64,000 bases of DNA, taken from assembly GCA_964016885.1 (NCBI GenBank), contig OZ024761.1, positions 9,114,001 to 9,178,000 on the forward strand, given 5' to 3'. The translations under genes and the position numbers were made by a program. The notes below the pieces were generated by a model, which ran no database searches, was not told where the DNA came from, and saw nothing but the letters and a program-made list of their open reading frames with translations. Source of the stretch: Eledone cirrhosa. Lineage: Eukaryota. Of this stretch, positions 1 through 64,000 are shown piece by piece. The stretch's first letter is position 1. Every line of letters starts with the position of its first letter.

Positions 1-712
1 AGATTTAGGAAAAATAACTCAAACTCATCTCAAAAGAGAATCAGGATATAAATTCATCCACAGAATTTAGTAAAATCCATGGAAAAATCTATAGACCTTT
101 AACTCATGATAAAATAAAGTTTGAAACACTTATCCTTCAATTTGGAATAACATCAAATGCTCTGTATAGTCTTAAAAGACTATTTCATGAAAACTTTCAG
201 TGGAGATGGTCACGGTTGGAATTTCATTCATCAGCAGAGCTCAACAGAAAACCAGGGCTCTCACAGTAATATAATCCGAAAAAGGGGAATTCTAAAACTG
301 GCTAGTTCGCCTTCATGTGTATTTATGAAAAAGCACATGAGGAAAAAACGGGGCTAGTGACGTCAGGATGGAAGTGAATGTTTATTTACAAGAAATAGCA
401 GTCAAATACATTCTGAAAAAAACTCTACAAAGGAGTTCAGCAAAATAGCAATAATTATCACAGTTTTTATGAAAAAAACCGGGATTAGTCACAGATAGTT
501 TAAGCACTCTAGGAAAAGAATCCGAGTATAAATATAAATGAGACGTATAGAGATTGTTTTAGCAAGAAGCTAACGGCATTCTATAACATATATGCGACTA
601 TAACGTCAAGATGGGAAAAGTAGTTAACGAAAGATTTAGGAAAAAATAACTCAAACTCATCTCAAAAGAGAATCAGGATATAAATTCATCCACAGAATTT
701 AGTAAAATCCAG
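1..712. repeat. Direct repeat with ~631-bp period (1-78 recurs at 632-711); probable end of a tandem array
   Basis: agatttaggaaaaataactc...gtaaaatcca occurs at 1 and at 632. Confidence 0.75.
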
Positions 713-853
713 GGAAATGTATATACATAGAGGGAAATGTATATACATACAGGGAAATGTATATACATACATCTACCCCCCACTCTCCTGAGCGTGAAAT
801 TAATAAACATTTATTGTACTGCCTCTCTGTTTTGTCCCCGTTCAAATTTTTCC

Positions 854-1555
<702 letters not shown>

Positions 1556-1686
1556 CTATAGAGTAAAGCATGTCCAGAGAATTATTTGATAATATATACA
1601 TCCTCTCTACTCCATTGAGCCACATCGTGAAAAGTTGCAAAAACACATATATACCTGTGACTTTGTTTAATTGGAGGTATGTGTAA

Positions 1687-1725
<39 letters not shown>

Positions 1726-1760
1726 TATACATGTGTGTATATATATGTGTGTGTATGTGT

Positions 1761-1804
<44 letters not shown>

Positions 1805-2004
1805 ATATATATATACACATACATATATATGCACATATATACACATACACAACAAAACTCCACACACCATCAACCATGCATTTATATAAACATGCCTGAA
1901 TCTTCTTTTTTATAATTACGGCTTCTGTGAAGAGATCTGTCAAACTCTAAATCACTTAAGATAATGTCGGACAAATATGTAAACGCCATTAAGGCTGGTG
2001 TGCC

Positions 2005-2346
2005 AACAACAGCAAAACAAACAGCAAAACAACAGCAAAGCAAACTGCAAAACAAACACCCCCAAAATACCAAAACAACAGAAAAAACAAACAGCAAAAC
2101 AAACAGCAAAACAACAGCAAAACAACACCAAAACAAACACAAAAAACACCAAAACAACAGCAAAATAACAGCAAAAACAAACAGCAAAACAAACAGCAAA
2201 ACAAACAGCAAAACAACACCAAAACAACACCAAAACAAACAGCAAAACAATACCAAAACAAACAGCAAAAACAAACAGCAAAACAAACAGCAAAACAAAC
2301 AGCAAAACAAACAGCAAAACAAATAGCAAAACAACAGCAAAACAAG
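2005..2346. repeat. Degenerate (AAAACAAACAGC)n minisatellite
   Basis: Tandem 11-13-mers visible. Confidence 0.9.
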
Positions 2347-2586
2347 CAATGTCTTGTTAAAAACGAAAAGCATTAGAGAATATGTGACAATTAGATGTAA
2401 CTAATTAGGTAATCTACTCAATGTAAATAATTAGTTTTATTGATAAACTATATAGATATTAACTGTTGGTGTAGTTTGTGGAGGTTTTAATAATTTGTTC
2501 TCAGGAAAAGGATTATTGATAAACAGAGTCTGTAGCTTTGCTTGTCTCTCTCTGTTCATGTTTAAATTAAATTAATCTGCATTTTA

Positions 2587-2680
<94 letters not shown>

Positions 2681-2683
<3 letters not shown>

Positions 2684-2870
2684 AAGGAATTGGGGTAAGG
2701 AACCAGAAGGACCATAACGCACCAGAGTACTCAATACTTAGGGTAGTAGAGTGGGAAATAGGAAAAAGTATGACCCCCGACGGCAGAGATCAAGCCGTTT
2801 CGACGGCTAATTCTGGACTCAGAAATAGCCGTCGAAACGGCTTGAGCTCTGCCGCCGGGGTCATACTTTT

Positions 2871-2875
<5 letters not shown>
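2681..2875. mobile_element. Family F1 fold-back PLE-type tail carrying only the 3' half of a hammerhead
   Basis: GAAACGGCTTGAGCTCTGCCG.CGGGGTC module on both strands; (TA)n flanks; six further copies in the window. Confidence 0.75.
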
Positions 2876-2917
<42 letters not shown>

Positions 2918-2920
<3 letters not shown>

Positions 2921-3363
2921 GGAGGAGGTTATAGTTCACTTGAAGCATTGTGTAATGAGGTATAAACGTTAGAATATGTGTAATAAGGCCAAGACAATGC
3001 AGATATGGACATAGAAAAAAAAGAATGCAATAGTGAAAGATATTGATGAGAATTCGTCTTTCACCTTGAATTTATTTAAATGTCCTTAATTTTCGAGATA
3101 ATATCTCTTCTTCGGAGGGAAGTAAAAGTCTCAGACCAGCGTCTAAATTTCCAATGAAGCATGGCTTCATTGGAAATTTAGACGCTGGTCTGAGACTTTT
3201 ACTTCCCTCCGAAGAAGAGATATTATCTCGAAAATTAAGGACATTTAAATAAATTCAAGGTGAAAGACGAATTCTCATCAATATCTTTCACTATTGCATT
3301 CTTTTTTTTCTATGTCCATATCTGCATTGTCTTGGCCTTATTACACATATTCTAACGTTTATA
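2918..3363. mobile_element. Fold-back element: ~200-bp arms 2961-3160 / 3164-3363 with a 3-nt loop
   Basis: Arms are reverse complements centred on ccaatgaagc-atg-gcttcattgg; (TA)n flanks. Confidence 0.9.
3206..3240 (+). ncRNA. Minimal hammerhead-like motif with variant core CCGAAGA (mirror copy 3084-3118 on -)
   Basis: cct-CCGAAGA-a-gagat/att/atctc-GAAA-atta-agg; short 3-bp stem I, palindromic stem III. Confidence 0.5.
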
Positions 3364-3372
3364 TATATATAA

Positions 3373-4240
<868 letters not shown>

Positions 4241-4368
4241 CGGTTATATTTAATTTGTTGGGATTCAACAACCTTAAAAATTTTCATAACTGATATAAAG
4301 CACTCAACAGAATAGTGCAGTAAATATACAATATTAATAAATGGAAACTATATTTATTTTACCATAAT

Positions 4369-4434
4369 TATTTTATTATATATATTTCAAGGACGACCAA
4401 GGTAAATTTTGGTGCGCTTTCATCAGATAAAATA
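4369..4434 (-). ncRNA. Type I hammerhead ribozyme (family F2)
   Basis: tattttat-CTGATGA-aagcgcacca..tggtcgtcctt-GAAA-tatata-TA-ataaaata. Confidence 0.85.
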
Positions 4435-4516
4435 CAAATTTGTTTTATAAATAGATATCAACCGTTAAGGTTGTCTTTATGCGGGTATGTCAATATCTAT
4501 TTATAAAACAAATTTG

Positions 4517-4582
4517 TATTTTATCTGATGAAAGCGCACCAAAATTTGCCTTGGTTGCCCTTGAAATATATATAATAAAATA
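4517..4582 (+). ncRNA. Type I hammerhead ribozyme (family F2), mirror arm of fold-back 4330-4622
   Basis: 8-bp stem I tattttat/ataaaata, CTGATGA at 4525, GAAA at 4563. Confidence 0.85.
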
Positions 4583-4625
4583 ATTATGGTTTTATAAATA
4601 TAGTTTCTATTTATTAATATATTGT

Positions 4626-4703
<78 letters not shown>

Positions 4704-4705
<2 letters not shown>

Positions 4706-5180
4706 TGTTATACTTGGGGAGGGTCATATTTGTGTAATATTGCCAGAATTAATAACAGAACACACTCACTGTTTGGTTGGTTTTCGCTTTTCGCTTCTGT
4801 GTCTTTTATATCGGTAATCTAATTTATTCGGTCCTCAATGTTGCCATTGACTGACCAACGGTCAAAAATAATACAGATACAATATAGACACAAACACATA
4901 TATATAGTTTATCATAAATCTTTCGTTGCACACCTGCAACATCGTCAGTGGTGCTATTGTTTCCTCCCGTTACATTGTATTTTCTACGCCATCTTTATTT
5001 AGTCTGTTTATATATTTATTTATTTGTTTATTTTATTTTGTCTTCTTTGCGCATGTGTTTGCGTGTGTGTATAGTGTTTTGTTTGATGTGTGTTCGTGTT
5101 TGGGTGACTGTGTATTGGTTAATGTATTCTATCTTTACTAGTGTGTGTTTATATGTGTTTGTTATTATTGTGCTTGTGTA
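4704..5180 (-). mobile_element. Family F6 PLE-type 3' fragment with hammerhead at 4910-4953
   Basis: CTGACGA-t-gttgca/ggtg/tgcaac-GAAA-gatt-TA on - (weak stem I); second copy at 28333-28910. Confidence 0.7.
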
Positions 5181-5227
5181 TGTATTTATTTATTTATTTC
5201 TCTATTTATTTATTCATTTATATTTCT

Positions 5228-5624
<397 letters not shown>

Positions 5625-5651
5625 CATATATATATATATATATATATATTT

Positions 5652-5734
<83 letters not shown>

Positions 5735-5759
5735 GAAAGTGAACACAATATATACCTAC

Positions 5760-5825
5760 TCCATTACCAGAGGTTTCAGGACCTGAGACAATATCAACAT
5801 ACGTCTAGTTCACTCATCAGACAGA
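5760..5825 (-). ncRNA. Type I hammerhead ribozyme
   Basis: tctgt-CTGATGA-(agac/gtct stem)-GAAA-cc-tct-gg-TA-atgga. Confidence 0.65.
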
Positions 5826-5942
5826 TAAGTTATGAATATATTATATATATTCATATATATTGTGTTGTTCACTTTCTAATTAAATAGCTCTGTTTTATAC
5901 ATAGAGCACTCTTTTTTCCTCTGCTTTTTCTTCGGAAATACT

Positions 5943-6049
<107 letters not shown>

Positions 6050-6196
6050 TATATTAAGTTGTTAAACAATGTTCGATGATTATGTCAAAGAATGAGTTTT
6101 ACAGTAGATTGGAAGCACTCAACGGTAAAATAATTTTCAGGAGTTATTAATATTAAAATATAAGTATTAATAAAATAGATGTTCTTTTGATCAATT

Positions 6197-6253
6197 ACAT
6201 TTTATTATACATATTTCGGATGTACAACTGTACGTCCTCATCAGACAAAATAT
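6197..6253 (-). ncRNA. Type I hammerhead ribozyme (family F3, fold-back ~6150-6430)
   Basis: attttgt-CTGATGA-ggacgtac/agtt/gtacatcc-GAAA-tatgta-TA-ataaaat. Confidence 0.85.
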
Positions 6254-6312
6254 AATGATAGATGACGTACCCTGAGAACCATATCACATCTAAGGGTACG
6301 TCATGTATCATT

Positions 6313-6369
6313 ATATTTTGTCTGATGAGGACGTTCTGTTGTACATCCGAAATATGTATAATAAAATGT
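6313..6369 (+). ncRNA. Type I hammerhead ribozyme (family F3, mirror arm)
   Basis: CTGATGA at 6322, GAAA at 6349, stem I attttgt/ataaaat. Confidence 0.8.
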
Positions 6370-6427
6370 AATTGATCAAAAGAACATCTATTTTATTAAT
6401 ACTTATATTTTAATATATTTTAATATA

Positions 6428-6497
<70 letters not shown>

Positions 6498-6500
<3 letters not shown>

Positions 6501-6680
6501 CGAAGGAAGTGTGGTAAGGAATCAGGTGGACCATAGCACAACGCAACATAGTACTCGATACTATAGGCAGTAGAGTGGGTAACAGGAAAAGAGTCAGGAC
6601 CACGACGGCTGAACTCCGAACGCAGAGATAGCTGTCGAAACGGCTGGAGCTCAGCCGTCGGGGTCCTGACTCTTTTCCTG
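6498..6680. mobile_element. Family F1 fold-back (diverged subfamily, also at 38424-38589)
   Basis: GAAACGGCTGGAGCTCAGCCGTCGGGGTC plus an inverted partner. Confidence 0.7.
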
Positions 6681-6819
6681 TATATATATATATATGCAAA
6701 AGGCAAACCATACAATACAAACCACAATGAAGACATATATTATTAGTTTTACGCTTGATATTGTAGTCTTAATATTAGTCCTTCATCATAAAAAATATAT
6801 TTTTACATATATATATTTA

Positions 6820-6864
<45 letters not shown>

Positions 6865-6867
<3 letters not shown>

Positions 6868-7064
6868 AACAAGTAAGACCCCGACGGCTGAGCTCAAGCC
6901 GTTTCGACGGCTAATTCTGGAATTAGCCGTCCAGAATTAGCCGTCGAAACGGCTTGAGCTCAGCCGTCGGGGTCTTACTTGTTCCTATTACCCACTCTAC
7001 TACCCTAAGTATTGAGTACTTTGGTGCGTTATGGTCCACCTGGTTCCTTACCACATTTCCTTCG

Positions 7065-7067
<3 letters not shown>
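6865..7067. mobile_element. Family F1 fold-back
   Basis: Inverted arms 6865-6921 / 6930-6987 followed by the F1 tail; (TA)n on both sides. Confidence 0.8.
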
Positions 7068-7098
<31 letters not shown>

Positions 7099-7179
7099 GT
7101 TATTCCGGGTTGAATCGGAGGTAACCACAGTAAGTAAGGTACTCAATACATAGCAGAGTATAACAGTTTTAATATAGAT

Positions 7180-7232
7180 GAGATTCTACAGGACTAGAAC
7201 TGTTTCATTCATTAGAAATCATCAGGAATCTC
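7180..7232 (-). ncRNA. Type I hammerhead ribozyme (family F4) within element 7097-7232
   Basis: gagattc-CTGATGA-tttctaatgaat-GAAA-cag..ctg-TA-gaatctc; 7-bp stem I. Confidence 0.85.
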
Positions 7233-7282
7233 TATATATATATATATATAGGTAAATATATATATGTATATATATAAAAATA

Positions 7283-7326
<44 letters not shown>

Positions 7327-7718
7327 GGTTCCCCATTGACATATCTATAGTTCAGTAGAGGTTGGTTTTTCTACATGACGTTTATGAAGAAAATTGTTCT
7401 CGGTTGTTACTCACGAAATTGCACGAATTACAATAAGTTAAGTTTCTTAAACCGAGAGATTATTTTGGCAGTTTCCAAAGTTTACCAATTTCTTTCACTG
7501 TATCCAAGTAGACAATGCACTTAGAAAAATCATTTGATTGTAGCAAGAATAGCGACGGAAAGAAAAGAACTCCTTGGGCACACCCGAATTAGATAGTTCT
7601 GGTTATGGTGAGCATTTTCTCACAGTAGGTGTGTGTTAGTTTTTATTGCAGATCTCTGAGTATAAGTTTGTATATGTGCGTGTATATTTCCATACACATA
7701 TACACACATACAAACATA

Positions 7719-7764
<46 letters not shown>

Positions 7765-7774
7765 TCTCTATGTA

Positions 7775-7828
<54 letters not shown>

Positions 7829-7932
7829 GAGAGAGAGAGAGGGAGAGCGAGAGAGAGGGAGAGCGAGAGAGAGAGATGCATTTATATAAACGCACACACA
7901 AACACATGCACACACACATATATATACTTATA

Positions 7933-7980
<48 letters not shown>

Positions 7981-8032
7981 GGTGTATGAGTTTGTATGTT
8001 TATGTGTGTCTCTGCGACTGTATTTATATGTG

Positions 8033-8148
<116 letters not shown>

Positions 8149-8428
8149 TATATATATATACACACACAATCAATGAACATAAATAACGAAAAAAATATAT
8201 TGATATGTTGATATTTTCCATAGTTTGCCTGAAAACAGAAGATAAAAACATGGCTGCTAAATTTAAAATATTCCGCAAACGTAATTACATTACAACGAGA
8301 AACAATCTCGAGTTTTATCGCAACATAAACTTTCTTTGCCTCTCGCATATGATATTTTAAGTACAGGGCTATTTTGAAATATTGATATTATATATTTTAA
8401 GTAGTGAATACACACATATACATATACA

Positions 8429-8553
<125 letters not shown>

Positions 8554-8710
8554 GCATACATATATACCTAATACAAACAAAGGTGTATACTCTCACCCTT
8601 TTTGTATCGACTGTAATTATATTTATTTCTGTTATATAAACATATATATATATATATATACATACACACACACACACTCATATATATATATATTCATACA
8701 CATATACATA

Positions 8711-8748
<38 letters not shown>

Positions 8749-8760
8749 TAGATAGATAGA

Positions 8761-9753
8761 AAACTTTCTTTTTATTTGCCACCAGTGCGTCAAAGAGTGG
8801 GACAAGTACAATGGGGGGGGGGGTGGGTGGGGGTGGGGGGGGGGGTGGAGTTTACATAAAAAGGCGTCCTCAATAAGGAGGAGGCAATAACAAAATATAA
8901 AAATATAAAAATATAAAATATAACAAAATCCTCAATAGAGAGGAGGCGCCTTGGGGGTCGCACAGATGCCCGAAAAAGTGTACAACCCTTTTCCTCAGGT
9001 GCACAGAGAGAGGGTGCTCCCTTGATCTTTCATCTTTCTCACCTACAGTCTGATGTAGAGTGAAGGCCCATTCACACGGTCCATTCTCGCCACTTTCACC
9101 CACCTTTCATAAAAACGACTGGGGTGCAGCACCTCTCTCTCCATCCTGATCCTTCTTCCGAAATGATATCGGAAGAAACGGACCAGTTATTGGCCAGAGA
9201 GAAAGGTGCCTGACCTCAGTCCTTTCAGACGCGTCCACCATACAACCTCTTTCGCCATGGCTATTACGCACAGAAACACCGCCTCTCCTTCGTTTTTGAA
9301 GAGGGGCGGCGGCTTGATCGTTACAATAGACTCGGTGGTCAACCAGATCGGTCCCACCCGTGACAGCAGTCGTTCGACATAGCCCCACAGATCGGCAATG
9401 CCCGAACAGTGTACCAATGCGTATGCAACGGTTTCCTCGTTGCACACGCATCTAGGACAGATCTTTTTCGAGGGGTCCCTACCCGGACGCCCGTGTCTGT
9501 AGAGCTTTTCTCGAACGTGCAGAGCCCCTCGGTAGCACTGCCAGGCCAGGGACCTCTGGAAGTTATCCATAGGTCCCGGGCTGAATGTCCTACCGAACAG
9601 GTTTGCCAGTTCGTTTTCCTCCATGCCTAGGGCTTCTCCGAGGGCGTCGTCGCACCTGCTAACCACCAGCCCTCTATAGAATGACGAGGTGGATTCTCCA
9701 CTGACAGCCGGGTCCGCCTGCCAGAGGGCCGTGAGCGCCTGGGCACACTCGGT
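8761..9753 (-). mobile_element. 5'-truncated L1/Tx1-type LINE (ORF2 C-terminus plus 3' UTR)
   Basis: Translation CPRCVCNEETVAYALVHC...KEVVWWTR is homologous to the ORF2 at 59650-63069; aataaa near 3' end. Confidence 0.9.
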
Positions 9754-9830
9754 AGATAGATAGATATATACATACATACATACATATAATATACACATAT
9801 ACATGTATATTGATACACATACATATATAT

Positions 9831-9906
<76 letters not shown>

Positions 9907-9928
9907 AATATATATACATTACATATAC

Positions 9929-9959
<31 letters not shown>

Positions 9960-9963
9960 TGAT

Positions 9964-10016
<53 letters not shown>

Positions 10017-10498
10017 AATATATATACATTACATATACTATATATATATATATATATATATATATGCATACATACGTTTATATACACATGTATGCATAAG
10101 TATATATGTAGCATGTATCTACGATTAGTAATTTTTATGTGGTTATACGAAGAAAAATAAATGTCTAGTTATATTAAGATCTACTTGCATTGTTATTGTT
10201 AGTATTAATATTACTAGTATTACTATTAGTAGATAGCTATGGTTAGTTTTTCATGAAGATACTGTGAAAAGAGCAAAAGTTGGAAATAATGTTGTACTAA
10301 TAATGAAAAATTCATGTAACAAACTTTTACTAAATTTCGATACAAGATTACAAATTTAGAATCAGAAATCTTGAACAGTTAGAATGTGAATTCTTGGAAT
10401 CGATAAGTAAAATAAGATATTTTAAATACCAAATTCTGACATCGAAAACTTTTAGAAATCTAAAAAAAAATATTTGCTTTTCCAAATATAGGAAAAAA

Positions 10499-10547
10499 AT
10501 ATAAGTATGTACACGTACATACATATATGTATACAGACGTACAGTAG

Positions 10548-10601
<54 letters not shown>

Positions 10602-11162
10602 CATGCACACATATATATATGTACGTATGGATTCACCGAACATTTATTATAATGCTCGGTGTGTTTGTAAACAAACATCCCGTATTAAGCCGTAGTGTCC
10701 AGCAACCATCGTTGCTCGTTTGTTCAACACTGACAAAGGAACGCTGTACTAGTTTCAAGCTTATTAGCTATCGTCAGCAACGTATACCTTCCTGCCAGAT
10801 TGTTGAACGTATATACTTACCTTATGCATATTAACGGCTGAGAAGCCCAATTTGCATATCGAGTGAGTTAATCGGCCGGGTGCACCGAAAACGATAAACG
10901 GAAAAAATGAAACGAAATTTCATTTCCCACTCTTAGTACGGCTGTTACTTAACTATAAGTATGTATAGGTACATACATATATGTATACAGACGTACAGTA
11001 GTATGTATATATATATATACATACATGCACACATATATATACGTACGTATGGATTCACCGAACATTTATTATAATGCTCGGTGTGTTTGTAAACAAACAT
11101 CCCGAATTAAGCCGTAGTGTCCAGCAACCATCGTTGCTCGTTTGTTCAACACTGACAAAGGA
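10499..11162. repeat. Direct repeat of ~220-240 bp (10499-10741 and 10956-11162) with unique spacer
   Basis: ataagtatgta...caacactgacaaaggaa present twice. Confidence 0.9.
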
Positions 11163-11231
11163 AAAAAAGATATGTATGATTTATCATAGATTAAGTTATC
11201 TGCGAAGGTCGAATGAAATGTTTCATAGGAT

Positions 11232-11472
11232 GACTTCGTCTCGTTGTGTCCACAACACAAGAGTTTCAATTACAAAGTTTGGCTAGATGTGGTTCCACCA
11301 CAGCTGAACACATTGCTATCTTTTCTCATTAAACTCTGCCAAGTCCAATGCTGTGCTGGGGTGTTCCAGCAGGGGTCATAGGAGGTGCTGTGTAGTCTGT
11401 GGTTCGATGCCACGTCACACACAACGTCCCCATCCTTTAAATATCCCCATTTTGCAAGAGTGACCTTGGTAC
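11232..11472 (-). pseudogene. Decayed 3' end of an Ingi/Vingi-like LINE; shorter second copy 11545-11647
   Basis: Minus frames read KVTLAKWGYLKDGDVVC / GIEPQTTQHLL / PLLEH..LDLAEFNEK..CVQ.WW, resembling the Vingi C-terminal KWG..C.CG...QT..HLL.CP motif. Confidence 0.6.
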
Positions 11473-11644
11473 ATACATTACAGTAGTTAGTATTAGTGGC
11501 TATCAGGCATGGTGTATCTAGGACTATATTATCTAATGTACAGTTCTTCTACTTGTCATGTCCACAAGAGTGTCAGTTACAAAGTTTGGTTAGATGTGGT
11601 TCCACCACTGCTGAACACATTGCTGTCCCTTCTCATTAAACTCT

Positions 11645-11852
11645 GCACAGGGCCAACAATTTTTGGGAAGGTAAAGTCGATTAAATCAACCCCAGTGTAT
11701 TACTGGTACTTCTACTTTATTTTATCGACCAGTAAGAATGAAAGACAAAGTTAACCTCAGTGTTATTTGAATTCAGAACATCAAGGTACGTGACTTTATG
11801 TCATAAAGTATGCTGTCTGACGCTCTACCGATTTAACTGCCAAACTACCGTC
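11645..11852 (-). mobile_element. Meta/MESC-core tRNA SINE
   Basis: Same core (ttttatcgacc..gaatgaaagacaaagttaacctc) as other copies. Confidence 0.75.
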
Positions 11853-12555
11853 ACATATTTCACACAGTATAAAGATATCAATAATAAAACGAAAGATATA
11901 GTAACAAGTTTTAATTTAACCCACGTATAGAATATTTAGCCAAGCATAAGTCATATATCACATCAAAAGATCATAAAGAGAATTTTTCTTTCAATCAAAA
12001 GTGTAGACTAATTAATTCAGTCAAGAGTGAAATCAAATTAATTAACAAACACATTTTAATTAACATAAAAGTCTCATTCAGTAAATTCATCATCTTCTGG
12101 GGGTGTTATAATAGTAATATTGTCGCCAGTTGGTTCAACGGTTAAATTAAATATAAGTTTATTCAATTTCATATGGTTTATCATTTAATCTGATGAACAT
12201 TGCGCATGAACACTTTGACGTTTGCTAAGAAATATTGCATTACCGACGACATTGAAATAATCGCCACCAATTTCATAAAAACTGTGTCTGGTGAGAAACT
12301 TTGATACAAACATTAACAAAATTATCTACTGTAGCTCAATTAAGATTAAAAATATTTTTTTAATATTAAATTCTGTGCTAGCAGCTGAAATATATGATAA
12401 AGTTATATATGTGGAAATATACAGTATAGAATCAACTGGGACTGCGTAAATGTGTATATAAATTAATATATTTTTAATATATAGACATCAAGAAATGACA
12501 AAACAAATACAGAGGTTCAATAACACAAAGTCTAGAAGGAAGTGGAAACACACAC

Positions 12556-12602
<47 letters not shown>

Positions 12603-12691
12603 CTTTCATCTGTTATTTTAATATATATATATATATATACTTTCATCTGTTATTTTGATACATATATATATATATATACATTCATCTGTTA

Positions 12692-12742
<51 letters not shown>

Positions 12743-12767
12743 ATAATAATAAATGTATATATATATA

Positions 12768-12955
12768 CACAGAGATATCCACGGTAAGTTGTGGGGTCTA
12801 GTCTGCATGAAGAACTCAATGTAATCCATATGTTGAAAATGTTGTAGGTTAAAATAAATCCCGGAAACGATCGTAATAAATCACCTAGAAACGATCGTAA
12901 AGCAGTGAAGTATATTTCTAATGACTTAAATTTTTATTTCATTGTTTTAACTTAT
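12768..12955. mobile_element. PLE tail composite; 12881-12950 matches the Naiad 3' end at 32704-32775; the left part resembles 21215-21280
   Basis: tcacctagaaacgatcgtaaagcagtgaagtatatttcta shared with 32704; atgaagaactcaatgta shared with 21257. Confidence 0.65.
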
Positions 12956-13205
12956 ATACATATATATATATATATAGTCTATGGGATTCAATGAATTATG
13001 CATTATATATTATATAAACAAACACATGCATATGTATGTGTGTGCGCATGTGTATACGTGTGTCTTAGTCTGTTTGTACCCTGAAGAACGTACAGTAAGT
13101 TGTTACAACTGGTTTGGTAGCCACGAATCATGTATTTCACGTAAGTTTCCCTCATTTATCAAATAAGTTTTATTCCAACATTTCACTAAGCTTGTGTGTG
13201 CATGA

Positions 13206-13268
<63 letters not shown>

Positions 13269-13399
13269 TATACATATGCATATATACATACGCATATACA
13301 TATATACATATACATATGTATATATATACATATATATATACATACACATATATACATACATACACATATATACATACATACACATATATATACATATAC

Positions 13400-13470
<71 letters not shown>

Positions 13471-13876
13471 TATACATATATATATGTATATATACTTATG
13501 CATATACATATATACATATACATATGTATATATATACATATATATATACATCTACACATATATATATACATACACATATATATATATACATACACATATA
13601 TATATATACATATACATATATATATATACATATATATACATATATATATATATGTATATATACATACATATATATATATATGTATATATACATATATAGA
13701 TACATATATATATATATATATTGTTATACTTTGGGAGGGTCATGTTGCCAATAAGAAACACACGCACCAGTTGCTTTCACTTCAATTTAATTTATTATAT
13801 ATTTATAAATTTACAAATTTATAAATTTCTGGTTGGTTGGTTGGTTCCACAACCAGATATTTGTTTATATATATAT

Positions 13877-13921
13877 AGTCATAGTTCTTTCGTCACACAC
13901 TCTGTGACCTCTTCAGTGACT
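13877..13921 (-). ncRNA. Type I hammerhead ribozyme (F5)
   Basis: Mirror of 14031-14075. Confidence 0.85.
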
Positions 13922-14030
13922 GGGGATTTCTTTCTTCGTTTCTGTGCCTTTCCTTTCTTCTATCCTACGCCAAACAAAATGGCGTAGGATAGAAGAAAGG
14001 AAAGGCACAGAAACGAAGAAAGAAATCCCC

Positions 14031-14075
14031 AGTCACTGAAGAGGTCACAGAGTGTGTGACGAAAGAACTATGACT
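14031..14075 (+). ncRNA. Type I hammerhead ribozyme (F5)
   Basis: agtca-CTGAAGA-g-gtcaca/gagtg/tgtgac-GAAA-gaac-TA-tgact. Confidence 0.85.
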
Positions 14076-14290
14076 ATATATATATAAACAAATATCTGGT
14101 TGTGGAACCAACCAACCAACCAGAAATTTATAAATTTGTAAATTTATAAATATATAATAAATTAAATTGAAGTGAAAGCAACTGGTGCGTGTGTTTCTTA
14201 TTGGCAACATGACCCTCCCAAAGTATAACAATATCGGTTTCAACACACGATTTCAGATAAAGAATCTTGCTAAACAAATTCAGAAACGAA

Positions 14291-14323
<33 letters not shown>

Positions 14324-14352
14324 TAGATACATATACATATATACACACACAA

Positions 14353-14432
<80 letters not shown>

Positions 14433-14872
14433 GTGTGTGTGAGTGTGTGTATGATGTATATATTATGTGTATTATGTGTGTAGATTTATAGAAATATTCC
14501 ATTGTATCTATTAATAGTTAAAAGAAAATCTGATTTATTTTCTGTTGCAAACGGCAGCCATCTTGGAGTTTGTTTGCAAGTGACGTCAATGTGATGTCAT
14601 TGCTGTAATTTTTCTACATTATTTAAAACAGTTTGTGTTGATTTTTTTATTCACGTTTAAACTTGTTTTACAATGTATCGGTTAATTTGTTTAACTTTCG
14701 CATTATCTTGCTACCTACATGATGTAGATAGATATCAGGGTGTGGGGTGTGTGTTGGACATGTGACTGTTATTTCAGTATATGTGTGTGTCTGTGTGTCT
14801 GTATGTATGTATGTGTGTGCCTGTGTGTTTTCCTTGATCAGCTTTGATCGAGTAAGACTTGTGGTTAATGTG

Positions 14873-16226
14873 TGTAAAGTTAATGGGTATAAAGTTAATG
14901 GGTATAAAATTAATGAATATAAAGTTAATGGGTATAAAATTAATGAATATAAAGTTAATGGGTATAAAATTAATGAATATAAAGTTAATGGGTATAAAAT
15001 TAATGAATATAAAGTTAATGGGTATAAAATTAATGAATATAAAGTTAATAGGTATAAAGTTAATGGGTATAAAGTTAATGGGAATAAAGTTAATAGGTAT
15101 TAAATTAATGAATATAAAGTTAATAGGTACAAAGTTAATGGGTATAAAGTTAATGAATATAGAGTTAACAGGTATAAAGTTAATGGGTATAAAGTTAATG
15201 GGTATAACGTTAATAGGAATAAAGTTAATGGGGATAAAGTTAATGGGTATAAAGTTAATGGGTATACAGTTAATGGGTATACAGTTAATGGGTATAAAGT
15301 TAATGAATATAAAGTTAATAGGTATACAATTAATAGATATGAAGGTAATGGGTATAGAGTTAATGGACATAAAGTGAATGGGTATACGATTAATGAATAT
15401 AAAGTTGTGTGTAAAGTTAATGGGTATAAAGTTAATGCATATAAAGTTAATGGGTATACAGTTAATGGGTACAAAGTTAATGGGTGTAAAGTTAATGGGT
15501 ATAAGATTAATGAATATAAAGTTAATGCGTATAAAGTGTGTAAAGTTAATGAATATAAAGTTAATGAATATAAAGTTAATGTGTGTAAAGTTAATGTGTG
15601 TAAAGTTAATGGGTATAAAGTTAATGGGTATAAAGTTAATGTGTGTAAAGTTAATGGGTATAAAGTTAATGTGTGTAAAGTTAATGTGTGTAAAGTTAAT
15701 GGGTATAACGTTAATGTGTGTAAGGTTAATGTGTATAAAGTTAATGGGTATATAATGTTAATTGGTATATAAAGTTAATGAGTATGAAGTTAATGAATAT
15801 AAAGTTAATGGGTATATAAAGTTAATGAGTATAAAGTTAATGGGTATATAAAGTTAATGGGTATATAAAGTTAATGAGTATAAAATTAATGGGAATATAA
15901 AGTTAATGGGTATATAATGTTAATTGGTATATAAAGTTAATGAGTATGAAGTTAATGAATATAAAGTTAATGGGTATATAAAGTTAATGAGTATAAAGTT
16001 AATGGGTATATAGAGTTAATGGGTATATAAAGTTAATGAGTATAAAATTAATGGGAATATAAAGTTATGGGTATATAATGTTAATTGGTATATAAAGTTA
16101 ATGAGTATGAAGTTAATGAATATAAAGTTAATGGGTATATAAAGTTAATGAGTATACAATTAATGGGTATATAAAGTTAATGGGTATATAAAGTTAATGA
16201 GTATAAAGTTAATGGGTATGAAGTTC
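14873..16226. repeat. Minisatellite, 15-bp unit (ATAAAGTTAATGGGT) with 17-bp variants after ~15750
   Basis: Tandem array visible. Confidence 0.95.
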
Positions 16227-16421
16227 ATGGCTGTACAATTACACTGCCCCTTCACATTACACTATCATCTCCCACTTCCACCTCCTACTATCACCTCCCA
16301 CTGCCACCTTCACTCAGTGTATGTGTATTAGTGTGTCTTGGGTTGTCTATCTAGGTAGGAAGGTAGTTAACACTTTCTCAAACACCAATGCTCATTTCTG
16401 CTTGCAGGCTTCTACTTCGAC

Positions 16422-16447
16422 CACACACACACACACACACACACATG

Positions 16448-16480
<33 letters not shown>

Positions 16481-16561
16481 ATGCACACACACGCACACAC
16501 GCACATGCACACACGCACACACACACTCACATACGCACACACACACGCACACACACACGCG

Positions 16562-16596
<35 letters not shown>

Positions 16597-16640
16597 ACAC
16601 GCACACACACACTCACATACGCACACACACACGCACACAC

Positions 16641-16676
<36 letters not shown>

Positions 16677-17465
16677 GCACACACACACACACACACACAT
16701 ACACACTGACGTACGATCAGATGCATACACAAACAGTTTCCACTGTCATCAACCTGTTTGATGTTCGTTAGAACTACCACCACCACCGCCACCTCTTCTA
16801 CCACTATTACTACCACCACCTCTACTACCACCACCTCTACTACTACTACTACTACCACCACCTCTACTACTACCACCACCACCACTACTATTACTACCAC
16901 CACCTCTACTACTACTATCACCACCACTACTATTACTACCACCACCTCTTCTACCACTATTACTACCACCACCTCTACTACTACTATCACCTCCACCACT
17001 ATTACTACCACCACCTCTACTACTACTACTACCACCAGCACCACTATTACTACCACCACCTCTACTACCACTATTGCTACCACCACCTCTACTACTACTA
17101 CCACCACCTCTACTACTACCAACACCACCAACACTACTACAACTACCACCACTACCACTATTACTACCACCACCACCACAATTAGCACCACTATTACTAC
17201 TACTACCAACACCACTATTACCGCCACCACTACTCCTACCACCACCAACACTACTACCACCACTACCTCCACTACTACTACAACTACTACCACCACTACT
17301 ATTACCACCACCACTACTACTATCACTACTAATACTACTAGTACCACTACTATTACTATTACTACTACTACTACCACTACTACTACTACTATTAATACTA
17401 CTACTACCACTACTACTACTACTACTACTACCACTACTACTACTACTACCACTACTACTACTACT

Positions 17466-17519
<54 letters not shown>

Positions 17520-17532
17520 CACTACTACTACT

Positions 17533-17588
<56 letters not shown>

Positions 17589-18412
17589 CACTACTACTAC
17601 TACTACCACTACTACTACTACTGCTGCTACTACTACTACTACTGTAGAAGTCGTGAATCACACATGAAAGAGTAGTAGGAAGAGCAAAGAATATTAAGTC
17701 ATCTAGTATTTTCTGCTGCTACTCCTTCATATCAACTGGTTTATCTAAATATTTGCTTTTCTCCCCTCTCTCAATCTCTCACTCTCCTCCTCTCTCAATC
17801 TCTCAATCTCTCACTCTCCCCCTCTCTCAATCGCTCACTCTCTCACTCTCCACCTCTCTCAATCTCTCTCTTACATTCTACCCCTCACTCAATCTCTCAC
17901 TCACACACTCTCCCTCTCTCTCAATCTCTCACTCACACTCTCTCCCCCTCTCAATCTCTCACTCACAAACTCTCCCCCTCTCTCAATCTCTCACTCTCTC
18001 ACTCGTCCCCTCTCTCAATCTCTCACTCTCACCGCCTCACTCAATCTCTCACCTCACGCACCTCTCCCCCTTTCTCAATCTCTCACTCTCACACTCTCTC
18101 CCTCTCTCAATCTATCACTCTCACACTCTCTCCCTCACTCACTCTCTCACTCGCCCCCTCTCTCAATCTCTCACTCTCACCGCCACACTCAATCTCTCAC
18201 CTCACGCACTCTCCCCCCTTTCTCAATCTCTCACTCTCACACTCTCTCCCTCTCTCAATCTATCACTCTCACACTCTCTCCCTCACTCAATCTCTCACCT
18301 CACACACTCTCCCCTTCTCTCAATCTCTCACTCACACACTCTACCCTCCTTCACTCTCACTCACCCTCAATATCTCACTCACTCTCACACACTGCCCCTC
18401 TCCCTCTCTCTC
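16422..18412. repeat. Consecutive simple repeats: (CA)n, (ACT/ACC)n at 16772-17643, CT-rich ctctctcaatctctcact array at 17760-18412
   Basis: Visible periodicity. Confidence 0.95.
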
Positions 18413-18738
18413 TATTACACAGCTCCTACATAAGCTTGATCTGCTACTAATAGCAGCGAAACGCCTTTAGAAATGAAGGAGGCAATCGGAAAAACAAAAA
18501 GACGAGATGGTCATGACTCGATTGTCGTTGATCATATGTCTCCTGTCAGATCAGGGGCTGACCTAGGGCTAAACATTAACAACCACTACCTGTGACTCAT
18601 ACAAATGTCTCATCTTACCGCCCCCCGCTTTCCATCCACTCTCTCTCTCTCTATCAAAGTATCTATCGCTCTCTCTCTATCTCTCTCTCTCTATATAAAT
18701 CTATCTCTCTAGCGACTTATCACCCTAGGGATAGTCTT

Positions 18739-18791
<53 letters not shown>

Positions 18792-18896
18792 CCCCTCTCT
18801 CTCTCTCTCCCTCTCTCTCTCTGTATATATATATATGAAAGTGAGAGATAACGAAAGAGATATACAGATAGATTGTCAGATAAACAGGTAGATACA

Positions 18897-18956
<60 letters not shown>

Positions 18957-18961
<5 letters not shown>

Positions 18962-19097
18962 AAGTTTAACCCCGACGGCAGAGCTCAAGCCGTTTAGACG
19001 GCCATTTCTGGACTAAATTATCCACTCTACTACCCTAAGTATTGAGTACTCTGGTGCGTTATGGCCCATCAGGTTCCTTACCACATTGCCTTTGTTA
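18957..19097. mobile_element. Family F1 copy with inverted segment and internal deletion
   Basis: accccgacggcagagctcaagccgttt..ctggactaaatt joined to tccactctactaccctaagtattgagtact. Confidence 0.75.
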
Positions 19098-19147
19098 TAT
19101 ATATATATACACCCCCCCCTCTCTCTCTCTCTATATATATATATACT

Positions 19148-19189
<42 letters not shown>

Positions 19190-19195
19190 CTTCTA

Positions 19196-19308
<113 letters not shown>

Positions 19309-19309
19309 T

Positions 19310-19355
<46 letters not shown>

Positions 19356-19356
19356 C

Positions 19357-19399
<43 letters not shown>

Positions 19400-19400
19400 C

Positions 19401-19433
<33 letters not shown>

Positions 19434-19454
19434 GAGAGAGAGAAAGAGATAGAA

Positions 19455-19549
<95 letters not shown>

Positions 19550-19846
19550 TTAATAGATAGATATATAGAAATAAAGCAACAGATACACACACACGCTCAC
19601 ACATACAACATTTCTAGCTCTCAGTCACACAGTGACAGTTAGACATTTTAGTGAATGTGTCTGTGTGTCTGTGCCATGTTCTATCTATCGATCTATCGAT
19701 CTATCCCCTCCATCTAACAAGTGGTATTAGTGCTATATGCATCGATGTAACTTTCACGATCTGTTGTCGCTTCTTTAGCAATTTCAGCTGACATCAATTC
19801 AGTCTCGTATTAACATCGTAACACCATCATCACTGTTAAACACACG

Positions 19847-19929
<83 letters not shown>

Positions 19930-19976
19930 TGTATGTATATATATATATATGTATGTATATATATATATATATATTA

Positions 19977-20027
<51 letters not shown>

Positions 20028-20035
20028 TATGTATG

Positions 20036-20066
<31 letters not shown>

Positions 20067-20083
20067 ATATATATATATATATT

Positions 20084-20156
<73 letters not shown>

Positions 20157-20188
20157 GAAAGGTATAGAAATTGTTTTAGCGATAAGCT

Positions 20189-20302
<114 letters not shown>

Positions 20303-20379
20303 TATATGTATATATATGTATATATATGTGTATATATATATACATATATATATATATACATATATATACATATATATAC

Positions 20380-20410
<31 letters not shown>

Positions 20411-20519
20411 TATATATACATATATATACATATATATATGTATATATATATATATATATATGTATATAATATATATATATACATATATATATGTATATAT
20501 ATATATATATGTATATATG

Positions 20520-20551
<32 letters not shown>

Positions 20552-20569
20552 CATATATATATATGTATA

Positions 20570-20606
<37 letters not shown>

Positions 20607-20719
20607 ATATATGTATATATATATATATTTGTATATATGTATATATATATATATTTGTATATATGTATATATATATATATTTTGTATATATGTGTATATA
20701 ATATATATATATATTTGTA

Positions 20720-20750
<31 letters not shown>

Positions 20751-20765
20751 TTGTATATATGTATA

Positions 20766-20796
<31 letters not shown>

Positions 20797-20801
20797 TTGT
20801 A

Positions 20802-20840
<39 letters not shown>

Positions 20841-20883
20841 ATATATGTATGTATATATGTATATATATATATATATATATGTA

Positions 20884-20955
<72 letters not shown>

Positions 20956-20964
20956 GTATATATG

Positions 20965-21109
<145 letters not shown>

Positions 21110-21138
21110 GTATGTATATATATATGTATATATATATG

Positions 21139-21214
<76 letters not shown>

Positions 21215-21217
<3 letters not shown>

Positions 21218-21430
21218 GATAAATCTACCAAGAGTTTACGGTAGTGTCCAATCCGTATGAAGAACTCAATGTATTCCGGATATCATGGAAAGAAGAGATG
21301 TAATGAAAAATCACTTTCGGTGAAAGATAAACGGTATACAGAGTCAAGATAAAATATTAAACAAATAATGAATAAACAATTCCTTATATTAAACAAAAAA
21401 AGTTCATTATTTAACGATCGTTTCTAGGAT
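21215..21430 (-). mobile_element. PLE-type tail beginning with a 3' half-hammerhead (cctaGAAAcgatcgTT)
   Basis: Shares cctagaaacgatcgt with the Naiad HHR at 32707-32721. Confidence 0.55.
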
Positions 21431-22230
21431 ATATATGTGTTAGAATTGGTATGCATATTCAACAGATCTATGTACAAAATTATACAAAATTATACAAATT
21501 ATCAAGATTAAATATACATACCAACACATATATACGCCGTCTTCAGAAATAATGAAGTATATTTATTGATAATAACAACAATTCAAAATTTCAGGTCCGT
21601 TTGGGAACAAAATTGACCAATGAAAACACAAAGGGTTAAATGCAGTTCGGTGTGTGTATATACATGTAAAACCCTTACACATATTTTACAAAAATGTATG
21701 TATAATTTGTATACGCATACTCAAAGGATGGATGCAAATACAAAATTTCAAGGTTAATGTCTCTGTAAGTTTATAATGCACAGATAAGATGCGTATTGAC
21801 ACAAGTATGAAATTAAGTATATAAATATATTTTTTTTCATACTCACACATATCCGTACAATCACACATACACGCGCGTATATGCATAAATATACACATAA
21901 CCACGAACATACAAACACACACACACCCCCACTCACATTTATATATGTGGATATAAAATCATAAGCACATGGATATTAATTCACTCACATAAAACACTGG
22001 CACACACATTTTTAGATCAAGATACAGAAATTAGGTGGGAGGGGGGGGGGGGAGGTCAGTATTCAACGGTCTGAGCAGACTGCCTAATATAGATGTATCT
22101 ATAAACTAAGAAAATAAAAATAAAAAATAATAAATAAACATTAAAGAGGAAAGAATAGAAAGAAAAAAGAAAAAAGAAAAAAGAAAAAAGAAAAAAGAAA
22201 AAAGAAAAAAGAAAAAAGAAATATATCAAG

Positions 22231-22275
<45 letters not shown>

Positions 22276-22484
22276 CATATATATATATATATATATACAC
22301 ACACATATACATATAATATACATATATATACACATAGACACACACACACACATACATAAATATACACACATATACAAACACATACATACATATACACACA
22401 TCCACACTAAGAACATACATACACACACATATATAAACATATACATATACACACATACATACATATACACATATACATACAAAT

Positions 22485-22555
<71 letters not shown>

Positions 22556-22871
22556 TATGTATATACACGTACATATACATACACATATACATATAATCAC
22601 ACATACTATATAGACACACATATATATAACCACACACATACATGCACATATACAACACTTACATACTAATATACATACAGATATACACATACATAGCTAT
22701 ATATACACACAAATATATACAGACTTACATATATACATACAGACAAATACTTACGCATCTATATATCGGTATATACATACAAACACCACTACACTATCAC
22801 ACAACTTAGAAATACAAAGGGAAAGGTATATACCTATACACACATACATATACAAATAGAAAAACATATAG

Positions 22872-22902
<31 letters not shown>

Positions 22903-23187
22903 TATATATATATACATATATATATATAACATATATATATATATATATATACACATACATATACACATACACACACATACACATACACACACATACATAC
23001 ATGTACACACACATAGAAATATATACGCATACACACATACACACATACATATAAAGTCATACACACACAAACACCTACACGAACATACACATACACATAT
23101 ATAAAGATATATATACACACACACACACACACAACACATACACACATACACATATATATAAAAAAAATAAATAATAAAGATATATAC

Positions 23188-23240
<53 letters not shown>

Positions 23241-23587
23241 CATATATATATACATACACATACACACACACATACATAGACATACATGTACATACATACA
23301 CGTACATCGATATACATACATATATATATACACACATAGACATATACATACATACACACACAACTTACATACACACATATATATACATGTATATTCATAC
23401 ATAGAATTAGATATATAATCATACATACATATGCACTTACTTATACTCATATATACAAATACATACGCATCCATATATGCGTATATACATAAAAACACCA
23501 CTACAACCTCACCTAACTCAGACATACAAATAAAAATAAAAAGGCATATGTATATACATATATACACGCATTAATAGAGACATATAT

Positions 23588-23632
<45 letters not shown>

Positions 23633-23880
23633 CACACATACATTCATATATATATATATATATAGATACCCACACACACATACCACCATAAATACACATA
23701 CAAACACCCACATATACATATATATACACACGCATATATATATATACATATACACACACATAAAAAACAGACATGCACATATATATATATTTTTTTACAC
23801 TTATATATACACATATTATATACACATACACAACCTCACATATACACACATACACATAAGTTATATTATAATAATATAAA

Positions 23881-23917
<37 letters not shown>

Positions 23918-24002
23918 CATATATATATATATATATACATATAAACATATACATACATATATACACACATACGAATATAGACATATAATCACACATAGAC
24001 AC

Positions 24003-24045
<43 letters not shown>

Positions 24046-25580
24046 TACGTATACACAGACACATATACACACTCACATATATATGTGTGTGCACACACAC
24101 ATATATACACACATACACATATATACACATAAACACATATATGTGCATACATGCACACACACACACATATATCACATAGATACGAAGATAGACATATAAA
24201 TAGAGAGACATACATATATATACACAACACACAAACACACACATACATACACACACATATACACATACATATATATATATATATATATATTTCTATATAT
24301 ACATATATACATATATATATATATATACACATATATATATACATACACATATACATACACACATTCACATACACATACATATATACATGCATATATACAC
24401 ATATATACATACATACACACACTCATATATACACACACAATCTTACATTCATATTTGCATGCGCATATATGTATTTTTATATTCAGATATAAATACCCAA
24501 ACCTATATAGACACCTACCTACATATATATTCATACATACACGCTTACAAATACAGATGATAATAGTATGGGGGAAAGGGGGGTTTGGAGAAGGGGATCA
24601 TAGTAAATATATGTTTCAAGAAACATAGAATATTTTCCGTATCTTGATCCAATGTATGTTTTTACATAGTTTCAGTGTTAGGAAATACAATAAACAAGAA
24701 CTAAGGCAAAATCTATGCATCTCAAAATAAACAAGTATACCATTAATTATATGTTAACTAAACCAAAGATAGTTAACATATTGATTTCTAAGGTGTAAAT
24801 TAGTTAGGTTTATAATATTTGAAGCAGAATTTTGAAGTTAAATAGTAGTAGAGTATTAATTATAGTATAACTAAATTAAAGTTAATAACGTTATGGTATC
24901 AATATTAGGAAATGAATTTAGTAATAGGGAAAAAACAAATAAAATAAAGTATTACATCGGTAGTAGAATATAAATTATAGGTTAACTAAATTAAAAATTA
25001 TATATTTATTTCTATAGTATATGTTAATTAGGTATATAATACATAAAACAGATATTGTATTTTATCAATAGCATAATATAATTATATGCAAATAGACATC
25101 AAAATTAATACATATACATATACATATACATACACATACATATATACATATATATACACATATATATATATATACATATATACACATATACACATATACA
25201 TACACACACACATACACATACACATATACATATACATATCTTTTTCAAAAAATTGCATAGAATATATTAACTAGGTATATATCCAAAACACATCCCATTC
25301 TATGATTACATGACTTTCTGCAATTCGTCTGTATAAGGATACTAATTTTAAGCAAATTAAAATTAAATTTTTAGGTTGATTAAAATTAAAACCAAATTAT
25401 AAATATATTTCTAAAATGTATATTAATTAGGTCTATAATACTAAAAATTATTTCTCTGTCATTGGATACACGATATTATTTTGTTATATTTTATCTGTAA
25501 AAGAATTATAATAAAAGGTTTAAATAAATTAAAATTAATCTATAAATTAAATTACTAAGTATATATTAGTAATATTTTAA

Positions 25581-25674
<94 letters not shown>

Positions 25675-25706
25675 ATATATATATATATATATATATTGTA
25701 TATATA

Positions 25707-26057
25707 TGGTGGCTGCCAACTCGTTTTCGAGTACGGCCACCACTTTACATCCATGTAGGAGAACCCCTACCGATGCACTCTGGTACAAACACTACACCTG
25801 TGACAATTATTGACACATAGTGCTGGGCCCATGGTACCATGTGACGACAAGTGCAGAGAGATCTCCAGATATAAAGCAATGCCTGTGCCGTGAAGCTTTT
25901 ATAGTGAGCAAAGGCACTGCACAAAGCCAGTCCCACTCTCTTAACCAAGATGATATTTACCAAAAAGAAGAACAAGTTAACATCATTGGATACCATCAGG
26001 GTTGCAGGTGTTATATCAGAGTTTTCCTTCTCCTAGAATTCTGCCCTGACAAAGGCC
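25707..26057 (-). mobile_element. Non-coding dispersed repeat, probably RTE-derived; second copy 50825-51245
   Basis: Two highly similar copies; minus strand has ctaggagaaggaaaactctga, recalled as an RTE-type 5' UTR motif; both end in (TA)n. Confidence 0.6.
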
Positions 26058-26063
26058 ATCCAA

Positions 26064-26094
<31 letters not shown>

Positions 26095-26153
26095 TACAGA
26101 TAGATATATGCATACATACATACACACACACTTGTATATACATACACACGGCT

Positions 26154-26224
<71 letters not shown>

Positions 26225-26325
26225 GAGGACTGTATGTATGTATGTATGTATGTATGTACGTATATGTATATGTGTGTATGTGAGTGTATATCTGAACTTG
26301 GTATTTACAATATTTTATACTTAAT

Positions 26326-26505
26326 AATTGTTTCTTCTTTTGGCACAAGGCTAGCAATTACCCAGTGCATTACTGGTACTTTATTTTATCGACCCCTTAA
26401 GGATGAAAGACAAAGTTACCCTCGGCGGGATATGAACTCAGACCATAAAGGGTCATAACTCTATGCTGCAAAGCATGGCGTTCAAGCCTCTAACCGATAC
26501 TGGTA
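26326..26505 (-). mobile_element. Meta/MESC-core tRNA SINE
   Basis: Homologous to 3373-3552. Confidence 0.75.
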
Positions 26506-26966
26506 ACCCTGATGATAAATTATACTTTTTTCCACCTGAACCTTTTAGCCAACCCTCGTAAAATGGATTCAAAGAAAAATTGAACCCTCTTCTTAACTCT
26601 TCGTAACAGAAGACAGAATCTAATTAACTCTATCACATTATAAACTAGAGTAATTAAGACACAAAATGGCCGCTAATACAACGTTAGAATGACACTGTAA
26701 TGTTGATACATTCTTTGCAATAAATAGATACAATATGTCGTTAATTATTTAAGCAAGTAATAAAATAGAACTACAAAGGTCATAAGAGGTTCTAGGTTAA
26801 TTAGAAAGAATTGTTGTGTAGTTTATTTGATTACCTTTTCATTCAGTGCTAAGTCTATTTGGAATAACAGTTCCAAATGTGCAGAAACAACAGAGACGGA
26901 GAATGTCTGTAAGAAGGATTAGGATAAACGAGAAATAAAATGTTATTTTTAATAAACATTATGGAA

Positions 26967-27893
26967 TGTTGTGATGTGATGTGATGTTGTTAAGATATGA
27001 TGTAGCTGGTGTTGTGATATAACTGTTGTGATGTTATTATGTAACTGTTGTGATGTGATGTTGTTAAGATATGATGTAGCTGGTGTTGTCATATAACTGT
27101 TGTGATGTTGTGAAGCAACTGTTGTGAAGCAACTGTTGTGATGTGATGTAGCTGGTGTTGTGATGTAACTGTTGTGATGTTGTGACGTAACTGTTGTGAT
27201 GTTATTATGTAACTGTTGTGATGTGATGTTGTTAAGATATGATGTAGCTGGTGTTGTCATATAACTGTTGTGATGTTATTATGTAACTGTTGTGATGTGA
27301 TGTTGTTAAGATATGATGTAGCTGGTGTTGTCATATAACTGTTGTGATGTTGTGAAGCAACTGTTGTGATGTGATGTAGCTGGTGTTGTGATATAACTGT
27401 TGTGATGTTGTGACGTAACTGTTGTGATGTTGGGACGTAACTGTTGTGATGTCCTGATGTTATTATGTAACTGTTGTGATGTGATGTTGTTAAGATATGA
27501 TGTAGCTGGTGTTGTCATATAACTGTTGTGATGTTATTATGTAACTGTTGTGATGTGATGTTGTTAAGATATGATGTAGCTGGTGTTGTCATATAACTGT
27601 TGTGATGTTGTGAAGCAACTGTTGTGATGTGATGTAGCTGGTGTTGTGATATAACTGTTGTGATGTTGTGACGTAACTGTTGTGATGTTGGGACGTAACT
27701 GTTGTGATGTCCTGATGTTATTATGTAACTGTTGTGATGTGATGTTCTTAAGATATGATGTAGCTGGTGTTGTGATATAACTGTTGTGATGTTGTGATGT
27801 TGTTATGTAACTGTTGTGATATGATGTGATGTAACTGGTGTTGTGATATTGTGATGTAAACTGTTGTGATGTTGTGATGTTGTTATGATGTAA
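26967..27893. repeat. TGTTGTGATG-based minisatellite with higher-order blocks
   Basis: gttaagatatgatgtagctggtgttg recurs about seven times. Confidence 0.92.
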
Positions 27894-27997
27894 TATGTAT
27901 ATATATATATATATTTATATGAATATATGTTTATATATGTTTATATACACATACACACACATATATATATATGTATGTATATATAAATATATATGTA

Positions 27998-28041
<44 letters not shown>

Positions 28042-28059
28042 TATATATATATGCATATA

Positions 28060-28121
<62 letters not shown>

Positions 28122-28219
28122 TATATATATATGCATATATATATGTATATATATATATATATAGAGAGAGAGAGATAGAAAGATAGAAAGACAGGCAGAC
28201 AAATATAAATATATATATG

Positions 28220-28250
<31 letters not shown>

Positions 28251-28332
28251 TATACATATATATATATATATACTGTATATACATATATATATATACTGTA
28301 TATACATATATACTGTATATACATATATATAT

Positions 28333-28907
28333 ATTGTTATATTTGGGGAGGGTCATATTTGCGTAATATTGCCAGAATTAATAACAGAACACACTCACTG
28401 TTTGGTTGGTTTTCGCTTCTCGCTGTCTTTTATATATATATATCTGCGATCTAACCTACTCGGTCCTCAATGTTGCCATTGACTGACCGGCGGTCAAAAA
28501 TAATACAGATACAATATAGACACAAACACATATATATAGTTTACATAATTTACATAAATCTTTCGTTGCACATCTGCAACATCGTCAGTGGTGTTATATT
28601 CATTGTTCCTCCTGTTGTGTTGTATGTCTACGCCATTTTTTTTTTGTTCGGTCTGTCTATATATTTATTTATTTATTTGCTTGTTTGTTTATCTTATTTT
28701 ATTTTGTCTTCTTTGCGCATGCGTTTGCGTGTGTGTATAGTGTTATGTGTGATGTGTGACTAGTGTGTATAGTGTTGTGTCTGCTGGGTGACTAGTGTGT
28801 GTTTATGTGCTTGTGTATGTATTTATTTATCTTATTTTATTTAATTTTATTTACTTATTTATACTTCTCTTAGGTCAGTGTTGTTTGTTTGGGTGTTGTT
28901 GTTGTTC

Positions 28908-28910
<3 letters not shown>
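28333..28910 (-). mobile_element. Family F6 PLE-type 3' fragment with hammerhead at 28550-28593
   Basis: CTGACGA-t-gttgca/gatg/tgcaac-GAAA; homologous to 4704-5180. Confidence 0.7.
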
Positions 28911-28954
<44 letters not shown>

Positions 28955-29002
28955 TGAGATTCTACAGGACTAGAACTGTTTCATTCTTTAGAAATCATCA
29001 GG

Positions 29003-29051
29003 GATTCCTGATGATTTCTAAAGAATGAAACAGTTCTAGTCCTGTAGAATC
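29003..29051 (+). ncRNA. Type I hammerhead ribozyme (F4) in fold-back 28950-29136; mirror copy 28958-29006 has a disrupted stem I
   Basis: gattc-CTGATGA-tttctaaagaat-GAAA-cagttctagtcctg-TA-gaatc. Confidence 0.85.
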
Positions 29052-29134
29052 TCATCTATATTAAAACTTTTATACTCTGCAATGTATTGAGTACCTTACT
29101 TACTGTGGTTACCTCCGATTCAACCCGGAATAAC

Positions 29135-29177
<43 letters not shown>

Positions 29178-29218
29178 CGAAACATAAGTCAGTTGCATGA
29201 ACTCATAATCCTTTATTT

Positions 29219-29274
29219 ACTGCTATATATATTTCGATGATAGCCATTGAATGGCTATGACCTCATCAGGCAGT
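29219..29274 (-). ncRNA. Type I hammerhead ribozyme
   Basis: actgc-CTGATGA-..atagccat/tca/atggctat..-GAAA-tatata-TA-gcagt. Confidence 0.85.
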
Positions 29275-29333
29275 TAGTCAGTTCTTAGATATGCCAGCTC
29301 TGTGTTTATAGTGTTGATGGTATCAGAGCCTTG

Positions 29334-29379
<46 letters not shown>

Positions 29380-29380
<1 letters not shown>

Positions 29381-29584
29381 GGAAAAAGTATGACCCCGAC
29401 GGCAGAGCTCAAGACATTTCAACGGCTATTTCTTGACTAAATTTAGTCCAGAAATAGCCGTCGAAACGGCTTGAGCTCTGCCGTCGGGGTCATACTTTTT
29501 CCTATTTCCCACTCTACTACCCTAAGTATTGAGTACTCTGGTGCGTTATGGTCCACCTGGTTCCTTACCACAATTCCTTCGTTA
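29380..29584. mobile_element. Family F1 fold-back
   Basis: Centre gactaaatttagtc; half-hammerhead GAAA at 29463, GTC ending at 29485. Confidence 0.8.
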
Positions 29585-29752
29585 TATATATATATATATA
29601 TATATATACATACACACACATATATATATATATACACACACACACACATATATATATATACCTAAATATATACATACATATATATATATACTCACACACA
29701 CACACATATATCTATATATACACACATATATACACTTAAATATATACATATA

Positions 29753-29842
<90 letters not shown>

Positions 29843-29845
<3 letters not shown>

Positions 29846-30688
29846 TGGTTGTCCATCGTAAACGATGACAGACATCTTCTTTATTTTAGTTCCCGTCTGC
29901 CGTGGGCACGAAGGTGGCTGTGGAGGCCAATCCTTGACTTGCAGGTCCGGGGACAGTGGGGGCAGGGGAAGAAACCGGAGTCAGACTGGCAACTCCCAGA
30001 GGTTACCTCCACCTGTTACTTCCGCTTCTTGCCTATCGCCGCTGGGCTTTGGGAGTGCACGCCAAAGAAGAAACCTGTGCGAGAAAGGTTTATATTTGGA
30101 GGGCCAGTGCACAGTGATGGTCCCACTTACTCGGCCGCAGAAGCCAGAATCCGGTGGTACGGAGGACCGTCACGACTAGGGACTTCCTTGGCTGCAGTGG
30201 ATGGCCTTGCCGTGCCCTAGGGCTCCACACCGCTTGCTGTCGCCGCCTTTGTGACCGTTGGGACGATGTTGTCCACCTCCACTCACTCTGCCGGGTCCAG
30301 TCTTCGCATGCAAAGGCAGGCATCCCCTATCTAACTCACCGGGGGGTTTCAGACCCGTCCGGCTACCCTCAACCTGGTTCGGTCCGCCAGCCAAGGCGGT
30401 TTACCGGGGTGTGGCCGCTGTCGCATGCTACAGCTTCTTGGGGCCACAGGTGAGAGCTGAGTGTCAGGTGGGACCCAATGCAGGACGAGCTGTCCTGAAA
30501 AGAGCAGGGCTAGACCCCCCCCCCCTACAGAGGTACATGCCACTCCCTAACACCCCAACAGGGTGTCCAAAATCACACTCCTCACCAAGTAAACTTGGTG
30601 GTGTTGCCAGTTTAGTCGCCGACGACCCGACCATGTGACAGGTTGTACTGGTTTACATGTTACCAGTAGCACTCAAGAGTGACCTGAC
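29843..30688 (-). mobile_element. RTE (BovB-like) internally deleted derivative
   Basis: Minus strand ~29902-29964 encodes [21 protein letters not shown] (C-terminal C2H2 typical of RTE/BovB-type ORFs); the rest is GC-rich with no recognisable RT; (TA)n flanks. Confidence 0.7.
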
Positions 30689-30720
30689 ATATATATATAT
30701 ATATATATATACATATATAT

Positions 30721-31539
30721 ATAACACATAAACATTTTCCACCAAACCACAGCTACCACCAAATATTTAACAGGTATACTGTTAAATTCTCATACTCTAC
30801 ATCAAACAATCTCCAGCAAAAAGTAAGCAACTACAACATTTATAAATTTAAAAATAATATGACCACACCACCACAACATAATTTAAATAGGACTGCACCT
30901 TTTAAAAGGACATAATACAATCCTTCAACCTGGAAAACACAACCACCCAAATCACCAACACAAAAACAACATCACACAAAATCACAATACAACCCTAGCA
31001 CTAAACCACCCACAAAGCAGCATTCATTCTCTCGCTAACATTAATTACAATAAGAGTAGCTCAATGATTAATGAGAAGTATGTAGGTACCTCCAACAACC
31101 ATCTTACGTATGGTTTTAATTGCAGAAATAGAAGCGTTTGCCCCTTAAATGGCAACTGTTTGATTAATACTGTAATATATAAATGCATTGTGTCTACTAC
31201 AGACTCCAACAAAACATATATAGGATCTACATCAATACATTTAAGAAAAGATATTACGCACACCCTAGTAGTTTTAACAATACTAAACTAGCTAACACCA
31301 CATCTTTAGCTGAAGCAGTAAATAACTATAAAAAGAAAAAAATAGATTTCAAGCTATCGTGGAACACCATTCTACAAAGAACTCCATATCTTGGGAACAG
31401 GAGAGAATGCAGGTTATGTACCGGGGAGATCTTGGAAATTACTAAATCTAAGGACGATTTATTGAATAAAAGACAGGAACTGATTATAGCTTGTAATCAC
31501 CGTATACGAAAAACATTTAAGTACTATAAACCTAATTAA
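30721..31539 (+). pseudogene. Penelope-like element (Naiad-type) linker plus GIY-YIG endonuclease, frameshifted
   Basis: KHFPPNHSYHQIFNRYTVKFSYS; NCRNRSVCPLNGNCL..VIYKC..KTYIGST; FKKRY..H.SSF; CRLC..E; LLNKRQELIIACNH. Confidence 0.88.
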
Positions 31540-32589
31540 ATATTCTAAATAGCAACTCACTATAATTGTATGTAGCGTAACATTTGTTAGTATCCTCTTC
31601 CCCTAATTATACGCCTTCCTGCTTATTTTTTAATTTTTAACCTTTTAATTTTTTAACTTTCATAGATTCATGCGTTACTGACTAAGGGCACCAAGGTACA
31701 TAACCGCCTGTAATTGCATGGGTATACATGTATCTATGTATGTATGTTATGAGAATATATATATATATGTGTATATATATATATGTGTGTATATGTGTAT
31801 GTACATGTATGTGTGTGTACATATATATATGTATGTATAAGTGTGTATATATATATATGTATGTTTGTGTGCGCGTATGTATATGTATGTATATGTTTAT
31901 ATCTATGTATGCATATGTATGTTTTTAATGGAGTATCAATATAATTATACCTCTATCTATAATGTGAGTATATGCACTTTGTGACCTATGAAAATTATGC
32001 GTTTTGACTATGTCAACATGCATTTATCTGAGTTTAATTACTTATACATAGACACACTTGAAAATATTTACTATTTTATATTTTATGATGCATCATACAC
32101 TATATTCAATCTACTATACCGTACTATAATATATTACACTATATTATATTATTATATTATTATATTTTATTATCTTATTATAATTTTCATCTTTTAATAT
32201 ACTATCCTTCCTAGTTATGACTATTACTTTACCTATCTATATTTATCCTAATTATCTCTGTATATTTTATATTTACTTATTTATATTCACATAAAAATTC
32301 CATACAACACAACTCAACATTTAATTTTTACATTCCTTTTTAAACTTCACTCCACCATCTACATTCAACTATCAATATAACAATACCTTTTTCCTCATAG
32401 GTTCTTTATAGTAATTCTATTTTTAGCACCATTCAACCATTCCTTTCAAAGGGTCATGACTTCAACTAAAGTGAATTATTTTTCATATTAACATCATATG
32501 GGAAAAAAACAATTTGATTGGTTTATTCTTCAGCTACCTCCAAATAAGGTCATAGTACTCAATTTACTATTGCTTTTGAATAAAATTCT

Positions 32590-32730
32590 CATTGCTTTTG
32601 ACAACGGCTGATGATATACATGTAAGTAAATATAGTCCTTACTGATATTTTGTAACTAACCCAACATAGATCGATAACGAAATATCAGTACGATGTATTA
32701 TTATCACCTAGAAACGATCGTAAAGCAGTG
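32590..32730 (+). ncRNA. Hammerhead in the Naiad 3' region: U3-A8 core (TTGACAA) with a 106-nt stem II
   Basis: cattgctt-TTGACAA-[tgatgat/attatca, atacat/atgtat, tactgatattt/aaatatcagta]-GAAA-cgatcg-TA-aagcagtg. Confidence 0.7.
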
Positions 32731-32896
32731 AAGTATATTTCTAACGACTTGAATTTTTATTTCATTGTTTTATCTTAAACATATATATATATACATACAC
32801 ACACATATATATACATACATAGACAGACACATATACATATACATTTATATATATATATACATATATTTATATATATACATATATACTTTTATATAT

Positions 32897-32933
<37 letters not shown>

Positions 32934-33036
32934 GATATATATATATATTTATATACATATAAACATATTTATATACATATACATCTGTATATGTATATAT
33001 ATACACACACACGCATATATATATATATACATTTAT

Positions 33037-33084
<48 letters not shown>

Positions 33085-33289
33085 GCATACCGCCCATGGA
33101 AGCATCCAAACAACCTTACCACAAATATATATATATACACATATTGTATTTTTTCTATTTTCTTTATTAATTTCTCTATTTAGATATTGTTAAGACATTA
33201 AAATTATGTAATGTAATATTGAAATACCATTTAGCATAATTTATTTTAAGGAAAACGGGCAATTACGAAAGATATCAGGGGATTAAGTG

Positions 33290-33780
33290 TGAAGTGTCCG
33301 AATTCTAATTGAAAATGCATTAGGAAATCGAACATTTGAGACTTAATGGTTTAAGGTATCAACTTCAATAGTCAACTTCAATTTCGTCATCAACAATTTA
33401 TATTTCGTCACCGTCAACGGAATTTCGTTATCATCAACTTAAATTACGTCATTAAGTTTGCCTGTCCGATTTCTAATAGAAAATGCATTACAAAACCGGA
33501 CGACTTAATAGTAGATGTCCGATTTTGTAATGTATTTTCCATTAACAATCACACATTTGAGACTTAATGATCCAAGGATATCGCCAGCTTCAATTTCGTC
33601 ATCAACAATATCAATTTCATTATCGTAATTCTCAGCTTCATTATCGTCAACTTCAATTACGTCATTAAGTCTGCCTGTAAGATTTTTAATGGTAAATGTA
33701 TTACAAAATCGTACATCTATTATTAAGTCGTCCGATTTTGTAAAGCATTTACAATTAAAAATCGGACATTTGAGACTAAA
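33290..33780. repeat. Array of ~40-bp palindromic modules (GTCCGATT...AATCGGAC) in ~220-bp degenerate units
   Basis: Five to six modules; atttgagact recurs at ~33334, 33555 and 33768. Confidence 0.65.
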
Positions 33781-33801
33781 TTTTCAACAAAACTTGGCTG
33801 A

Positions 33802-33848
<47 letters not shown>

Positions 33849-33866
33849 CACAACATATACATATAC

Positions 33867-33942
<76 letters not shown>

Positions 33943-34089
33943 TGTACATTTTACCTGTATGTAGGAAATATTTACAAGTTGTTGCATGCAGTTGTCCTGG
34001 CTAATTACACACAATTAGAGTCACGCAATTCAAAATGGATGCCACGTCCGAGATAATTAAAAGATGCAATCAATTACCATCGCAAGGTG

Positions 34090-34137
<48 letters not shown>

Positions 34138-34351
34138 CCCCACACACACACGCACACACACACACACTTCTTTTTGTTAAGGTAAAAGATTTCAAAGCAA
34201 GTAAAATAAAAATCTAGGTTAAATTATTTTCTACGACAATAATTGATCTTGCTGAATAGATTTTGTGTTTTCATTTTTTGTGGGTTCTTGCAGACGCAAC
34301 CCACATTTTACTGTTGATTAAATCGAATCGCCAGTATTTTACTGGTATTAT

Positions 34352-34530
34352 ATGGTGGATTGGCAGTATCGGTAGAGGGTCGGACGCCATGCTTTGAAGC
34401 ATAGAGTTACGGCCCTTTCCATTCTGAGTTCATGGTTAACTTTGCCTTTCATCTTTATGTGGTCGATAAAATAAAGTACCAGTAATACACTGGGGTATTT
34501 GCTGGCCTTGTGCCAAAAGTAGAAACAATT
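34352..34530 (+). mobile_element. Meta/MESC-core tRNA SINE
   Basis: tggcagtatcggtagag (A-box-like)...gtcgataaaataaagtaccag. Confidence 0.75.
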
Positions 34531-34714
34531 ATATTTTGTCTCCGGAAGAAATATATTCATAGAGTCGTGAATATATAGGAGCAAATTTCTGCTTGCATTG
34601 TATTGTATTTCTCCAACATTCTATTGTTAATGAAATTGTCCCCTAGTATCTTACTGCTATTTTATTTGAGTGTCGCCGGAAGATTCATATTAGTAAAAAT
34701 GGAGAATCTCTCCT

Positions 34715-34784
<70 letters not shown>

Positions 34785-34785
34785 C

Positions 34786-34927
34786 TCTCTCTGGCCAACA
34801 ACTGGTCCGTTTCTTCCGATATCATTTCGGAAGAAGGATCAGGATGGAGAGAAAGGTGCTGCACCCCAGCCGTTTCTATGAAAGGTGGGTGAAAGTGGCG
34901 AGAATGGCCTGTGTGAATGGGCCTTCA
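34786..34927 (+). mobile_element. Short internal fragment of the L1/Tx1 ORF2 3' end
   Basis: Near-identical to the reverse complement of 9063-9203; joined to (CT)n at ctctctgg. Confidence 0.85.
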
Positions 34928-34979
34928 AACCAGGATAAGTACTGGCTTGATAATCCTTCGCTCTCACGACGTACTTTAA

Positions 34980-35230
34980 TTCTCTGATGGACTGGTGCCT
35001 ATCCAGGGGGAGTCATGTACACTCAATCGTTTCACGCCGTGGAAACCGATATAAGCACCACAGATCTGACAAGGCTGAGGGTTCGAGAGAGACGTTAGAC
35101 ATTTTGTTTTAGACATTTTTTTTAGACATTTTTTTTTAGAAGAGTGAAAGGCGAAGTTGACCTCGGCCGGATTTGAATATAAAGGGACGTAACTAAATAG
35201 TACAAAGCATTTTCTCCAACGATTGTATAA
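34980..35230. mobile_element. V-domain-like SINE core (34980-35090, +) followed by a partial Meta-SINE head (35140-35230, -)
   Basis: gatggactggtgcctatccagggg..cgtttcacgccgtggaaaccg; gaaaggcgaagttgacctcggccggatttgaa. Confidence 0.5.
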
Positions 35231-35391
35231 ACAACAATAGAGATTTTCATTCACACACACACACACACACTCTCTCTCTCTCTTCCTTTCGTCCGTCTTT
35301 CTTTTCGTTTCCTGTATATTTTACAACTCCTCAACCGTTCGCTGTCTCTGTGAACAAATACACTTCCATTAAAAAAAAAGAATGAAAGTAA

Positions 35392-35603
35392 AAGAGAGAG
35401 AGAAGGAAAGAGGGAGAAATAGAGAGAGAGAGAATGAGAGAGAAATAGAGAGAGAGAATGAGAGAAGGAGAGAGAGAGAGAGAGGGAGAAGGAGAGAGAG
35501 AGAGGGAGAAGGAGAGAGAGGGGGGGAGAGAGAGAGAGAGGGGAGAGAAATAGAGAGAAATAGAGAGAGAGAAGGAGAGAGAGAGAAGGGGAGAGAGAGA
35601 GAA

Positions 35604-35650
<47 letters not shown>

Positions 35651-35676
35651 AGGAGAGAGAGAGAAGGAGAGAGAGT

Positions 35677-35729
<53 letters not shown>

Positions 35730-35752
35730 GAGAGAGAGAGGAGAGAGAGAGA

Positions 35753-35808
<56 letters not shown>

Positions 35809-35853
35809 GAGAGAGAGAAGGAGAGAGAGAGAGAGAGAGAGAAGGAGAGAGAG

Positions 35854-35937
<84 letters not shown>

Positions 35938-36333
35938 AAGAAATTCTCTAATTTTAAACACACCAAACAACGGTTTTTGTTTCATCTTATAAAGGAAATA
36001 ATTTGTTTGTTTTCCTACTGAACAACAGCAACAGCAACAGCAACAATAATAACACGAAAGAGGAGTAGGAAGAGGAAGAGAAAGAAAAAGAAAAAGTAGT
36101 AGTAGTAGTAGAAGTAATAGTAGTAGTAGTCGTAGTATTAGTCGTAGTAGTAGTAGTAGTAGTTGTAGTAGTATTAGTCGTAGTAGTTAGTAGTAGTAGT
36201 AGTAGTAGTTAGTAGTAGTAGTAGTAGTAGTCGTAGTAGTAGTAGTAGTAGTTGTAGTGGTATTAGTATTAGTATTAGTAGTAGTAGTAGTCGTAGTTGT
36301 AGTAGCAGCAGTAGTAGTAGTAGTTGTAGCAGC

Positions 36334-36380
<47 letters not shown>
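35392..36380. repeat. (GA)n at 35392-35940 and (TAG)n at 36096-36380
   Basis: Visible. Confidence 0.95.
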
Positions 36381-36629
36381 AAAGCAGCTAAAAAGCTTAT
36401 GCGACAGTGTCGTTTCTGTGAATACTCTTCCGGTTTGTCAATCTATTGTTGTGATATTTCAAATAGAAATTCCTCTACTTTACTGCTTACAAAGACAAAT
36501 TCTTAGACGTGTATTTACTACGTCTTAACTATATAAAGAATCAATTCGAGAAAGACTTCATTGAAGCTTGCATTTTCTATTGTTTTTGTTACTTCAACGT
36601 GCATTTTTCAAACATTTGTAACTTCATTA

Positions 36630-36950
36630 TATAAGATGGGTGAGAGAAGCAAGAATGGCCCGAGTGAATGGGCCTACTCTGAGTATGTGTCTGTAAATTA
36701 AAGGTGGAAAACTGGGAGAGGGCACTTGCCCTGGTGGTCAGGGTCACTGTGGCTATTTAATGGGCTTTCTCCACAAATGTCCCTCCGAAGTCTCCCCCCA
36801 TTGGGGAATTTTTCATTGTTATTTTTATTACATCCTCTGTTTTTGTTTATTTTACACGCATAAATGCCCTTTTGTACCGTCCTGTATTGTCCTGTACTGT
36901 CCTTAATGTCTACTGTGTGTAAACCCTTGTGGTTAATAAAGAAAGCATTA
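36630..36950 (+). mobile_element. 3' end of a third L1/Tx1 family
   Basis: Encodes RWVREARMARVNGPTLSMCL* (cf. RWVNVARMARVSGPTLIMRL*), then 3' UTR ending aataaagaaag. Confidence 0.85.
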
Positions 36951-36958
36951 TATAAGAC

Positions 36959-37036
36959 GCTGCCTGAAGAGAGCGTGGCAGAGGCTACTACGTTGTATTG
37001 CGTAGCCAATATCGTCCTCGAAATATCTATCATGGC
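36959..37036 (+). ncRNA. Candidate hammerhead (degenerate stem I)
   Basis: gctgc-CTGAAGA-gag..ggctac/gtagcc..ctc-GAAA-tatcta-TC-atggc. Confidence 0.5.
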
Positions 37037-37288
37037 CTTATCAAAAAAGGACTTTATCATCTAAACTTTGTATTTTCTTATTCTATAAATACTCCGTCAC
37101 TCCTGTGTGGAAAATGCACGTTGAGTCCTTGATCTGAATTACATAAAAGTTTTTACAATATACAAACATACATGCATCATATATATAAAAGAGATGTCAA
37201 CATGGATGGACCTGTTATTTTTATCTAAAGACATTTTTTCCAATTCCAGCCCGCCCGTCCCTTCAATCTATCTTATTTCTCATTCTTT

Positions 37289-37322
37289 CTTCTGATGACG
37301 GACTAGCGTCCGAAACGTTAAG
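37289..37322 (+). ncRNA. Minimal PLE-type hammerhead
   Basis: ctt-CTGATGA-c-ggac/tagc/gtcc-GAAA-cg-TT-aag; palindromic ACGT stem III. Confidence 0.75.
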
Positions 37323-37437
37323 CCCCTCTTCCTGCTATATCAAGCGTTAACCTAATATATCCCTTCCATATACTGTACCGATTGTGTTGTTATTTCTGTT
37401 TACCTTTTACATACATACATACATATATATATATATA

Positions 37438-37840
37438 GTTCGTTTCTGAATTTGTTTAGCAAGATTCTTTATCTGAAAACGTGTGTTGAAACCGATATTG
37501 TTATACTTTGGGAGGGTCATGTTGCCAATAAGAAACACACGCACCAGTTGCTTTCACACACCAGTTGTGTTCACACACAAAAACAAGATGGCGTAGACAG
37601 AACAAAGGAGGGGCACAAAATAAAGAAAAGAATCCCCAGTCACTGAAGAGGTCACAGAATGTCTGACGAAAGAACTTTGACAATATATGAACAACCGTCC
37701 GGTTGTGGAACCAACCAACCAACCAACCGGAAATTTATAAAGTTTTAAATTTATAATTTAATTTATAATAAATTGGAGTGAAATCAACTTGTGCGTGTGT
37801 TTCTTATTGGCAACATGACCCTCCCAAAGCATAACAATAC
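37438..37840. mobile_element. Family F5 head-to-head insertion with hammerhead at 37638-37682 (+)
   Basis: agtca-CTGAAGA-ggtcacagaatgtctgac-GAAA-gaac-TT-tgac; inverted tail 37438-37557. Confidence 0.85.
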
Positions 37841-37878
<38 letters not shown>

Positions 37879-37959
37879 GAGATAAGCGGAGCAAGCAAGA
37901 TTCAAACAATTTTTTAAAATAAATTAAAAAATATAATTTAAATATTTACCTATTCCAAT

Positions 37960-38043
37960 TGCTTTTACCGAACGGTTTCACTTCACAAAAGATTGGAGAT
38001 CCCTAGGGACTTCCAATGGAAAAGTTTAGGTCATCAGAAAGCA
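37960..38043 (-). ncRNA. Type I hammerhead ribozyme with long stem II
   Basis: tgcttt-CTGATGA-..attggaagtccc/ta/gggatctccaat..-GAAA-ccgttcgg-TA-aaagca. Confidence 0.85.
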
Positions 38044-38150
38044 TTTTCCTTTCCTAGGAGAAAAAGTCCCAGGAACGGCAAAATATATTGCCATCTGCCA
38101 GCTAGCAGAGGATCGAATGTAGAAATGGCAGAGGATCGAATGTAGAAATG

Positions 38151-38199
38151 GCTTCTACAGGTCTAGCACTGTTTCATTCGGGAGAAATCATCAGGAAGA
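38151..38199 (-). ncRNA. Type I hammerhead ribozyme (F4-related)
   Basis: cttc-CTGATGA-tttctcccgaat-GAAA-cagtgctagacctg-TA-gaag. Confidence 0.8.
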
Positions 38200-38371
38200 C
38201 GACTGTCAAAGTAATGTGGAGGTATTTATACCTTTTCTGGTGGTAGGAGAAGGTGGGGATTGGGATGGGTGGGGGTCATTGATTGATGGGTTTAAAGAAA
38301 AGGGAATTCTTTAAAAACTATATTTAGAGAACAAAGGCAGAAAATATTCAAGGTATGTGTCTATAGACAGG

Positions 38372-38423
<52 letters not shown>

Positions 38424-38426
<3 letters not shown>

Positions 38427-38585
38427 CAAAGAAGGTACTCGATACTTAGTGTAGTAGAGTGGGTAATAGGAAAAGAGTCAGGACCCCAACGGCTGAGCTT
38501 CGGCCGTTTCCACAGCTAGATCCGAACAGTTCGGATATAGCTGTTGAAACGGCCGGAGCTCAGCCGTCGGGGTCCTGATTCTTTT

Positions 38586-38589
<4 letters not shown>
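38424..38589. mobile_element. Family F1 fold-back (diverged subfamily)
   Basis: Centre atccgaac-a-gttcggat; GAAAcggc..gccgTC-ggggtc. Confidence 0.75.
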
Positions 38590-38652
<63 letters not shown>

Positions 38653-38671
38653 ATGTATACATATGTGTGTG

Positions 38672-38705
<34 letters not shown>

Positions 38706-38738
38706 CGTATGTATACATATGTGTGTATATATATATAT

Positions 38739-38800
<62 letters not shown>

Positions 38801-38851
38801 GTGTGTGTGTGTATGTATACATATGTGTGTATATATATATATATTTTTATA

Positions 38852-38908
<57 letters not shown>

Positions 38909-38919
38909 ATGTATACATG

Positions 38920-39017
<98 letters not shown>

Positions 39018-39399
39018 TATATATATAATTATATATATAATTATATATATACACATATATTTATATATATATGTAATTATATATACATATATATTTATAT
39101 ATATATAATTATAATTATATATATATATAAATCCATTATTGGTTTTCATTCTACGAACAATTATTTAATTTCCTAAAGGTGATGGTCTGTATTTTTAAAA
39201 AAGACTCAACTCAATGGTTCTAAGACAGCAACTGAAACCAGCGCCATGCAGTGTATTCTGCCTGAAGCTCTATATGATGGAAAAAGAATTTCCGTGTTTC
39301 GAAAAAATATTGCATTTTATATAGTTTGGTACTTAGGAAACCTTTTTATAATGCAATCTTTTGGAAACACGGAAATTATCTTTATACATATATATGTAT

Positions 39400-39503
<104 letters not shown>

Positions 39504-39743
39504 GTATATATATATATAAATGTATATATATATATATAAATGTATATATATATATATATAAATGTATATATATATATATATAAATGTATATATATATATA
39601 TAAATGTATATATATATATATAAATGTATATATATATATATAAATGTATATATATATATAAATGTATATATATATATATATAAATGTATATATATATATA
39701 TAAATGTATATATATATATATAAATGTATATATATATATATAA

Positions 39744-39785
<42 letters not shown>

Positions 39786-39789
39786 GTAT

Positions 39790-40026
<237 letters not shown>

Positions 40027-40255
40027 ATGCGTTGAGGTTGGGTTCATCTCTCTCTCCACCCACACAAACGGACACACACACATATATATATACATACATA
40101 TGTGTATATATATATATAAATATATACATATATATATATATACATATATACATATGTATATATATATATATGCATATATACATATGCATATATATATATA
40201 TGCATATATATATATATATATATGCATATATACATATGTATATATATATATATGC

Positions 40256-40306
<51 letters not shown>

Positions 40307-40638
40307 TATGCGTATATTTTGTTTTTACATACCTGGAAAAAAGTACGTGACCCATTAACAAAATATACGTATTTTTTGGCTGTGCTTTACCAGGTCGAAT
40401 CCATGAAACCAATATATGAATGATGCTGTGTTTCTATATCATTATGTATTTATATCATTATATATCTATATCATTATATATCTATATCATTGTATATCTA
40501 TATATCTCAAAAGATACTATATATGATCTATCGTATATAATTGGTTGATGTATCAGACCTGCAAAATGCATTAAAACTATATTTTTCTTAATGGGGCACG
40601 AATTTTTCTAAACTTGTGCAAAAATAAAACAAAAAATA

Positions 40639-40694
<56 letters not shown>

Positions 40695-40699
<5 letters not shown>

Positions 40700-40938
40700 T
40701 TGTTAAACAATATTCAATGATTATGTTAAAGAATGAGTTTTACAGAAGATTGGAAGCACTCAACGGAAAAAATTTTCTGGTGTTATTAATATTAAAATAT
40801 AAGTATTAATAAAATAGATGTTCTTTTGATAAATTACATTTTATTATACATATTTCGGATGTACAACAGTACGCCCTCCGAAATATGTATAATAAAATGT
40901 AATTGATCAAAAGAACATCTATTTTATTAATACTTATA

Positions 40939-40946
<8 letters not shown>
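40695..40946. mobile_element. Family F3 fold-back turning at HHR stem II (CTGATGA lost)
   Basis: tttc-ggatgtac-aaca-gtacgccc-tcc-gaaa; homologous to 6053-6430. Confidence 0.85.
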
Positions 40947-40984
<38 letters not shown>

Positions 40985-41385
40985 TATTAATGTATATATA
41001 TACATAAATATATACATATATATATATATATATAGAATTCACAAGAATCAAAGCTATGTTCAAAGCATTTATTCACTTACAATTGTTTCATCCAAATCTA
41101 GGCTTAGAGTCTTCATGAGCATTTTTCAATGTTTGTACATATAATTCACCTCCTATCCAATGCAAGAGACATACAGATACATATATATATATTGATGTAC
41201 AGTGGAGTGACATATATTATACTATACTATATTTGTACAGCAGTTCAAATTCAAAACCATTGAGCTATTTATCTTACTGGTAATAAGGTAGTAATAAATT
41301 ACTGACCTTCCCTGTTTATGGTTTAAAATATACATAATTATAAAAAGTTTAAAATATACATAACTATAAATAGTATCCTTAATAT

Positions 41386-41435
<50 letters not shown>

Positions 41436-41437
<2 letters not shown>

Positions 41438-41670
41438 AGAATGAGGTTAGCTGGACATGGTCACCGACATCCAGAGTTGACATTGCACTCAGTTGCTCCT
41501 GTGGGAGCCCCTACATGGACACACTGGAAGAGGAAGAGGTTAACGTATGTTGATGCCCTAAGGACAGACACTGGTCTGTTGGAGACGCAGGACATGGCAG
41601 CGATAATGAGGGACAGAGACCGCTGGAGAGAACTCGTCCATGGATCTCGGGAATTTTACCCGCCCTAGAG
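41436..41670 (+). pseudogene. 3' terminal fragment of an RTE-X-like LINE ORF
   Basis: RMRLAGHGHRHPEL / LLWEPLHG / LTYVDALRTDTGL..M..MRDRDRWR; (TA)n flanks. Confidence 0.75.
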
Positions 41671-41679
41671 ATATATATA

Positions 41680-41745
<66 letters not shown>

Positions 41746-41748
<3 letters not shown>

Positions 41749-41935
41749 AACCAGTAAGACCCCGACAGCTGAGCTCAAGCCGTTTCGACGGCTAATTCTG
41801 TCCAGAATTAGCCGTCGAAACGGCTTGAGCTCAGCTGTCGGGGTCTTACTGGTTCCTATTACCCACTCTACTACCTCAAGTATTGAGTACTTTGGTGCGT
41901 TATGGTCCACCTGGTTCCTTACCACATTTCCTTCG

Positions 41936-41938
<3 letters not shown>
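41746..41938. mobile_element. Family F1 fold-back
   Basis: Arms centred on aattctg-tc-cagaatt. Confidence 0.8.
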
Positions 41939-41988
<50 letters not shown>

Positions 41989-42119
41989 GAGGTTATATTT
42001 AAGTTGTTGGGATACAACAAGCTAAAATATTTTTATAACTGATATAAAGCACTCAACAAATTATTGGAGTAAATATTCAATATATTAACAAATGAAAATT
42101 ATATTTATAAAACCATATT

Positions 42120-42184
42120 TATTTCATTATACATATTTCAAGGGCCACCAAGGCAGATTATGGTGCGCTTTCATCAGATAAATA
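42120..42184 (-). ncRNA. Type I hammerhead (F2) in element 41986-42250
   Basis: CTGATGA-aagcgcacca..tggtggccctt-GAAA-tatgta-TA-atgaaat. Confidence 0.8.
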
Positions 42185-42555
42185 ATAATACAGATTAGTT
42201 TTATAAATAAATATTGACATACCCTGAAAAAGTGCAACTATCAAGGAAGCTCCAGGATAGGAGGTGGTGTGGCGGTGTGGTGGTGGTGGTGGAGGATGTG
42301 GTGTGGTGGTGGTGGTGGTGGTGGTGTGGTGGTGGAGGATGTGGTGTGGTGGTGGTGGTGGTGGTGTGGTGGTGGTGTGGTGGTGTGGTGGTGTGGTGGT
42401 GGAGGAGGTGGTGTGGTGGTGTGGTGGTGGTGTGGTGGTGGTGTGCTGGAGGAGGTGGTTAGGGTTGGAGCCGGGTCTAACAGCGGGAAGATAATTAAAG
42501 TTGTAAAAGCTGGCGGAAAACTTTACAACAGCAGGAACAAAGTGGAGTGAAGCGA

Positions 42556-42617
<62 letters not shown>

Positions 42618-42714
42618 GTGTATATATATGTATATATGTATATATATATATGTATGTATGTATGTATAGGTCTGTATGTATGTGTGTGTATGTGTGTATA
42701 TTTATGTATATAGG

Positions 42715-42749
<35 letters not shown>

Positions 42750-42855
42750 GTATGTATATGTGTGTATGTATGTGTATCTATGTATGTATGTATGTATGTG
42801 TGTGTATATATGTCTATGTATGTGTATGTATGTATGTGTTTCTGTCTGTATGTGC

Positions 42856-42905
<50 letters not shown>

Positions 42906-43137
42906 GTATATGTATGTGTGTGTATGTATGTGTGTGTGTGCATGTAATGTATGTATATGTATGTGTGTGTGTGTGCATGTAATGTATGTATATGTATGTG
43001 TGTGTGTAATATATGCATGTATGTATACATACACGCAGAGACACGCATTTATATATACATGTGTATATATATGTGTGTGTGTGTTTATATATATACATAT
43101 ATATACACACACACATATATATACACATATTTACATG

Positions 43138-43169
<32 letters not shown>

Positions 43170-43462
43170 CACACCCATATGTACATATACATATATATAT
43201 ATATATATATAAATATATATATATATGTATGTGTGTGCATGTATATGTAAACATATGGGTGTGTATATATAAGTATATATGTGTGTATGTATATGTGTGT
43301 ATATATATATACGTGTATATATATATACATATATATATACACTGTATATATATATGTATATATATATATATATAGGTGTAGGTGGTAAGAGAGAAAGAAA
43401 TAATAGAGAGCGAAGATGGGGATTTGGAAAAATAATGGAATGGAAGAATTGATTTACCTTTG

Positions 43463-45000
43463 TTAGGGGTAGGTGGGTAGGTAGGTAGGGAGGGAGGGAG
43501 GTAGGTAGGTGGGTAGGTAGGTAGGGAGGGAGGTAGGTAGGTAGGGAGGGAGGGAGGTAGGTAGGTAGGTGGGTGGGTGGGTAGGGAGGTAGGTAGGGAG
43601 GGAGGTAGGTAGGTAGGGAGGTAGGTAGGGAGGTAGGTAGGTAGGTAGGTAGGTAGGTAGGGAGGGAGGTAGGTGGGTAGGGAGGGAGGTAGGTAGGTAG
43701 GTGGGTGGGTAGGTGGGTAGGTAGGTAGGGAGGGAGGGAGGTAGGTAGGTAGGTAGGGAGGGAGGTAGGTAGGTAGGTAGGTGGGTAGGTAGGTAGGGAG
43801 GGAGCGAGGTAGGTAGGTAGGTAGGTAGGTAGGTAGGTGGGTAGGTAGGTAGGTAGGGAGGGAGGTAGGTAGGTAGGTAGGTGGCTAGGTAGGTAGGGAG
43901 GGAGGTAGATAGGTAGGTGGGTGGGTGGGTAGGGAGGTAGGTAGGGAGGGAGGTAGGTAGGTAGGAAGGTGGGTAGGTGGGTAGGTAGGTAGGGAGGGAG
44001 GTATGTAGGTAGGTAGGGAGGGAGGTAGGTAGGTAGGTAGGTAGGTGGGTAGGTAGGTAGGGAGGGAGGGAGGTAGGTAGGTAGGGAGGGAGGGAGGTAG
44101 GTAGGTAGGTAGGTAGGTAGGAAGGTGGGTAGGTAGGTAGGTAGGTAGGTGGGTGGGTAGTGAGGGAGGTAGGTAGGTAGGTAGGTAGGTAGATGGGTAG
44201 GGAGGGAGGGAGGGAGGTAGGTAAGGAGGGAGGCAGGGAGGGAGGGAGGTAGGAAGGTGGGTAGGTAGATGGATAGGGAGGGAGGGAGGTAGGTGGGTGG
44301 GTGGGTGGGTAGGTAGGTAGGTAGGTAGGTAGGTGGGTGGGTAGGGAGGGAGGTAGGTAGGTAGGTAGGTAGGTAGGGAGGTAGGTAGGTAGGTAGGGAG
44401 GGAGGGAGGTAGGTAGGTAGGTAGGTAGGAAGGTGGGTAGGTAGGTAGGTAGGTAGGTGGGTGGGTAGGGAGGTAGGTAGGTAGGTAGGTAGGTAGATGG
44501 GTAGGGAGGGAGGGAGGTAGGTAGGGAGGGAGGGAGGGAGGGAGGTAGGACGGTGGGAGGTAGGACGGTGGGTAGGTAGATGGGTACGGAGGGAGGGAGG
44601 GAGGTAGGTGGGTGGTTGGGTGGGTAGGTAGGTAGGTAGGTAGGTAGGTGGGTGGGTAGGGAGGGAGGTAGGTAGGTAGGTAGGTAGGTGGGTAGGTAGA
44701 TGGGTAGGGAGGGAGGGAGGGAGGTAGGTAGGTAGGGAGGGAGGGAGGGAGGTAGGTAGGTGGGTAGGTAGGTAGTTAGGTAGGTAGGTAGGTAGGTGGG
44801 TAGGGAGGTAGGTAGGTAGGTAGGGAAGTAGGTAGGGAAGTAGGTAGGTAGGTAGGTAGGTAGGTAGGTAGGTAGGTGGGTAGGTAGGTAGGTAGGTAGT
44901 TAGGTGGGTAGATAGGTAGGTAGGAAGGTAGGTAGGTAGGAGGGTAGGTAGGTAGTTAGGTGGGTAGATAGGTGGGTAGATAGGTAGGTAGATAGGTATG
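43463..45000. repeat. (GGTA/GGGA/GGTG)n tetranucleotide array, ~1.5 kb
   Basis: Visible. Confidence 0.95.
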
Positions 45001-46512
45001 TTTCTTTTATTTGCCACCATGGCATCAAAAGTGGGACAAGTACAATGGGGGGAGTTTACAAAACAAGGCGTCCTCAATAAGGAGGAGGCAATAACAATAT
45101 ATAAAAATAAAATAAAATATAACAAAAAATAAAATTTATAACAAAGTCCTCAATAGAGAGGAGGCGCCTTGGGGGGTCGCACACACCCCCCCGATAAAAG
45201 TGTGCAACCCTTCTCCTCAGGAGCACAGAGAAGGGGTGCTCCCTTGGTCTTTCATCTTCCTCACCTATAGTCTGATGTAGAGTGAAGGCCCATTCACACG
45301 GGCCATTCTCGCCACTTTCACCCATCTTTCATAGAAACGGCTGGGGTGCAGCACCTCTCTCTCCATCTTGATCCTTCTTCCGAAATGATATCGGAAGAAA
45401 CGGATCAGTTGTTGGCCAGAGAGAAAGGTGTCTGACCTCAGTCCTTTCAGACGCGTCCACCATACAACCTCTTTCGCCATGGCTATTACGCACAGAAACA
45501 CCGCCTCTCCTTCGTTTTTGAAGAGGGGAGGCGGCTTGATCGTTACAATAGACTCGGTGGTCAACCGGATTGGTCCCACCCTTGACAGCAGTTGTTCGAC
45601 ATAGCCCCACAGATCGGCAATGCCCGAGCAGTGTACCAATGCGTGTGCAACGGTTTCCTCGTTGCACACGCATCTGGGACAGATCTTTTTCGAGGGGTCC
45701 CTACCCGGGCGCCCGTGTCTGTAGAGCCTTTCTCGAACGGGCAGAGCCCTTCTGTAGCATTGCCAGGCCAGGGACCTCTGGAAGCTATCCATGGGTCCCG
45801 GGCTGAATGTCCTACCGAACAGGTTGGCCAGTTCGTCTTCCTCCATGCCTAGGGGCTTCTCCGAGGGCGTCGTCGCACCTGCTAACAACCAGCCCTCTAT
45901 AGAATGACGAGGTGGATTCTCCACTGACAGCCGGGTCCGCCTGCCAGAGAGCCGTGAGTGCCTGGGCACACTCGGTGTGCCAGGCGCCCAGTTTTCTCGG
46001 TCTTTGCTTGACCCAGGATTGCAGCTCGGTGAGTGAGACGAGTCTGGGAAAGGCTCGCCTCACAAACGGGGCCCACACCGGTTGACCGGAGAGGAATACC
46101 TGAAGGTGCCGTAGCCTTAATGCGTGTTTACGTATCATTAGCCACGGCATCCCCAGCCCTCCTTTCGAAGGGTGTTGACAGCAGATGGACCTCCTCACCA
46201 TAGGAGCCCGCTTCTTCCAAAGGAATTGGAAGAGTGCGCGCTCCATTTTGGCGAGCGTTTCCCTTGGGCAAGGCACAACGGTCAGGCGGTAGTAGATGAC
46301 GGACGCTATATAAGTGTTCGCCACCTCCGCCCGTCCTTTCAGGGACAGTTTGCACTCGGCCCACTTCTGGGTCAGTGCAAACACCCTGTTCGTCACCTCA
46401 CCCCAGTTCTTCTCCACCTGGAGGTCTGGTCCGAACCAGACCCCGAGCAACTTCACCGGGCCCTCCGTCCAGCGCCCGACGACGCCATCGGAGGGCATCG
46501 ATCTGCCCCTCA
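45001..46512 (-). pseudogene. L1/Tx1 ORF2 3' third (frameshift near 45850) plus 3' UTR
   Basis: KLLGVWFGPDLQVEKNW..LSLKGRAEVAN..KGGLG; same family as 8761-9753. Confidence 0.92.
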
Positions 46513-47690
46513 ATCTCGAACAAAAGTAAAAAGCCAGCTCAACCATCACAGAGTGAGATAGAGCTGGTTTTAAAAGACGTCATGAAGGACATCACCTTCA
46601 TTCAGAAGGATAGACTCTACGGGAGTCTATCCATTCTCATGAAGGACAGGGACACAGCAGTGAAACTGTCCATCAAACCAATCACATCCACCGCATACAC
46701 CTTCTACCCTACGTACATGGGTAGAAGAACACAAAAAATAAAAATCCACACCATCCTGCCGATTATGGACATATGGTGGGTTTTGACAGGTTTCCTGGAC
46801 CTGGAGGATGACATGCTGGTGTCCATGGGAAAGGCATCGGGTGACGCGTTCAGTGGAACGAGCCTCGAACTTGTAGTTCAAATGAGGCCCGAAAGGATCG
46901 CCCAGATCCCTGAACGCGTCATACTGGATGATCTATCCTTCATCAACATTACCGTTAAGGGTAGACGGCCCTCGTGTTACCTCTGCGGAACCAGAGGTCA
47001 CCTGAGGGCTGTCTGTCCCCAACTTAATAAGAAAACCCCAATCCTGCCTACACCACCAACAACTGCACAACCAACACAATCCCCACAACTACCACTACAA
47101 AAACAACCACCACAGCTCAAACCAAAACAAAACAATGTCCAACCCATCCCCTCCACGCAAAAAACAAAAACAATTTCCAAAACACCCGCACCGCAAACAC
47201 AACCCGAAAATATACCCCTCCCCTCCAACGCGGAAGATGACCCTAGTTCGTCGTCAGACGAGGAGGAGCACTTCCACACAATCAAAAGAAAAAAAAGAAA
47301 ACACACCTCAGACACACAAATGAAAACAACCCCTCCCCAAAACATAACACTGACACCAACACAAAAGAGCTCACAACAACAGCAAACAAAAAACACCACA
47401 CAAAAACAAAAACATGCATACACATACATAAACACAAGAAACAAAAAAACTGTTAAACATTGTGTACAACAACAATCTAATAAAAACACAAGGGCCTAAC
47501 TTCACCCAGGCAGGGGATTTCCCCCACCTCAAAATGATTAAGGCCCCACAGGACACCTATAAAACTTTAAAAAACAATTTTAAAGAGGACGTGGGTCCCC
47601 CCTGCGTCGGGCCCATTAACCGCGTCCTCCTAAAAAACTACCCCACCCCCTCCCCAAACACCCACACAACTCCAAGCTCCCCAACCACAC
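46513..47690 (+). pseudogene. L1/Tx1 ORF1 fragment in opposite orientation (CCHC knuckle; frameshift near 47460)
   Basis: CYLCGTRGHLRAVC; C-terminal YKTLKNNFKEDVGPP..LLKNYP aligns with YKEIRKSFPRDVGTP..LLKGFP of the ORF1 ending at 63099. Confidence 0.85.
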
Positions 47691-47705
47691 AATATATATA
47701 TATAT

Positions 47706-47777
<72 letters not shown>

Positions 47778-47866
47778 ATATATATATATATATATATATA
47801 AATAAATGAAAGCCATGAAAACGTAATCCGAGAAATAGTCAATACAGCTCTAATGTTATCAGATCG

Positions 47867-47977
<111 letters not shown>

Positions 47978-47997
47978 TACACACACACACACACACA

Positions 47998-48038
<41 letters not shown>

Positions 48039-48178
48039 ACACACTCGAATGCTCAATGTACACAGATACAGATAGACACACAGACAACACAAATACACAA
48101 CACATACATGCACACCCACACTTCCACCCACATACAAACACACACACATAATAATATACCCTCTTCCACACACTTCAT

Positions 48179-48231
<53 letters not shown>

Positions 48232-48254
48232 TACCCTCTTCCACACACATGCAT

Positions 48255-48285
<31 letters not shown>

Positions 48286-48323
48286 ATGTATATATATATA
48301 CTCTCTTCCACATACTTCATGTT

Positions 48324-48361
<38 letters not shown>

Positions 48362-48382
48362 CCCTCTTCCACACACATGCAT

Positions 48383-48419
<37 letters not shown>

Positions 48420-48455
48420 TGTATATATATATATACTCTCTTCCACATACTTCAT

Positions 48456-48504
<49 letters not shown>

Positions 48505-48591
48505 CCCTCTTCCACACACATGCATGTTTATATATATATATATATATATATATAATGTATATATATATATACTCTCTTCCACATACTTCAT

Positions 48592-48640
<49 letters not shown>

Positions 48641-48705
48641 CCCTCTTCCACACACATGCATGTTTATATATATATATATATATACCCTCTTCCACACACA
48701 TGCAT

Positions 48706-48750
<45 letters not shown>

Positions 48751-48978
48751 GAAACACACAGATACATGCGGACACACACATATACATGAATGCATCCGCG
48801 CCCAACCGTGAGTTAAGGGTGCCAACTTCACCGATGTTGCTCAATGAATGACTGGGATAGACCAATCCGGTTGAACCAGACTGAACCAGTAACAGAGTTG
48901 AAAATACATTATGAAGAGAGAAGAAACATTTAGATATAATTAGTAATAAAATGTATCATACCTAAACTGCTCCTAGAT

Positions 48979-49068
48979 TCCTCGACTACGTAGTTTCGTG
49001 GCATAAACAAAAACAATACATCATAAAGATATAGAGTCCTTGCGAGGTCTGCCGACTTATCAAGAGGA
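48979..49068 (-). ncRNA. Hammerhead with U3-A8 core (TTGATAA)
   Basis: tcctc-TTGATAA-gtcggca..tgccac-GAAA-ctacgtag-TC-gagga. Confidence 0.75.
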
Positions 49069-49770
49069 TACCTCATTTTACTAGTCTCAAGAACGCGTCC
49101 ACACGACGTGAGAAAGAATCCCAAAAGGCGGAGGGGGAGATAGTCACGCGATATAACGGTCGAGAAACAGAGCTAAGCCTCTTATAACCCCGAAGAAAAT
49201 ACCACGGAGGCGGAGGGGGTATTTATATCGAAGCCGTAGAAGAGGTGGTGAAGGAGGCGAGAAAGGAATCTAGGAGCAGTTTAGGTATGATACATTTTAT
49301 TACTAATTATATCTAAATGTTTCTTCTCTCTTCATAATGTATTTTTAACTCTGATACTGGTTCAGTCTGGTTCAACTGGATTGGTCTGTCCCAGTCATTC
49401 ATTGAGCAACATTGGTGAAGTTGGCACCCTTAACTCACGGTTGGGTGCGGATGCATTCATGTATATGTGTGTGTCCGCATGTATCTGTGTGTTTCTAAAT
49501 ATATTGTTAATAACTCCCTCTGGTCGAGCAATCTTTGAGGTGTGGGGACTGCTGGAAAGCTTCCATTACTCATACTTCTCGCCTCCTTCACCACCTCTTC
49601 TACGGCTTCGATATAAATACCCCCTCCGCCTCCGTGGTATTTTCTTCGGGGTTATAAGAGGTTTAGCTCTGTTTCTCGACCGTTATATCGCGTGACTATC
49701 TCCCCCTCCGCCTTTTGGGATTCTTTCTCACGTCGTGTGGACGCGTTCTTGAGACTAGTAAAATGAGGTA

Positions 49771-49860
49771 TCCTCCTGATAAGTCGGCAGACCTCGCAAG
49801 GACTCTATATCTTTATGATGTATTGTTTTTGTTTATGCCACGAAACTACGTAGTCGAGGA
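49771..49860 (+). ncRNA. Hammerhead with C3/A8 mismatched core (CTGATAA)
   Basis: Same as 48979-49068 except the first core base. Confidence 0.7.
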
Positions 49861-49926
49861 ATCTAGGAGCAGTTTAGGTATGATACATTTTATTACTAAT
49901 TATATCTAAATGTTTCTTCTCTCTTC

Positions 49927-49984
<58 letters not shown>

Positions 49985-50003
49985 CTCTTCCACACACATG
50001 CAT

Positions 50004-50041
<38 letters not shown>

Positions 50042-50062
50042 TCTTCCACACACATGCATGTT

Positions 50063-50098
<36 letters not shown>

Positions 50099-50198
50099 AA
50101 AGGAACGATCGACTTTCGTCAAATCGGACCGAGGGAACAATGTTTCCGTTGGTCTTTCCAATTGCTAATACTATCTATCAGTCGCAACTCCAGGTATA

Positions 50199-50233
<35 letters not shown>

Positions 50234-50467
50234 GAATATATATATATTACACATACATACATATATATACATATATATATACATATACATACATATATAT
50301 ACATATATACATACATATATATACATATATATATACATATACATACATTTATATATACATATATATATATACATATACATACATATATATATACATATAT
50401 ATATATATACATATACACATATACATATACCAACATATATATATATATACACATATATATGTACATA

Positions 50468-50501
<34 letters not shown>

Positions 50502-50789
50502 TGTACATATATATATATATACATATATGCACATATATATTCATATATATATATCTGGTTAGCATTTATTTTTTATCATTTATTTTGTTTTGACCTGTTT
50601 AGCTTGATTTGGTTTTGGGCTTGGGGTTAATGCCTTCTTGACCACCTTTTCAGTTTTGTATGGCTTCTTAACACATTGTTTAGCTCTGGTTTTTAACTAT
50701 TGAGCACTTTGCCAGTATCATTTCTGGTTTTTGCGTTTCGCTTTGCTTTTCCTGCCCACCGAAAATGCGATTCGCGCTGAATCTTTATT

Positions 50790-50826
<37 letters not shown>

Positions 50827-51357
50827 GGTGGCTGCCAACTCGTTTTCGAGTACGGCCACTACTTTATATCCATGTAGGAGAACCCCTACCGATGTACTGA
50901 ACGAGTGTGACTTTTTAGTCCAGCCAGCGACTTGAAAACTCTGGTACAAACACTACACTTGTGACAATTATTGACACATAGTGCTGGGCCCATGGTATCA
51001 TGTGACGACAAGTGCAGGGAGATTTCCAGATATAAAGCAATGCCTGTGCCGTGAAGCTTTTATAGTGAGCAAAGGCACTGCACAAAGCCAGTCCCACTCT
51101 CTTAACTAAGATGATATTTACCAAAAAGAAGAACAAGTCAACATCATTGGATACCATCAGGGTTGCAGGTGTTATATCAGAGTTTTCCTTCTCCTAGAAT
51201 TCTGCCTTGACAAAGGCTAAGGGGTCATCTCTCCCGGTGATTTTGGTATATATACATATATACATACACACACACACATATATATATATTTATTAAAATA
51301 ACAGATTAAAGTTTAAGCAAAGAATCGCTGCTTTCACCCTTAACGGGATCTTCTGAA

Positions 51358-51412
<55 letters not shown>

Positions 51413-51499
51413 TATGTATGTCTGTGTCTGTTATAGATGTCTCCCCCTCTTCCTCTGTCTGTATGTGTATAGATGGACGCTTTCCGTTTTAATGGGATA

Positions 51500-51590
51500 T
51501 TTGGAACGTAAGGTTATCCCAAGCAAGATTAGTTCGTTTAATCAACACAACGTTATAATGAGTTATTCCTGCCTGGAAAACATCACCACC
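51500..51590 (+). pseudogene. Small relic of a Naiad-type PLE linker
   Basis: FNQHNVIMSYSCLENI resembles IFNRYTVKFSYSTSNN at 30721-30810. Confidence 0.45.
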
Positions 51591-51819
51591 ACAAAGTAAC
51601 ACACAGAGGGTCACACTAACATTCTGCCTACCACTGGTATGGTATGGACCCATATCTTTTGTTGACGTCGTAGGGGTGCCGTATTTAGATATGGCACCTC
51701 TCCGCTATTTTTAAGTCTGGCTGAGCTTGTCTTTCTCCAGGCCTGAGTACCACAGATTTCTTCCAGAGAAGGATAGAAAGTGTCAGATAAGACATGAGAA
51801 AGAGATATAGAGGAAGACT

Positions 51820-52300
51820 TGACCCCAGTACTAGACTCATACCTTTTTTTGATCGATCTTGAAAGGATGAAAATCAAAGTTGACCTCGGCGTGATTTGAA
51901 CTCAGAGAGCAGAAATTTGAAACGAATACTGTAAAGCATTCTATCTGACGTTCTAGCGACTCTTACAATTCGCCACACTGATACGATGCTTCTCAGCATA
52001 GAGGTACGGCCATTTATGATCTGAGTTCAAATCCCGCCGAGGTTAACTTTGCCTTTCATCCATACGGGGTCGATAAAATAAAGTACCAGTCACGCACTGG
52101 GGGTAGATTTAATCGACTTTCCCCTCCCCCCAAATTGTTGGCCCTGTGCCTATATAAGAAACCATTATTATTCATTAAATGTGAAGGCGCGTGTCTGAGC
52201 GGTTAGAAAAATTGGATTCGCAATCGCGAGTTTGTGAGTTCGATTCCCGGACCGGGCGATGCGTTGTCCTTGAGCAAGACACTATATTTCACGTTGCCTC
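51820..52300. mobile_element. SINE cluster: Meta-SINE (-) 51820-51975, Meta-SINE (+) 51985-52172, tRNA-like head of another SINE (+) 52183-52300
   Basis: gagttcaaatcccgccgagg..ggggtcgataaaataaagtaccag; gagttcgattcccgg..tgtccttgagcaagacact. Confidence 0.75.
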
Positions 52301-52404
52301 TTCAACCTGAATTATGACACACGGAATACTGACATTGTTGAAATTAATATATAGATGTCTATATATACATATGTATGTATATAGAAATATATCTATGAAT
52401 ATAA

Positions 52405-52470
<66 letters not shown>

Positions 52471-52496
52471 ATAGAAATATATCTATGAATATAAAG

Positions 52497-52527
<31 letters not shown>

Positions 52528-52562
52528 TATCTATGAATATAAAGATATATATATAAATATAA

Positions 52563-52607
<45 letters not shown>

Positions 52608-52808
52608 CATCAGTGTGGGGGAGGAGGTTTATCTTTGATTTATATTAAATCCACCATTACTTTTGAGACTTTAAGTGATTAGAAACACAGAAAAACTCTA
52701 AACAAAAGGGAACGTCAGTATTTAATGAGATTGAAAGAAAGTTTGCTGGAAGGGTTTCGTTCAATAACACAGTTCCTTGTTTACTAGTAATCATACGTCT
52801 TTGTTTTC

Positions 52809-55800
52809 TATTCCTACCTGTTAATACCAACATTTATTCCTACCTGGTAATACCTACATTTATTCCTACCTGTTAATACCAACATTTATTCCTACCTGTT
52901 AATACCAACATTTATTCCTACCTGTTAATACCTACATTTATTCCTACCTGTTAATACCTACATTTATTCCTACCTGTTAATACCTACATTTATTCCTACC
53001 TGTTAATACCAACATTTATTCCTACCTGTTAATACCTACATTTATTCCTACCTGTTAATACCAACATTTATTCCTACCTGTTAATACCTACATTTATTCC
53101 TACCTGTTAATACCTACTTTTATTCCTACCTGTTAATACCTACATTTATTCCTACCTGTTAATACCAACATTTATTCCTACCTGTTAATACCAACATTTA
53201 TTCCTACCTGGTAATACCAACATTTATTCCTACCTGGTAATACCTACATTTATTCCTACCTGTTAATACCAACATTTATTCCTACCTGTTAATACCTACT
53301 TTTATTCCTACCTGTTAATACCAACATTTATTCCTACCTGTTAATACCAACATTTATTCCTACCTGGTAATACCAACATTTATTCCTACCTGGTAATACC
53401 AACATTTATTCCTACCTGGTAATACCAACATTTATTCCTACCTGGTAATACCAACATTTATTCCTACCTGTTAATACCAACATTTATTCCTACCTGTTAA
53501 TACCTACATTTATTCCTACCTGTTAATACCTACATTTATTCCTACCTGTTAATACCAACATTTATTCCTACCTGTTAATACCTACATTTATTCCTACCTG
53601 GTAATACCTACATTTATTCCTACCTGGTAATACCTACATTTATTCCTACCTGTTAATACCAACATTTATTCCTACCTGTTAATACCAACATTTATTCCTA
53701 CCTGTTAATACCTACATTTATTCCTACCTGTTAATACCTACTTTTATTCCTACCTGGTAATACCTACATTTATTCCTACCTGGTAATACCTACATTTATT
53801 CCTACCTGTTAATACCAACATTTATTCCTACCTGGTAATACCAACATTTATTCCTACCTGTTAATACCTACATTTATTCCTACCTGGTAATACCAACATT
53901 TATTCCTACCTGTTAATACCTACATTTATTCCTACCTGTTAATACCTACATTTATTCCTACCTGTTAATACCTACATTTATTCCTACCTGTTAATACCTA
54001 CATTTATTCCTACCTGGTAATACCTACATTTATTCCTACCTGGTAATACCTACATTTATTCCTACCTGTTAATACCTACATTTATTCCTACCTGTTAATA
54101 CCTACATTTATTCCTACCTGTTAATACCAACATTTATTCCTACCTGGTAATACCAACATTTATTCCTACCTGGTAATACCAACATTTATTCCTACCTGTT
54201 AATACCAACATTTATTCCTACCTGTTAATACCAACATTTATTCCTACCTGTTAATACCTACATTTATTCCTACCTGTTAATACCAACATTTATTCCTACC
54301 TGGTAATACCAAGATTTATTCCTACCTGGTAATACCTACATTTATTCCTACCTGTTAATACCAACATTTATTCCTACCTGTTAATACCAACATTTATTCC
54401 TACCTGTTAATACCTACATTTATTCCTACCTGTTAATACCTACATTTATTCCTACCTGTTAATACCAACATTTATTCCTACCTGTTAATACCAACATTTA
54501 TTCCTACCTGGTAATACCTACATTTATTCCTACCTGTTAATACCTACATTTATTCCTACCTGTTAATACCAACATTTATTCCTACCTGTTAATACCAACA
54601 TTTATTCCTACCTGGTAATACCTACATTTATTCCTACCTGGTAATACCAACATTTATTCCTACCTGTTAATACCAACATTTATTCCTACCTGTTAATACC
54701 TACATTTATTCCTACCTGTTAATACCAACATTTATTCATACCTGTTAATACCAACATTTATTCCTACCTGTTAATACCTACATTTATTCCTACCTGTTAA
54801 TACCAACATTTATTCCTACCTGTTAATACCAACATTTATTCCTACCTGTTAATACCAACATTTATTCATACCTGTTAATACCTACATTTATTCCTACCTG
54901 TTAATACCAACATTTATTCATACCTGTTAATACCTACATTTATTCCTACCTGTTAATACCTACATTTATTCCTACCTGTTAATACCAACATTTATTCCTA
55001 CCTGTTAATACCAACATTTATTCCTACCTGTTAATACCAACATTTATTCATACCTGTTAATACCTACATTTATTCCTACCTGTTAATACCTACATTTATT
55101 CCTACCTGTTAATACCTACATTTATTCCTACCTGTTAATACCAACATTTATTCCTACCTGGTAATACCAACATTTATTCATACCTGTTAATACCTACATT
55201 TATTCCTACCTGTTAATACCTACATTTATTCCTACCTGTTAATACCTACATTTATTCCTACCTGTTAATACCAACATTTATTCCTACCTGGTAATACCTA
55301 CATTTATTCCTACCTGTTAATACCAACATTTATTCATACCTGTTAATACCTACATTTATTCCTACCTGTTAATACCAACATTTATTCATACCTGTTAATA
55401 CCTACATTTATTCCTACCTGTTAATACCAACATTTATTCATACCTGTTAATACCTACATTTATTCCTACCTGTTAATACCTACATTTATTCCTACCTGTT
55501 AATACCAACATTTATTCCTACCTGTTAATACCTACATTTATTCCTACCTGGTAATACCTACATTTATTCCTACCTGTTAATACCTACATTTATTCCTACC
55601 TGGTAATACCAACATTTATTCCTACCTGTTAATACCAACATTTATTCCTACCTGTTAATACCTACATTTATTCCTACCTGTTAATACCAACATTTATTCC
55701 TACCTGTTAATACCAACATTTATTCCTACCTGTTAATACCAACATTTATTCCTACCTGTTAATACCAACATTTATTCCTACCTGGTAATACCAACATTTA

Positions 55801-57317
55801 TTCCTACCTGGTAATACCAACATTTATTCCTACCTGGTAATACCAACATTTATTCCTACCTGGTAATACCAACATTTATTCCTACCTGTTAATACCTACA
55901 TTTATTCCTACCTGGTAATACCAACATTTATTCCTACCTGTTAATACCAACATTTATTCCTACCTGTTAATACCTACATTTATTCCTACCTGTTAATACC
56001 TACATTTATTCCTACCTGTTAATACCAACATTTATTCCTACCTGTTAATACCAACATTTATTCCTACCTGGTAATACCAACATTTATTCCTACCTGGTAA
56101 TACCAACATTTATTCCTACCTGGTAATACCAACATTTATTCCTACCTGGTAATACCAACATTTATTCCTACCTGGTAATACCAACATTTATTCCTACCTG
56201 GTAATACCAACATTTATTCCTACCTGGTAATACCTACATTTATTCCTACCTGTTAATACCTACATTTATTCCTACCTGTTAATACCTACATTTATTCCTA
56301 CCTGTTAATACCTACATTTATTTCTACCTGTTAATACCTACATTTATTCCTACCTGGTAATACCAACATTTATTCCTACCTGGTAATACCAACATTTATT
56401 CCTACCTGGTAATACCAACATTTATTCCTACCTGGTAATACCAACATTTATTCCTACCTGGTAATACCAACATTTATTCCTACCTGGTAATACCTACATT
56501 TATTCCTACCTGTTAATACCAACATTTATTCCTACCTGTTAATACCAATATTTATTCCTACCTGTTAATACCAACATTTATTCCTACCTGTTAATACCAA
56601 CATTTATTCCTACCTGTTAATACCTACATTTATTCATACCTGTTAATACCAACATTTATTCCTACCTGTTAATACCTACATTTATTCATACCTGTTAATA
56701 CCTACATTTATTCCTACCTGGTAATACCAACATTTATTCCTACCTGGTAATACCAACATTTATTCCTACCTGTTAATACCTACATTTATTCATACCTGTT
56801 AATACCAACATTTATTCCTACCTGTTAATACCTACATTTATTCATACCTGTTAATACCAACATTTATTCCTACCTGTTAATACCTACATTTATTCATACC
56901 TGTTAATACCTACATTTATTCCTACCTGGTAATACCAACATTTATTCCTACCTGTTAATACCAACATTTATTCATACCTGTTAATACCAACATTTATTCC
57001 TACCTGTTAATACCTACATTTATTCCTACCTGTTAATACCTACATTTATTCCTACCTGGTAATACCAACATTTATTCCTACCTGGTAATACCAACATTTA
57101 TTCCTACCTGTTAATACCAACATTTATTCCTACCTGTTAATACCAACATTTATTCCTACCTGTTAATACCTACATTTATTCATACCTGTTAATACCAACA
57201 TTTATTCCTACCTGGTAATACCTACATTTATTCATACCTGTTAATACCAACATTTATTCCTACCTGGTAATACCAACATTTATTCCTACCTGGTAATACC
57301 TACATTTATTCATACCA
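52809..57317. repeat. 26-bp satellite TTTATTC(C/A)TACCTG(T/G)TAATACC(A/T)ACA, ~173 copies
   Basis: Uninterrupted 26-bp periodicity over 4.5 kb. Confidence 0.97.
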
Positions 57318-57495
57318 GCAGATACTAATTAATGACCATTTGCTTTGTGCCTTTTTTTTTGGTTTTGTACTTTTCTTTTGTTGTTGATGTTGTTGTTGTT
57401 TCTTTGCTTTGCCCCTCGGTTCTCTCTCTCTTTCTTTCTTTATTTCTCTCTCTTTCTGTCTCGCTCTCTCCCTCTCTATGTCTCTCTCTTTCTTT

Positions 57496-57526
<31 letters not shown>

Positions 57527-57646
57527 CACCTTTCTCTCTCTCTCTCTCTCCCTTTCTTTCTCTCTCTCTCGTTCTCTCACTCCCTTTCGTTATTTCTCTC
57601 TCTCTCTTTTTCTCTTTCTTTATATTTCTCTCTCCCTCTCTTTCTT

Positions 57647-57713
<67 letters not shown>

Positions 57714-57971
57714 CAGATAACAACTTCCATAAAGATAAACCAAAAAAACGTGAAACTATTGAAATATTAGTTAAAAGTGAATCCCCCTCCCCACAAATTA
57801 CAAAAATAAAACAAAATATGAACGAATAAGCAAATTTGAAATTAAAACGAAAAACCAACCAATATCTTCTTTTACAGTGTGTGATTAAAATATGTCTACC
57901 TCATATAAAAACGATAAGAGTACACTTGGATCTGGGGTGGGTGTCGAGGGTAGTCTATTATATTATAGTCC

Positions 57972-58664
57972 CGATGTACGAGGGTGAATCCTCTTATAGT
58001 GTTTCGGACTTTCTGTCTAATGGGTCAACATTGTACGAGGGTTAATTATATGAAAGGGACTCTCGGACTATCTGTCTAAGGGTCAACGGTGTACGAAGAT
58101 TAATTATATTATAGGGTTTCGGACTATATTTCTAATGGGTCAACATTGTACGAGGGTTAATTATATCATAGGGTTTCTCGGACTATCTTTCTAATGGGTC
58201 AACATTGTACGAGGGTTAATTATATGAAAGGGTCTCTCGGACTATCTGTCTAAGGGTCAACGGTGTACGAAGATTAATTATATTATAGGGTTTCGGACTA
58301 TATTTCTAATGGGTCAACATTGTACGAGAGTTAATTATATCATAGGGTTTCTCGGACTATCTTTCTAATGGGTCAACATTGTACGAGAGTTAATTATATT
58401 ATAGGGCTTCCCGGACTATCTTTCTAATGGGTCAACATTGTACGAGGGTTAATTATATTATAGGGTTTCTCGGACTATCGTTCTAATGGGTCAACATTGT
58501 ACGAGAGTTAATTATATCATAGGGCTTCCCGGACTATCTTTCTAATGGGTCAACATTGTACGAGGGTTAATTATATCATAGGGCTTCCCGGACTATCTTT
58601 CTAATGGGTCAACATTGTACGAGGGTTAATTATATCATAGGGCTTCCCGGACTATCTTTCTAAT
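57972..58664. repeat. ~59-bp minisatellite, ~12 copies, with a duplicated 3-unit block
   Basis: tgtacgag..cggactat..gggtcaacat recurs every 57-59 bp. Confidence 0.93.
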
Positions 58665-58765
58665 CTTCTCAAAGTAAATATACATTCACAGAAGGTGTCA
58701 ACTACATTATTCAAACACATCACTTCTTGTTTCAAAGATGCAAGATATGATACGATGGGGAGAAT

Positions 58766-58915
58766 TTAACTGTTATTTCTAACTAACAAGTCATACAACT
58801 ACACAGAGCAGTCATTATCTATTGGTTTTGTAACTGTTTTTAACTGTTATTTCTAACTAACAAGTCATACAACTACACAGAGCAGCCATTATCTATTGGT
58901 TTTGTAACTGTTTTA
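58766..58915. repeat. Tandem duplication of ~74 bp
   Basis: ttaactgttatttctaactaacaagtc...gtaactgtttt twice. Confidence 0.9.
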
Positions 58916-59170
58916 AATATGTCACCAACAGCCTCCCGTAGTTGTCATTGTTTTTTTTTTGTTTTTTTCTTCCAATTCCAATGAATTATGAACACATTTT
59001 GAAATACCAGAGGTTGGCTTTAAGAGATATTTTCTAGTTTAAATGTTAAAAACTATCTCAACTCTCATAATTCAATCACATTAGAATCTACGAGCAATCT
59101 AATGGAGTTTTCACGAATTTTCAACAAAAAACAACAACAAAAACAACAACAATAATAACAATAATAATAA

Positions 59171-59381
59171 TTGTTTCTACTTTAGGCAGAAGGTCAGCCA
59201 TTTGAAGGGTAGGGGAAAGTCGATTAAATTGACCCCAGTGCATTATTGGTGCTTTATTTTATCGACCCCTGCGTAAGGCAAAGCTGACATCGGCCGGATT
59301 TGACACATAACGTAAAGGGCTGTAACTCTATGCTGAAAAGCATGTTGTTCAACGCTCTACAGATACTACAAATCCATCGCC
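59171..59381 (-). mobile_element. Full-length Meta/MESC-core tRNA SINE flanked by (AAT)n
   Basis: Same family as other copies; starts ggcg on -, ends gtagaaacaattatt. Confidence 0.8.
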
Positions 59382-59649
59382 AATAATAATAATAATGATT
59401 TCATTTATTGGCCACAAGGGCCGACATATAGGGGACAACACAATAGACAGGGACAGTGGGGGTTTACATAGAGATCGAGTAAGTATAAATAACAAAAAAA
59501 CAAAATAACAATAAAAATACAACAATGAAAGTTCCCCAATAAGAGGGATCACCACCCAGGGTTGACTCAAGCACCCCACCAGTCCTGAGCCACCCGACGC
59601 TCCTAGGGCACCCGGGAAGGGCACCCCTCTCCTTCTCGAATTCACCAGC

Positions 59650-62600
59650 CTACAGGCGCATGATCAGAGTAGGCCCACTCACGCGGGCCATTCTCGCCAC
59701 ATTCACCCACCTTTCAGTAAATGTACTGGGGGGCAGCACTTCTCTCTCCACCCTCACCTTCCTTTCCAAGTGAAACTTGAAGAAGTTGATGAGGGATTGG
59801 CCGAAGAGAAAAGTGTCTGTCTTCAGTCCTTTCAACCTGGTCCACCATGCAACCTCTTTCGCTACTGCCACCAGGCAGAGGAAAATTGCCTGCCCTTCCT
59901 GACCAAAAGAAGGCGGCGGGTCAATCTTCACTATGGACTCGGACGATAGCCGGATCCGTTCTACACGCGACAATAGCTGTTCGACATAACCCCACAAGTC
60001 AGCAATGCACGGACACTGGACGAGTGCGTGCAGAACGGTTTCGTCGCTCTGCGCGCATCTCGGGCAGGTTCGTCTGACAGCACTTCCGTGCCTGTAGAGT
60101 TTATCCCGAACCGGCAGCGCCCCCCGGTAGCACTGCCAAGCGAGGGATTTCTGGAAGTTATCCATCGTCCCCGGCTCGAAAGTCCTCCGGAACATACTGG
60201 TCAGTTCTACTTCGTTGACGCCCAGAGCCTCTCCTAGTACGTCATCGCACTTGCCCTCCACTAATCCTCTATAGAAATCTTGAGTGGAAGTTCCACTGAC
60301 CGCATTGCCCACCTTGCAGAGTGCAGTGAGCGCCTGGCAACATTCCAGATGCCAGTCGCCCAGTCTCGGTCTCTTCTTGACCCAGGACTGCAGCTCAGTC
60401 AAAGAGATGAGCTGCGGAAAGGCCCGTCTAACAAACGGCGACCACACCTGTTCACCGTTTAGGCAAAATATCTGGAGATGTCGCAGCCTCAGCGCATGTC
60501 TGCGCATCATTAGCCACGGCATGCCCAGCCCTCCACGAAGAGGGTGCTGGCAGCAGATGGACCGCCTCACCAACGGGACCCGTCCCCTCCACAAAAATTT
60601 GAAAAGGAGCCGTTCCAAATTGGCGAGGCGTGGACGGGGGCAAGGCACGACGGTCAGGCGGTAGTAGATGACGGACGCGATGTACGCGTTCGCCACCTCC
60701 GCCCGCCCTTTCAGTGATAGCTTTCTCTCAGCCCATTTCTGGGTGAGGTTGGCTATCCTGCTCGTCACCTCGTCCCAATTCTTATCCACCTGGAGGTCTG
60801 GTCCGAACCAAACCCCGAGCAACTTTACCGGTCCGTCTGTCCAGCGCCCAACGACGCTGTTGGACGGCATGGACTTGCCTCTCCAGGTGCCGAGCTGCAA
60901 GCCCACCGACTTTTCCGGGTTAAGTTTTGCTCCCGTCAACCTTTCATATTCCTCCAAATGGGTGCGGATCACCTCGATTTCCGAGGTGTCCGACACCATC
61001 ACGGTGATGTCGTCCGCATAAGCGGACGCAGCCTTTCTGCGTCCCGGTTCGAGCGGGATGCCCTGCAACAACTCCAGCTTCCGCAGTAGAGGCTCAAGAG
61101 TCAATACGTACAGAAGTGAGGAGAGAGGGCACCCTTGACGGACCGATCGAGAGATCTGAAACGGTTCCGAGAGGTGGCCATTAACTTTGACCACCGAGCA
61201 GATGCCGCTGTACATTGCAGCGATCCAGCTTCTGAAGACGGGGCCGAAGCCAGCCGCCTCGAGGACAGCCTCCAAGTACCGATGGTCGACCCTATCGAAT
61301 GCTTTCGATTGATCTAAATTGATCAGAGCCCCACCGAAGCCAGGTTTGCACCCAACCCTCTCTATGATGTATCGCATGAGGTGGAGGTTGTCGTGTATGG
61401 ACCTGGTCGGGATTGCGCAAGTTTGCGCCTCCCCAACCAAATCTTTGACGACAAGCGCCAACCTTTTCGCTAACACCTTGGCCAAAATCTTAAACTCTGT
61501 GTTGAGCAGGGTTATGGGCCTGAAATTATCTAGTGTGTCCCTCTTGTTCTCGTCTTTCCTTATCAGCGTCACTACGCCACGGCTCACAGAACTGGGAATG
61601 CTCCCGTTCTGCTGCCAGTTGCAGTAGAGCGCTTCGAGGAGATCGGAGAACAAGTCTGGCATATTTACGTAAAGCTCGTAGGGCAGACCATCCAAACCGG
61701 GTGACTTGCGACTCGAGCAGCCGACAAGGGCGTCCTGAATTTCGACTGATGTTATCGGCTCTTCGCAGCGCTCAGCGTCGGCCGTCGAGAGGCGTGGCAA
61801 GCCGTCGAGGTAGGGACTGAAGTCCGCCGCCGTCTCCGACTCACCCATCCTCCCGAACAATCGAGCAAAGTGCTGGCGAAAGGCCTCACACATCTGCTTG
61901 GAATCGCTCAGTTCGTGTCCATCTCGATCCGTCAAAGACCGAATTGTGGTTTTATTTCCACGCTGCGTCTCTGCAAAGCGAGCCCATCGGGCAGCTTTGG
62001 TTCCCTCGTTCCTCAGAGCACGCGCCTTAGCTCTGACAATGCAACCTTCGTGTTTCGCATTGAAGAAATGGTCTAGTGCCATTCTCGCCGCTAGCACGTC
62101 TGTTGCAATGCCACTACAAATAGCCTCGTCTAACTTAGCTATCAGCCCCTCCTCCTTTCTATTTTTCTCTATTGCTACTTCTTTGCTAAATCCTATCGAG
62201 GTTGCTCTAATCTCTCTTTTGAGAGCCCCCCACCACCTGTTGTTGACAACCCCCCCTGTCAACTTTTTCTTAACTAAGTTGTTGACCCGGTCCCTGTAAG
62301 CTTTACGTGCCGGAAACGACATGTTTAGCTTCCAGTAGCTAGGTCCTAACCTACGTGTCTTATCTAGGTCGACCATACAGATCACAAGCTTGTGATCTGA
62401 ATAGGCAACCGTTTTAAAATGTGGACATCCTACACTATTTCTATCTCTTTTCCTAATGAAAATCCTATCTATGTACGATCTAGATGACCCTATGCGATTG
62501 GTCCAGGTCCATACTGGCGCATTAGGGAAATCTAGTCGGTACCTGTCAGACAGTTGAAACTGGCTGATCAGGTACTTGAGGCTTTTGCACCCCCCGCTCC

Positions 62601-63069
62601 TATCAGATACTCCCACACAATCCCAGCGTGCTTCTAAGATGCCATTCCAATCCCCTATTAACAGTAAAGGGCGAGACGTAAGCAGAAAGTTTTCCAGGCG
62701 CCTAAAGAAGTCCGGCCGACCGGCCCCAGTAGGGGCGTAGACGGCCACCAGTCTAAAGGCACCACCTTCGCTATTGCTCACGTCCAGGACCACCAACTTT
62801 CCGTCAGGATCCCGGAAGATTGACCTTACCTCGAGATCCAGACATTTCCTAAACAGCACAGCCACTCCACCTCCCATTCCCGGCCGACTAACAGATGCAA
62901 AGATCTGATAATCGTCGAAAATCGGCGCCAGTGCGCGTGTGTCGGAAATTCTGGTCTCGCTGATGGCAATTACATCCATTCCTAGTGACCTGAGGTCGTT
63001 GAGCAAGTGACCTTGCTTCCAGGGCGACCCCAGGCCACGAACATTTAAACTTCCTACTCTTATGGCCAT
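59650..63069 (-). CDS. LINE ORF2p: AP endonuclease, reverse transcriptase, C-terminal Cys/His domain (1139 aa)
   Basis: LNVRG, ISET, YAP, GDWN, IDRIF, SDH; KSPGLDG, FRPITLLN, KAFDRV, RQGCPLS, YADD; CPRC..ETVLHALVQC. Confidence 0.96.
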   Translation of the reverse strand: MAIRVGSLNVRGLGSPWKQGHLLNDLRSLGMDVIAISETRISDTRALAPIFDDYQIFASVSRPGMGGGVAVLFRKCLDLEVRSIFRDPDGKLVVLDVSNSEGGAFRLVAVYAPTGAGRPDFFRRLENFLLTSRPLLLIGDWNGILEARWDCVGVSDRSGGCKSLKYLISQFQLSDRYRLDFPNAPVWTWTNRIGSSRSYIDRIFIRKRDRNSVGCPHFKTVAYSDHKLVICMVDLDKTRRLGPSYWKLNMSFPARKAYRDRVNNLVKKKLTGGVVNNRWWGALKREIRATSIGFSKEVAIEKNRKEEGLIAKLDEAICSGIATDVLAARMALDHFFNAKHEGCIVRAKARALRNEGTKAARWARFAETQRGNKTTIRSLTDRDGHELSDSKQMCEAFRQHFARLFGRMGESETAADFSPYLDGLPRLSTADAERCEEPITSVEIQDALVGCSSRKSPGLDGLPYELYVNMPDLFSDLLEALYCNWQQNGSIPSSVSRGVVTLIRKDENKRDTLDNFRPITLLNTEFKILAKVLAKRLALVVKDLVGEAQTCAIPTRSIHDNLHLMRYIIERVGCKPGFGGALINLDQSKAFDRVDHRYLEAVLEAAGFGPVFRSWIAAMYSGICSVVKVNGHLSEPFQISRSVRQGCPLSSLLYVLTLEPLLRKLELLQGIPLEPGRRKAASAYADDITVMVSDTSEIEVIRTHLEEYERLTGAKLNPEKSVGLQLGTWRGKSMPSNSVVGRWTDGPVKLLGVWFGPDLQVDKNWDEVTSRIANLTQKWAERKLSLKGRAEVANAYIASVIYYRLTVVPCPRPRLANLERLLFKFLWRGRVPLVRRSICCQHPLRGGLGMPWLMMRRHALRLRHLQIFCLNGEQVWSPFVRRAFPQLISLTELQSWVKKRPRLGDWHLECCQALTALCKVGNAVSGTSTQDFYRGLVEGKCDDVLGEALGVNEVELTSMFRRTFEPGTMDNFQKSLAWQCYRGALPVRDKLYRHGSAVRRTCPRCAQSDETVLHALVQCPCIADLWGYVEQLLSRVERIRLSSESIVKIDPPPSFGQEGQAIFLCLVAVAKEVAWWTRLKGLKTDTFLFGQSLINFFKFHLERKVRVEREVLPPSTFTERWVNVARMARVSGPTLIMRL

Positions 63070-63098
63070 GCTGGCAGGATGAATGGGAGAGGAAAGGT

Positions 63099-64000
63099 TT
63101 ACTTACCTTCCGGGGTCTTGTGAAGGTCGGGTGGTTCGACCTCCATGGTTTGTGGGGTTTCTTTTGGGAACCCCTTTAATAGTCTTGACGTGGGTTTTAC
63201 GTTCGGGGTTCCCACATCCCGAGGAAAGCTCTTTCGAATTTCTTTGTATGAAACGAGCGACATTCGCATCAGAAGCAAATTATCTGGTGCGCGAAATGTG
63301 CTCGCTTCAAATGTTTCCCCCTCTTTTTCGATGTTTGTGCTTCGTGCTACATGGGCCATCAATTCCTTGTTGGCCCTTCTGGCAAGCACGAAGTTTTTAA
63401 TGTTTTGTTGCTCGGGTTTTATTTGTTCGTGTGATTGTGGTGGTGATAGCTTTGTTAGTGTTGTTTCTATTGTGTCTGCGTTTGTTGTGGGTGGGGTGTC
63501 TGTAGTTTCTGATGTTTGTGTGTCTATTTGTTCTTGTGTCTGTTTAGCTTGTTTGCGTTTGGGGGATTTTGGTGGTTGTGTTGGTGATGCTGTGGGGAAA
63601 ATGTTTGTGTGGGTGGTGTGTGTATTTTTTTTTGTGGGGGTGTTTGTGCTTTGTGGATTTCTTTTTTTTTTGTGTTTTGTTTTTTGTATTTTGGGGGACT
63701 TTGGTTTTCCCTCATCTTCACTGCTGGAGGATGAGGGGTCTGTGGCTGTGAGCGTGTTTGTGTCTGAGTGAGTGTTTATGTTCTTGTTCGTGTGTGTATT
63801 TTGGAGGGGAGGGGGAATGGGAGAGCTTTCCTCGTTTCCCCCCTGGGTGTGCAATTTTGGTGGTTCCATTGTTGACGGTGTTGCTGGTGGTCCTTGTCCC
63901 GGCGTCGCCAGCAGTGGAATCTTTCGACCCCTTGCGCTTTTCGGCAGTTGAGGGCAGAAGGCTCGCAAGTGTGTCGTTTCCCCACAAAGGAAACAATGCG
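63099..64000 (-). CDS. LINE ORF1p C-terminal part (5' end outside the window)
   Basis: Frame is open to the window edge: HCFLCGETTHLRAFCP (CX2CX4HX4C) followed by a low-complexity region. Confidence 0.88.
   Translation of the reverse strand, partial: HCFLCGETTHLRAFCPQLPKSARGRKIPLLATPGQGPPATPSTMEPPKLHTQGGNEESSPIPPPLQNTHTNKNINTHSDTNTLTATDPSSSSSEDEGKPKSPKIQKTKHKKKRNPQSTNTPTKKNTHTTHTNIFPTASPTQPPKSPKRKQAKQTQEQIDTQTSETTDTPPTTNADTIETTLTKLSPPQSHEQIKPEQQNIKNFVLARRANKELMAHVARSTNIEKEGETFEASTFRAPDNLLLMRMSLVSYKEIRKSFPRDVGTPNVKPTSRLLKGFPKETPQTMEVEPPDLHKTPEGK

Follow-up and report, generated by a model that had tools for sequence, protein, structure and literature searches.

Seven short palindromic repeats of one family, F1, among them the copy at 6865, raise the question of why a repeat should carry only half of a hammerhead ribozyme (HHR). 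The sequence-only reading of the window (the whole 64-kb stretch of Eledone cirrhosa DNA analysed here) had offered two answers: repeated, independent snap-back products of a full Penelope-type element (PLE), or a self-propagating hairpin of about 200 bp whose RNA could be cleaved in trans by the missing strand. We consider it probable that each F1 copy is a short, two-armed end piece of a longer repeat with a long stem II, likely inserted by a Hydra-clade Penelope RT/endonuclease, and that the CUGANGA strand was likely left uncopied.

All seven copies were verified at the starts claimed for them (2681, 6498, 6865, about 18957, 29380, 38424 and 41746):

6865..7067, plus strand: F1 copy, subfamily A; inverted arm 6865-6920, centre 6921-6928, main arm 6929-6988, tail 6989-7067.
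41746..41938, plus strand: F1 copy, subfamily A; arm identity 53/53 nt.
29380..29584, plus strand: F1 copy, subfamily C; centre at the 4-nt palindrome AATT of the longer form (29440-29443).
2681..2876, minus strand: F1 copy, subfamily C.
18955..19097, plus strand: F1 copy, subfamily C; inverted arm fused straight to the tail, no main arm, GAAA mutated.
38424..38590, minus strand: F1 copy, subfamily B; tail deletion of about 37 nt.
6498..6682, minus strand: F1 copy, subfamily B; main-arm deletion of about 22 nt, GAAA gone from the main arm.

Once co-oriented, the copies read inverted arm, centre, main arm and tail; the inverted arm is present in 7/7 and only copy 18957 is without a main arm. 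Each is a single truncated end of 140-205 bp with (TA)n on both flanks (7/7 in the 64-kb window), inserted on the plus strand in four cases and on the minus strand in three. The tail of about 80 nt is found at one end only and is shortened to 43 nt in one copy with a deletion. No tandem F1 unit was found within the window, and no ORF (RT plus GIY-YIG) in any copy. Arm mismatches bear out the existence of at least three subfamilies, A (6865, 41746), C (29380, 2681, 18957) and B (38424, 6498). There are 0/53 mismatches within 6865, 0/53 within 41746 and 2/53 between these two copies, and the two arms of one copy are nearly always each other's nearest relatives. The difference in arm orientation that had been ascribed to the subfamilies disappears, as the layout is the same in 7/7 and only the insertion strand varies. 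Centres do differ, but not by subfamily: each of the seven copies has its own.

F1 is a newly found family of truncated PLE-type two-armed insertions, which are themselves of a known kind. No published description of it was found in the literature searched, with most subscription papers and the repeat databases outside its coverage. F1 motifs were absent from the accessible parts of the supplements of PMC8557442 (where line wrapping can hide short words), PMC13282606 (apart from its repeat library) and PMC8967140. Exact F1 patterns had no match in metagenome contigs, viral contigs or prokaryote genomes. Among the Rfam matches listed (the best 150 of 398, and 72 of 72 in a second search) none reached the gathering score; the sub-threshold matches are headed by miRNA families, and the sole hammerhead match among those listed is weak (E 0.31) and lies over a neighbouring copy of another family, F2. 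F1-like elements could be misfiled as SINEs, MITEs or miRNA-like hairpins.

The ribozyme half is seen best in the copy at 6865:

6946..6974, plus strand: 3' half of a type I hammerhead; GAAA 6946-6949, 6-bp stem III 6949-6967, GUC 6966-6968.

Its stem III loop contains the palindrome GAGCTC, and the stem I 3' strand is predicted at 6969-6974. Such a half had been claimed for the whole family; with GAAA, an A15.1-U16.1 stem III and NUH it is present in 9/13 arms, representing 6/7 copies. The claim fails for the remaining four arms. The single arm of copy 18957 has TAAA in place of GAAA, and in copy 6498 the half-motif is retained by the inverted arm alone. Scanning the window for GAAA, a stem III of at least 5 bp and U-H gave 12 matches, nine of them inside F1 arms, and 21/5000 dinucleotide shuffles of one 139-nt arm plus tail contain the half-motif by chance. 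The absence of CUGANGA is confirmed, exact CTGANGA being found in 0/7 copies on both strands; five matches with one mismatch overlap GAAA, loop III or the tail and are not separate cores. F1 copies are predicted to be catalytically dead. A scrambled or permuted hammerhead (type II, SGC-like) was considered and rejected, as there is no CUGANGA downstream of the cleavage site or in the tail on either strand.

Three other families of the window permit a comparison of full and half hammerheads:

7097..7237, minus strand: F2 comparison copy; complete type I hammerhead motif, F1-type tail hairpin.
28950..29137, plus strand: F2 comparison copy of F1 layout (104-bp palindrome plus 79-nt tail); complete hammerhead motif in both arms.
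40696..40943, minus strand: control, truncated half-hammerhead copy; full-hammerhead relative at 6055-6432.
3925..4157, minus strand: control, fold-back inside stem II, no CUGAUGA; full-core relatives at 4238-4628 and 41986-42240.

F2 arms are similar in length to those of F1, and the compact F2 hammerhead fits within the arm. In the copy at 40696-40943 the main arm begins inside the core and the inverted arm just before GAAA, while its relative at 6055-6432 has CTGATGA in both arms. Since two other families include both full and truncated half copies, half ribozymes arise here through plain truncation, and the F1 half is most likely an ordinary 5'-truncation product. Two further observations concern these families. 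Loop III of F2 holds a CTAG palindrome, with a related core at 38164-38194 (minus strand), and the region 3846-4157 is a composite: in addition to the stem II fold-back, another palindrome (3846-3997) surrounds the tail end, as though two copies had been joined tail to tail.

Longer, non-palindromic F1 forms were looked for in eight of 18 listed public runs, with two F1 copies as references. The family is abundant there, with matches in 19,801 X1 contigs and 24,337 of 12.47 million X16 RAD reads; these are not copy numbers, and contig depth was not taken as copy number either. The loose-end tables hold the best-supported rows, with 458 and 160 further loose ends beyond those listed. Before 6929, the loose ends of 109 X1 contigs (agreement 0.49) agree with the single X5 contig, whose loose end is 94 nt long. 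With the reference 29380-29512, two of the four X6 contigs, of 212 and 166 nt, carry 129 and 125 loose nt which match nothing anywhere on the reference and are therefore not an inverted arm. The visible 30 letters of both start with CGGCTATTT, the exact complement of 29452-29460, expected by chance at about 1e-4 per 30-mer. The X2 consensus of 38 contigs reads GGCTATTT in the same register, or (C)GGCTATTT in the fuller reading. The stem II strand predicted upstream of GAAA is thus present in the longer forms. It makes a 9-bp stem that closes 2 nt before GAAA and encloses a 33-nt insert with an inner helix, so the longer form has a long stem II. Subfamily B has its own homologous upstream stretch, obtained from 1513 X16 RAD reads at an agreement of 0.76, which may rest on few loci.

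In the longer forms the sequence can be read back to 53 nt before GAAA, the point where the 5' strand of stem II begins. Neither CUGANGA nor the stem I 5' strand was seen in any F1 form, as judged from the seven copies and from the longer forms up to these 53 nt. One contig has seven letters between its two arms that complete CTGATGA; this is one of six entries listed, was noticed post hoc and is a weak hint. Within the window 0/7 copies are long, the upstream sequence of the longer forms does not occur, and three shorter motifs gave two unrelated matches. The reads also show the class to which copy 18957 belongs (333 reads with tail-like loose ends at 29445). A contig of run X7 has an F1 arm, then different sequence past the cleavage site, then the tail hairpin again, and is a further diverged F1 subfamily. 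RAD read ends pile up at 6935 and 29440, but both positions fall at AATT and are likely restriction cuts, so these peaks were not taken as a biological signal.

The tail of the copy at 6865 holds a hairpin:

6994..7017, plus strand: Hydra-type tail hairpin (ACTC / inner stem / 2-nt bulge / GAGT).

This hairpin is located 5 nt beyond the fixed end of the inverted arm. Among the best-supported loose ends listed from public reads and contigs, the commonest one behind 6988 and 29505 is (TA)n, which indicates that the inverted arm has a fixed outer end. With a strict descriptor of the hairpin 11 matches are obtained (7 F1, 2 F2, 2 others), where the null model gives 0.04 on average; relaxing the descriptor raises the count to 15, while the null averages 0.8 and never exceeds 3. 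As the descriptor was built from F1 and F2, independent support comes only from the other matches and from two published Hydra tails. These are the consensus sequences of Hydra-2_Amil and Hydra-2_Ajap, the two Hydra sequences compared, in which an F1-like tail hairpin follows the hammerhead, with G-C as the outer pair there (read by eye). A lone tail hairpin at 50683-50707 (plus strand) has no hammerhead core within 220 nt upstream, and a TA run follows 86 nt on.

EN+ PLEs are described in the accessible text of PMC8557442 as leaving an inverted 5'-truncated copy with the tail at one end, the Hydra clade preferring (TA)n. F1 shares the (TA)n target (7/7), the inverted 5'-truncated copy (7/7), the one-sided tail and the 3' position of the hammerhead. 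Of the canonical terminal hammerhead the 3' half and, in the longer forms, stem II are seen, and the sequence stops short of the core. Compared with the EN+ PLEs as far as that source presents them, the F1 tail is longer (about 80 nt against 30-40 nt), the copies are without an ORF, and stem III is more substantial (5-6 bp with a loop of 7-9 nt, whereas the Hydra rows of its File S2 have short stems and 1-3-nt loops). No coding element that ends like F1 came to light. At 31080-31539 (plus strand) there is a frameshifted GIY-YIG-like remnant, Hydra-2_Ajap-like by eye, and nothing ties it to F1; a possibly decayed hammerhead follows near 31680-31725 (plus strand, region 31080-31730), and Pfam gave no match for the two GIY-YIG-like ORF pieces.

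The surroundings are rich in comparable insertions. Among 73 islands surveyed between TA runs, at least 18 have inverted arms, and in many the tail remains at one end. A loose scan for CTGANGA followed by GAAA gave 26 matches in the window, several of them as outward-facing pairs. Such hammerhead pairs are located at 4426/4525, 6244/6322, 13916/14036 and 29001/29008.

We now return to how the preferred reading would work. The enzyme would bind the tail hairpin on the parent RNA and cut (TA)n. A first cDNA would start at the tail end; a second, primed on the opposite side of the break, would start about 80 nt upstream of that point. Both would stall 13-23 nt upstream of GAAA, within the 3' strand of the long stem II, and the stalled cDNAs would be joined head to head, often via microhomologies. 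The core would always be lost because the stem II 5' strand begins 53 nt upstream of GAAA and the core would lie further still. In this scheme we infer the enzyme, the two-sided priming, the stall, an intact parental CUGANGA and a non-coding retrozyme as the parent. The nearest precedent is Poseidon PAc of Anolis (Frangieh et al. 2024, PMC11167929), whose RT, according to the accessible part of that paper, elongates the two target strands, initiates at two sites inside the RNA that delimit the tail, uses AT-rich targets and can do without hammerhead cleavage in vitro. Poseidon PAc is, however, a coding element of another PLE clade, and head-to-head joining of cDNAs is absent from that account as far as it was accessible.

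Of the two answers offered at the outset, independent fold-back products of a longer Penelope-type element are the better supported, through the longer forms and the unique junctions, while a full coding PLE as the parent is not favoured. A non-coding retrozyme appears more likely, because the stable stems of F1 resemble retrozyme hammerheads more than the minimal Hydra ones. Animal non-LTR retrozymes, in the accessible texts of Cervera and de la Pena 2020 (PMC7229834) and Li, Clavereau and Pollet 2026 (bioRxiv 10.64898/2026.07.22.740005), are non-coding, carry a type I hammerhead with stable stems and are proposed to be mobilised by PLE enzymes. They are described there as monomers of about 300 bp that include the full HHR and are arranged in tandem, whereas F1 copies are single ends without the catalytic core.

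Several other explanations have to be weighed against truncation of a longer hammerhead-bearing repeat. The half could be one partner of a split ribozyme, F1 transcripts being substrate strands cut in trans by an enzyme strand made elsewhere. The substrate half is indeed complete in 9/13 arms, and there is precedent in the cis/trans Schistosoma SINE hammerheads and the bipartite mammalian hammerhead (PMC6765202, accessible part). Yet a transcript through the whole copy is predicted to fold as one long duplex (-132.2 kcal/mol, z -17.9), in which the pairing probability is about 1 for GAA, C17 and the stem I strand but about 0 for stem III, against 0.47-0.83 for stem III in an isolated arm. With the half-motif locked in a predicted duplex of about 57 bp, the proposed trans-cleavage of F1 RNA is not supported. 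Moreover, the motif is lost from 4/13 arms, truncation yields identical halves in the control families, and no enzyme strand was found in the window (no exact or one-mismatch case among the 14 matches listed, none in a second scan). We regard a split ribozyme as very unlikely indeed; the half being most likely an ordinary truncation product, nothing here argues for a split or trans-acting ribozyme. Still more remote is a cut-and-paste or fold-back DNA element (MITE-like) targeting TA. It would account for short, high-copy palindromes in TA repeats but not for an inverted repeat that is not terminal, one terminus being the unique 80-nt tail, nor for variable centres, longer one-armed forms in the reads and a tail hairpin common to HHR-bearing PLE ends, and it is largely refuted.

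It is also conceivable, though distinctly improbable, that the parent was mobilised by a PLE but was not, or was no longer, a hammerhead, with CUGANGA absent or decayed and GAAA being the loop of an AGCCGT/ACGGCT hairpin. That hairpin is the predicted minimum-energy fold of a subfamily C arm, the uppermost pair of stem III is disrupted by a frequent variant at 6962 (about 30% in X1), and the 53 nt visible upstream of GAAA contain no core. On the other hand, the 9-bp stem 2 nt before GAAA, the 5-6-bp stem III, its palindromic loop and U-H all stand in the exact hammerhead register. Long stem II domains with cores exist in the window (36964, 5820, 38037), and the one contig whose extra letters complete CTGATGA gives a weak hint in the same direction.

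The most serious competitor concerns the place at which the arms end. The 13 arms extend 13-23 nt upstream of GAAA, and 5/6 main arms start 17-18 nt before it, in A/C and B alike (both split by eye). The helix at this stop zone is weak and AU-rich. Palindromes of other families in the window span 104-395 bp, and random truncation is no explanation for so narrow a zone. The AATT centre of 29380 and a short re-copied piece included in the centre of 6865 would fit microhomology joining. In public reads the centre lengths form a ladder of several length classes among those listed. Some junction classes reach a summed depth of 2900 and 1747 in only two contigs, whereas each single long contig listed has a depth of about 7-22; this points to junction classes common to many genomic copies. 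Contig depth left of the 29380 centre is below 1% of the arm peak, a figure that Illumina hairpin loss may lower. Two F1 copies carry deletions, and unique centres can also come from later deletion in unstable palindromes.

A self-propagating micro-element could produce such a zone. Transcripts of short palindromes born by truncation would be put back into the genome by the PLE enzyme and would have their stop at the hairpin tip, so that the fold-back point would ratchet in a narrow zone without a long parent. All window copies are short (7/7), a short copy retains both ends and the tail hairpin, and the sharp stop, the shared junction classes and the dispensability of HHR cleavage in vitro are consistent with this. 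However, the junctions differ in 7/7, there is one longer form for A/C and another for B, so that distinct parent lineages show the stop zone, a promoter-like part is absent from every copy, and the 29380-type centre remains below 1% of arm depth, with the same reservation about hairpin loss. These junctions speak against the strict form of a self-propagating hairpin of about 200 bp, for which unique junctions had been set in advance as the refuting outcome. Its general form is unlikely but keeps more weight than the other alternatives, because the narrow stop zone is unexplained. If it did hold, the ribozyme-dead hairpin would be a micro-parasite of Hydra-type Penelope enzymes for which about 140 nt (arm plus tail hairpin) suffice, the stop at -17/-18 in two diverged subfamilies would mark a defined RNA 5' end or an RT block, and the many junctions would be natural footprints of two-sided priming.

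F1 is abundant and very short, both of its ends are fixed and it folds back within a narrow zone, so that it offers a minimal candidate template of about 140 nt. Such a template could be used to test at which points the RT of a Hydra-clade Penelope begins and halts, and by what route the inverted 5' copy of a PLE arises, a task left open by Craig et al. 2021 in the accessible part of that paper.

The window holds further palindromes and repeats. A 395-bp palindrome with a 47-nt tail at 2918-3359 has a hammerhead-like core, CCGAAGA, in both arms, and a near-perfect long palindrome at 13721-14292 has a hammerhead motif in each arm and a related one-armed copy at 37496-37841. The insertion at 5731-5945 is asymmetric: its inverted arm includes a whole hammerhead, while the tail-bearing arm covers only about 30 nt before the tail hairpin. 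At 59650-63102 (minus strand) an open L1/Tx1-type ORF of 1150 aa (endonuclease, RT, zf-RVT) is found, with related fragments at 45265-46579 and 9187-9873, and from 52653 there is a tandem array of about 175 units with a period of 26 bp.

Follow-up and report, generated by a model that had tools for sequence, protein, structure and literature searches.

A non-coding hammerhead repeat in two opposed arms within a TA run of Eledone cirrhosa

Metazoan non-LTR retrozymes have been described from coral, mussel and axolotl (Cervera and de la Pena 2020, PMC7229834; Li, Clavereau and Pollet 2026, 10.64898/2026.07.22.740005); these and the papers below are cited from excerpts. Penelope-like elements (PLEs) insert as partial tandems with an inverted, 5′-truncated copy, only one of the two ends bearing a tail, of 30–40 bp (Craig et al. 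2021, PMC8557442), and those of the Hydra clade, Hydra-1_Obim included, target (TA)n (PMC8557442). A head-to-head build has also been described, for which self-priming was proposed (PMC3846280). The purified PLE protein PAc can cut both strands of DNA and extend them, and it initiates at two internal sites of the RNA, which delimit the tail; in vitro, hammerhead cleavage was dispensable for insertion and none of the reads started at the cut site (Frangieh et al. 2024, PMC11167929). PLE hammerheads can have a bulged helix II and a palindromic helix III that acts through dimers, and those of Schistosoma PLEs carry a U3-A8 core pair (PMC4209133), a covariation described elsewhere as well (PMC3088659). 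In the excerpts available, both the role of the hammerhead in PLEs and the entry of animal retrozymes into genomes are open questions.

The window analyzed here, a 64,000-nt stretch of Eledone cirrhosa contig OZ024761.1, is microsatellite-rich animal DNA. SINE-type words and a Hydra-type PLE fragment in it suggest an octopus-like host. Within one (TA)n run it holds two opposed arms, their 5′ ends back to back, at the coordinates given by an initial annotation of the sequence. We interpret this locus, with a probability of about 75%, as one insertion of a repeat of the non-LTR retrozyme type, which is abundant and non-coding, carries a hammerhead and has a 593-nt unit. An autonomous Penelope-like element likely supplied the enzyme that wrote multimeric or circularized RNA into the TA run as two opposed arms. 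Directly observed are the unit and its head-to-tail arrangement elsewhere, the pair of fixed 3′ ends, each with one arm, the TA target and the U3-A8 core of the family. The initial annotation had missed that the ends of the arms coincide with two sites fixed in the family, together the known Penelope structure of an inverted copy plus a tail.

The unit fits metazoan non-LTR retrozymes, as the excerpts present them, in every testable feature: it carries one type I hammerhead, is non-coding, occurs head to tail, has a GC content below 50% (0.43) and pairs with itself as a monomer. Its weak, palindromic helix III, which needs a dimer, recalls axolotl and newt retrozymes, and mobilization by PLEs has been proposed for retrozymes. 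Most retrozyme circles described in the excerpts measure 170–400 nt against the 593 nt found here, and retrozyme families of up to 972 bp are listed. Unlike the retrozymes described there, the unit has a U3-A8 core and a 46-nt loop II. The same excerpts describe no two-armed (TA)n insertion with two fixed ends, and in the present family cleavage and circles are predictions.

With the EN+ PLEs of the excerpts (Hydra clade, PAc) the locus shares a partial tandem with an inverted, 5′-truncated copy, a tail at one end, a (TA)n target, a hammerhead near the 3′ end and, probably, two RT start sites. In contrast to them it has no ORF, no sequence match to a PLE was found, and its ends resemble the TA target over 2–6 nt, unlike the EN+ PLEs compared (PMC8557442, PMC11167929). 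Its tail of 162 nt, against 30–40 bp in the excerpts of Craig (PMC8557442) and Frangieh (PMC11167929), is a point against the interpretation above. Non-autonomous Chlamys PLEs such as MRC1 (PMC8557442, in excerpt) offer a parallel as non-coding PLE partners with multicopy head-to-tail insertions; unlike the unit, they belong to green algae, lack a hammerhead and share their 3′ ends with a known autonomous family. A search of titles and abstract beginnings found no description of a cephalopod retrozyme (PMC10886601 contains both words), and three short motifs of the unit are absent as text from the Craig supplement (PMC8557442). The pattern of the family, a PLE footprint on a non-LTR-retrozyme-like unit, is of a known kind. 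What the family adds to it is a hammerhead of dimer type with a U3-A8 core and an unusually long distance, 162 nt, between the likely RT start sites, of which there are two. Because it is abundant and has two fixed ends and datable two-armed insertions, both questions named above are testable by junction counts in one genome.

Anatomy of the insertion and its repeat unit

The locus comprises the following features, in window coordinates:

48182..48745, no strand: left flank, a compound TA-rich repeat that is (TA)n where the arm ends
48746..49263, minus strand: minus arm, 518 nt, running from its start at 49263 (the equivalent of 49576) to the long fixed 3′ end
49263..49264, no strand: inner junction, where in the assembled sequence the two 5′ ends meet bluntly with zero shared letters, the plus arm starting at the predicted cut +1
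49264..49931, plus strand: plus arm, 668 nt, consisting of the unit without base 1 and then, past the hammerhead junction, the opening 75 nt of another unit up to the short fixed 3′ end
49339..49500, plus strand: the 162-nt "tail" stretch between the two fixed 3′ ends, which only the minus arm has at its outer end (48746–48907)
49929..49931, plus strand: AAT, the short fixed 3′ end of the plus arm, followed by (AT)n
49932..50098, no strand: right flank, (AT)n and then a compound repeat as on the left

Both arms terminate in AAT followed by (AT)n, with the compound TA repeat running on at either side. The insertion split a single TA run, and a target duplication is unreadable. The minus arm crosses the hammerhead junction and continues for another 237 nt to the equivalent of the AAT at 49498–49500. 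Each arm contains one complete hammerhead, and the arms differ at 8 of 518 positions, a count that omits a ninth difference, at 49932, inside the TA run. The first letters of the plus arm, AGGAATCTAGG (49264), are those found at 49857, one base past G49856. The GTC triplet ends at 49855, so that G49856 is the first base of the predicted 3′ cleavage product and the repeat distance is 593 nt. The sequence therefore confirms what had been annotated, namely a 593-nt unit, a plus-arm start at 49264 one base past the predicted cut and a repeat of ∼75 nt.

The unit has no recognizable coding content. Its longest ATG ORF spans 78 aa, which we rejected as a gene, and its 134-aa stop-to-stop frame has no match in Pfam. 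An RT/GIY-YIG ORF is absent from both arms, and no coding remnant was found in the unit. With this and the head-to-tail closure of the unit in four of four runs (below), the description of the element as retrozyme-like and non-coding stands. The motif CCCCCTCCGCC occurs twice in the 593-nt unit (49620–49630 and 49702–49712); it resembles a GC box, which we take to be a possible internal Pol II promoter. A scan for bacterial promoters, irrelevant to animal DNA, gave matches at chance level.

Hammerhead, fold and family variation

Three features define the ribozyme, and a fourth is the putative TATA box:

49771..49860, plus strand: type I hammerhead of the plus arm, with a 5-bp stem I (49771–75/49856–60), core CTGATAA at 49776 and a predicted cut after C49855
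48979..49068, minus strand: type I hammerhead of the minus arm, with core TTGATAA at 49063 (U3-A8, the family state) and a predicted cut after 48984
49845..49854, plus strand: helix III, a perfect 10-nt palindrome (hairpin of the monomer, +1.5 kcal/mol; duplex of the dimer, −12.9 kcal/mol)
49612..49621, plus strand: TATAAATACC, a minority state in contigs (A49615 to G)

The plus-arm core contains a C3-A8 mismatch private to that arm, with GAAA at 49842–45. Stem II has 6 bp with one bulge and a G-C first pair, and its 46-nt loop contains a hairpin of its own. From the energies of helix III, the ribozyme is predicted to work as a dimer. None of 5000 dinucleotide shuffles of the unit matches the hammerhead descriptor, which places the motif beyond chance for a descriptor that was tightened after the motif had been seen. 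Rfam returned no hammerhead for the window, either at the gathering score or at E up to 10; no family reached the gathering score, and the eight weak non-hammerhead matches at E up to 10 were taken as chance. The hammerhead fold lies 3.4 kcal/mol above the minimum-energy fold of its region. Over the whole unit, 64% of which is predicted to be paired, the sense strand folds far better than its shuffles (circular z −5.1, 60 shuffles) and the antisense strand has a z of −0.4. Predicted pairs are broken by 4 of 21 family variants, against 8.5 expected at random places (P 0.015), the 21 being those at 5% or more in X1 from 40 of 86 variants. One variant, G49820A, turns a G-U pair into A-U within the loop II hairpin.

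Evidence for the family comes from 4 of 23 sequencing runs: X1, X4 and X5, represented by contigs, and X21, which consists of raw reduced-representation DNA reads. X1, X4 and X21 are from organism A and X5 from organism B. No RNA run is listed among the 23, which is uninformative about expression. Variants were drawn from 40 of 86 and loose ends from 22 of 169. The head-to-tail joint 49856 to 49264 is present in four of four runs (three contigs in X1, one each in X4 and X5, and 42 reads with 12 starts in X21). The initial annotation had proposed following the 49500–49510 junction in other copies; it recurs, bridged by contigs in X1, X4 and X5, with no ORF there and no continuation into a PLE ORF. 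In X5 a single closed 621-nt contig spans the unit as a loop, and indels occur within the family of 593-nt units. We rejected this loop as proof of an RNA circle because tandem DNA would collapse into an identical one and the record of X5 states no run type.

Among the 22 of 169 loose ends listed, an (AT)n consensus follows only two positions: 49342 (11 contigs in X1, 215 reads in X21) and 49504 (four contigs in X1, one in X4, 256 reads in X21), each four letters past an AAT end. The family thus has two fixed 3′ ends, 162 nt apart, and these are the ends of the 49264 locus, one arm at each. None of the 22 listed loose ends indicates a common upstream continuation.

The initial annotation had also reported a natural core-pair polymorphism. 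The two cores it cited, CTGATAA in the plus arm (49776) and TTGATAA in the minus arm (49063), are present as claimed, but all 283 X21 reads have T at position 49776, as does the entire contig depth (49 contigs in X1, two in X4, one in X5). With C3 found in 0 of 283 reads and in no contig, we rejected C3/U3 as a polymorphism of the family. C3 is confined to the plus arm and is either a private mutation, that is, decay, or an assembly error; both remain, as the runs may be from another animal than the sequenced one. The C3-A8 version of the core is probably weak. By analogy with the C3G and G8C changes in the excerpt of PMC11167929, it would be expected to cleave poorly, and a literature search by listing found no study testing C3-A8 itself.

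The two arms also share states that are rare in the family. G49739 is common to both and is A in 99% of X1 depth and 116 of 117 X21 reads; G49439, likewise in both, is A in 91% of X1 depth and 412 of 526 reads. Sharing of such rare states suggests a single template or a single source locus. A third site, G49539, lies in the part that only the plus arm has; there, nearly the whole X1 depth and 16 of 19 reads have A. All three changes are A-to-G with a 3′ G, and two fall in predicted A-U pairs. ADAR enzymes prefer a 3′ G neighbor, and the resemblance of the three sites to traces of editing is a hint only; the change at 49439 can alternatively be CpG decay in the family.

The putative TATA box TATAAATACC at 49612 exists as annotated but is no fixed feature. 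At 49615, G replaces A in 64% of X1 depth, in 118 of 168 in X4, in the X5 contig and in 5 of 20 X21 reads, and a conserved promoter is unsupported since the change is found in most contig depth. The motif has four matches in the window, against 1.8 expected, with 11 of 100 shuffles reaching four and two of the four being the arms of the element.

X4 (organism A) and X5 (organism B) carry an identical set of the substitutions and indels listed, each a minority state in X1 and X21. This shared haplotype may stem from contamination, diet, related hosts or one dominant RNA species. It would keep 0.30 of the unit's 31-mers; the shares listed are 0.23–0.30 in X6–X15 and smaller in X16–X20, several lying near 0.30 under different organism labels, and none of these shares enters the evidence for the family. 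Record 15 of X4 (depth 37) represents a diverged subfamily, in which one stretch between 49496 and 49591 is replaced, as is a second one ahead of the hammerhead. In motif scans, metagenome contigs, viral contigs and bacterial genomes yielded no copy of the unit.

Proposed templates for the two arms

Under the retrozyme–Penelope interpretation, whose RNA steps we infer from DNA, head-to-tail copies would be transcribed, and the hammerhead would cut well only as a dimer. Single junctions would then stay uncut or be re-ligated, because helix III needs a partner. A Penelope-like RT/GIY-YIG protein, with the Hydra clade as the best candidate, would nick both strands of the (TA)n run, and cDNA would start at two fixed internal sites of one RNA. 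Both cDNAs would pass a hammerhead junction, and their far ends would be joined. The stop of the plus arm at cut+1 could mean that a self-cleaved RNA began there, which we consider possible if somewhat short of an even bet, or could be chance. C49776 would be a later mutation of the plus arm or an assembly error.

The start at cut+1 is the sole special trait of this locus and is seen in one copy. X21 contains two joints between opposite strands: 49403/49779, with 83 reads, and 49455/49761, with 132 reads. From depth steps we interpret both as starts of arms lying back to back; as all reads of a joint begin at one position, each may represent one molecule or a chimera of the library. Counting these, one of six arm starts lies at cut+1, and the other five lie 77, 95, 140, 192 and 280 nt from the cut. 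The chance of a start within 2 nt of the cut is 0.008 for one end and 0.017 for either arm of the locus; for at least one of six arm starts P is ∼0.05, with a locus that was chosen for such a start. The arm-start test is a weak one, as the reference ended at the cut and the loose ends came from 22 of 169. The initial annotation had taken the junction as indirect evidence of cleavage in vivo, with 5′ junctions expected to cluster at the cut site. The start at cut+1 is real, but it is that of one in six arm starts, the remainder lying 77–280 nt away. Both arms cross a hammerhead junction, and a plain linear monomer cannot therefore be the template. Judged from sequence, a linear RNA cut at its 5′ end and left uncut at one inner site would account for the plus arm exactly, and a circle would do so only with a chance stop. 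The cut+1 start hints at a ribozyme-cut template, short of showing one.

These observations bear directly on the strong form of the original proposal, in which copies derive from self-cleaved monomers, 5′ ends cluster at the cut and C3/U3 segregates as an on/off ribozyme variant. The low chance of the plus-arm start and the exact fit of a cut linear RNA speak for it. The five distant arm starts, the P of 0.05 for a locus picked for the feature, the junctions crossed by both arms and the lack of C3 in all 283 reads and every contig speak against it, as does the second hammerhead family of the window, in which none of four arm starts lies at its cut; we consider this form unlikely. A further proposal takes the plus arm as the genomic fossil left by an RNA that had been cut by its ribozyme and A-to-I edited: on a single multimeric transcript, an enzyme of the Penelope type would have primed at a pair of sites separated by 162 nt, crossed an uncut hammerhead and run off the self-cleaved 5′ end. 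We advance this tentatively. Should arm starts across the family peak at the cut, this would be direct evidence from the genome that hammerhead cleavage shapes Penelope-driven insertion templates in vivo. The biochemical study of PAc could not find such evidence (PMC11167929).

The unit might instead belong to an autonomous Penelope-like element, as its pseudo-LTR or 3′ end, the locus then being a 5′-truncated copy with its usual inverted partner. The end structure is that of PLEs, the bulged helix II, palindromic helix III and U3-A8 core have counterparts in PLE and Schistosoma hammerheads (PMC4209133, in excerpt), and retrozymes are said in the available part of 10.64898/2026.07.22.740005 to resemble pLTRs. 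However, the unit closes on itself in four of four runs, with the 621-nt X5 contig forming a closed loop, the 22 of 169 loose ends listed lack a common upstream continuation and the unit has no coding remnant, which makes this origin improbable. A history with no RNA step, in which a DNA-level satellite unit was inverted by fold-back repair or misassembled, would draw on the long TA repeat around the locus, where repair and assembly both slip, and on an inner junction known from the assembly alone. It is very improbable given the 8 differences over 518 places between the arms, outer ends that are recurring family ends, two further opposite-strand joints in reads and strand-specific folding. 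The retrozyme-type unit written by a Penelope-like enzyme is the reading that we prefer.

Other elements in the window

A frameshifted 3′ PLE fragment at 30887–31539 (fragment region 30887–31760) has GIY-YIG motifs of Hydra type, and its flank likewise terminates with AAT ahead of (AT)n. By eye it matches the linker and the CxxC/CxH motifs of Hydra, and GIY-YIG look-alikes in the Atlas score 0.93–0.94. Pfam has no match for the GIY-YIG fragment, and in a homologue search with it among longer proteins 0 of 136 candidates passed; the descriptor found no hammerhead in the 30887–31760 region. Alignments of the unit to the 3′ flank of this PLE, and to the second hammerhead family, score no better than shuffles. 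Since the fragment shares no sequence with the unit, it represents a candidate class of mobilizer rather than a demonstrated partner.

The second hammerhead family, with core CTGAAGA and a 7-bp stem II, forms two two-armed insertions in (TA)n, at 13720–14292 and 37440–37840. Its two fixed 3′ ends are separated by ∼58 nt. Of its four arm starts none is at the predicted cut; three cluster within ∼10 nt, ∼90–100 nt upstream of it. Related short ends lie at 4700–4730 and 28330–28360. The motif ATATTGTTA (49501–49509) follows the long end of the 593-nt unit and recurs at 13719–13730 in the opposite sense, where it marks the short end of the second family; its coincidence at the ends of both families may be chance.

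The window further contains an uninterrupted 1150-aa LINE ORF2 with endonuclease, RT and zf-RVT domains on the minus strand (59650–63102), a broken relative at 45265–47499 and a further fragment at 9187–9873. A 26-bp tandem array, seen from 52653 onward with at least 118 overlapping matches, extends over more than 3 kb.
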